Source: Deltaproteobacteria bacterium (lineage in GTDB: Bacteria; Myxococcota_A; Bradymonadia; REDH01). From it: 40,552 bases of DNA. Each line of letters starts with the position of its first letter. Within the stretch, counting starts at the first letter, position 1. The notes below the pieces were generated by a model. It made no database searches and was not told the origin of the DNA. It saw nothing but the letters and a program-made list of their open reading frames with translations. A program made the position numbers and the translations under genes. Of this stretch, positions 1 to 40,552 are shown one piece after another. The DNA is taken from assembly GCA_013205435.1 (NCBI GenBank), contig JABMMX010000056.1, forward strand, positions 1 to 40,552. The letters run 5' to 3'.

Positions 1-428
1 CGGCGCTGGCCGTGCTCGCCGACCATGGCATGCTGGCAGACAGCCTCATCACCGCCTTCGGCGAGGCCTCACTCACAGCCTGCCGCAGCGCCGGCTTCCG
101 AGGCGATCTGGGCCTTCTCATTGGCTCCGAAAGCCTCGCGCTCCGCCAGCGGGCCTTCGAGGCATGGCCCTTCGCCGCCATTGAACGCACGGGAGCCTCA
201 TCGCTCTCCATTCACCACCGTCTCGCCCATCCGCTCCTCCGCAGGGAGCTCCGCCGACGGGGCCTCGGGCTCTACCTCTGGATGAGCATGAAGGATGAGC
301 ACAGCCCCGAACCGCAGCGCGCGCTGCGATACAAGGCGGCGGCGCAGCTCGGCGCGAAGGGGCTCATCGTCGGTCGCATCCCCGAGGTGCGAAGCTGCCT
401 CGACGCCGCCGGCTTCAAGACTTCGTAA
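1..428 (+). CDS. Glycerophosphodiester phosphodiesterase (GDPD)-like protein, C-terminal fragment (5' truncated by window)
   Basis: Frame is open from the window edge. 'SLITAF...LGLL...SIHH...GLGLYLW...GAKGLI' matches the C-terminal TIM-barrel pattern of GDPD family proteins. The catalytic N-terminus is not visible. Confidence 0.6.
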   Translation, partial: ALAVLADHGMLADSLITAFGEASLTACRSAGFRGDLGLLIGSESLALRQRAFEAWPFAAIERTGASSLSIHHRLAHPLLRRELRRRGLGLYLWMSMKDEHSPEPQRALRYKAAAQLGAKGLIVGRIPEVRSCLDAAGFKTS

Positions 429-867
429 AGCGGTCCACGAGCTGTCCGACACCGGGCAGCGCCTCTTTCACATGCTTTTCGCCCATGGAGCGCAGGGCCT
501 CGTAGGTCTTGCGAAGCACAGCATTGTCCGTCTTCCGAGCGCGGGCATCGGTGATCGACAGCAGTGCATTGGCTGATCTGTCGCCCCGCGACGAGAGGAA
601 GCCGCCAAACCCTGAAGCCGTAGGGGCCGCCGCATACTCGGCATGCAGCGGCGCGATCGCGCCGGCGAACTCAGGCAGCAGACCGTCGACCACATCGTGA
701 ATCATGCGGCCGTTCTTGAGCCCGCGCACCGCCTTGAAGCCCTGCTTGATCGCAAAGCCGCTGATGCCGCCCTTCGACTCGACTTCCCGCTCTACCAGCG
801 CAACCGTGGCATCTACCACCTGCCGGCGAACCGCTGCATCTCCGATGACCTCTGTCAGTACCTTCAT
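415..867 (-). CDS. Conserved hypothetical helical protein (DUF6918-like)
   Basis: 'VDATVALVEREVESKGGISGFAIKQGFKAV...LLPEFAGAIAP...ANALLSITDARA...YEALR...HVKEALP' resembles the DUF6918 family. GGAAGGGAGAGAGG purine-rich SD upstream of ATG 867. Confidence 0.7.
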   Translation of the reverse strand: MKVLTEVIGDAAVRRQVVDATVALVEREVESKGGISGFAIKQGFKAVRGLKNGRMIHDVVDGLLPEFAGAIAPLHAEYAAAPTASGFGGFLSSRGDRSANALLSITDARARKTDNAVLRKTYEALRSMGEKHVKEALPGVGQLVDRFTKS

Positions 868-905
868 CGCCTCTCTCCCTTCCAGACGGGCCAGTGCCTC
901 GCCAG

Positions 906-1367
906 CTACTCCGGCTGCTGCACCAAGGCCACAACCACACGAAGCCGAGAACCTACACCATCAACATTCAAAAGCAGGTTCTCCGTCCGCTCAGGGCAAA
1001 CGCGTAGTGTTGCCACCCCCTTCTTGCCCTCATCGGCCATCCGCTCCACGAAGTCTTCATCGAGGAGCGCGAGACGAATCTCGCTGCGCCGGTCCTCTGC
1101 CACAGCCATCGCGCGATAGCAGCGCCCTTGCGCCAGAATCATCGGGAACTCCGCGATCTCCCGCGCCGAGAGTTCGACCTGAACCGGCCCCAGCAGGTCG
1201 TGATGATCTACATAGCTGCCCTTTCGCACCTCATCATAGGCAAGTTCGGGCAGCCGGTCTGGCGGCGCCCCCGTCTGGAACGAGTAGGTTTGCACCCTCC
1301 CGCAGCCAACCGCTAAGGCAGCCGCGAGTACCATCATCCCGACCTGAAGGAGGAGGCGATGCGGCAT
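906..1367 (-). CDS. Hypothetical lipoprotein (beta-sandwich/PPC-like, one Cys pair)
   Basis: Signal peptide and lipobox MPHRLLLQVGMMVLAAALAVG-C; mature part has GRCY...VCP. Start is uncertain (1367, 1337 or 1334). Confidence 0.65.
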   Translation of the reverse strand: MPHRLLLQVGMMVLAAALAVGCGRVQTYSFQTGAPPDRLPELAYDEVRKGSYVDHHDLLGPVQVELSAREIAEFPMILAQGRCYRAMAVAEDRRSEIRLALLDEDFVERMADEGKKGVATLRVCPERTENLLLNVDGVGSRLRVVVALVQQPE

Positions 1368-1859
1368 CCTGTTCCAAAGATTCATGTTCTCGTCCTTTGC
1401 AAGGGCAACATCTGCAGGTCACCGCTCCTCGAAGGTCTGCTACAGCACCGCGCAGGGATTTCAAACCTCACGGCAAATTACCACTTCGATAGCGCCGGAA
1501 CCTCTGCTTTTCACCGTGGCGAACCGCCCGACCCGAGGAGCATCGAGGTTGCAGCGCGCGCCAACATCTATATCAGTCACCAGCGCTCGCGACCACTGTC
1601 GATCGAAGACCTCCGCCGATTCGACTTCATCGTCGCCATGGATCGCGCCAACCGGCGCTTCGTCATCGAACTCGGCGCCTTCCCCGACGAACGCCTGCTG
1701 CTGGCGCGCCACTTCGACCCGGAGGCCAGCGAACACGATGTCCCAGACCCCTGGTACGGCGGGCCTGGCGGATTCGAAGAGGTCTTCGCCATGCTCGACC
1801 GCGCCACCGTGCCGCTTCTCGACCACTTCGCGACGCTCGGCGCTCGGTCCCGTCCGTAG
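1359..1859 (+). CDS. Low-molecular-weight protein-tyrosine phosphatase
   Basis: P-loop CKGNICRS, DSAGT, FDFIVAMD and general-acid DPWY motifs. Strong SD AGGAGGAGG directly upstream. Confidence 0.93.
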   Translation: MRHPVPKIHVLVLCKGNICRSPLLEGLLQHRAGISNLTANYHFDSAGTSAFHRGEPPDPRSIEVAARANIYISHQRSRPLSIEDLRRFDFIVAMDRANRRFVIELGAFPDERLLLARHFDPEASEHDVPDPWYGGPGGFEEVFAMLDRATVPLLDHFATLGARSRP

Positions 1860-1893
1860 CGCAAAAATCCCAGCGGAAACGAGCCCGCCCAGC

Positions 1894-4800
1894 CTACTGC
1901 AACAGCATGTTGTAGAGCAGCTCGAGGCCGCCATTGCCTAGGTTGCCGCCACGCAGCGTCAGCCGTAGCGAGTCGGCCCCGAGGCGGACGACGATCCAGT
2001 CCAGTGCAACCTCAAAGTCGTTCTCATCCTCCGCAGCCTGCGGAATGTAGATGCCCGAGACGAAGAGATTCTCGGCGATATACTTGCCGCCTTCCACCCG
2101 TGAGACCGCACGGCCCGTCTGCGCGTCGCTCTCGATCGTCAGGGAGTCCACACCCACGCCCGGCAGCCGGTCGCTCAGCAACCCGATGAAGAGGCTGCCG
2201 GCGGTTGCGAGCGCCTGTTGCTGCGCCGCTACTGCGTCGCCGCTGGCGCTCTCCTCTCGCGCGATCGGGCGGCCCGTCAGAAGCACAAAAAGCACATCCT
2301 CCTGCGGCATCGCCGGGTCGGAGGCAAACCGCACCACGGGTGCGGAGGCCGTCCCCGTCACCGCCAACGTCACGCTCGGGCTCCCCGTCGTCGCCGGCGG
2401 CAGATTCACGGCCACCTGCGCGCTCAGTGTATGCGCCGCCTGAATGTCGAGCACGGCATCCATGGGGTTCTCGCCGACGCCGTCAAAGCTGATGAGCCCG
2501 CGCCGGATCGCAAACGACTTGCCCGCGAACCGGATGGTTCCCTCGGGCAGCGTCACGGTCCCCACGGGCACGATGCTGTCGCCCGCAACCGTGACATCAA
2601 GCCCGATCTTGTACTCGAGATCTGCATAGGTGTGCTCAACCCGGTTGCTTCCCGTCGTCTCCACATGCAGGCGGATGGGCACCGAAGCAACGCCCCGTGA
2701 GGCGCCCGATGCATCAGCCAGGAGCGCCGGTTTGCGCTTGCCGATCTGATCCGTTGCTACATCCTCCCCCACAAAGAAGACGCCTGCGCCAGCCGTCGTT
2801 GGGCCATACTCGGCCGCGTTCGCATACTCGGGAACCGCAATCTTGCTGTCGCGGATAACCGTGCTCGCGGTCCAGCCGGCAGCAGCGCGGTTGGCCGCCG
2901 ATTCGACCTTCGCTGTCACGAAGATCGCTGTTCCCTTCGGCGCCGTGACCAAGAAGTTCTTGAGCGCCACAGAGAGCTTCGCCGAGGCCGGCTCCAGCCC
3001 GGCCAGCACCACGTGACCCGACGCTCGAAGCGACGACCCCGACTCCTGCACCGAGAGCTGCCGCAGCTCCACCCTACCCGGCTCGAAGACCACCTCCGCC
3101 GTTGCATTCTCTACCCGCCGATGCAGCGCCGCCAGCGTCACTCCAAGTGCTGTCACGCTTGCGGCACCCTCCACCACCGGCGCCGCCATCGAACCACTCA
3201 CCTTCAGATCGGCCGTGAGCAGCCCAACCAGGTCGCTCGCCTGGCTGCCGAGCAGCGCGTTGCTTGCGACCGAGGCCAGCGGAACCTCCACACCGTGCAG
3301 CGAAGCCTCCATCGGCCAGCGCAGCGGCTCAGGGCGCTCGCCCTTCGACAGAAAGTCCATCCAGGCACCGTTCGGCACATTCCACGCAACCTCGTAGGAG
3401 AGCGGCGAGCTCACGGCCAACTCCGCCTCCCTCTGCTCACCGCAGATCGTGCCCGAGACGGCCACCCTCGCGGAGGTCGCCGAGAACTCGACCCCCACGT
3501 CGGCGCGCCTGGAGTTCTCCGAGGAGAGGCCCCGCAGGACTGCTCGTCCGCGCAGGCGTGGGGCGACGAGATTACCCGTGACATCAAGGTAGCCCGAGGC
3601 CGTCCCGCTCACCTTTCGCAGCGCAGGAACCACGAGCCCGAGACGCGTGAGAGAGACCGGTTCGAACTGCGCCCGAAGCTCCAGTGGGCGTGTGGCGCGC
3701 ACCGCCGTGTCAAGCAGCTCCGCCAGCGGCGCGGCAATCGAGCCCGCAACCTCCGCCAGCGGTTCGCCGCCGTAGGCCACGCTCGCTGCCACCTCCGTCG
3801 TCCTGTCGGCTTGAAGCGAGAGCGAGCCGTCAACGGCTTCCAAGCCCTGCACCGTGAGCCCTGCCACCTCGCCGTACGCCTCGAGCATGGGACGTCCGGT
3901 ACGGTTATCCCAGCGCAAAGACCCTCCGACGGTGCCAGAGATGAGGCCGAGCAGGGTGCGGAGCGAGGCGGGAAGCAGCGCAACGTCGAGGGGCTCCAGC
4001 TTCAGGCTGAAGTCTCCCTTCGCGGCCGACAGCATCGCCGGCGCCTTCACCGGGTCGCGCAGCGCCGCGCGTAAGTCGATGGCCAGCGCCGTCGACAGCG
4101 TCGCCGTGCGGCGGCCCTGCCAATCTACCTCTGCGCGCGCCTGAACGCTCGGGCCGCCTGCCCCCGCGGCCACATAGGCGATACCGGCCGTCGTCGTGAT
4201 CCCGTCGAACCGCACAGTAACACCGTGCTGCGACACGGTGCCGCCAAGGCCCTCGCCCGTGAGTGCGCCGGTCACATCGAGCGCGTCGAGCCGACCCCGA
4301 ACCGTGCCCTCGCCACGCAGACTCCCCGCCACCTCCGTCACGGGCAGGCCCGCTGCTGCCGCAAAGGGAGCGAGCGCGAGCGGCTCTAGCTTCCAGTGCG
4401 CCTCCATCGGCCGACGCGCCGACCAGACCAGCTGCCCCGTCCCGCTATCCACCGTCACAGGCAGTTCACAGCTCGCCGACAGCCGCGACGCATCGCCGTC
4501 CGACAGCCCGAATTCGGCGCGCATCCGACCCGGGGCATAGTTCGCCGTAAGCTTCGCTCCGTAGGGCCCGAGTCCGCGCGCCGAGATCTCGCTCAGACCG
4601 ACGGTCAGCTGACCGGTCGGCGCGCTGAGGCTGCCGCTCAATCCCGCGTCGAGATCCAGGAACCCCGCGAAGTCTCCCACGCTCTGCTCACCCGCCAAGG
4701 CCAGTGCAAGCGCCCGCAGGTCGACCCGCTTCGCCGTAAGCTGTCCCGCAAGCGCGCCCGACTCCTCCCACGAGCCGCTCGCCTCCACCAGGCCCGGACC

Positions 4801-6747
4801 AACCGCGAGTTGCAGCGGCGCGAGCGAAAACCCCACGGGCCGCAGCCCATCCGCCAGCGTCACGCCTGCACGCCCTTCGCCCACCAGGTTGACCGCCAGC
4901 TGCCCGCGCGCAGCAGAGAAGCTCCGCAGCCGAACCGCGACCTCCTCCTCCGCCAGCGATGCCCCTGCCGCCAGTTCGAGCGAAAGGCCGCCGGCCGCGC
5001 CACCCGAAACCGACAGGTCGAGTTCACGCCCAACCAGCCGCGCTTTGAGCTTCGTGCGACCCTCGCGCAGCCCTCCCACCTGCACCTGCTCAAGCTGCAG
5101 CGATGCATCCAGCGGGACCTGCGCGCCTGCCTCCTTGTTTACCAGCAGCGCCAACCGTCCCACCTGCTTCTCGCCGGCTGCGAGCCGATCGCCACGCAGC
5201 GCCAGCGCCACCTTGAGCTCCGGCCCGAGCTGCGCCCAGAGCTGCTGCGGGCTTCTCTTGGCGAGCGCCGAGAGTTCGTTCAGCGGCAACAATGCCTCGG
5301 CATCCAGCCGCAGCTCCGCTCCGCCCGACAGCCGCCCCACCGAGCGAGGAACCCAGGGCTCAGCCGAAGCAACATCGGGCACCGAGGCGCGCAGATGAAC
5401 CGTAACCCGACCCTCACGATCAAGACTGCCTGAGCCATCAAGCTCTCCGCCCAGCGCCGCGGCGCTCAGGTCGGTCACAACTGCGCGTCCATCCTGCACG
5501 GTGATGTTCCCGTAGGCTCGCTCCAACGGCAGCCCCGCAAGCAGGCTCGGGCCCACATCCAATTCCACCCGCGCCTTCATGCTCGACGCTGCAAAACCTG
5601 CCCCTTCGACCAAGAGTCGCGCGGTTAGATTCGACCCCGGCCCCGGCAGCTCAATCCATTCTTGCGGACGCAGATGCTGCGCCACCAACGAGCCGCCGTA
5701 GCGCGGCAGCGCGGCATCGCGCAGGTCGACCCAGCCGTCAAAGACCACCGGCTCCCCCACAGAGGCAGCCTCTAGATGAATGCCCACCCGCGACGCCGGT
5801 CCGCCGACCCGCGCCGACAGCTGCAGCGGTCCTCGGAGCTTCAGCCCCGGCACCAGTTCTGCCGCCAACTCAGGCGAGATGTTCCCCTTCGGTAACGAGA
5901 TCTCCACCCTCCCGAATGGCTCGCCCGCCTCGGTCGCCGGCGTCACCTGCACTCGAAAACCGAACAGCTCCGTGTCGCTCACGGCCAGCCTGCTCACCAC
6001 CGCGCGGAGCCCCGACACATCGTTGAGCAGGCTCATCTGGCGGAGCTCCAACGGCAACTCTGCCTTTACCCCGCCCACACGCCAGCGCAGGCCGAGCCGC
6101 TCCAGTTCAAACGCTGCGGCGCGGTCGCGCGACACTGTGGCCGCGCCCGAAAGCGTGAGCTGCCGAAGCGCCACCACCCGGGCGAGCCCGTTCCGACCGT
6201 CGCGAATCGACAGGCTGCTCCCATCCACCTTCAGCGCCTCTACCGAGACCGAAACCGGCAGCCGCTCGGTGCTCGGCGCGGATGGCGTGAACAGCCGGCC
6301 GATGTTGAGACCCCCGTCGGCCTCGATCACACCGTCCGCCTCGAACCCTTCGACCGCAAGCTCCGTCACCACCAGCCGCCGGCTGAGCAGCGGCAAGATG
6401 CGGTAGTTAACCCGTACCTTTGCGACCTTCACAACCGCCACGCCGCTGCCGTCCTCCAGCGCGATCCCCGACAGCTCAAGCGGGCCCCAGAGCGAGCCCG
6501 ATAGCCCGCCCAGACGCATCCGTCCGCCGGCCATCGACCCCGTCACCGCCGAAGCCACCTCGTCGCTCACACGGCCCAGCAGCCAGGCACTCTGCGACGC
6601 CCAGGCAACCACCCCCGCGAGCAGCAGCGCCACCGCAGAAAGGAGCAGCAGGGCGCGACGGCGACGGACCACCTTGCGCGGCGAAACGGGCTCTGGCGGA
6701 GCCTCCAGCTCGGGCTCCGCCTGCGGCTCTGTGAGCAGGTCGCTCAA
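1894..6747 (-). CDS. tamB: Translocation/assembly module TamB (AsmA-like) protein
   Basis: About 1617 aa with an N-terminal TM anchor after a basic patch (RRRRALLLL...), long Gly/Leu beta-rich repeats and a TamB-type C-terminus (VTGTASAPVVRFASDPAMPQEDVLFVLLTG...GKYIAENLFV). Probable TTG start at 6747 overlaps the upstream TGA (TTGA). Confidence 0.85.
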   Translation of the reverse strand: MSDLLTEPQAEPELEAPPEPVSPRKVVRRRRALLLLSAVALLLAGVVAWASQSAWLLGRVSDEVASAVTGSMAGGRMRLGGLSGSLWGPLELSGIALEDGSGVAVVKVAKVRVNYRILPLLSRRLVVTELAVEGFEADGVIEADGGLNIGRLFTPSAPSTERLPVSVSVEALKVDGSSLSIRDGRNGLARVVALRQLTLSGAATVSRDRAAAFELERLGLRWRVGGVKAELPLELRQMSLLNDVSGLRAVVSRLAVSDTELFGFRVQVTPATEAGEPFGRVEISLPKGNISPELAAELVPGLKLRGPLQLSARVGGPASRVGIHLEAASVGEPVVFDGWVDLRDAALPRYGGSLVAQHLRPQEWIELPGPGSNLTARLLVEGAGFAASSMKARVELDVGPSLLAGLPLERAYGNITVQDGRAVVTDLSAAALGGELDGSGSLDREGRVTVHLRASVPDVASAEPWVPRSVGRLSGGAELRLDAEALLPLNELSALAKRSPQQLWAQLGPELKVALALRGDRLAAGEKQVGRLALLVNKEAGAQVPLDASLQLEQVQVGGLREGRTKLKARLVGRELDLSVSGGAAGGLSLELAAGASLAEEEVAVRLRSFSAARGQLAVNLVGEGRAGVTLADGLRPVGFSLAPLQLAVGPGLVEASGSWEESGALAGQLTAKRVDLRALALALAGEQSVGDFAGFLDLDAGLSGSLSAPTGQLTVGLSEISARGLGPYGAKLTANYAPGRMRAEFGLSDGDASRLSASCELPVTVDSGTGQLVWSARRPMEAHWKLEPLALAPFAAAAGLPVTEVAGSLRGEGTVRGRLDALDVTGALTGEGLGGTVSQHGVTVRFDGITTTAGIAYVAAGAGGPSVQARAEVDWQGRRTATLSTALAIDLRAALRDPVKAPAMLSAAKGDFSLKLEPLDVALLPASLRTLLGLISGTVGGSLRWDNRTGRPMLEAYGEVAGLTVQGLEAVDGSLSLQADRTTEVAASVAYGGEPLAEVAGSIAAPLAELLDTAVRATRPLELRAQFEPVSLTRLGLVVPALRKVSGTASGYLDVTGNLVAPRLRGRAVLRGLSSENSRRADVGVEFSATSARVAVSGTICGEQREAELAVSSPLSYEVAWNVPNGAWMDFLSKGERPEPLRWPMEASLHGVEVPLASVASNALLGSQASDLVGLLTADLKVSGSMAAPVVEGAASVTALGVTLAALHRRVENATAEVVFEPGRVELRQLSVQESGSSLRASGHVVLAGLEPASAKLSVALKNFLVTAPKGTAIFVTAKVESAANRAAAGWTASTVIRDSKIAVPEYANAAEYGPTTAGAGVFFVGEDVATDQIGKRKPALLADASGASRGVASVPIRLHVETTGSNRVEHTYADLEYKIGLDVTVAGDSIVPVGTVTLPEGTIRFAGKSFAIRRGLISFDGVGENPMDAVLDIQAAHTLSAQVAVNLPPATTGSPSVTLAVTGTASAPVVRFASDPAMPQEDVLFVLLTGRPIAREESASGDAVAAQQQALATAGSLFIGLLSDRLPGVGVDSLTIESDAQTGRAVSRVEGGKYIAENLFVSGIYIPQAAEDENDFEVALDWIVVRLGADSLRLTLRGGNLGNGGLELLYNMLLQ

Positions 6748-8924
6748 AACGCCTCTCCGAAGGCCATGAAGATGCTCACCCGATCGAGCGGCGCATAGCT
6801 TGCAGGGTCGGTGAGCCGGTAACCGAGATCGAAGCGGAGCGGTCCGATCGGTGTAGCAAGCCGCAGGCCGCTGCCGATGGCCCACTGCGTCCCTTCGTCG
6901 TCAGGCGCGAGCGCAAAGTCGGAGCTCCCGCGCCCCACGCCGCCGCCATCCACGAACAGCGTGCCGTAGAGCCACCGCTTCCCAATCTCGCCGCGGAGCT
7001 CCACATTGCCCAGCCACGATGCGTACCCGCCGACGGGCACCGCCGAACAACGCTCCGAGACCGTCGGGCGCATCAGGCAGCTCGGATCGTAGCTGACCGC
7101 TGCCCCCGTCACCGCAGTCACGCTCGATGGCTCCGCATAATCGTTCGGCCCGAGCCGCCCCTGCGGAAAGCCGCGCACGCTGTCGCCGCCGCCAAGATAG
7201 TAGCGCTCGGTGCGAGGTACGTCGGCGCCGCCAAGCTCCACGAGCAGCCCTGCCTTGGCCCGCGCGGCCAGTACGAGGCGCCGGTGCAGCGGCCTGAAGT
7301 AGCGGAACTCAGGCGTCATCCGGAGGTAACTCGTGTCGCCCACCAGCACGCTCTCCGACACCTTCCCCTCCACCTGCGCCAGGTAGCCGGAACGGGTCGC
7401 GAGCGGGTCGTCGCGCCGGTCGCGGCGGAGCGCCCACGTAACGGCGCCGAGGCTGAACTGGGCCGGCAGCTCGAGGCTCGACGAACCCGAGGCGCCATCG
7501 AGTTTGTCGTCTGGAATGAAGAACACATCCACCGCGTAGCCGAGGTCGGCCCGCAGCCAGCGGCCGAACTGGCGCGAGACCGAAACCTCCGCGCCAGGAT
7601 TCCGATAGGCATACCCGGGCTCGATGCCGGCATCGAACCGCACCGATGTCGACAGGTCGTAGGGGCTGCCGGCTAGCTGCGGCGTTACAAGCGCGGTCTT
7701 CACCGAGCCGATAAGGTCGTTCTGCGCTTCGACGGCATCAAGCTTCTCGGTCGAAAAGCCCAGCAGCGAGAAGCCGTTGGCCAGCCACGCATAGCCTAGC
7801 CGGCCCTCCACATCGACCCGATTGAGGGGCGCGAGCACGCCCCGCCAAAGGGCCGCACCCTTGGTGTAGGTCTCGGTCCGGCCCGTCTCGATGCCAGCGC
7901 CAATACCAAACTTCAACGTCGCAGCGGCCGACTCCGTGACCCTGATTCGGACCGCCACATTCGGGTCCATCGCACGCAGCTTCACGCCCTCGCCGGCTGC
8001 CACCTCGACGGCCTCGCCGATGGGTCTCGACGCAACGCGAACCTCCGCCCATGCCTGACCAGGATGCCGCAGCGAGACCTCGGCCCAGACGCTCTCGTCG
8101 AGCGCCGAGATGTCTGTCTCCGGCAGCACCGCCTCTACCTCCACAAGGCCAAAGACCGAGAGCCGGTAGAGGTCGAACTGGGCATCACGGAGCAGCGACT
8201 GCCGGAAGACCTCGCCACGCCGAATCTGGATGGACCGCGCGATGAGCGCGTCCGGAATTCGGCTGTTGCCCTCCACCTCCAGCCGCCCGAAAACACAGGC
8301 AGGACCGCGGTCCCAGAAGAAGTAGACCTGCACCTCATGGCTCTCGCGATGCACGAACGAGCGCGACTCCACCCGCGCATAGGCATACCCGTTCTCCTGC
8401 AGCCGTGTGCGGATGATCTGCGCCGTCCGCGCGAGATCCTGCTCGCTGAAACGACGGCCCCGCTCCACCGGCAGCCCCGCCAGCAGCACCCGCAGGTCAA
8501 CCTGCCCCACCGACCGCCGGTCGAACTGCACCTCCGAGATCAGGCTCGGCGCCCCCTCCTCCACCGTAAACCGGACATCGACCGACGGCTCATCTTTGCG
8601 CTCCGTCACCTCGAAGTCCGACACCTTCGCATCGAAGTAGCCGCGCGCGTGCAGGAAGGCCTCTACCCGCTGCACATCGGTCGCCACATCGTAGGGGCTG
8701 TAACGGCTCGGCGGCGTGAAGGGATTGTAGGCATCCTCCTGCGTCGCGAGAGCCTCCAGGATCTCCTCTTCGTCGAAGCTCTGCAGCCCCTCAAACCGGA
8801 CAGAGGCCACGCCGAGCTCGGTGCGACCCGGCATCGCGGGCGCCACGGGCCGGCAGCCCGTGAGCAGCACAAGCAACGCAACGGCCACCGATGCCCAACC
8901 CCACATGCGGTAGGCCTTCGTCAA
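6744..8924 (-). CDS. Omp85-family (TamA/BamA-like) outer membrane protein with POTRA domains and lipoprotein signal
   Basis: Three POTRA-like units (RGYFDAKV, NGYAYARV, GNSRIPD), conserved YLGGGDSVRGF loop motif, GLRLATPIGPLRFDLG and terminal GEAF. Lipobox LLTG-C. Start is TTG 8924 (overlapping upstream TGA) or ATG 8906. Confidence 0.9.
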   Translation of the reverse strand: MTKAYRMWGWASVAVALLVLLTGCRPVAPAMPGRTELGVASVRFEGLQSFDEEEILEALATQEDAYNPFTPPSRYSPYDVATDVQRVEAFLHARGYFDAKVSDFEVTERKDEPSVDVRFTVEEGAPSLISEVQFDRRSVGQVDLRVLLAGLPVERGRRFSEQDLARTAQIIRTRLQENGYAYARVESRSFVHRESHEVQVYFFWDRGPACVFGRLEVEGNSRIPDALIARSIQIRRGEVFRQSLLRDAQFDLYRLSVFGLVEVEAVLPETDISALDESVWAEVSLRHPGQAWAEVRVASRPIGEAVEVAAGEGVKLRAMDPNVAVRIRVTESAAATLKFGIGAGIETGRTETYTKGAALWRGVLAPLNRVDVEGRLGYAWLANGFSLLGFSTEKLDAVEAQNDLIGSVKTALVTPQLAGSPYDLSTSVRFDAGIEPGYAYRNPGAEVSVSRQFGRWLRADLGYAVDVFFIPDDKLDGASGSSSLELPAQFSLGAVTWALRRDRRDDPLATRSGYLAQVEGKVSESVLVGDTSYLRMTPEFRYFRPLHRRLVLAARAKAGLLVELGGADVPRTERYYLGGGDSVRGFPQGRLGPNDYAEPSSVTAVTGAAVSYDPSCLMRPTVSERCSAVPVGGYASWLGNVELRGEIGKRWLYGTLFVDGGGVGRGSSDFALAPDDEGTQWAIGSGLRLATPIGPLRFDLGYRLTDPASYAPLDRVSIFMAFGEAF

Positions 8925-9943
8925 AGGCGCTCCACCAGCGGCAGGTAGTCGGCATAGCTCGGAAGCGGCCCCGTGCGGCACCAGAGCAGATCTTCGCGCT
9001 GCTCCACAACACCGGCAAGCGCCATCTCGTCGAGCTGCGACATCGTGTTCGCGAGCCGGATGAATGCCACCTGAAACTGCGCAGGACCGAGCGTCTCAAA
9101 ACTGCCCAGAACCGCGCCCAGCGGCTCGAGCGGCTCGGCAGAGGCAAGGAAGCCGGCGGTCAGCACATACCCCGCCTCCAGGTAGCCGAGCGACCGCCCC
9201 AGCGCTCTGTCCAACCCCCCGCTCGGGCGGCCGTGGCCCGGCAGGATGAGCGAAGGTTCAGGCGCGCTCCGCCACCGCTGCAGCGTCGCCCGATAGCTTG
9301 TCATGTTATCGCCGATCCGTTCGAGCAGCGGCGTGGGAAGACCCAGCACGATGTCGCCCGTCACGAGCCGGTCGCAGGCCTCGTCGTGCCATACACAGTG
9401 AAAGGGATCGTGGCCGCGCGCATCCTCGCATCGAAAGCGGCGGCCTCCCACGGTAATCGCCTCGCCAAAGGCCACGCCCACCGCGCCATGCAGCAGCCCG
9501 TCGCCACCCTGCCGGAAGGCCTTGCCAGAGCGGCCGCTCGCCAGCTGCCGAAGCCGCTCCATCCACTCCGACGGGGCCATCCGGCGACCCAGCCAGACCC
9601 GCCAACTCTCGCAGCGGTCGTAGTAGTCATAGTAGTTCTCAAAAGCTGGCCGCGTCCCCTCCCACACATACTGCGGGCAGCGCCAAGCATCGCCCAGCGC
9701 GACCCCACCACCCATGTGGTCCTCGTGGGTGTGGGTGTAGAAGACCGCCGCGACATCTGCCGGCACCAACCCAAGCTCCGCGAGGCAGGCGCAGAGCTGG
9801 TCGGTCGAATAGGTGAAACCGCTGTCGAAGAGCACCCAGCCCGCACCCGTCTCCATGGCATAGACATTGACCGGCGCCAGCGTGGGCGAGGTCAGCCGGA
9901 ACCGAACAAGACCCGGCTCCAGCTGCTGGACTGCGCTGCTCAT
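8921..9943 (-). CDS. MBL-fold metallo-hydrolase
   Basis: THTHEDH metal motif, VNVY/LFDSG, GH, TGD and PGHG motifs. ATGA overlap with the upstream gene. Confidence 0.9.
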   Translation of the reverse strand: MSSAVQQLEPGLVRFRLTSPTLAPVNVYAMETGAGWVLFDSGFTYSTDQLCACLAELGLVPADVAAVFYTHTHEDHMGGGVALGDAWRCPQYVWEGTRPAFENYYDYYDRCESWRVWLGRRMAPSEWMERLRQLASGRSGKAFRQGGDGLLHGAVGVAFGEAITVGGRRFRCEDARGHDPFHCVWHDEACDRLVTGDIVLGLPTPLLERIGDNMTSYRATLQRWRSAPEPSLILPGHGRPSGGLDRALGRSLGYLEAGYVLTAGFLASAEPLEPLGAVLGSFETLGPAQFQVAFIRLANTMSQLDEMALAGVVEQREDLLWCRTGPLPSYADYLPLVERL

Positions 9944-11100
9944 TCTGATGCGCTCCGCTCCGTGCTCGCAGCACGGCCTCGGGCCACAATCCGCGGAAGC
10001 CGCGCCAGGAGTTCGTCCACCTCGTCGTCGGTCGTGAGCAGGCTCAGTCCGAACCGAACCGAACCGTGAAGGTAGCGCTCCGACAGGCCGAGCGCCGTCA
10101 GCACATGGCTCGGCTCCTTCACATTCGACTGGCAGGCGGAGCTGCTCGAGGCCGCGATCTCCACCTCGTCCAAGAGCTGCAGCATGGCCTCGCCCGAGCT
10201 GTCTTCGAACGATACGTTGAGGGTGGTTGGGAGCCGCGGCTCGCCGCCGCCGTTCACCACAACGCGCTCGATGTTGGCCAGGATCGCCTGCTCGAGCCGG
10301 TCCCGCAGCGCCTCAACCGCCCCGTAGGCGCCCTCTTCGAGCCGCCGCCGCGCAAGGTAGCTCGCCATCCCCATACCCACGATGCCAGGCACATTCTCTG
10401 TGCCCGAGCGGATGTCCCACTGCTGACCGCCTCCCACCAGCTGCGCAACGATGGGCGCGCCTCGCCTCACCGCCAACGCGCCAACGCCCTTGGGCCCATG
10501 AAACTTGTGGGCACTCAGCGCAAGGTAGTCCACGCCAAGCCGCCGCGCATGCACCGGCATCTTGCCCACGGCCTGCGTCGCGTCGCAGAGCAGCAGCGCG
10601 CCACGCGCCTTCGCTGCCGCCGCAATCTCAGCAACCGGGAAAATCACCCCCGTCTCGTTGTTCGCAAGCATGGTCGCGACCAGCAGCGTGTCGTCGCGGA
10701 GCGCAGCAGCAACCTCGGCGGCCGTGAGCCCGCCCGAAGACGAGACAGGAAGCACCGTGACCTCATAGCCCTGCGCCCGCAACCGCTCGATGGGATGCAG
10801 CACCGCGTGATGCTCAACCGACGAGACCACAATGTGACGACGCTCAGGCCGCGCCGCTGCGGCACCGAAGATGGCCAGGTTACAGGCCTCCGTTGCGCCA
10901 GAGGTGAAGACAATCTCTTCCGGTCGGCTGCCGATGAGCCGCCCCACCGCAACACGCGACTGCCGCAGCGCCTCGCGCGACTGCTCCGCAAAGAGGTGGA
11001 TGCTCGACGGGTTGCCGTAGAGCTCACCGAAGTAGGGCATCATCGCAGCCAGCACCTCCGGCAGCAGACGGGTCGTGGCGTTGTTGTCCAAGTAGATCAT
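9940..11100 (-). CDS. Cysteine desulfurase (NifS/IscS group I)
   Basis: MIYLDNNATT, GNPSS, FTSGATE, PLP lysine SAHKFHGPKG, RSGTEN and catalytic Cys in SSSSACQS. Confidence 0.95.
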   Translation of the reverse strand: MIYLDNNATTRLLPEVLAAMMPYFGELYGNPSSIHLFAEQSREALRQSRVAVGRLIGSRPEEIVFTSGATEACNLAIFGAAAARPERRHIVVSSVEHHAVLHPIERLRAQGYEVTVLPVSSSGGLTAAEVAAALRDDTLLVATMLANNETGVIFPVAEIAAAAKARGALLLCDATQAVGKMPVHARRLGVDYLALSAHKFHGPKGVGALAVRRGAPIVAQLVGGGQQWDIRSGTENVPGIVGMGMASYLARRRLEEGAYGAVEALRDRLEQAILANIERVVVNGGGEPRLPTTLNVSFEDSSGEAMLQLLDEVEIAASSSSACQSNVKEPSHVLTALGLSERYLHGSVRFGLSLLTTDDEVDELLARLPRIVARGRAASTERSASE

Positions 11101-11104
11101 CGCC

Positions 11105-12256
11105 CTACCCCGTTATCTCAATCATGCGCTGGAGCGAGAGCCTGGCCCCCTCCGCAATCCGCTCCGGCACCTTCACCACGTTGACCAAGCGCCCCTCGGC
11201 CAGCTCGTCCAGCACCCAGAGAAGGTAGTTCGGACGGATGCGATACATCGTGGCACACAGACACTGGAACGGACTCAGCGAGGCGATGAAACGGTCGGGC
11301 ATCATCGCCCGCAGCCGGTGCACCAGATTGATCTCCGTCCCCACAGCCCAGGCCGTCCCCGGCGGGCTGTTGCGAATCGTCTCAATGATGAAGTTGGTCG
11401 AGCCCGCCTCATCGGCCGCCTGCACCACCTCGAAGGTACACTCGGGGTGGACGATGATCCGGATGTCGGGCCGCTCCGCCCGCCAGTGGTCAATCTGTCC
11501 CACCGCAAACCCCATATGGACCGAACAGTGCCCCTTCCAAAGCAGCACCCGCGCCCGGGCGACGGTCTCCGCATCATGGCCGCCATTGGGCAACGCGGGG
11601 TCCCAGACAATCATCTCGTCGAGCGGCACGCCGAGCGCGAAGCAGGTGTTGCGGCCCAGATGCTGGTCGGGAAAGAAGAGCAGCTTCTGGCCCTGTGAGA
11701 AGGCCCACGACACCACCTTTGCAGCATTGGAGGAGGTGCAGACCGCACCACCGCGACGGCCGACAAAGTCTTTCAGGTTGGCCGCGCTGTTGATGTAGGT
11801 GATGGGCACGATGGTGTCGGTGGTGCAGGCCGCCATCTCGTCCCAGGCCAGCTCCACATCGTCGAGGTTGGCCATGTCTGCCATGGTGCAGCCGGCGCGC
11901 AGGTCCGGCAGAATCACCTGCTGCCCCGGCCCCGTCAGGATGTCGGCTGACTCGGCCATGAAGTGGACGCCCGCGAAGATGACGAACTCCGCCTCCCGCT
12001 CCGCCGCAGCAGCCTTGGCAAGCGCATACGAATCGCCCGTCCGGTCAGCGAAGCGGATGACATCGTCCACCTGGTAGTGGTGGCCGAGAATCATCAGACG
12101 GCTGCCGAATGCAGCACGGCGCGCTGCGATGCGCGCCAGCACCTCGTCATTGGCAAGCTCAGCATAGGCTTTGCCAGGCGTCGGCCGGACCGCCCGTTCG
12201 GCACGGGCAAAAATGGAACCTTCTTCGAGCTCTTCCATGGCGGAAACAACCTCCAT
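11105..12256 (-). CDS. nadA: Quinolinate synthase A
   Basis: ILGHHYQ, GVHFMAE, AGCTMADMA, YINSAA, CTSSNA, PDQHLGRN, WKGHCSVH, VHPEC, CLCATM (three Fe-S Cys). Alternative start 12238. Confidence 0.96.
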   Translation of the reverse strand: MEVVSAMEELEEGSIFARAERAVRPTPGKAYAELANDEVLARIAARRAAFGSRLMILGHHYQVDDVIRFADRTGDSYALAKAAAAEREAEFVIFAGVHFMAESADILTGPGQQVILPDLRAGCTMADMANLDDVELAWDEMAACTTDTIVPITYINSAANLKDFVGRRGGAVCTSSNAAKVVSWAFSQGQKLLFFPDQHLGRNTCFALGVPLDEMIVWDPALPNGGHDAETVARARVLLWKGHCSVHMGFAVGQIDHWRAERPDIRIIVHPECTFEVVQAADEAGSTNFIIETIRNSPPGTAWAVGTEINLVHRLRAMMPDRFIASLSPFQCLCATMYRIRPNYLLWVLDELAEGRLVNVVKVPERIAEGARLSLQRMIEITG

Positions 12257-12390
12257 CCTGCGCCCGTGACCAGCGCGAGCCGGCCTCTCGAAGGGCCCCT
12301 CGGGAGCCTCCGACCAGCGGTGCGTTTCAGACTAGCCGCACGAACCCCGCACCGCTAGAAGACCCTCGTCCCGCTCAAGAGAAACTTTCC

Positions 12391-13539
12391 GTGATCGACC
12401 GCACCTTTTGCTTTCTCGAGCGCGACGATGACCTTCGTGACTGGGTGGCCGAGCATGCAGACAGCCTCGAAGGGGCTGTCATCGCGCTCGACATCGAGGA
12501 GGACCGAGAGCGTGGCTACGCTCCACTCGTCGCCCTCATCCAGGTGACCATTGATGAGCACGACGTTATCTTCGACCCGCTGCGCCTCAGCAAGCCGGCG
12601 CTCTGCGAAGCCATCGAGCTCGTCTGCCTGCTCCCCGACGCCGTCGTTATCCACGGCTCGCACAACGATGTCACAGGCCTCAAGCGCGACTTCGGTGTAG
12701 GCCCAAAGCGGCTCATCGACACGCAGGTCGCCGCCCGCTTCCTCGGCGAGCGTGCCTTCGGGCTCGCGCCGCTGCTCGCATCGCGATTGAACATTGTCCA
12801 CGACAAGAGCGTGCGCCGCTCCGACTGGACCGCTCGCCCGCTCGGCGAGGAGCAGCTCATCTATGCCCGCGCCGACACCTCCAACCTGCTCGACCTCTGG
12901 TATGATCTCGAGGCCGATCTCGAGGAGAGAGCTTTGCTCGACGACTTCGATGACGAGTGCGCAGCCCTCAACGCCGACCAGCCGGAGCCGCAGCGCCTCG
13001 ACCCATGGGGCTGGCGCAACCTCAAGGGGCTCGGCAACCTCGACCAGGCCGCAGCGCAGCGCCTCGCCGCCCTTTGGGGCTGGCGCGACCGGGTAGGCCG
13101 TGAGCGCAACCTCCACGTGACCCGTGTGCTCCCGCCGTGGGCCCTCATCCTCCTGGCTGAGCGGGGAAGCAGCGCCCTCACCCGCCGCCGCTCCTCGGGC
13201 CTAGACCCCGCAATCTTCGACGCCGAGCACGAGGGGCTCGCGCTGCTGCTCGACAACCCACCGGAGCTCCCGCCCCCGGCCGCGCCGGCGCCCCGCAGCG
13301 CAGGACAGGGCCGAAGCGAGAGCGAGCGCCGGCTCGAACTTCTGCTGCAGTGGCGGAACGAGACAGCAGAAGCCACCGGCCTCGAACCGGGCTTCCTCGC
13401 CTCCCGGACCGTGCTCCTCGATGTTGCTCGACTGCTCGATCCAAGCCCCGCAAACATCGCCGCAGTCGCCGATGTGCGCCGCTGGAGAGCCGACAGATAT
13501 GCCCCGATTTGGTCTGATTTGATGCGCCGCGTCGGCTAA
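12391..13539 (+). CDS. rnd: Ribonuclease D-like 3'-5' exonuclease with two HRDC domains
   Basis: DEDD-type motifs ALDIE, HGSHNDV, DTQVAARFLG, SDWTARPL, YARADT, followed by two HRDC-like segments (LWGWRD..., LLQWRN...). GTG start at 12391 is inferred; the track's longer N-terminus overlaps nadA. Confidence 0.88.
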   Translation: MIDRTFCFLERDDDLRDWVAEHADSLEGAVIALDIEEDRERGYAPLVALIQVTIDEHDVIFDPLRLSKPALCEAIELVCLLPDAVVIHGSHNDVTGLKRDFGVGPKRLIDTQVAARFLGERAFGLAPLLASRLNIVHDKSVRRSDWTARPLGEEQLIYARADTSNLLDLWYDLEADLEERALLDDFDDECAALNADQPEPQRLDPWGWRNLKGLGNLDQAAAQRLAALWGWRDRVGRERNLHVTRVLPPWALILLAERGSSALTRRRSSGLDPAIFDAEHEGLALLLDNPPELPPPAAPAPRSAGQGRSESERRLELLLQWRNETAEATGLEPGFLASRTVLLDVARLLDPSPANIAAVADVRRWRADRYAPIWSDLMRRVG

Positions 13540-13540
13540 T

Positions 13541-13577
13541 GGTCGAAAAATCGACCTGCGCACCATTGGTTCGAACC
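13541..13577. promoter_or_regulatory. Two short inverted repeats in an AT-rich intergenic region (candidate operator sites or hairpin)
   Basis: GGTCGA-AAAA-TCGACC (13541-13556) and the perfect palindrome GGTTCGAACC (13568-13577), upstream of the small lipoprotein gene. Confidence 0.3.
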
Positions 13578-13691
13578 GTTTTTGTTGCGCTACCCGATTT
13601 TTTCCCCTAACAGCCGCCCCCGTACCAACTGCTTTTGAATTCCGTTTCAGCCCGCCGAGCAATCGGCACTTTCCCTCTTGAGGTTACTACA

Positions 13692-13964
13692 ATGTCGTTC
13701 TTCCGTCTCTCGCTGTCTGCCGCCGTCCTCGCCTCTGCTGCCCTCCTTGCTGGTTGCCCGTCGGCTCCCCCGGCCGCCAACGAAGGTTCGGCCGCCACGT
13801 CGGCCGGTTCCGCCGAGGCCAAGCCTGCCGAGCCCGCGAAGATCGCGGAGCCGATCCCGACCCGGACGCCTGCTGCTGAGGGCACGGGCTCGGGCGCCGC
13901 TGCTGCTGCCCCCGCCGCTGGCTCGGGCGCTGCCGTCCCGACGACTGCTCCCACGGGCAAGTAA
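13692..13964 (+). CDS. Small Ala/Pro/Gly-rich lipoprotein (90 aa)
   Basis: GAGG SD then ATG 13692; MSFFRLSLSAAVLASAALLAG-C lipobox; disordered mature region; followed by a terminator. Confidence 0.75.
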   Translation: MSFFRLSLSAAVLASAALLAGCPSAPPAANEGSAATSAGSAEAKPAEPAKIAEPIPTRTPAAEGTGSGAAAAAPAAGSGAAVPTTAPTGK

Positions 13965-13968
13965 TCGG

Positions 13969-14029
13969 GCGGCGCCGCAAGGCGCTGTACTACGCTCGGC
14001 GCGGGCTCGGTCGCGCCGTTTGCGTTTTT
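13969..14029 (+). terminator. GCAA-tetraloop hairpin followed by a Rho-independent terminator
   Basis: GCGGCGCC-GCAA-GGCGCTGT (13969-13988), then CGGCGCG...CGCGCCG (13997-14018) followed by TTTGCGTTTTT. Confidence 0.7.
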
Positions 14030-14114
14030 GCTCCTCGCTCTGCACACCGCGCCTCGCGCGCCGCGCGGACCGGCGCCTCGAACGTAGCGTTCGTTACCGC
14101 CTCGACCGCGAACC

Positions 14115-14732
14115 TCAGCCGGGCCAGTGCCCGTCGAGCCGCAGGTGCTCCCAGATAACCTGGCACAGGTACTCCACCGCCTCCATGTGCCGCATGGCAT
14201 CAGACACCCGGGCGCCCCAAGCATAGACGCCGTGCCCTGCAACCAGCACCGCGCCCGCATCGGGACGCGAGGCCGCCAGCACCGCCTGCGCCAGCGTCGG
14301 GATGTCGCCATGGTTGGGCACGATCGGAAGCGTCAGCACATCGCCTTCGCCCCAGAAGCCCATCGCCTTGATGAGCTCCCAGCCCGTCACCGTTACCTGC
14401 CCCGCCGCCACGAAGCGCTGCGCCACCATCGTCGCATAGAGCGGGTGACCGTGGAGGATCGCCCCAGGCGCGTAGCGACCGTAGAGCAGGTCGTGGACCG
14501 AGGTCTCTGCCGACGACTTGGCCGCCCGCTCGTCGATCCGCCGGAGCCCCACCTCAAAGAGGAGAAAGTCCTCCGTCGTCAGCTCGCTCTTGGAGCCCCC
14601 CGACGCGCTGATAAGGTAGCGCGTTGGCGTTCCTTCGCGGCGCACCGAAAGATTGCCCGAGGTCGCCGGTACCCAGTTCCGGGAACCCATCTTGCGACCT
14701 GCCTCGATCAGCAACGAGACCTCTTCTTCCAT
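14115..14732 (-). CDS. mtnB: Methylthioribulose-1-phosphate dehydratase (class II aldolase family)
   Basis: WVPATSGNLS, ISASG, SAETSVH, HGH and LVAGHGVYAWG; Zn-binding His residues present. Start 14732 has a GGAG SD (alternatives 14753, 14774). Confidence 0.88.
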   Translation of the reverse strand: MEEEVSLLIEAGRKMGSRNWVPATSGNLSVRREGTPTRYLISASGGSKSELTTEDFLLFEVGLRRIDERAAKSSAETSVHDLLYGRYAPGAILHGHPLYATMVAQRFVAAGQVTVTGWELIKAMGFWGEGDVLTLPIVPNHGDIPTLAQAVLAASRPDAGAVLVAGHGVYAWGARVSDAMRHMEAVEYLCQVIWEHLRLDGHWPG

Positions 14733-14870
14733 GGAACTCTCCGGCTCGCGCATCGCGGGCTGACCCGCGCGCATCGTCTCAAATGGCGTGGGGCTAGCCG
14801 CTCCGCGCCGCGAATGCTAGCAGCGCCCTCCACCGCAAAGCGACCTCGCTACTCACCACGTAGGATGACC

Positions 14871-16037
14871 ATGAATCGCCACCACATCGCAGCCCGCGTT
14901 GCAGGCCTCACCCAGTCCGAAATCCGCGCCATGACACGCGCCTGCAACGCCGTCGGCGGCATCAACATGGGTCAGGGCGTCTGCGACGTTCCCGCTGAGC
15001 TCCTCATCAAAGAGGCTGCCAAGACCGCCATCGACAGCGACATCTCGCTCTACACCCGCTTCGATGGCGAAGAGCGGCTCCGCCGCGCCCTCGCCCACAA
15101 GTTCACCAACTACAACAAGGTGAACTACAACTTCGAGAGCGAGATCTGCGTCACGCTCGGCGCCTCCGGCGCCTTCGCCTGCGCCCTCACCGCCCTGCTC
15201 AACGCGGGCGACGAGATCCTCATGTTCGAGCCCTTCTACGGCTACCACTGGAACACGGCCTACATCGCCGGCCTCAACCCCGTGCCGATCCCGCTCGCGC
15301 CCCCCGACTTCGCCTTCGACGTCGAGCTCATCCGCTCCCGCATCACCCCCAAGACCCGCGCCATCCTGGTCAACACGCCCGGAAACCCGAGCGGCAAGGT
15401 CTTCTCGCGCGCCGAGCTCGAGACCATCGCGGCCCTCTGCATCGAGTTCGACCTGCTCTGCCTCACCGATGAGGTCTACGAGTATCTGACCTTCGACACC
15501 GAGCATGTCAGCATGGCCTCCATCGAAGGCATGCGCGAGCGCACCGTGACGATGGGCAGCTACAGCAAGACCTTCAGCATCACCGGCTGGCGCATCGGTT
15601 ACGCGGCCGCCTCTGAGCCGCTCGCCCGCGCCATCGGCATGGTCAACGACCTCTACTACAACTGCGCGCCCGCTCCGCTGCAGCGCGCAGTCGCCGTCGG
15701 CATCGAGACCTACGGCCCCGAGTTTTACACCGACCTCGCCAAGACCTACCGCAAGAAGCGCGACATCTTCTGCGAGCTGCTCACCGAAATCGGCCTCGAC
15801 CCCATCGTCCCCAAGGGCGCCTACTACGTGCTCGCCGACAACCGCCGCCTCGGCGCCGCCAACGACAAGGATGCAGCCATGAAGCTGCTGCACGAGAGCG
15901 GCGTCGCCGCCATCGCAGGCTCCGCCTTCTACACGGGCGAGACCGGCGAAGGGCTCCTCCGATTCTGCGTCGCCAAGAGCGACGAAGACCTTGCCCGCGC
16001 CTGCGACCAGCTCCGCAACTGGGGCAGCAAGCACTAG
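14871..16037 (+). CDS. PLP-dependent class I/II aminotransferase (MtnE/YbdL-like)
   Basis: INMGQG, NTPGNPSGKVF, DEVYE, SYSKTFSITGWRIGY (PLP Lys), LLRFC. Divergent from mtnB. Confidence 0.92.
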   Translation: MNRHHIAARVAGLTQSEIRAMTRACNAVGGINMGQGVCDVPAELLIKEAAKTAIDSDISLYTRFDGEERLRRALAHKFTNYNKVNYNFESEICVTLGASGAFACALTALLNAGDEILMFEPFYGYHWNTAYIAGLNPVPIPLAPPDFAFDVELIRSRITPKTRAILVNTPGNPSGKVFSRAELETIAALCIEFDLLCLTDEVYEYLTFDTEHVSMASIEGMRERTVTMGSYSKTFSITGWRIGYAAASEPLARAIGMVNDLYYNCAPAPLQRAVAVGIETYGPEFYTDLAKTYRKKRDIFCELLTEIGLDPIVPKGAYYVLADNRRLGAANDKDAAMKLLHESGVAAIAGSAFYTGETGEGLLRFCVAKSDEDLARACDQLRNWGSKH

Positions 16038-16062
16038 CGCGGAGCAGCCGGCAAAGGCCGCA

Positions 16063-17091
16063 TCAGGTCGGCCACTCCATCACCAGCTTGCCCACGGTAG
16101 CACCCCGCTCCAGGTCGGCGTGTGCCGCAGGGAGCTCCGAGGCGGGACGGCGGCTCAGTTCGAGTTTCACCGTACCATCGGCTACCAGTGCAGCGGCCCG
16201 CTCCGTCACGGCACGCATTGCGGCCGGACGCGCATCGGCAACGCGGAGCATGTTGACGCCGATGAGGCCGCGCGAGCTTGAGAGGAAGACGAGCGGGTGA
16301 AAGAGTCCGAACTCCAACGCGCGGAGCGGTGCCAGCAGCCGCGACCAGCCGCCGGCTGCCATCGTTGCCACGCCGAAGCAGACCATGCGGCCGCCGTGCG
16401 CAAGCAGGCCCCAGGTGCGGCGCGCCTCTGCCCCACCCAGCGAGTCGAAGATGAGATCGTAGCCACCGGGGGCCGCCGCGCGGAGCGCAGCAAGGTCGCC
16501 GCCCGAGCCGTTGGTCACCACCGGCACCGCGCCCAGCGCGCGCAGGCGGTCGCACTTGCCGGCGCTGCGGGTCGTCGCGATCACGGTCGCCCCTCTGGCC
16601 ACCGCCATCTGCGTGAGCCAGAGCCCCACGCCGCCGGCAGCAGCGCGAATGAGGACCGTGTCGCCCGCATGGATGGTCGCCACCCACTCTGCGCACCAGA
16701 CCGCCGTTGCGCCCTGCACAGGGATTGCTGCAGCCTGCGCGAAGTCCACCTCTGCAGGAAGGGAAACCAGCCCCTCGGCGAGCGTCACCACGCGGCGGCC
16801 GTAGCCCCCGAAACGGGTGAGCGCCATCACACGGTCGTCCACCTTCCAACCTTCTACGCCAGGACCCACCGCGGAGATGATGCCCGCAACCTCGTAGCCC
16901 AGCGTCGCCGGGTTGGGAGGCGCGTCTGGATAGACGCCGAGCCGCGCCATCACATCGGCAAAGTTGAGCCCGAAGGCCGCTGCGTCGACCACAACCTCTC
17001 CCGTTCTGGGTGCTCGGAGCTCCACCGACCGTTGCTCAAAGGCAGCCGCCGCCGCTCCGTTACGAACCAACACCCATGCCTCGGTCTGCAT
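16063..17091 (-). CDS. Medium-chain dehydrogenase/reductase (quinone oxidoreductase/VAT-1-like)
   Basis: GLNFADVMARLGVYPDAP, GYEVAG, AAAGGVG nucleotide-binding motif, C-terminal TVGKLV. Confidence 0.9.
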   Translation of the reverse strand: MQTEAWVLVRNGAAAAAFEQRSVELRAPRTGEVVVDAAAFGLNFADVMARLGVYPDAPPNPATLGYEVAGIISAVGPGVEGWKVDDRVMALTRFGGYGRRVVTLAEGLVSLPAEVDFAQAAAIPVQGATAVWCAEWVATIHAGDTVLIRAAAGGVGLWLTQMAVARGATVIATTRSAGKCDRLRALGAVPVVTNGSGGDLAALRAAAPGGYDLIFDSLGGAEARRTWGLLAHGGRMVCFGVATMAAGGWSRLLAPLRALEFGLFHPLVFLSSSRGLIGVNMLRVADARPAAMRAVTERAAALVADGTVKLELSRRPASELPAAHADLERGATVGKLVMEWPT

Positions 17092-17183
17092 CTTCTCGCT
17101 CCATGCTGCTGCTTGGCACTTGTCGGCCCTTTCGACGCGCGATAAGCCCGCCAAGACCCAACCGTAGCAGGAGTAGCGGCGCC

Positions 17184-18323
17184 ATGTACCAGTTCGAACT
17201 GACAGAAGAGCAGACAGCCATCCGTGACACCGCCCGCGCCTTCGCCCGCGATGTCATCATCCCCGTGGCCGGTGAGCTCGACGAGCACGGCACCTTCCCC
17301 CGCGACATCTGCGCCAAAGCCTTCGACCTCGGCCTCATGAACGTCGAGATCCCCGAGGAGTACGGCGGCCTCGGCCTCGGCGCCTTCGAGCACGCTATCA
17401 TCTGCGAGGAGCTCTCCTACGGCTGCGTCGGCGTCGCCACCACCATCTCGGCCAACAACCTGGCCGCAGCCCCCATCCTCCTCGCCGGCAACCACGAGCA
17501 GAAGAAGCAGTATCTCGGAGGCCTTACCGGCGCCCTCTCCTTCGCCTCCTACGCCACCAGCGAGCCCGACGCCGGCTCCGACGTTGCCGGCCTGCGCTGC
17601 CGCTACGAGCGCAAGGGCGACACCTTTGTCCTCAACGGCTCCAAGCAGTGGATCACCAACGGCGGCCACGCAGACTTCATCGTCATCTTCGCCACCCGCG
17701 ACGCCGCAACCCGCCACAAGGGGATCTCGGCCTTCATTGTCCCCAAGGGCACACCCGGGCTCTCCATCGGCAAGAAGGAGAACAAGATGGGGCAGCGCTG
17801 CTCCAACACCACCGCCGTCCACCTTGAGGATTGTGCCATCCCGGCAGCCAACCTGCTCGGCGCCGAGGGCGAAGGCTTCAAGCTGGCGATGGCCACCTTC
17901 GACCGCACCCGCCCCGACATCGCCGCCTTCGGCCTCGGCATCATGCGCCGCTCCATCGACGAGTCGGTCAAGTATGCCAAGGAGCGCAAGACCTTCGGCG
18001 TGCCCATCGCGCAGCACCAGGCGATTCAGTTCATCATCGCCGACATGGCCATCGCCTACGAGGCCGGCCACCTGCTCACCTACAAGGCCGCCACCCTCCT
18101 CGACCGCGACCAGCCCAGCGCCATGCTCAGCGCCTACGCCAAGTGCTTCTGCGCAGACAACGCCATGCGGGTCGCCACCGACGCCGTCCAAGTCTTCGGC
18201 GGCAACGGCTACGTGAAGGAGTACCCCGTCGAGAAGCTCATGCGCGACGCCAAACTCCTCCAGATCTACGAGGGAACCTCGCAGGTCCAGCGCATGGTCA
18301 TCGCCAAGCGCCTGCTCGCCTGA
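17184..18323 (+). CDS. Acyl-CoA dehydrogenase
   Basis: SEPDAGSD, LNGSKQWITNGG, KMGQR, RKTFG, AVQVFGGNGY, EKLMRDAK, IYEGTSQVQR. AGGAG SD upstream. Confidence 0.96.
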   Translation: MYQFELTEEQTAIRDTARAFARDVIIPVAGELDEHGTFPRDICAKAFDLGLMNVEIPEEYGGLGLGAFEHAIICEELSYGCVGVATTISANNLAAAPILLAGNHEQKKQYLGGLTGALSFASYATSEPDAGSDVAGLRCRYERKGDTFVLNGSKQWITNGGHADFIVIFATRDAATRHKGISAFIVPKGTPGLSIGKKENKMGQRCSNTTAVHLEDCAIPAANLLGAEGEGFKLAMATFDRTRPDIAAFGLGIMRRSIDESVKYAKERKTFGVPIAQHQAIQFIIADMAIAYEAGHLLTYKAATLLDRDQPSAMLSAYAKCFCADNAMRVATDAVQVFGGNGYVKEYPVEKLMRDAKLLQIYEGTSQVQRMVIAKRLLA

Positions 18324-18416
18324 GCCCCGCTCGCGCTAGGAAGTAGGCCCGCAACCTGCTAGCGACCCTCCTTGTCGGCCCTCGGGCCACCTCTACACCT
18401 CCTCCGCAACGACCGC

Positions 18417-21107
18417 ATGGCTCTGGATTTCAAGGCAACCAAGACCTGGAGCGCCATCGCGAAGGTGGGCCTCGTGCTCTTCCTCCTCGCGGGCGGTTCG
18501 TTGCTCTACCCCGTACTGCTGTGTGCGCTCGGAGCAGCGACGGGCGGCGGTGCGGATTCGGGCTTCGGAGCCTGCGCTATCCAGCAGCCCATGCTCCAAT
18601 CACCGGGCTTCGCGGCGGCCGTCTCCGTCATCGGCATCGCGGTCTTCGTGCTTGGCACCTACCAGGCTCGCAATGTGGGCCGCTTTGTGCCACCGAAACC
18701 CGGCACCAGCAAGGCCATGCCGAGCATCCCTGCATCGCCCAAGTTCACAACGGCCAACCCTGCCTTTGCTGCGCAGTCGCACGCCGGCCACGCCACGCTT
18801 GCAACGCCCGCCGCCAGCACGGGTTCTGCCCCCAAAATTGTCCGTCCCCACGCAACGGGCGGCGCCAACCGCGCCGAGCGCGACCCTGCAGACCGCTGGG
18901 CGACGGGCTCCAAGCAGTCCACAACCTTCAGCGACAACCCCTTCGCTGACGACGGGAGCAACCCCTTCGCTGACGCCGGCAGCAATCCGTTCGGCGACAC
19001 CGATACGGGCGGAATCTCCTCTGCCAACCCCTTCGCCGACCAGCATTTTGGCGGGCCAACACCGGCCTCGAGCGGCGCGACCTCGGAGCCCGAGAGCTTC
19101 CAGTCCTTCGCAGACGACCCGTTTGGCATCGAAGAGCCGGTGGGCGTGGGCCTTGGCTTCGGAGACCCGTTCGGCGTGAACGACGGCATGAGCGGTGCCG
19201 ACTCGCTCGACGCCGAGCTCGGCCTGTCAGGTGGCACCGAGATGGCGACGCCACTCACGCCGCCGTCGCAGATTGCGACGCTCTTCGCGCCTCCAACAAC
19301 GGCCGCGATCATCACCCCTCCTCTGCCGACCCGCGACGACAAAGACAAACTCGACTTCAACCTCGACCTTGGCCTCAACGACCCCAAGCTTCGGACGACA
19401 GCCGCCCATGCGGTGGTCGAAACGCCCGTGGTTACATCACCAGCTACGTCGCGCCTGCCGGCTCCCAGTGCCCCGACTCGTCCGGCCGCGCGCCCCGTCT
19501 ATGCGGAGCCAGAACTTCAAGGTGTTCGGCTCGCGCCAAACCTAGCCTTCGGAGAGGAGATCGCCTTCGAGATCCGGGGCAAGCACCTCATGCACGAGGC
19601 CAAGAGCGAGGCCACGGTGCAGCTGGCTTACATCGACCCTACCCGCGGTGTGACGCCCCTCTGGAGCCCGCCCCGTCCGCTGCACGAGTTTGCCGGCGCG
19701 CGCGAACTCGAGCGATCCCCGAAGGCCGTGCTTCGCGTGGCCTGGGAGTCCGTATCCGCCACGATCGTCTCGCTTGCGTCGGCGCCGGGCGCCGGCCCGG
19801 GCCGCATCCGGCTGCTGGTCGCGACCAACCGCTCGGAGGAGATCTCGGCAGCCCCCATCTCCGACAGCCTTGCCGTAGACCTCGCCATCCGCGGTGGCGC
19901 GCTCTTTCGGCCCACGACAGCGTCGCTCCGCGCTCCCGACGGCACCGTCTACGGTATCGGCATTGCGCCAGAAGCCGGCACAGCAAGCATCCGCATCCCA
20001 GACCTCGGAACGGGAAGCTTCGAACTCGAACTACACGACGGCTCTCTGCTGGCGTTGCCCGGTCAACAGCCCTCCAAAACCGTTCAGATCTCCACGCGCG
20101 GCGCGACAGCTGGTTCACTGGATGGCGTAGCGCGCATTACGGTGGTCCAACCCTGCCTCCTGCAAGTGCAGGCGGGCAGCGTAGCCGGCGATGGCTCAGC
20201 GGAGCGTCCCTTCGGCTCCATTGCCGAGGCCGTGTCGCGGCTGCAGGCCGACCGCGCAGCCCCCGACCCGGCGGTGCGCGAGCGGGCGCAGCTCGGCGAG
20301 ATCCGCATCGCCCCTGCCCAAGGGTTGCCCGAGGAGCGACCGCATCAGGCTGCCAGTTCGGGCAATACCCCCTGGTTCAACTGGTGGCGCAGCCATACCC
20401 CAAACACCCAGGTTGCCTGGTTCGACGGAGACGCCGCCACCGCGCGCGCTTCGCACCAGTTCTATCTCGAAGGCGCCCTGCAGGAAGATGTGGTCATCGA
20501 AGGAATGACCCACCTCCGCATCGTGAACGCGGCCTACGCCGAGCTGCGCGAACTCGCGGCGGTCAATACCGGCGAGGCGGCCCGCATCGACGAAGAGTAT
20601 GCCCTGCTACCCTTTACAGTACTCGCTCGTCCGCGTGAGGCGCTCACCCGCTCCTACCGGCTCGAGATTCGCGGCTGCCGCGATGTGTTGGTGGAGGGCC
20701 TCTTCCTGTTCGGCAACGAGTCGCAGAGCGGCGCTCTGATCACCGGCTCTGCCTCGGTGACGCTCAAGCGCTGCATCTTCGCCTTCTTCGCGGCAGGCCC
20801 GACCAAGATTGCGGGCACCTTCGCCGTGGGCCGCGGACTGATGATCGACAAGTCGGGGCTCACAGGCCCAGCCGATGGCATCCGCCTCGACCAGTGCGAG
20901 TTCGGCTGGAACACGGCGGTCCGCAAGAGCGTACAGGTGCGAGCAGCCGCGCTTGCCGTCTACGGCTCCGCTGTAGCCCTCTCACGATGCTACGCCCACC
21001 ACAATCGGGCCGACCTCGAGCCCGCCGACATCATGGCAGACGCCCCCTCGACGCTCTCGGGCGACGCAAACAACCACCGTGAAGCCAACACGGTTTTTAA
21101 GGCTTAG
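18417..21107 (+). CDS. Hypothetical membrane protein: two N-terminal TMs, low-complexity NPF/DPF linker, C-terminal DUF1565/right-handed beta-helix-like region
   Basis: Two hydrophobic segments at the N-terminus; 'GDGSAERPFGSIAEAV' is a DUF1565-type motif; pectin-lyase-like repeats (VTLKRCIF, IRLDQCEFGWNTA, VALSRCYAHHNRA). Confidence 0.65.
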   Translation: MALDFKATKTWSAIAKVGLVLFLLAGGSLLYPVLLCALGAATGGGADSGFGACAIQQPMLQSPGFAAAVSVIGIAVFVLGTYQARNVGRFVPPKPGTSKAMPSIPASPKFTTANPAFAAQSHAGHATLATPAASTGSAPKIVRPHATGGANRAERDPADRWATGSKQSTTFSDNPFADDGSNPFADAGSNPFGDTDTGGISSANPFADQHFGGPTPASSGATSEPESFQSFADDPFGIEEPVGVGLGFGDPFGVNDGMSGADSLDAELGLSGGTEMATPLTPPSQIATLFAPPTTAAIITPPLPTRDDKDKLDFNLDLGLNDPKLRTTAAHAVVETPVVTSPATSRLPAPSAPTRPAARPVYAEPELQGVRLAPNLAFGEEIAFEIRGKHLMHEAKSEATVQLAYIDPTRGVTPLWSPPRPLHEFAGARELERSPKAVLRVAWESVSATIVSLASAPGAGPGRIRLLVATNRSEEISAAPISDSLAVDLAIRGGALFRPTTASLRAPDGTVYGIGIAPEAGTASIRIPDLGTGSFELELHDGSLLALPGQQPSKTVQISTRGATAGSLDGVARITVVQPCLLQVQAGSVAGDGSAERPFGSIAEAVSRLQADRAAPDPAVRERAQLGEIRIAPAQGLPEERPHQAASSGNTPWFNWWRSHTPNTQVAWFDGDAATARASHQFYLEGALQEDVVIEGMTHLRIVNAAYAELRELAAVNTGEAARIDEEYALLPFTVLARPREALTRSYRLEIRGCRDVLVEGLFLFGNESQSGALITGSASVTLKRCIFAFFAAGPTKIAGTFAVGRGLMIDKSGLTGPADGIRLDQCEFGWNTAVRKSVQVRAAALAVYGSAVALSRCYAHHNRADLEPADIMADAPSTLSGDANNHREANTVFKA
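18936..19175 (+). repeat. Coding repeat of NPF(A/G)D (24-nt period) plus DPF motifs
   Basis: AACCCCTTCGCTGAC at 18936 and 18960, AATCCGTTCGGCGAC at 18984, AACCCCTTCGCCGAC at 19026; DPF codons at 19116 and 19164. Confidence 0.85.
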
Positions 21108-21822
21108 CGAGCGGCCCTCCGAGGCCCCGCAGGCTCAGGCGATAGGGGAGATGCGACGCCGCGTCGGATCTCGACCGCACCGTGACCGTGACGTTGTTCC
21201 CGCCGCCGGGCACGATGACCGAGGTGCCCTCCCCCGCAAGCGATGCGGCCTGCGCGCGAAGGTTGGCTCCCTCATTCACCCGCAGCTCCCACGCCACCCC
21301 TGGAACGCCTGTGAGGCGCAGTTCGGTGCCAGCTCCGCCCTGCGGGGAGACGAGGTAGGTATCGATGTCGGCGGGCCACCCGATGACGCCTGTGCAGCCA
21401 GCGCTCGAACAGATCGACGGCGCTCCAGCAAGCGCCTCGTCCTCTTCGGAATCGAACTCCGGCCGAAGTCTCATGCGGTACCAGAGCGTCGCTGCCGGCA
21501 CCGTGCTTGGAAGCGTGAGCGCGACCGACAGAGGCCCATGGGCATGAAGCCCGAAGAGCCCTTCGGTGGCAGCGTGAAGTCGTCCTGCAGCGAGCTCCCG
21601 GCCGTCGGCGACGAGCAACCATGTGGTGTCCTCCACAACGCCGCGGAGCTCCAGCTCACCGCGCTGGTCGGCCGCAACCGCAGGGAGCAAAATGGCGGTC
21701 GCCTCGCCGGGCTCCAATGACAGCGCTGTCCAGGAGCCTGCCAGATCGGGCTCCTGTGATGGCGCGGCGCATCCCGCGAACGCAAGGATCGCACACGAGC
21801 AGGCGATGCGGAGGGCCTGCAT
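21097..21822 (-). CDS. Hypothetical lipoprotein with a PPC-like beta-sandwich
   Basis: MQALRIACSCAILAFAG-C lipobox; 'EFDSEEDE...A...GVIGWPADIDTY' resembles the E-P-N-D...G.I...D.D.Y pattern of PPC domains. Starts 4 nt after the upstream stop. Confidence 0.7.
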   Translation of the reverse strand: MQALRIACSCAILAFAGCAAPSQEPDLAGSWTALSLEPGEATAILLPAVAADQRGELELRGVVEDTTWLLVADGRELAAGRLHAATEGLFGLHAHGPLSVALTLPSTVPAATLWYRMRLRPEFDSEEDEALAGAPSICSSAGCTGVIGWPADIDTYLVSPQGGAGTELRLTGVPGVAWELRVNEGANLRAQAASLAGEGTSVIVPGGGNNVTVTVRSRSDAASHLPYRLSLRGLGGPLAKP

Positions 21823-21826
21823 CCTG

Positions 21827-23173
21827 CTAGCGGAGGAGGTACCAGGCGATCGCGGCGAGGACCAGGACCGTCGCGATACCTGCCACCCAGAGGACCGCGT
21901 TGTCGCGGCGGACGGGCGCTGGCTCACGCGATTCGCTCCGTTCTGGCGCTGCCGCCTGCGCTTCGCGGCGCGCGGGCTCACGCTGCCCGGGATGGGACTC
22001 CACCCGTGGCACCGCCCCCGTCTGGTAGCGCTTGGTCTTCTCCGGTGCCGGCATTTCGGTTTTGGCATGCGAGAGGTCTGCGGCGCTGTAGGCAGTCCGA
22101 GTGCTGGAGGAATCAGGCACGACGCTCTCGGGGCCCATGAAGAGGGTCTCGTTGGAGGCGGGGGGCGCCGGGGCAGGCGCGGGGGCGGGGCGGGGCGGGG
22201 CCGCCTTGGGCTCCGCTGGCTTCACAGCCGCCACGGCCGCTGCTGCGGCCTGCTCGAGCCACTCCGAAGACATCAACAGAGTACCGGCCGAGGTCGCGGG
22301 CGGCGCGACGGGCACAGGCGCTGCAACAGGCGGCGGCGCAGAGGCTGCGCTCGCCAGCCTTGCCTCTGCCCGCGCGGAGGCCTGCTGCTGCTCCTCTTCC
22401 AACGCAGCAAGAGCCGCAGAGCGGGCGTCGGCAGAGATACCCGCGGTAGCGGCAAAGGCAGCATCGACCTCGTCGGGCTCAGATGGATCCTCCATCTCAG
22501 CCTCCTCGCTGACGGCGCTGAGGCTACTCGTCACCTGCCCGAGAACGTTCGAGAGCGGGTCGGGCTCAGACGCCTGCTCCAACTCAGCCTCGACGCCGGC
22601 GGCGTTGAGGCTGCTCGTCACCTGCCCGAAAACGCTCGAGAATGCATCGCCCAAATCATCTGCATCGAAGAGCATCGTTGCACTGCTCTGCGCCGGCACG
22701 GAACTCTCGGTTACGCCTGCCTCCACGACAGACTCAGGCTCAGACGCAGGCGCAGGTTCCTGTTGGACCGCAGCCTCTGGCACGGGCGCCGCCTCCGCTT
22801 CGCCGCTGAGGAGTTTGTCGAGGTCGCCGAAGTCGGCGAGGGTCATCAGCATCGTACCGTTGGCCGGAGGCTCGTTGCTGTCTGCCGGAGCAGGAAGCAC
22901 GGGCGCAGCAGCGGTCGAGCCACGCTGGCGCGGCGGAGGAAGCGGAGCTGACCGCTGCGTCACATGCTTCGGTGCAACCTCGGCTGCACCCGTAACTCGC
23001 TCCTCCACCGAGGCGATGGCCGCATCGAGCTGCGCAAGTTCATCGGCTCCGAAGGAGAGCCCCACCATCGTCCGCTCTCCGGCAGCGGCCGGCCTGTCTG
23101 TCGGCGGCGCCTCCGTGCTCTCGAGCGGCAGTCCGGGCAACCCAAAAACCGTCTTCTCATTTTCGCTGGCCAC
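21827..23173 (-). CDS. Low-complexity acidic/Pro-rich protein with C-terminal TM anchor
   Basis: GTG start with GGAG SD; long Ala/Glu/Pro-rich body; terminal AVLWVAGIATVLVLAAIAWYLLR helix. Confidence 0.75.
   Translation of the reverse strand: MASENEKTVFGLPGLPLESTEAPPTDRPAAAGERTMVGLSFGADELAQLDAAIASVEERVTGAAEVAPKHVTQRSAPLPPPRQRGSTAAAPVLPAPADSNEPPANGTMLMTLADFGDLDKLLSGEAEAAPVPEAAVQQEPAPASEPESVVEAGVTESSVPAQSSATMLFDADDLGDAFSSVFGQVTSSLNAAGVEAELEQASEPDPLSNVLGQVTSSLSAVSEEAEMEDPSEPDEVDAAFAATAGISADARSAALAALEEEQQQASARAEARLASAASAPPPVAAPVPVAPPATSAGTLLMSSEWLEQAAAAAVAAVKPAEPKAAPPRPAPAPAPAPPASNETLFMGPESVVPDSSSTRTAYSAADLSHAKTEMPAPEKTKRYQTGAVPRVESHPGQREPARREAQAAAPERSESREPAPVRRDNAVLWVAGIATVLVLAAIAWYLLR
22466..22639 (-). 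repeat. Tandem 87-nt (29-aa) coding duplication
   Basis: SSVFGQVTSSLNAAGVEAELEQASEPDPL / SNVLGQVTSSLSAVSEEAEMEDPSEPDEV; at DNA level CTCGTCACCTGCCCGA recurs 87 nt apart. Confidence 0.85.
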
Positions 23174-23234
23174 GAGGCAACTCCGCTCGAGAAATGCTCA
23201 GTACCCTCTAGGACTTCGCCTCGGAGCGTGTCAA

Positions 23235-23603
23235 TCAGAGCCGCTGAACACGGAGTTCCGAGCGGCCCCCCGAAGCCCGCACCAGCACCTCGCACTGCGT
23301 AGCCAACCGGAGGTCGGCTGTATCGTGCGCAACCATCAGTTCAACTCGGACGCCGTGCCGCCGTCCGCTCTGCCGAAGCATGGCTGCCACCGCAGCGAGC
23401 AGCTCCAACCTCCGGTGCCAAGCAGCGGGCACGATGACCAGGTCGAAGTCCGCAGCCACGGCCTCGACTCCATCTTCCGAACTGGCGTCGAAGCAGACCC
23501 GCAACAGCGGCGCAGCCCTCCCGTCCGGCGCAGCTCCGCCCTCCGGTACGCCTTCGCCTCCATTCAGAATCCGCTCCCACCAAGCCATGCACGCTCGCAT
23601 CAT
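23235..23603 (-). CDS. Hypothetical protein (122 aa)
   Basis: Fills the gap between typA and the TM-anchored gene, co-oriented with the latter, with plausible globular composition. No recognisable motif. Confidence 0.35.
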   Translation of the reverse strand: MMRACMAWWERILNGGEGVPEGGAAPDGRAAPLLRVCFDASSEDGVEAVAADFDLVIVPAAWHRRLELLAAVAAMLRQSGRRHGVRVELMVAHDTADLRLATQCEVLVRASGGRSELRVQRL

Positions 23604-23795
23604 CTTCGACTCCTTCAGCAGAAAGCACCCTCACCATCATTGTCGGCGTTCCGCGCGCAATGTTGCACGGCTGTCGCAAAGTGGCCCGAATGGCCGAAAA
23701 CTGCCGCTTCTTCTTGTGACAGAGCCGCTCCCCCGTTAGGGGTGCGCGCCCCTCGCGTCCGCGGGGACCCCGCCCGTACCTCAGAGTGCCCCGTC

Positions 23796-25616
23796 ATGAA
23801 GAAGGCTGAGTTCATCCGCAACGTCGCAATCATCGCCCACGTCGACCACGGCAAAACGACGCTGGTCGACAAGCTACTGCGTCAGTCTGGCACCGTCGCC
23901 GCCCACAAGGAGATGGCCGAGCGGGCCATGGACAGCAACGATCAGGAGCGTGAGCGCGGCATCACCATCTTGGCCAAGTGCACCACGGTGAACTACAAGG
24001 CCGACAGCGGCGATATTTACACCCTCAACATCGTCGACACACCCGGACACGCCGACTTCGGTGGCGAGGTTGAGCGCGTCCTCAAGATGGTCGACTCGGT
24101 CCTCCTGCTTATCGACGCCGTCGAGGGGCCCATGCCCCAGACCCGCTTCGTGCTCCGGAAGTCGCTGGCGCTGGGCCTCAAGCCCATCGTGGTCATCAAC
24201 AAGATTGACCGCCCGAACGCCCGCCTCGATGAGGTGCTCAACATGTGCTTCGACCTCTTCGTCGCCCTCAAGGCCACGGACGAGCAGCTCGACTTCCCGG
24301 TCATCTACGCCTCTGCCAAGCAGGGCTACGCGATGAACGACCCGAAGGAGCCCGCGATCGACATGCGCCCCATCTTCGAGCGCATCATCAAGTCGGTGCC
24401 GGCACCCGACGCCGACGTCGACGCCCCCTTCTGCATGCAGGTCGCCACCCTCTCCTACGACGCATTCGTTGGTCGCTTGGCCGTCGGCCGCGTCTATGAC
24501 GGTCGCGTTACGGTCGGTTCGCGCGTGGCTGTTCTCGGCCAGAACGATGTGAACAGCTTCGGCCGCATTTCGAAGATTGTCCGCTTCCAGGGCCTTGAGC
24601 GGGTCGAGGCCAGCGAGGCCAAGGCCGGTGACATCATCATGATCGCAGGTCTGGACACCGTCCTCCCCGGCGACACCATCGGCGCGCCGGACGGCACCAA
24701 GCGGCTTCCCGCAATGGAAATCGACGAGCCGACCATCAGCATGCTCTTCATGGTCAACACCTCGCCCTTCGCAGGCCGCGAGGGCAAGTTCGTCACCAGC
24801 CGCCACATCCGTGACCGGCTTATGCGCGAGCTCGAGGCCGACGTCTCGCTCCGCGTCGAAGACACCGAGTCTGCAGAGACCTTCCGCGTCTCCGGTCGCG
24901 GCGAGCTCCACCTCTCGGTCCTCCTCGAGCGTATGCGCCGCGAGGGCTACGAGCTCGCGGTTTCGCAGCCCAAGGTCATTCTCAAGAAGGACGAGAAGGG
25001 CCACACCCTCGAGCCCATGGAAATCGTCGTCGTCGAGTGCGGCGAAGACTACCAGGGCACCGTCATCAACAAGCTCAGCATGCGCAAGGGCGAGCTCAAG
25101 GTGCTTGAGCCCTCGGGCGACGGCATGTGCCGCATGGAGTACCTCATCCCGTCGCGCGGCCTTATCGGCTTCCGCAGCGAGTTCCTTACCGACACGCGCG
25201 GCACCGGCGTGCTCTACTCGAACTTCGACCACTACGCCCCCTTCCGCGGCGATATCGGCGGCCGTGCAAACGGCGCTCTCGTCGCGCTCGAGCCGGGCGA
25301 CACCACCGCCTACGCGCTCTACCGCCTGCAGGACCGCGGCCTCATGTTCATGGGCGCGGCAGAGAACGTCTACGGCGGCCAGATCATCGGTCAGCACGCC
25401 AAGGAGAACGACCTCGTCATCAACCCCTGCACCAAGAAGGCGCTCACCAACATCCGTTCGGCCGGCGCCGACGAGAAGTTGACGCTCGTTCCTCCGCGGC
25501 TCCACACGCTTGAGTCTGCGCTCGAGTGGATTGACGACGATGAGCTTGTCGAGGTCACCCCGAGCAGCATCCGTATCCGCAAGGCCGTCCTCGACCACAA
25601 CCGCCGCAAGCGCTAG
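23796..25616 (+). CDS. typA: Translational GTPase TypA/BipA
   Basis: [76 protein letters not shown]. True start is ATG 23796. Confidence 0.97.
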
Positions 25617-26662
25617 GGCTCCGCGCCCTTCCGCTCCGAGCGCCACGACAGCCCCACAAAGGCGATGTGGCGCTCGAAATCGTTTTGGGCCGAGCTCTCC
25701 GCTCCCAGCCGCTGCAGGTAGCGCTGGTAGCGACCCTCGAGGCCCCAGCCCCCGACGAGCGGTTGCTCGATCGCGATGCTCACCTGGTTGCGGTCTTCGT
25801 CCTCTACGGCCAGCTCCACAACCGAGCCTGCGCCGTCGTAGGCAACGCGCTGCAGCACCCCGCTCAGGCGCCCCACTGCATCGCCCCAGAGGAGCCCGCC
25901 AAGGGTGAGTTCCGCCGTCTCGTGAAGGTAGTCGCCACCGCCCGAGGCATCGCTGCCTGCCGACGCGGCCGTCGCCGAGCCGGCGATCGAGGCAACCCAA
26001 CGCCCGGCATCATACTGCAACTTCGCACCCGTCGACTGCGTCAGGCTCTCGGTCAGCAGGACAGGCGCATCTGCGCTCATGCGGAGCGACGGCTCGTAGG
26101 AGGCGCTGAGCGTTACCGCTTCGCTCGGAGCATAGCTGAGCGTCAGCGCTGCGGTCGGCCCATGCCAGCTCCGGCCACTGTCGGCGGCGTAACCGAACGC
26201 GGCGTAGCCCGCCGCGGCCTCGAACGTGACCTGCTCCCAGGCGCGCGTGCTGCCGACGGTGGCGGCGACCCGCTCATAGTCGCGGGTCATGCCTAGGCCA
26301 TCATCGCCGGGGGCCTCGCTGCGGCCGCGGAACTCCGCGTAGGTGCGGTGGCTCCAGTCGCCGCCACTCGTCCAGTCCAGCCCCCCGCCAACACGCCAGA
26401 CCGCCGCCCAGTCTGCACGGAGCGGCAGCCAGCGCGCCCCTACCTGCGCCTCTGTCGTCAGCAGGCCGTCAGGCCAGGCCAACCGTTCATCCACGTAAGA
26501 AATGGTCCCCTTGGGCCCTGCGACCACGCCCTCTTCGGCGCCAAAGAGGCGCGCTGGATTGCTATCGGACTCCGCGCCGAGCCGGAGAATGAGCTGCCTC
26601 TCCGCGGCCGATGCGACAGCAGGAAGAAGAAGCGAAGCCAAGAGCAGGAGATGCCTAACCAT
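25613..26662 (-). CDS. Putative outer-membrane beta-barrel protein
   Basis: Sec signal MVRHLLLLASLLLPAVASA; 'LGAESDSNP' start typical of barrel proteins; alternating amphipathic strands rich in Y/W/G; last strand HIAFVGLSW. Confidence 0.65.
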   Translation of the reverse strand: MVRHLLLLASLLLPAVASAAERQLILRLGAESDSNPARLFGAEEGVVAGPKGTISYVDERLAWPDGLLTTEAQVGARWLPLRADWAAVWRVGGGLDWTSGGDWSHRTYAEFRGRSEAPGDDGLGMTRDYERVAATVGSTRAWEQVTFEAAAGYAAFGYAADSGRSWHGPTAALTLSYAPSEAVTLSASYEPSLRMSADAPVLLTESLTQSTGAKLQYDAGRWVASIAGSATAASAGSDASGGGDYLHETAELTLGGLLWGDAVGRLSGVLQRVAYDGAGSVVELAVEDEDRNQVSIAIEQPLVGGWGLEGRYQRYLQRLGAESSAQNDFERHIAFVGLSWRSERKGAEP

Positions 26663-26794
26663 CGCTCGCACCGTAGCGCAGCGCTGCCAGCCGTGCCACT
26701 TCCATCGCGGAGGCGAATCGCCGCACCGTTGTTGCCCCATCGCCGCCGCCGCTCTAGCATGACGCGCCCTCGCCCCGAACCTCAAGGTCGCCAC

Positions 26795-27679
26795 ATGCGC
26801 AGTTCCATCATCGTGCTTGTCGCCTGTCTGGCCGCCTGCTCCTCCAAGGAGAGTGTGAGCACCGGAGACTCGGACGCAGGGAGCGGGCAAGACACCTCCG
26901 CCGGCTCGGGTGACGCGACGGGCTCTGGTTCGGGGAACGATGCCGACACGACGCCTGAAGACACCGGCGCATCGGCCTGCGAGCTCACGCTGCCGCCCGC
27001 GACCGGAACCGCCTGCGACTGCCTCGGCGCAACCCGAGACTTCCCCTTCAATGCCACGGGCCCGCTCACCTGCAGCTGCACCGACAGAGGCTGGGCCTGC
27101 GCGGCCGTCGAGCCAGAACCCGATACGACAGCCGATGACACCACCGCAGACACAGCGGTCGACGACACCACGCCCGACGACACCACGCCCGACGACACCG
27201 CCGCAGATACAGCGGTCGACGACACCACCGACGACACCACCGCAGACACGACGCCGGATACCACGCCCGTAGGCCCCTGCGAGGCAGGCGGCGGCGTCTG
27301 CATCGGCATGGGCGGTCCCTGCGAGACCGTGGGCGGCACTCCCTACCCCGCAGGCAACAGCCAGTGTGTCTTCACCGGAGAGCTCGGAAGCTGCTGCGTG
27401 CCACCGCCTGCACAGCCCACGGGCGACACCTGCGCAGACCGCGGCGGCGTCTGCGCCCCCATCGCCGGCTGCAACTTCACCAACAGCGCCTTCGCGCCCA
27501 CCCCGACCCCCAGCTGCGGCTTCGGCGGCATCATCTGCTGCGTGCCCAACACCGTCTGCGGCGAAGAGACCATGCGCTGCTGCGACACGATGACCTCCTT
27601 CCGCCCCGCCTGCGACCGCGGGCAATGGATCTGCACCATCGACGGCACCACCATGCTGCCGATCTCCGAGTGCCCCTAG
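26795..27679 (+). CDS. Cys-rich lipoprotein with Asp/Thr stalk and tandem six-Cys modules
   Basis: MRSSIIVLVACLAA-C lipobox; Gly/Ser/Asp linker; DTT repeats; more than 20 Cys in discrete modules. Confidence 0.8.
   Translation: MRSSIIVLVACLAACSSKESVSTGDSDAGSGQDTSAGSGDATGSGSGNDADTTPEDTGASACELTLPPATGTACDCLGATRDFPFNATGPLTCSCTDRGWACAAVEPEPDTTADDTTADTAVDDTTPDDTTPDDTAADTAVDDTTDDTTADTTPDTTPVGPCEAGGGVCIGMGGPCETVGGTPYPAGNSQCVFTGELGSCCVPPPAQPTGDTCADRGGVCAPIAGCNFTNSAFAPTPTPSCGFGGIICCVPNTVCGEETMRCCDTMTSFRPACDRGQWICTIDGTTMLPISECP
27122..27268 (+). repeat. Coding Asp-Thr-Thr repeat tract (GACGACACCAC-type units)
   Basis: DTTADDTTADTAVDDTTPDDTTPDDTAADTAVDDTTDDTTADTTPDTTP; includes exact 15-nt tandem GACGACACCACGCCC units. 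Confidence 0.85.
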
Positions 27680-27707
27680 TCCCTCCACCCCTCGCCCCGC
27701 ATACGCC

Positions 27708-28286
27708 ATGGCGCTCCGCACCGTTGTCCTCTACCCCCACCCTGCTCTCACGACGCCGGCCGTACCTGTCACGGTGTTCGACGAGCAGCTCCATGCCTTC
27801 ATCGAAGACATGGCCGAGACCATGTATCACAGCCGAGGCGTGGGTCTCGCCGCCAACCAAATCGCGGTCCTGAAGCGGGTCGCGCTGGTGGATGTCGCCG
27901 AAGATGGCGAGCCGGCCCGGCGCATCGAGCTCATCAACCCGAGCGTGGTCGCGGCGAGCGGCAAAGGGCGACGCGAAGAGGGATGCCTCTCCTTCCCGAA
28001 CCTCTACGACAACATCGACCGCGCCACCGAGGTCACGGTCCAGTTCGTGAATCGCTTCAACGAGCCGCAGGAGATCACGGCAACGGGGCTGCTAGCGGTC
28101 GCTCTCCAGCACGAAATCGACCATCTCGACGGCAAGGTTTTCCTCGACCGGATGGGCCCCTTGCAGCGAGCCCTGGCGATGAAGCGCTACCGCAAGATCA
28201 TGGAGCGGCGCGCAGACAGCGCTGCTGCGCCCGCGGAGAAGCGCGTCGAGGGACCGCAGAATCGCCAGCCTCCCCGCAACGGCTGA
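27708..28286 (+). CDS. def: Peptide deformylase
   Basis: GVGLAANQI, EGCLS and QHEIDHLDG motifs. Confidence 0.97.
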   Translation: MALRTVVLYPHPALTTPAVPVTVFDEQLHAFIEDMAETMYHSRGVGLAANQIAVLKRVALVDVAEDGEPARRIELINPSVVAASGKGRREEGCLSFPNLYDNIDRATEVTVQFVNRFNEPQEITATGLLAVALQHEIDHLDGKVFLDRMGPLQRALAMKRYRKIMERRADSAAAPAEKRVEGPQNRQPPRNG

Positions 28287-28288
28287 AC

Positions 28289-29242
28289 ATGACCGCAAAG
28301 ATTGTCTTCATGGGCACGGCCGCCTTCTCGGTCCCTGCGCTGCGCATGCTGGCCGCCCGCACCGATGTGACCGTCTCGCTGGTCATCTCGCAGCCGAGCC
28401 GCGCTGCAGGTCGGGGCAAGCTGCCGACGCCACCGCCCGTGGCCGCCGCAGCGCTCGAAATGGGGCTCCGGCTCGAGCAGCCCGAATCGCTCAAGACCGA
28501 CGAGGTCCACGCGCTCCTGGAGGCAGAGCAGGCCGACCTGTTTGTGGTCGCAGCCTACGGTCAGATCTTGCGCCAGCGCACGCTCGACCTTCCCCGCCGC
28601 GGCTGCGTCAACATCCACGGCTCCCTGCTGCCGCGCTGGCGTGGAGCGGCCCCCATCTCCTGGAGCATCGCGGCAGGTGACGCAACCACGGGCGTGGCAA
28701 TCATGCAGATGGAGCGCGGCCTCGACACCGGCCCGGTCTTCGCGCAGCGCCCGCTCATGATTGGCGATACCGAGACGGCCGGCGAACTCCACGACCGGCT
28801 CGCGCTGCTCGGCGCCGACCTGCTCGCCGACCTGTTGCCAGGCATCCTCGACGGCAGCGCCGCAGCAGACCCGCAGCCCGCGCGCGGCACCACCTACGCC
28901 CGCATGCTGACGCGCGCAGACCGCACCATCCCCTTCTCGCAGCGGGCCGCCTCTGTCGCTGACTGGATCAACGGCATGACGCCTTGGCCCGGTGCCGCAG
29001 CCATGGTGGAGGGCGAACTGGTGCTGCTCTGTCGTGCTCGGCCCGTGGAGGGGAGCCACGCGCTGGAGCCCGGCCAGGTGGTCGCCGCCGACGCGCGCAG
29101 CGGCCTCTTCGTTTCCGCCGGCGAGGGCACCGTCCTCGAGGTTCTCGAGCTGCAGCGAGCGGGCAAACGGGTGATGCCGGCCAAGGTTGTGCTCAACGGC
29201 TGGTGCCCCGCTTCGGGAACGCGCTTCGAGCCGGTCGCTTGA
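28289..29242 (+). CDS. fmt: Methionyl-tRNA formyltransferase
   Basis: IVFMGT, VVAAYGQIL, NIHGSLLPRWRGAAPI, GLDTGP. ATG 28289 follows def. Confidence 0.96.
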   Translation: MTAKIVFMGTAAFSVPALRMLAARTDVTVSLVISQPSRAAGRGKLPTPPPVAAAALEMGLRLEQPESLKTDEVHALLEAEQADLFVVAAYGQILRQRTLDLPRRGCVNIHGSLLPRWRGAAPISWSIAAGDATTGVAIMQMERGLDTGPVFAQRPLMIGDTETAGELHDRLALLGADLLADLLPGILDGSAAADPQPARGTTYARMLTRADRTIPFSQRAASVADWINGMTPWPGAAAMVEGELVLLCRARPVEGSHALEPGQVVAADARSGLFVSAGEGTVLEVLELQRAGKRVMPAKVVLNGWCPASGTRFEPVA

Positions 29243-29940
29243 CCCAAACCACCCCATCATACGACAGCCTCTTGTGCGGCCTCGGCCCCTCCGTCGCCTG
29301 CGGCCTGGGCCACGGTCTGATGCTGCCGCTGGCGCGTGAAGCAGCGACGACGGCGCTCGGCGAGCCACTCCCGCAGGACGATGCGATGGCAGCAATGGCT
29401 GCGGCGCTTGGGGCCCTCGAGGCCGCTGCCCATACCGCCCTGCAGACAGGCCTTGGCGTGGTGCTGCTCTGGCCCCACCCGCCGGCCCGCTTCTCCACCT
29501 TTGCCCTGCCCGACTGGGCGGTGGCCGTGGTCACACCCGAACTGCCTGAAAGCGCATCGGAGGCCTCTGCCTTCCTCGGTAAGACGCTGATCGGCAAGGC
29601 GGCCGCCACCTTTGCGTCGCGCGCCGTCGCGGTCACCGAGGGGCTGCGAACAGGCAGCCTCGACCTGCTCCGCTTCGCGCTGGACGACGGCTCGCTCCAC
29701 GACCTGCTGGGCGCTGGCATCCCGGGCCTACAGCCCGCGCTTGCGGCCGCACGCGAAGAGGGGGTTGCCGCCGGACTCAGCCGCTTCCGCGGGCGCCGCT
29801 GCATCGTCGCACTTCACCCCGACGCCGACCGCGCAGCCGCTGCTGCAGCCGCTGCTGCGGAGCGCTGGCAATCACACACCATCTCCTGCGAGGTCACTCT
29901 GACCCGCTTTGCCCGCCGTCAGCCGGAGCCCTGCTCTTGA
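29239..29940 (+). CDS. Hypothetical protein, divergent homoserine kinase (GHMP)-like fold
   Basis: TTG start overlapping the fmt stop and TGA overlapping the rsmB start. C-terminal half resembles ThrB (VAVVTP...GSLDLLRFALDDGSLH...IPGL..AL.AAREEG), but canonical GHMP motifs are absent. Confidence 0.55.
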   Translation: MTQTTPSYDSLLCGLGPSVACGLGHGLMLPLAREAATTALGEPLPQDDAMAAMAAALGALEAAAHTALQTGLGVVLLWPHPPARFSTFALPDWAVAVVTPELPESASEASAFLGKTLIGKAAATFASRAVAVTEGLRTGSLDLLRFALDDGSLHDLLGAGIPGLQPALAAAREEGVAAGLSRFRGRRCIVALHPDADRAAAAAAAAAERWQSHTISCEVTLTRFARRQPEPCS

Positions 29941-31277
29941 ACGCCATCCCTCCCTCCGCTTCTCCGCCAGAATCGGCGCGTAGCCTCGCCGCACGCGTCG
30001 TCACCCGCGTTGTCGACGAAGGTGCCTTCAGCTCCATCACCCTCCGCTACCAGCTCGCTGCCTCGGCCCTCGAGGGCCGTGACCGCGGATTCACCACCGA
30101 GCTTGTCTACGGCACCGTCACCTGGCTCACCCCCATCGACGAGGCCCTCGAGGCCTGGATGACGCAGGGGCTCGGCAGCGTCCCGCCCCTCGCGCGCGCC
30201 GTCCTCCGCGTGGCAACATACGAGCTCCTGCGCCCCAACCGGCCCGGCGCAGCCCACGCTGTGGTGGACGAGGCTGTCTCCCAGATGCATGCCATCGGGC
30301 TCGGCCGCATCTCCGGTCTGACCAACGCTGTTCTCCGCAAGATCGCCCGCTTCGGCGCCCCCTTCGCCGCCCACCCCGACGCCTCCTCCGCGGCGACCCT
30401 CGCAACCTCGGGTTCGCTTCCGCTCTGGATTGCAGAACGTCTCCTCGCAGCCCGCGGCCCCGAAGGCGCCGCCGCCGCGATGGCCGCCTGGAACGGGAGC
30501 TCCGCCACCCATCTCCGCCTCCGCGTTCCACTCACAGATGCGCTCCGCGAGACCTTCACCGCCGAGGGCATCGAACCCCACCGCTCGGTACCGGGCTGCT
30601 TCGTCATGCGTTCCGGCAGCGCCATCAAGGTGGCCCTGCAGCTTGGCGACGATGTGGCTGTGCAGGATGCCGGCGCGCAGTGGATCGGGCTCGTCGCCGC
30701 TGATGGTCTGCCCGCAACGGCCCGCATCTGGGATGTCTGCGCCGGCCTCGGCAGCAAGGCTGTCCACCTCGCCGAACTCCTCCCCGAGGCGCAGGTGCTG
30801 GCGACCGACCTCCACGCCCACAAACTCAATGCAGCGCGCAAGGCCGCTGGCACCCTGCCCGGCCTCCGCTTCCTGCAGGCCGACGCAACTGCCGGCCCGC
30901 CGGGAGAAGAGGCAGGGCCCTACGACCTCATCCTGCTCGACGCCCCCTGCTCAGGGCTCGGCACCATCGGTCGGCACCCCGAGGTCCGCTGGCGGCGCAC
31001 ACCTGAAGACCTCACCGCAACCTCAACCCTTCAGCGCCGCCTCCTCGAGACTTCGGCGCCCCACCTCGCGGTCGGCGGACGCCTCGTCTACGCTGTCTGC
31101 AGCTGGGCACCCGAAGAGGGCCGCGAGGTCATCCGCGACTTCCTCGCCCGCCACGCCGACTTCGCCGAGGAGCCCCTCCCGGGCGAGAGCGAGCAGGAGC
31201 AGCCAGGCCGCCTTCTGTTCCCCGACACCGACGACACCGACGGCTTTTTCGTGGCCCGCCTCCGGCGCCTTTGCTAG
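29937..31277 (+). CDS. rsmB: 16S rRNA m5C967 methyltransferase RsmB/Sun (NusB-like N-terminal domain)
   Basis: DRGFTTELVYGT, AVVDEAV, NAVLR, VQDAGAQ, DVCAGLGSK, LLDAPCSGLG, LVYAVCS, DGFFVARL; canonical def-fmt-rsmB context. Confidence 0.92.
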   Translation: MNAIPPSASPPESARSLAARVVTRVVDEGAFSSITLRYQLAASALEGRDRGFTTELVYGTVTWLTPIDEALEAWMTQGLGSVPPLARAVLRVATYELLRPNRPGAAHAVVDEAVSQMHAIGLGRISGLTNAVLRKIARFGAPFAAHPDASSAATLATSGSLPLWIAERLLAARGPEGAAAAMAAWNGSSATHLRLRVPLTDALRETFTAEGIEPHRSVPGCFVMRSGSAIKVALQLGDDVAVQDAGAQWIGLVAADGLPATARIWDVCAGLGSKAVHLAELLPEAQVLATDLHAHKLNAARKAAGTLPGLRFLQADATAGPPGEEAGPYDLILLDAPCSGLGTIGRHPEVRWRRTPEDLTATSTLQRRLLETSAPHLAVGGRLVYAVCSWAPEEGREVIRDFLARHADFAEEPLPGESEQEQPGRLLFPDTDDTDGFFVARLRRLC

Positions 31278-31307
31278 TCGAAACGCGCTGCACATACGGA
31301 GACAGAG

Positions 31308-32003
31308 ATGCCGATCGCCAGACCCCTGCCGGGCCAGACCCTCATCGCCCCCTCGCTGCTCTCAGCCAACTTCGCCCGCCTCGGAGAGGATGTGGAGAAG
31401 GTCACCGCCGCGGGCGCCGACTGGCTCCATGTCGATGTGATGGATGGCCGCTTCGTGCCCAACATCACCATCGGCCAGCCCGTCGTCGCGGCACTCAAGA
31501 AGGTGGCGCGGGTGCCGCTCGATGTGCATCTCATGATCGCCGAGCCCGAGCGCTACATCGACAGCTTCATCGACGCCGGCGCCGAGGTCGTGACGGTCCA
31601 TGTTGAGGCCTCGACCCACCTCCATCGGACGCTGCAGGCCATCCGAGCGCGGGGCGTGCTGGCAGGCGTTTCGCTCAACCCGCACACGCCGCCCGAGGCC
31701 GTGGAGTGGGTGCTCGACAGCTGCGACCTGGTGCTCGTCATGAGCGTCAATCCGGGCTTCGGCGGGCAGTCCTTCATCCCCTCCGCGCTGCGCAAGATGG
31801 AGTGGTTCGCCAACCATGCCTCGCGCAACAACCTCGACTACATCATCGAGGTCGACGGCGGCGTGAACACCGAAAACATCGCAAGCATCGCCGCTGCGGG
31901 CGCCTCCGTCTGTGTGGCCGGAAACGCCGTCTTCAGCACCCCCGACTGGGGTGCCACGATCGAACTCCTCAAGCAGCGCGCCGCCGGCGGCAAGGTGAAG
32001 TAA
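31308..32003 (+). CDS. rpe: Ribulose-phosphate 3-epimerase
   Basis: IAPSLLSANF, HVDVMDGRFVPNIT, DVHLMI, MSVNPGFGGQ, EVDGGV. Confidence 0.97.
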   Translation: MPIARPLPGQTLIAPSLLSANFARLGEDVEKVTAAGADWLHVDVMDGRFVPNITIGQPVVAALKKVARVPLDVHLMIAEPERYIDSFIDAGAEVVTVHVEASTHLHRTLQAIRARGVLAGVSLNPHTPPEAVEWVLDSCDLVLVMSVNPGFGGQSFIPSALRKMEWFANHASRNNLDYIIEVDGGVNTENIASIAAAGASVCVAGNAVFSTPDWGATIELLKQRAAGGKVK

Positions 32004-32004
32004 G

Positions 32005-32988
32005 ATGAAGTTCGCAACCCGCAAAAACGGAACACGCGACGGCGAGCTCCTGCTCATCTCGGCCGACGCCAGCCGCGCCCTCTCGCTTGCAGCACTCGCC
32101 CCCAACCTGCAGTCACTCCTCGACCACTGGGAGGCCCTTCTGCCCCATGTGCGTGAGAAGGCCGCAGCGCTCGAGGCCGGCGATGCAAACGCGATCGCGA
32201 CCCCGTGGTCGGAGCTCCACTCGCCCCTGCCCCGCGCCTACGAATGGGTCGACGGCAGCGCCTTCATTCACCATGTGAAGCTGGTCCGGCGCGCGAGAAA
32301 GGCCGAACTGCCGCCCACGCTCAACACCGACCCGCTGGTCTACCAGGGCGGAAGCGGCGTCTTCCTCGCCCCCACAGACCCCATCACCTTCCCCACCGAC
32401 GCCTGGGGCATCGACTTCGAGTCCGAGGTCGCCATCGTGCTGGGCGACGTCCCGCGCGGCACCAAGGCCGGCGAGGTCGCGCCCTACGTGCGGCTCGTGA
32501 TGCTGGTCAACGACACCACCCTGCGTAACCTCATCCCCGATGAGCTCGCCAAGGGCTTCGGCTTCTTCGTCTCCAAGCCCTCCACCACCTTCTCGCCGCT
32601 GGCCCTCACCCCCGACGAACTCGGCGAGGCCTGGTCGGGCGGAAGGCTCCACCTGCCGCTCCGAAGCCTGCTCAACGGCACCCTCTTCGGCGACCCGAAT
32701 GCCGGCCCCGAGATGCACTTCAGCTTCTTCGAGCTCGTCGAGCACATCTGCCGCACCCGCGCCCTCACCGCCGGCACCATCGTTGGCAGCGGCACCATCT
32801 CCAACGAAAACCCCGCGAGCGGCTCCAGCTGCATCGTCGAGCGGCGCACCCTCGAAACGCTGGCAGACGGCGCGCCCAAGACCCCCTACATGACCTTCGG
32901 CGACAGCATCGAAATCAGCATGGTCGACGCGGCCGGCACGAACCTCTTCGGCACCATCTCCCAGACCGTCGCCAAGAGCGACAGATGA
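32005..32988 (+). CDS. Fumarylacetoacetate hydrolase family protein
   Basis: MKFAT...RDGEL, SPLPRAYEWVDGSAF, IDFESE, ND...RNLIP.ELAKGFGF..SKP, GTIVGSGT; coupled to maiA. Confidence 0.9.
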   Translation: MKFATRKNGTRDGELLLISADASRALSLAALAPNLQSLLDHWEALLPHVREKAAALEAGDANAIATPWSELHSPLPRAYEWVDGSAFIHHVKLVRRARKAELPPTLNTDPLVYQGGSGVFLAPTDPITFPTDAWGIDFESEVAIVLGDVPRGTKAGEVAPYVRLVMLVNDTTLRNLIPDELAKGFGFFVSKPSTTFSPLALTPDELGEAWSGGRLHLPLRSLLNGTLFGDPNAGPEMHFSFFELVEHICRTRALTAGTIVGSGTISNENPASGSSCIVERRTLETLADGAPKTPYMTFGDSIEISMVDAAGTNLFGTISQTVAKSDR

Positions 32989-33638
32989 CCGCAGCCAAGC
33001 CCATCCTCTACAGCTACTTCCGTTCGTCGGCCTCCTACCGCGTCCGGATCGGGCTGGCGCTCAAAGGCATCGATTACGACTACCGTGCAGTGCACCTCGT
33101 CGAGGAGGGCGGCGCCCAGTACAAGCCGGCCTACGCCGCGCTGAACCCCATGCACGAGGTGCCGAGCCTGCTCATCGATGGCCTTGTGCTATCGCAGTCG
33201 CTCCCCATCCTCGAATACCTCGACGAGACCCGTCCGGCTCCGCCGCTGCTCCCCGCCGACGCCTACGGGCGGGCCAAGGCGCGGCAGCTCGCCGAGTGTG
33301 TGAATGCCTCCATTCAGCCCCTGCAGAACCTTCGCGTGCTGAAGAAGCTCGAGACCGACTTTGGCGCGGTCGAAGACAGGCGTCGCGCCTGGGTCGCCCA
33401 CTTCATCCACAGCGGCTTTCGGGGCATCGAGGCCATCCTGCGCGACACGGCGGGCACCTTCGCCGTCGGCGATGCGGTCACCCTCGCCGACATCTGTCTC
33501 GTGCCACAGGTGGTAGGCTCCGCCCGGTTCGGCGTCACGCTCGAAGACTACCCACGCTTGGCTGCCGTAGCGGCCCACGCGGCTGCCCTCCCCGCCTTCG
33601 AGGCTGCTCATCCATCTCGGCAGCCCGACGCTCAATGA
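32985..33638 (+). CDS. maiA: Maleylacetoacetate isomerase (GST zeta)
   Basis: LYSYFRSSASYRVRIGLALKG, SQSLPILEYLDE, IQPLQNLRVL, AAHPSRQPD. ATGA overlap with the upstream gene. Confidence 0.94.
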   Translation: MTAAKPILYSYFRSSASYRVRIGLALKGIDYDYRAVHLVEEGGAQYKPAYAALNPMHEVPSLLIDGLVLSQSLPILEYLDETRPAPPLLPADAYGRAKARQLAECVNASIQPLQNLRVLKKLETDFGAVEDRRRAWVAHFIHSGFRGIEAILRDTAGTFAVGDAVTLADICLVPQVVGSARFGVTLEDYPRLAAVAAHAAALPAFEAAHPSRQPDAQ

Positions 33639-33656
33639 GGGGCCCGCACTCCAGCG

Positions 33657-33685
33657 TTGACGAGGCTTCCGGTTCCGTCTAGATG
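33657..33685 (+). promoter_or_regulatory. Putative sigma70-type promoter of tRNA-Pro
   Basis: TTGACG (33657-33662), 17-nt spacer, TAGATG (33680-33685). The -10 match is weak. Confidence 0.4.
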
Positions 33686-33716
33686 CGTCACCCTCCGCTT
33701 CGAGCGGAGCATCCAA

Positions 33717-33790
33717 CGGGGTGTAGCGCAGCCTGGTAGCGCGTCTGCTTCGGGAGCAGAAAGTCGCAGGTTCGAATCCTGTCACCCCGA
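33717..33790 (+). tRNA. tRNA-Pro (anticodon CGG)
   Basis: Acceptor CGGGGTG/CACCCCG plus A discriminator; D-arm with CCTGGTA loop; anticodon arm TCTGC-TTCGGGA-GCAGA; T-arm GCAGG-TTCGAAT-CCTGT. CCA is not encoded. Confidence 0.97.
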
Positions 33791-33868
33791 CTTCCCAAAC
33801 ATCATTTGTAGGCGCGGCCACCACGGGCGGGAGGCCAAGTTCAAAGGTCTCGACCTTCCGTCGCGCCT

Positions 33869-33897
33869 TTGACACTCTCCTCGCTGACGAGTATCCT
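33869..33897 (+). promoter_or_regulatory. Sigma70-type promoter for the zinc-ribbon gene
   Basis: Perfect TTGACA (33869-33874), 17-nt spacer, TATCCT (33892-33897); GGAG SD before ATG 33944. Confidence 0.7.
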
Positions 33898-33943
33898 CGC
33901 ACCCCTATGACTGTCGCTCGCGAAGTGTCTGGAGAAAAGCCCC

Positions 33944-35365
33944 ATGCATGTCGAATGTCCCAAGTGCGGAAGTCTGTGTCGCGTTGCAGACGAGGCTCTC
34001 CCGGAGGCTGGCGCCAATCTCCGGTGCGGCTCCTGCACGAATGTCTTCTTCGTTGCAGCCGACGCCGCTGGTTCCGTTCGCGTCGTCCAGGCCTCCGCCA
34101 GCGGCAACTATCCTGCAGCGGCAAGCGCCGAAGCCACCATCACGGGCAGCCTGCCCGCGACCACCTCCTCGCCGGCCATGACCGGCACAGCGCGAGCGAT
34201 GACCGGCGTCTACGCCGCCATCTCCGGCCTCGGAAACGAGGCCTCGACCGATGCCGCTCAGCCCGCCCTTAGCTCCGGCTCCGGGCCGCGTGTCGCGATC
34301 GACCCGCGCCTCACCGGCTCCACGGCAACGCTTCAGCCGCCCAGCGAATCCGACGTGGTTCCACCGCAGGGCGCTTGGCAGATTCGCGGCACAGACAGCA
34401 TGGTCTTCAACTTCATCGATGCTGGCGATGTGCAGATCTGGCTCAGCCGCCGCGACTCCCACGAGGGGCTCAGCGCATCGAACGATGGCGGCAAGGTCTG
34501 GAGCAACGTCGCCGACCTTCCCTACTTCGCCAAGGTCCTGGCCGCCGGCAAGCTCGGTGGCCGCCGCACAGGTGTAACGAGCGCCATCCCCCGCGCCACC
34601 GGCTCCTTCCAGAGCGTAGGCCCGCGCAGCGGCTCCGCGCCCGCGCTGTCCGGCAACGCACCGGCCGTTACAGGCGCGCAGCCTGCCGTCACCGGCAGCC
34701 AGCCCAAAGTCAGCAGCAGCGTCCTGCCCGTCACCAGTCTCGGCAACACGGGCGCGCATCCCGCCGTGACGGGCAGCAACCCACGCGTCACGGGCGCGCA
34801 GCCCGCCGTCACCGGCAGCAACCCACGCGTCACGGGGAGCAACCCGGCCATCACGGGCTCCATGCCCGCGATCCCTGTCGACAAGAAGGCCGCGGCAGCC
34901 CGTCAACAGGCCATCTTCGGGCTCATCGCCCGCCTTGTCGTTCTCATCGTCGTGGTCGGCGCGGGCTACTACGCCTACGACGCAATGTATGCCGAAGAGG
35001 TCCTCGAAATCCCCAATACCCCGGCCGGCGACAAACTCCGCTGGACCATGGCCGTCTTCAACCAGAAGCGCGGCGAAGTGACCGAGGACGAGATTCTGAA
35101 GAACTTCTCGCCCGAGGTCACAAGCAAGGTCACGCCTGCTGCATTGGTCGAGAACTTCATCTTCCTTGGTCGACAGAACGGATTCTACGAACTCATCTCG
35201 ATCGAAGAGGGTGCCACAGACCACAGCCTCATCGCTGTCATGCGGACCACCAACCTCAGCCTCGTCGAGCTCCGCATCACCACAGAGAACAAGCCCCCCT
35301 TCAGCTTCAAGTCGCTGGCCTTCGAAGAGACCAAGCGGCGTCCGAAGGGCTCGGGCTTCAACTAG
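33944..35365 (+). CDS. Zinc-ribbon (MJ0042-type) + GYF_2-like + repeat linker + TM + Cpe/LpqF-like periplasmic domain protein
   Basis: N-terminal CPKC...LRCGSC..VF; W-x-x-R...W..V.DLP.F GYF_2-like block; heptad repeats; TM IFGLIARLVVLIVVVGAGYY; 'IPNTPAGDKLRW' C-terminal domain. Confidence 0.8.
   Translation: MHVECPKCGSLCRVADEALPEAGANLRCGSCTNVFFVAADAAGSVRVVQASASGNYPAAASAEATITGSLPATTSSPAMTGTARAMTGVYAAISGLGNEASTDAAQPALSSGSGPRVAIDPRLTGSTATLQPPSESDVVPPQGAWQIRGTDSMVFNFIDAGDVQIWLSRRDSHEGLSASNDGGKVWSNVADLPYFAKVLAAGKLGGRRTGVTSAIPRATGSFQSVGPRSGSAPALSGNAPAVTGAQPAVTGSQPKVSSSVLPVTSLGNTGAHPAVTGSNPRVTGAQPAVTGSNPRVTGSNPAITGSMPAIPVDKKAAAARQQAIFGLIARLVVLIVVVGAGYYAYDAMYAEEVLEIPNTPAGDKLRWTMAVFNQKRGEVTEDEILKNFSPEVTSKVTPAALVENFIFLGRQNGFYELISIEEGATDHSLIAVMRTTNLSLVELRITTENKPPFSFKSLAFEETKRRPKGSGFN
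34649..34873 (+). repeat. 21-nt/7-aa coding tandem repeat [TS]G-x-x-P-x-[VI]
   Basis: Three units at 34649-34711 (SGNAPAV TGAQPAV TGSQPKV) and six at 34748-34873 (TGAHPAV TGSNPRV TGAQPAV TGSNPRV TGSNPAI TGSMPAI). Confidence 0.9.
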
Positions 35366-36525
35366 CGCTTCGACAGCGTCGTCTCGATATCGAACAGGCC
35401 TGCGTTGAGGTAGGCGACGCCCCGCGCCTCCTCCGAAAGCACCGACGCAAAGAAGGCAGTCACCAGCGCGGCCGTCGTCCGCCGCGCGGCTCCATTCTCC
35501 ACATAGGTGAAGGGTGCACGCCCAGTCATCCGGCGGCCATCACCGCACCCCGCCGCAAACTCTGCAGTCAGACCGCACAGGTCAGACGGGCTCCAGTGGC
35601 CCGCATCGGCCAGCTCCACAAGCCAGCTCGGCGAGGCTGCCGCAGCGTGGTTGTTGCGAATGAACCGGTTGCTGAGCTCGGTGATGCTGTTGTCTTCCCG
35701 CGCCAGCAGAAAGAGGGTCGGGAGCGACAGCGCCGCCATCGTCGGCCCGGGCAGCAGCGGGCTCTCCATGGGTGCCGCCAGCGCCACGACAGCCTTCACA
35801 CCCGGCAGGCGCTCGCCCGTCCATGCCGCCGTCGCCGCCCCGAAACTATGGCCCATCACACCCATCCGAGCCGCATCGAACCGCAGCCCAGACGCAGCGA
35901 ACGGACCGGCCTCGTCGAAGGCGGCTGCAGCAGTGAAGAGCATGTCCTCCACCCGCGTGTCGAGGAAGGCCGCATTGATGGGAGCTGGGGTGCCCGACCG
36001 GTGCGCAAAGAGGGTGTTACCCGCATGGTCGGGGGCCACCACCGCGAAGCCATAGGAGGCGAGCTGTTCGGCCACCGTGAAGAGCTCGAAACGGGTGCAA
36101 CCGTGGCAGTGCGAGAAGAAGATGACGGGGAGCGGGCTGCTCCCGGCGGGCGCGGCATCGCGGATGGCCTGCGTCGATCCGGTCGCGCAGCCTTCTGGTG
36201 ATGCCGGATAGAGCTGTTCGAGCAGCGTGCGCTCCTCAGCGTTCGTGGCGAAGTCGAGAACGGCGGAGGCCGAACCCTCTGCGACCGTCGGATACCAGAC
36301 CTCGGCTGTCCAGGAGCGCGAGCGGGTGGCGTCGCTCAGCGGAAGGCTGCGCACCCCCACGCGAAAGGGGCCTGGGGCCGCAAAGTCAAAGGCAACAATG
36401 CCAGAGCCGTCGCTGCTGCCGGAGCCGCCGCCGCTGCCGGAGCCGTTGCTGTTCGCAGCATCTGCGCATCCGCACACACCAAGAAACAGAGAGAACATGA
36501 GAGAGAGATGGCCCCACTTTTTCAT
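35362..36525 (-). CDS. Alpha/beta hydrolase lipoprotein (PAF-acetylhydrolase/chlorophyllase-like)
   Basis: Lipobox GVCG-C; PGPFRVG, EVWYP, PVIFFSH, LASYGFAVVAPDH, nucleophile GHSFG, Asp (EDNSI) and His (AGHW). Confidence 0.85.
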   Translation of the reverse strand: MKKWGHLSLMFSLFLGVCGCADAANSNGSGSGGGSGSSDGSGIVAFDFAAPGPFRVGVRSLPLSDATRSRSWTAEVWYPTVAEGSASAVLDFATNAEERTLLEQLYPASPEGCATGSTQAIRDAAPAGSSPLPVIFFSHCHGCTRFELFTVAEQLASYGFAVVAPDHAGNTLFAHRSGTPAPINAAFLDTRVEDMLFTAAAAFDEAGPFAASGLRFDAARMGVMGHSFGAATAAWTGERLPGVKAVVALAAPMESPLLPGPTMAALSLPTLFLLAREDNSITELSNRFIRNNHAAAASPSWLVELADAGHWSPSDLCGLTAEFAAGCGDGRRMTGRAPFTYVENGAARRTTAALVTAFFASVLSEEARGVAYLNAGLFDIETTLSKR

Positions 36526-36644
36526 TCTGACTCCCGCGGCCGTTCGACAAAAATCGGAACCGAATCCTCGTTACATGCCGCCAATCCGTTTGGGTTGGCG
36601 ACACGCTTGTGGTAGACGCAAGAGAGCCAAGCCGCGAGGTGATT

Positions 36645-37565
36645 GTGTCGACCGAGAACGCCAAACAGACCCGACAGATCACGCTTGTCCGCTCCATCAC
36701 GCTGCCCGGGCAGGAGCAGAAGTTTGATGCCTGCCTGCTCGGTCTTTCGGGCCGTGACATGGGCCGCCGCTTCCTGCTCGCCCAGCGAAAAATCACCATC
36801 GGACGGTCCGAGCAGGCCGACGTCACCATCGATGACGACGACGCGTCGAGGCTCCACTGCGAGATCATCGCGCATCCCGCAGGCGTGATGCTCCAAGATC
36901 TCCAGAGCACCAACGGAACCAAGGTCAACGGCCAGCGGGTCGCGCAGCAGCTGCTTGTCGACGGCGACCAGATCCAGATTGGCGGTTCGGTCTTCCGCTT
37001 CACGCGCGCGAACCACGTCGAGGCCCACTACTTCGACGAGATGTTCCGCCTCACGAACACCGACCCGCTCACGGGCGTCTATAACAAGCGCTACTTCCTG
37101 AGCATGCTCGAACGCGAGCTCGCCCGCGCGGAGCGATACAGGCGTGAATCCGCGGTCCTCATGCTCGACCTCGACTTCTTCAAGAAGGTCAACGACACCT
37201 TCGGCCATGTCGCAGGCGATGCCGTGCTCGTGGAGGCGGCGAAGCGGATCGGGGCTGAGCTAACAAGCGAAGACCTGTTGGCCCGGTTCGGCGGTGAAGA
37301 GTTTGTGGTGCTGCTCGACCAGACCACGCTTGCCGAAGCGGCGCTGGTGGCAGAACGCATCCGCGCCAGCATTGCCGCCTCGCCCATGCTCCACGCGGGC
37401 GCGACGATCCCCGTTACCACCTCCATCGGTGTGAGCGGCCTGCAGGAGGTCGCAGGCGGAGACGACGCTGCCTCACGCACGCAGCGGGTCGAGGCGCTCC
37501 TCACCCTTGCCGACACCAAACTCTACGAGGCCAAAAATGCAGGTCGAAATCGCGTCGTTGTCTAG
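36645..37565 (+). CDS. FHA domain-containing diguanylate cyclase
   Basis: FHA motifs IGRS, ASRLH, DLQSTNGT.VNG; GGDEF domain TDPLTGVYNKRYF, DLDFFKKVNDTFGH, RFGGEEF, AKNAGRN. Start is uncertain (36609, 36639 or 36645). Confidence 0.93.
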   Translation: MSTENAKQTRQITLVRSITLPGQEQKFDACLLGLSGRDMGRRFLLAQRKITIGRSEQADVTIDDDDASRLHCEIIAHPAGVMLQDLQSTNGTKVNGQRVAQQLLVDGDQIQIGGSVFRFTRANHVEAHYFDEMFRLTNTDPLTGVYNKRYFLSMLERELARAERYRRESAVLMLDLDFFKKVNDTFGHVAGDAVLVEAAKRIGAELTSEDLLARFGGEEFVVLLDQTTLAEAALVAERIRASIAASPMLHAGATIPVTTSIGVSGLQEVAGGDDAASRTQRVEALLTLADTKLYEAKNAGRNRVVV

Positions 37566-38559
37566 CCTCCGGCTGCTCCCCTCGCTCCTCCTTCTTCTCG
37601 CTGCTTGCGGTGCCGAGGAGACGGCCTCTAACGAGGCCAATGCGGTCAACGACAGCGGCAGCGACGGCTCCGCTGACGGCAGCGGCACTCCCGAGTGCAT
37701 CACCTTCGCAGGCTCCGGCGAGACGCCCGTCTGCGGCGAACCTGCGACCACCGCGCCGCCCGCGACCGGCCCGGCCCGCGACCCCTCCTGCGGTGCCTCC
37801 TCCAAGTGGGTGACCAGCATCTCGGGCACCATCCTCGACGACGCCGGCGCCCCCGTGCCCTGTGCCAAGGCGCAGGTCTGTGTGCGCGGCGGAAAGCCAG
37901 CCCGCCTCACCTGTCTCCGCCCCGTTGCGACGGCCCAGGACGGCACCTTCACCATTCCGGTCGGAACCGAGGTGCAGTGCATGAGCGAGGCGACGCTCCG
38001 TCTCTTTGCTCCCGCTCGTCCGCTCGCCACCATCTACTGCGGCGTAGACATCGCAGCGGAGGGCGATCTCACCCTCGCCGATACCGGTCGCCTCTTCCGC
38101 CTCCGTGCCCCCGAGAACAGCCCCGACTTCTGCGACAACGCTCTTGCCCAGTCGGTCTCCCTCGATGGCGGGCTTACCGTCGAGGTGCTCCCATCATTGC
38201 TCTCCGATCCCGCCCGCGACCTCCCGCAGCTCTCGGCAACCAAGATCGACCCGACCGCCGAAGGGCTCTGCTTCCTCGGCGCCGACGCGCCTGCCATGCT
38301 CTACGCCTTCGGCCCCGAGACCGACGTTGCGGGCGACGGCTTCGGCTTCTCGCTTCCAAACGACCTAGGCCTTGCCGCCGGCGCGACCGCCAACCTCTAC
38401 ATCCTCGGCGGCCTCTCCACGACCGTGGGTACCGAGAGCGTCAAGGAGGGCGAGTGGCACCTCTACGGCCAGGGCACGGTCTCTGCAGACGGTAACCGTA
38501 TCGTCGCCGACGGTGTGAACGGCCTGCCCTACCTCTCCTGGCTGGGCGTCGCGCCCTAG
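37537..38559 (+). CDS. Hypothetical Cys-rich lipoprotein (carboxypeptidase-regulatory-like beta-sandwich)
   Basis: LLPSLLLLLAA-C lipobox; 'ISGTILDDAGAPV...AQVC...C....T..DGTFTI' pattern; about 10 Cys; overlaps the DGC stop. Confidence 0.72.
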   Translation: MQVEIASLSSLRLLPSLLLLLAACGAEETASNEANAVNDSGSDGSADGSGTPECITFAGSGETPVCGEPATTAPPATGPARDPSCGASSKWVTSISGTILDDAGAPVPCAKAQVCVRGGKPARLTCLRPVATAQDGTFTIPVGTEVQCMSEATLRLFAPARPLATIYCGVDIAAEGDLTLADTGRLFRLRAPENSPDFCDNALAQSVSLDGGLTVEVLPSLLSDPARDLPQLSATKIDPTAEGLCFLGADAPAMLYAFGPETDVAGDGFGFSLPNDLGLAAGATANLYILGGLSTTVGTESVKEGEWHLYGQGTVSADGNRIVADGVNGLPYLSWLGVAP

Positions 38560-38600
38560 CGGGATTCGTCGCGCAGCAGACCAGGCTACTGGAGGGCGCC

Positions 38601-38640
38601 AAAACGGCAGGCGGCCCGGGACGCGAGGTCGAGGGCCGCC
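38601..38640 (-). terminator. Hairpin between convergent genes (possible terminator)
   Basis: GGCGGCCC (38610-38617) / GGGCCGCC (38633-38640) 8-bp stem; short T4 tract on the minus strand at 38601-38604. Confidence 0.4.
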
Positions 38641-38670
38641 GAGAACGAGGCGCCTTGCGGCGCTCAGGCC

Positions 38671-39852
38671 CTATTCGATGGTGAACTCGTAGGAGGCGCT
38701 GGCGCTGCTGTAACCGTAGACAGCGACGTAGGCGGGGCCAGTGTAGCTGAGCGACTCGGTGCCGGTCGTCTCCTGGCTGACAAGGTCGTTGCCGGCATCA
38801 TCCTTGACGGGACGGTTGTTGGGCACGTCGAGCACGAACATGTCGATGTCACCCGCCGACTGCTCGTAGGTGAGGGTCATCGTCCAGGGGCCAGCCTCGG
38901 TGATCGAGTAGATGTCGGGCGCTGCCGAGCAGATGCCGCCGGTGAAGGAGCCAATACCAACGGGCGTTGCGGTGGTCGCATCGTCGTTGGGCTCGGTGAG
39001 CTCCTCGTCGCCGGGGCCACAGTTGCTGGTGAAGGGAACGGTCGGCGGGCCCCACGAGCCGGCCTCGGGGTCGCGAGCGATCTCAACGAAGTTCAGGTAG
39101 CTGCCGCCCGCGTTCTCAGGGTTGGCGATGACCTGCATGTCGCGGACGCGAATCACGTAGGCGCTCGGGAAGGCGTTCACCTCGCCGAGGGTGTGGAAGT
39201 AGTTGGCGTGGTTGGCGGCGCCGTCGCCGACGGCCCACATGTTGTCCGGGGCGACACCGTTGAGAGTGGCATGCTGGGTTACAAAGCGCTTGGCCTCAGC
39301 ATTGCTGGCCGGCGCGCCCGAGGTGTCTTCAAAGTTCACGACGACGAAGAGACCGCCCTCGGCCTTGAACTCCTCTGCTACGCGAGAGGCGAAGGCGATC
39401 TCGGCGGGGCAGTACTGGCACCACGAGGCAACCACGATGATCGCGAGCGTGTCGATTGGCGCCTCGGTCGACATCGGGTCGGCGCAGGTCTGGTTCTCGA
39501 AGAGCTTGTAGAAGTCGACATCGCCGGCCGCCTGGGTGCCGACGTTGGTCGCGCCGCGCCAGAAGAGGTCCTTCACGGTGTCGCCAAGCTGAAGACCTTC
39601 AGCTGCGCCGAGGTTGGGGTAGACGGGACGGCAGGCGCCGGTGCCCGTATCGGTTGTGCCGCTGTCGGTCTCGGTCGTGCCGGTGTCGGTCGTGCCAGTG
39701 TCTTCGGTCGTGGCGCCCGAGCCGCTGGTGCCGGTGTCGGCTGTGCCGCCGCCGCCGCCCGATCCGCCGCGGTTCGTCGCCGCATCATCGCTGCTGCAGC
39801 CGGCAGCCGAAATCATCACAAGCAGGCTCAACGTCAGACTCTTACGGACCAT
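38671..39852 (-). CDS. TlpA/redoxin-like lipoprotein with C-terminal PPC domain
   Basis: MVRKSLTLSLLVMISAAG-C lipobox; Gly/Thr/Asp linker; ASWCQYC; cis-Pro AFP; EPNDD...DIY...GDIDMFV...YVAVYGY PPC-type domain. Confidence 0.82.
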   Translation of the reverse strand: MVRKSLTLSLLVMISAAGCSSDDAATNRGGSGGGGGTADTGTSGSGATTEDTGTTDTGTTETDSGTTDTGTGACRPVYPNLGAAEGLQLGDTVKDLFWRGATNVGTQAAGDVDFYKLFENQTCADPMSTEAPIDTLAIIVVASWCQYCPAEIAFASRVAEEFKAEGGLFVVVNFEDTSGAPASNAEAKRFVTQHATLNGVAPDNMWAVGDGAANHANYFHTLGEVNAFPSAYVIRVRDMQVIANPENAGGSYLNFVEIARDPEAGSWGPPTVPFTSNCGPGDEELTEPNDDATTATPVGIGSFTGGICSAAPDIYSITEAGPWTMTLTYEQSAGDIDMFVLDVPNNRPVKDDAGNDLVSQETTGTESLSYTGPAYVAVYGYSSASASYEFTIE

Positions 39853-39904
39853 GTGCAGACTCCCGAAAAATTGCGCTCTGGCACCACAATAGGGCCGTGC
39901 GGAA

Positions 39905-39934
39905 TTGACCAAAGGCACCCTGCCACACTAGAAA
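39905..39934 (+). promoter_or_regulatory. Possible sigma70-type promoter in the divergent intergenic region
   Basis: TTGACC (39905-39910), 18-nt spacer, TAGAAA (39929-39934) upstream of ATG 39975. Confidence 0.3.
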
Positions 39935-39974
39935 AGTTGTCGCAAGCGCACGCCGCACTTTTTGGTGATTCCTC

Positions 39975-40552
39975 ATGAACTTTGCCGCATTCCGACTCGC
40001 CCTCCCCGCTGCCCTGCTGCTTTCGACGCTGACCGGCTGCGAAGATGCTGGCGCCTGCGGCGAAGTCACCGCCGTTCCGCGGCCGACCTACCCTGCTGCG
40101 CCCTACGGCACAGCCGCCGGCACGACCCTCGCGAACCTCTCCTTTGCCGACCCGGACGGCACCTCCACCGTAGACCTGCAGAGCCTCCGCGCCGCGGGCG
40201 ACAAGCGGCTCCTTCTCGTCATCACCTCTGCTGGCTGGTGCTCGGCCTGCATCGAGGAGCAGCCCGAACTTAACCGGCTCTACGACACCTACAAAGGTTG
40301 TGGTCTCGAGGTGCTGCTCTCGGTCTTCGAAGATAACCAGACCAACCCGGCCACGCCTGCCGTCGCTGCCCAGTGGAAGAGAAGCTACAGCAACACCTTC
40401 CCCGTCGTCGCTGACGCACCCTTTGTGCTCAAAGACTACTACGACGAAAGCTACACGCCGATGGTCATGTTCGTCGACCTCGAGACCATGGAAATCCTCA
40501 GTATCTCCACCGGCCAGGTGGACCAATCGACGGAAGGGTTCATCCAACAGCA
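39975..40552 (+). CDS. TlpA/redoxin-like lipoprotein (3' truncated; absent from the ORF track)
   Basis: Manual translation: MNFAAFRLALPAALLLSTLTG-C...RPTYPAAPYG...LLLVITSAGWCSACIEEQPEL...FED...FPVVAD...YTPMVMFVD; open to the window end. Confidence 0.88.
   Translation, partial: MNFAAFRLALPAALLLSTLTGCEDAGACGEVTAVPRPTYPAAPYGTAAGTTLANLSFADPDGTSTVDLQSLRAAGDKRLLLVITSAGWCSACIEEQPELNRLYDTYKGCGLEVLLSVFEDNQTNPATPAVAAQWKRSYSNTFPVVADAPFVLKDYYDESYTPMVMFVDLETMEILSISTGQVDQSTEGFIQQ

Follow-up and report, generated by a model that had tools for sequence, protein, structure and literature searches.

The open frame at positions 26795-27679 of the forward strand is a genuine lipoprotein gene of an uncultured, Bradymonadia-like lineage of Myxococcota. 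In the account of its product that we prefer and regard as moderately probable, a lipid-anchored acidic tether carries a compact beta-defensin-like head, which would serve as a binding or inhibitor unit. The gene lies in the window, that is, the whole stretch of 40,552 nt that was analysed (contig JABMMX010000056.1 of assembly GCA_013205435.1; Deltaproteobacteria bacterium; Myxococcota_A; Bradymonadia; REDH01). Its features are given below with the basis of each assignment in brackets.

26795-27679, + strand: whole gene with its stop codon, encoding a lipoprotein precursor of 294 aa (open frame, homologues, dN/dS)
26795-26839, + strand: signal peptide containing the lipobox L-A-A-C; predicted lipidation at Cys15, with Ser at +2 (sequence, conservation)
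26840-26977, + strand: G/S/D/T-rich tether, residues 16-61, net charge -8 (composition; aligns poorly within the family)
26978-27103, + strand: N-terminal six-Cys domain, residues 62-103 (first family alignment)
27104-27277, + strand: acidic stalk, mainly T, D, A and P, residues 104-161, net charge -19 (composition)
27278-27403, + strand: module A, C-x6-C-x6-C-x14-C-x8-CC-V-P, residues 162-203, net charge -3 (sequence; homology with module B)
27404-27430, + strand: conserved Pro-rich connector PPAQPTGDT, residues 204-212 (alignment)
27431-27547, + strand: module B, C-x6-C-x5-C-x14-C-x6-CC-V-P, residues 213-251, net charge 0 (sequence, alignment, model)
27548-27676, + strand: terminal module T, C-x6-CC-x9-C-x6-C-x12-C-P, residues 252-294 (sequence, alignment, 137-aa model)

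The gene and its predicted lipid-anchored tether

Translation of the frame gave 294 residues with no internal stop. In the orthologues, the differences in the region encoding the head were concentrated at third codon positions, the dN/dS values of the head were 0.105, 0.164 and 0.151 (against L001, L002 and L004, respectively), and the cysteines of the head were invariant in the aligned homologues. The frame is therefore real. The antisense open reading frame at 27343-27675 (GC3 0.91) is its shadow. No promoter-like or terminator-like sites were found near the gene.

The N-terminus, MRSSIIVLVACLAAC, contains the lipobox L-A-A-C, a sequence that fits the pattern [LVI][ASTVI][GAS]C closing a signal peptide by which a lipoprotein was defined. 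Cys15 was at least 90% conserved in the first family alignment, the N-terminal Cys column was near-invariant in the second, and a loose lipobox expression matched 87 of 99 homologues. The first-pass annotation had read the product as a bacterial lipoprotein bearing an acidic stalk, and both parts of this reading were supported. On the basis of established lipoprotein biogenesis, Sec export would be followed by lipidation at Cys15 and membrane anchoring. Since residue +2 is Ser, the protein is probably anchored in the outer membrane.

Part of the stalk is encoded by tandem DNA repeats at 27132-27249 (periods of 12, 15, 27 and 57 in Tandem Repeats Finder), and close homologues with 85-98% identical heads range in length from 203 to 317 aa, mostly 278-317 aa. 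A disordered, strongly acidic, repeat-encoded tether of about 145 residues bears a head of 137 residues, and the net charge of the mature protein is -36. The N-terminal six-Cys domain, which only part of the family members carry, matched no family in Pfam or NCBIfam. A relationship to the terminal module as its copy was considered but not supported, as the terminal-module HMM gave no domain match there in P0002; its best E-value on this domain was 0.58, in a close homologue.

A word-indexed search returned 49 homologues, and 89 were found at E<=1e-3 among representatives at 50% identity, 3 of which were false. The large matches P0083, P0112 and P0118 were rejected as low-complexity or repeat proteins with no Cys modules. 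Among the matches found, family members occurred only in Myxococcota-type MAGs, and the family had no match in Pfam, NCBIfam or the PDB sequences. When the architectures of 129 family proteins were assigned by HMM, with D for modules of the A/B type and T for the terminal module, 102 were DDT and 15 were DT, with single cases of DDD, TDDT, DTDT and others; the terminal module was found in 125. Because the natural architectures vary in this way, the modules appear to be autonomous. Neither fused longer forms of 516-2000 aa nor stand-alone module peptides of 20-76 aa were found, in searches that count as weak evidence.

Cysteine modules of the head

The first-pass annotation had described two six-Cys modules, with starts 153 nt apart, and the translation bore out both the modules and their spacings. 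The cysteines run from C162 to CC200-201 in module A and from C213 to CC248-249 in module B. A loose expression for the framework, applied to all six frames of the window, matched only at these two modules, while shuffled versions of the window gave a mean of 0.02 matches (50 triplet shuffles). In a profile-profile comparison with hhalign (10 genomes each), the modules aligned over 39 columns with a probability of 75% and an E-value of 2.4e-5, and all six cysteines were matched. On these sequence grounds, modules A and B are homologous to each other. The connector region between them holds P203, P204 and G210 as invariant or near-invariant positions, and module B contains an invariant GG-x-C-APIAG-C motif.

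The Cys consensus of beta-defensins is approximately C-x6-C-x4-C-x9-C-x6-CC. With spacings of 6-6-14-8 and 6-5-14-6, modules A and B show the six-Cys beta-defensin framework. Across 228 family modules, the C2-C3, C3-C4 and C4-C5 spacings were 5-7, 9-18 and 4-10, respectively, and C1-C2 was 6 in every module that the expression parsed. All six Cys columns were retained in 219 of these 228 instances. The nine exceptions comprised four truncated fragments, one case with no first Cys in the aligned segment, two alignment shifts and two real losses. Module B of P0057 lacks both Cys2 and Cys4, a joint loss that is expected from a 2-4 disulfide; in P0091, a fragment of 98 aa, only Cys2 is absent and Cys4 is retained. 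In beta-defensins and other trans-defensins, the disulfides are 1-5, 2-4 and 3-6 (PMC7203481).

The array of two modules that had been proposed did not hold up as the conserved unit. Module T, which follows module B, has six invariant cysteines and an FRPxCDRG motif, and all 18 cysteines of the C-terminal 137 residues were invariant in an alignment of 23 sequences with identity down to 36%. In these aligned homologues the chain ends 1-3 residues past the last Cys. An AlphaFold2 model of the 137-aa head, built with 100 sequences, had a pLDDT of 93.6 and a pTM of 0.87, with pLDDT blocks of 96-97 in module T. The conserved unit is thus a three-module head with 18 cysteines, in which modules A, B and T are predicted to form one compact body and the cysteines would form nine disulfides.

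Is this head a functional tip or a passive cap? It might be a rigid, protease-resistant spacer with no specific ligand or inhibitory activity, like the Cys-rich stalks of other myxobacterial surface proteins. The variable length of the stalk and the absence of any enzymatic or known binding domain would fit such a role, as would the lack of a conserved partner gene. The gene order typA, unknown gene, lipoprotein gene, def, fmt is common to the close relatives L001-L004 only, so that the neighbourhood failed as a functional clue; the neighbours in L005-L011 are unrelated (for example MatE, TatD, thioredoxin-like, bestrophin, SPFH, M23 and M66 peptidases, and a kinase). Against a passive cap stand the loop motifs GG-x-C-APIAG-C-NF, FRPxCDRG and GGT, which show no variation at all down to 36% identity and go beyond what disulfides need. 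The dN/dS values of 0.10-0.16 and the location of the head at the far end of the tether, as would be expected of a functional tip, also argue against it. We consider the passive cap unlikely.

Predicted fold and its resemblance to beta-defensins

Module B modelled alone with AlphaFold had a pLDDT of 78.2, a moderate confidence. A Foldseek search of this model against 350,542 PDB chains gave six matches at E<=10, and all six were beta-defensin-fold proteins, namely hBD-2, tick carboxypeptidase inhibitor (TCI) and APETx1. The E-values were 1.3-7.0 with probabilities of at most 0.25, none being significant, and Foldseek scoring includes amino acids, so that the aligned cysteines favour these matches. 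For hBD-2, the TM-scores by target were 0.57 with an rmsd of 2.8 Å (1e4q) and 0.56-0.57 with 2.4-2.5 Å (1fd3_A and 1fd3_B), over 40-41 columns at 27-28% identity. For TCI (1zlh_B and 2jto), the TM-scores by query were 0.47-0.49 at 28-29% identity. Five of the six matches thus had TM-scores of 0.47-0.57 and 27-29% identity over 40-43 columns, spanning nearly the full length of hBD-2; APETx1 (1wqk) matched over 25 columns at 28% identity.

By DSSP assignment, the module B model and the 137-aa model agreed in having Cys2 on a (first) strand and a last strand that carries the CC doublet, and both showed short helical turns in the C3-C4 loop. The secondary-structure string of the module B model recurred in the high-confidence 137-aa model. 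A short helix predicted at Cys1, near the N-terminus, and the predicted location of the CC doublet in the last strand resemble features of vertebrate beta-defensins such as hBD-2. In the available descriptions, the trans-defensin fold consists of antiparallel beta-strands, and the two disulfides that start on the final strand point in opposite directions (PMC7203481, PMC11561630). Searched as a whole, the 137-aa head had no whole-head match and no defensin match in the PDB (best E 6.9), and nothing below E 2 among the BFVD viral models. The ESM Atlas gave no usable match with the head or module B as queries.

Sequence profiles gave no link to defensins. PDB profile searches with the modules found no defensin, the only hits being non-significant ones to MSP1 EGF (E 0.24-0.4). 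No defensin family model in Pfam matched the whole protein at E-values up to 10. Twenty isolated modules, searched at the same limit, matched none of the beta-defensin families, which we take to be Defensin_beta, Defensin_beta_2 and Defensin_big; Defensin_3 appeared in 1 of the 20 at E 3.5. A match of Pfam New_glue to the low-complexity N-terminus (E 0.019) was below the family cut-off and was rejected as spurious. It had also been considered that the modules might belong to an already described myxobacterial Cys-rich repeat. The Myxococcus cysteine-rich repeat, presumably of the TIGR02232 / DUF4215 type, is likewise built of repeated Cys-rich modules in exported myxobacterial proteins, but no Pfam or NCBIfam model fits the modules even at E-values up to 10, and the protein matched no NCBIfam family.

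The MSP1 matches and a match of Pfam EGF_3 to 1 of the 20 isolated modules (E 0.2) raise the reading of an EGF-like or other common six-Cys domain. EGF domains pair their cysteines 1-3, 2-4 and 5-6, and the 2-4 pairing that P0057 points to is thus an EGF feature as well. The CC doublet, however, does not suit the 5-6 pairing, and neither EGF nor any other abundant Cys-rich fold appeared among the Foldseek matches of module B despite the abundance of EGF structures in the PDB. A thiolate metal-binding cluster, the other form of this reading, is opposed by the even and invariant number of cysteines, a sign of disulfides when the protein is exported, and by the absence of His or Cys-x-x-Cys metal motifs. 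We regard this reading in either form as very unlikely.

A more serious alternative is that the likeness is superficial. The modules would then be an independent bacterial disulfide knot with a fold or connectivity unlike that of beta-defensins, and the Cys spacing, together with a possible bias of AlphaFold towards known Cys-rich folds, would yield the neighbours. The non-significant Foldseek scores, the pLDDT of only 78 for isolated module B and the absence of profile-level similarity are all consistent with this, as are the additional helical turns and a C3-C4 loop longer than in the consensus. It is harder to reconcile with six matches that all come from one small fold class, with the same secondary-structure string in the high-confidence head model, with the joint Cys2 and Cys4 loss in P0057, or with a final strand that carries the CC doublet. 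On balance we judge a merely superficial likeness rather doubtful, yet a reading to be taken seriously.

A beta-defensin fold had been proposed for the modules in the first-pass annotation, with AlphaFold and Foldseek as its check. The proposal stood in so far as the framework cysteines are present and only beta-defensin-fold neighbours, with TM-scores up to 0.57, were returned for module B; significance of the matches and a link at the sequence level did not follow. The models are therefore no more than suggestive of a fold that modules A and B share with beta-defensins.

Proposed function and significance

Under the preferred account, the two tandem, mutually homologous modules with the beta-defensin framework and the third six-Cys module would form the compact head, whose tandem-module backbone is predicted to be nearest to hBD-2 and TCI. 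With vertebrate beta-defensins such as hBD-2 (1fd3/1e4q), modules A and B share the six-Cys framework, the C1-x6-C2 spacing and the C-terminal CC. A Gly pair precedes Cys2 in hBD-1 and hBD-3, and the GG-x-C of the modules resembles it. In contrast to the free cationic peptides of animals, the modules are parts of a 294-aa bacterial lipoprotein, their charges are 0 or -3, and their C2-C3 and C3-C4 loops are longer, with helical turns.

The modules had been described as not cationic, and a classical antimicrobial role had been doubted for this reason; both views are supported. With neutral or acidic modules in a mature protein of net charge -36, an antimicrobial role is unlikely. As the modules were moreover never found as free peptides, the head does not seem to be a cationic membrane-active defensin. 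It could still be argued, from the beta-defensin-like framework and from the predatory lifestyle of related Myxococcota, that the protein is a precursor from which defensin-like peptides are released by proteolysis to kill competitors or prey. The free small cationic peptide of antimicrobial defensins has no counterpart here: charges are -3 and 0 for the modules, -7 for the head and -8 for the median family head, and stand-alone forms of 20-76 aa were not found. The lipid anchor and the predicted packing of the modules as one body also speak against release, and we hold such a precursor to be highly improbable.

The head would most likely serve for binding, as a rigid unit that resists proteases and is kept at a distance from the membrane, and a tethered binding or inhibitor head is the function that we favour. 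By analogy with TCI, the closest structural analogue, it may be a tight-binding inhibitor or a decoy whose target is a hydrolase, either secreted or periplasmic; alternatively, it may act as a surface adhesin or in ligand binding. The first-pass annotation had named an adhesin, a protease inhibitor or a prey-contact factor as candidate roles. TCI is a free, secreted animal protein of 75 residues, and its own C-terminal tail plugs the enzyme. It is a protein-binding, non-antimicrobial inhibitor with a tandem pair of beta-defensin-like six-Cys domains per chain, to which modules A and B, homologous and in tandem, can be likened; it was also among the top Foldseek matches of module B. The present protein differs in having no free C-terminal tail of the TCI type: a third six-Cys module follows module B, the chain ends one residue past the last Cys, and the prediction has all three modules packed together. 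TCI is named, in the part of a 2019 paper that deals with such repeats, as the sole described structure with two beta-defensin repeats (PMC6339383). [quoted passage not shown] Rusticalin, likened to the modules by description only, differs in being of animal origin and in its fusion to an MD-peptidase domain.

Disulfide-rich defensin-type domains are found in bacteria, and the passages of a 2024 survey on this subject place cis-defensins of the CS-alpha-beta type (AdDLP, xanthusin-1 and actifensin) in Myxococcota and Actinobacteria and describe bacterial defensins as cis-defensins only (PMC11561630). Cis-defensins, however, belong to another superfamily, with the framework C...CxxxC...C...CxC and two parallel disulfides, and are free peptides, whereas modules A and B are lipoprotein domains with a trans-type CC doublet. 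In the literature searched, no paper was found that ascribes a fold of the beta-defensin type to a bacterial protein. Neither common descent nor convergence with animal beta-defensins is favoured. That the modules are true homologues of the trans-defensin (beta- and big-defensin) fold, which would then be of bacterial origin or have crossed between bacteria and early animals, seems to us improbable.

The lipoprotein family has no entry in Pfam and is new to it. If a structure confirms the prediction, the beta-defensin fold, described to date from animals alone, would have its first bacterial case in this head, and the head would be the second natural tandem beta-defensin-like architecture beside TCI. 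It would also represent a new compact nine-disulfide scaffold on the bacterial envelope and would bear on the debate over convergence and common descent of defensins. Were the modules true homologues, the ancestral job of the fold would be protein binding or inhibition by an anionic, membrane-tethered protein rather than membrane attack.

Layout and conservation of the lipoprotein gene

The open plus-strand frame at 26795-27679 encodes a lipoprotein of 294 residues with the following layout.

Residues 1-15: signal peptide MRSSIIVLVACLAAC, with an L-A-A-C lipobox at its end
Residues 16-61: tether rich in G, S, D and T, net charge -8
Residues 62-103: six-cysteine domain, present in only part of the family
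Residues 104-161: stalk, chiefly T, D, A and P, net charge -19
Residues 162-203: module A, C-x6-C-x6-C-x14-C-x8-CC-VP
Residues 204-212: proline-rich connector
Residues 213-251: module B, C-x6-C-x5-C-x14-C-x6-CC-VP
Residues 252-294: terminal six-cysteine module T, C-x6-CC-x9-C-x6-C-x12-C-P

Translation of the frame reproduced exactly the module coordinates, spacings and 153-nt offset reported in the first-pass annotation, and its description of a lipoprotein with an acidic stalk and non-cationic modules also stands, the modules being neutral or acidic. The net charge of the mature lipoprotein is -36. When the window was searched in six frames with a loose regular expression for the framework, modules A and B were the only matches, against a mean of 0.02 in triplet shuffles. 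Tandem DNA repeats (27132-27249; periods 12, 15, 27 and 57) underlie part of the D/T-rich stalk. Since total length ranges from 203 to 317 residues (most 278-317) among close homologues whose heads, the C-terminal 137 residues, are 85-98% identical, stalk length seems to vary between strains through repeats. The N-terminal six-cysteine domain (26978-27103; C-x11-C-x-C-x20-C-x-C-x6-C), flanked by two disordered tethers, occurs in two divergent versions in some family members only; neither Pfam nor the terminal-module HMM matched it.

The gene is real and under selection. A word-indexed search gave 49 homologues, and an exhaustive search of 50%-identity representatives gave 89 matches at E<=1e-3, of which three (P0083, P0112 and P0118) were rejected as low-complexity false positives. 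In a 23-sequence alignment with identity down to 36%, all 18 cysteines of the last 137 residues were invariant, as were G-G before Cys2 and A-P-I-A-G between Cys2 and Cys3 in module B, and, in module T, G256, E258 and D274-x-G276; conservation was at least 90% for the N-F pair following Cys3, the F-R-P motif and R275. Head dN/dS values against three orthologous loci were 0.105, 0.164 and 0.151, and third positions held most of the differences. An antisense ORF over the head region (27343-27675, minus strand; 111 codons, GC3 0.91) was rejected as a third-position shadow of the plus frame.

Distribution and surroundings of the gene

Homologous genes were found at 11 loci, all in metagenome-assembled genomes, by scanning species-representative genomes with two peptide patterns, which distant members would escape. 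The genomes are titled Bradymonadia, Polyangiales, Myxococcales, Myxococcaceae, Myxococcota, delta proteobacterium, Deltaproteobacteria and "uncultured proteobacterium". Loci L001-L004 are close relatives (80-96% identity) in which the series typA, unknown exported protein, lipoprotein gene, def, fmt is seen in whole or in part: all five genes in L002 and L004, and only the last three on the short contigs of L001 and L003. Since the neighbours at the seven more distant loci are unrelated, the neighbourhood says nothing on function. The def start lies 29 nt downstream of the lipoprotein gene stop, and no terminator-like site was found between them in the window; co-transcription is possible. 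Other features of the window are as follows.

1894-9095, minus: gene pair for TamB-like (1668 aa) and Omp85/POTRA (783 aa) proteins, the translocation-and-assembly module of the outer membrane
18363-21107, plus: high-GC3 ORF, 914 aa
25613-26701, minus: divergently transcribed ORF of about 360 codons, without a Pfam family, whose N-terminus (MVRHLLLLASLLLPAVASA...) resembles a signal peptide; synteny extends to L002 and L004 only
33717-33791, plus: tRNA-Pro (CGG), the sole Rfam or ARAGORN match in the window
37435-38559, plus: high-GC3 ORF, 374 aa
38671-39927, minus: high-GC3 ORF, 418 aa
39969-40550: AhpC/TSA-Redoxin ORF, about 12 kb from the lipoprotein gene

The three high-GC3 ORFs had no Pfam family at E<=1e-5. 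At L006 (4332-5663, plus), from one distant relative, a thioredoxin/AhpC-TSA-like ORF begins right where the homologous lipoprotein gene ends. Such a neighbour might be tied to disulfide formation; the pairing is not conserved at the other loci.

Evolutionary units and predicted fold

Profiles of modules A and B, built from 10 genomes each, aligned over 39 columns with the six cysteines in register (probability 75%, E 2.4e-5). When 129 family proteins were surveyed by HMM (D, defensin-like module; T, terminal module), 102 were D-D-T and 15 D-T; several of the latter are fragments, while P0122 and P0130 are complete. Four had T only, two D only, and one each TDDT, DTDT, TT, TDT, DD and DDD. These variants show every six-cysteine module to be an evolutionary unit, and suggest that the three disulfides of a module all lie within it. 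Alternative architectures are represented by the lipoprotein P0133, which has three D modules but lacks T, and by P0064 and P0119, which have duplicated module/terminal-module sets; these three are potential natural tests of module autonomy. All six cysteine columns were kept in 219 of 228 module instances. The nine exceptions comprise four truncated fragments, one instance without the first cysteine in the aligned segment, two alignment shifts and two real losses (Cys2 and Cys4 in P0057; Cys2 alone in P0091, a 98-aa fragment). The C1-C2 spacing was 6 in all regex-parsed modules, and the remaining loops were 5-7, 9-18 and 4-10.

The AlphaFold2 model of the head, from a 100-sequence alignment, had a mean pLDDT of 93.6 and a pTM of 0.87, with no segment below 50. 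On these scores, modules A, B and T are predicted to pack into a single compact head rather than to be strung out like beads, in place of the two-module array first proposed. Foldseek found no match for the head among 350,542 PDB chains (best E 6.9), and a search of the viral model library likewise gave none. Module B alone (47 aa) gave a pLDDT of 78.2 and a pTM of 0.54, and its secondary-structure string was identical to that in the head model. All six of its PDB matches at E<=10 are beta-defensin-fold proteins.

PDB matches of the module B model
hBD-2 (human beta-defensin 2), 1e4q: E 1.3; TM 0.57 by target; rmsd 2.8 Å
Tick carboxypeptidase inhibitor (TCI), 1zlh_B: E 1.6; TM 0.47 by query; rmsd 3.3 Å
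hBD-2, 1fd3_B: E 2.0; TM 0.56 by target; rmsd 2.5 Å
hBD-2, 1fd3_A: E 3.7; TM 0.57 by target; rmsd 2.4 Å
TCI, 2jto: E 5.7; TM 0.49 by query; rmsd 3.3 Å
APETx1, 1wqk: E 7.0; TM 0.19 by query; rmsd 4.4 Å

Identity was 27-29% over 40-43 columns in the first five matches, and 28% over only 25 columns in APETx1. All six neighbours favour the beta-defensin-like fold of the first-pass annotation, but none of the E-values is significant, Foldseek scoring also credits aligned cysteines, and AlphaFold may lean to known folds. Chance is nevertheless hard to credit when one small fold class supplies all the neighbours of module B and abundant six-cysteine folds, such as EGF, are missing from its matches. 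The module B backbone is predicted to be beta-defensin-like, a fold that prediction supports but does not prove. The initial observation is confirmed and its interpretation partly supported.

Relation to known defensins and possible function

By sequence, the modules lie outside every described defensin family: Pfam and NCBIfam had no match for the whole protein; 20 isolated modules gave only noise (Defensin_3 in 1/20, E 3.5; EGF_3 in 1/20, E 0.2); profile searches of PDB sequences gave only a non-significant MSP1 EGF match (E 0.24-0.4); and the ESM Atlas gave no usable match. The modules also matched no described myxobacterial Cys-rich repeat, a result that the first-pass annotation had named as grounds against its reading. 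PMC7203481 (2020) gives trans-defensins the pairing 1-5/2-4/3-6 and an origin exclusively in animals; PMC11561630 (2024) assigns them to vertebrates and some invertebrates and describes 74 bacterial cis-defensins; and PMC12284004 (2025) treats bacterial actifensin as CS-alpha-beta type. No report of a bacterial beta-defensin-type fold was found in the literature searched, outside subscription journals. The novelty of the six-cysteine module holds.

Following established lipoprotein and Dsb biology, the protein would be exported, lipidated at Cys15 and oxidized to nine disulfides. Lys(+2) is the retention signal of Myxococcus lipoproteins; with Ser at +2, the destination would be the outer membrane. 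A classical antimicrobial role, doubted from the outset, is unlikely judging by head charge (net -7; family median -8) and the failure to find free peptide forms of the modules.

Function is the weakest link of the reading. The head may serve as a rigid, protease-resistant binding unit tens of nanometres off the membrane. Known non-cationic proteins of the beta-defensin fold inhibit enzymes (TCI, helianthamide) or act on channels as ligands. According to PMC6339383, no solved protein other than TCI has two beta-defensin repeats. By analogy with these proteins and with the two repeats of TCI, we favour a tethered, tight-binding inhibitor or decoy whose target would be a hydrolase, either secreted or periplasmic; an adhesin or receptor role is the alternative.
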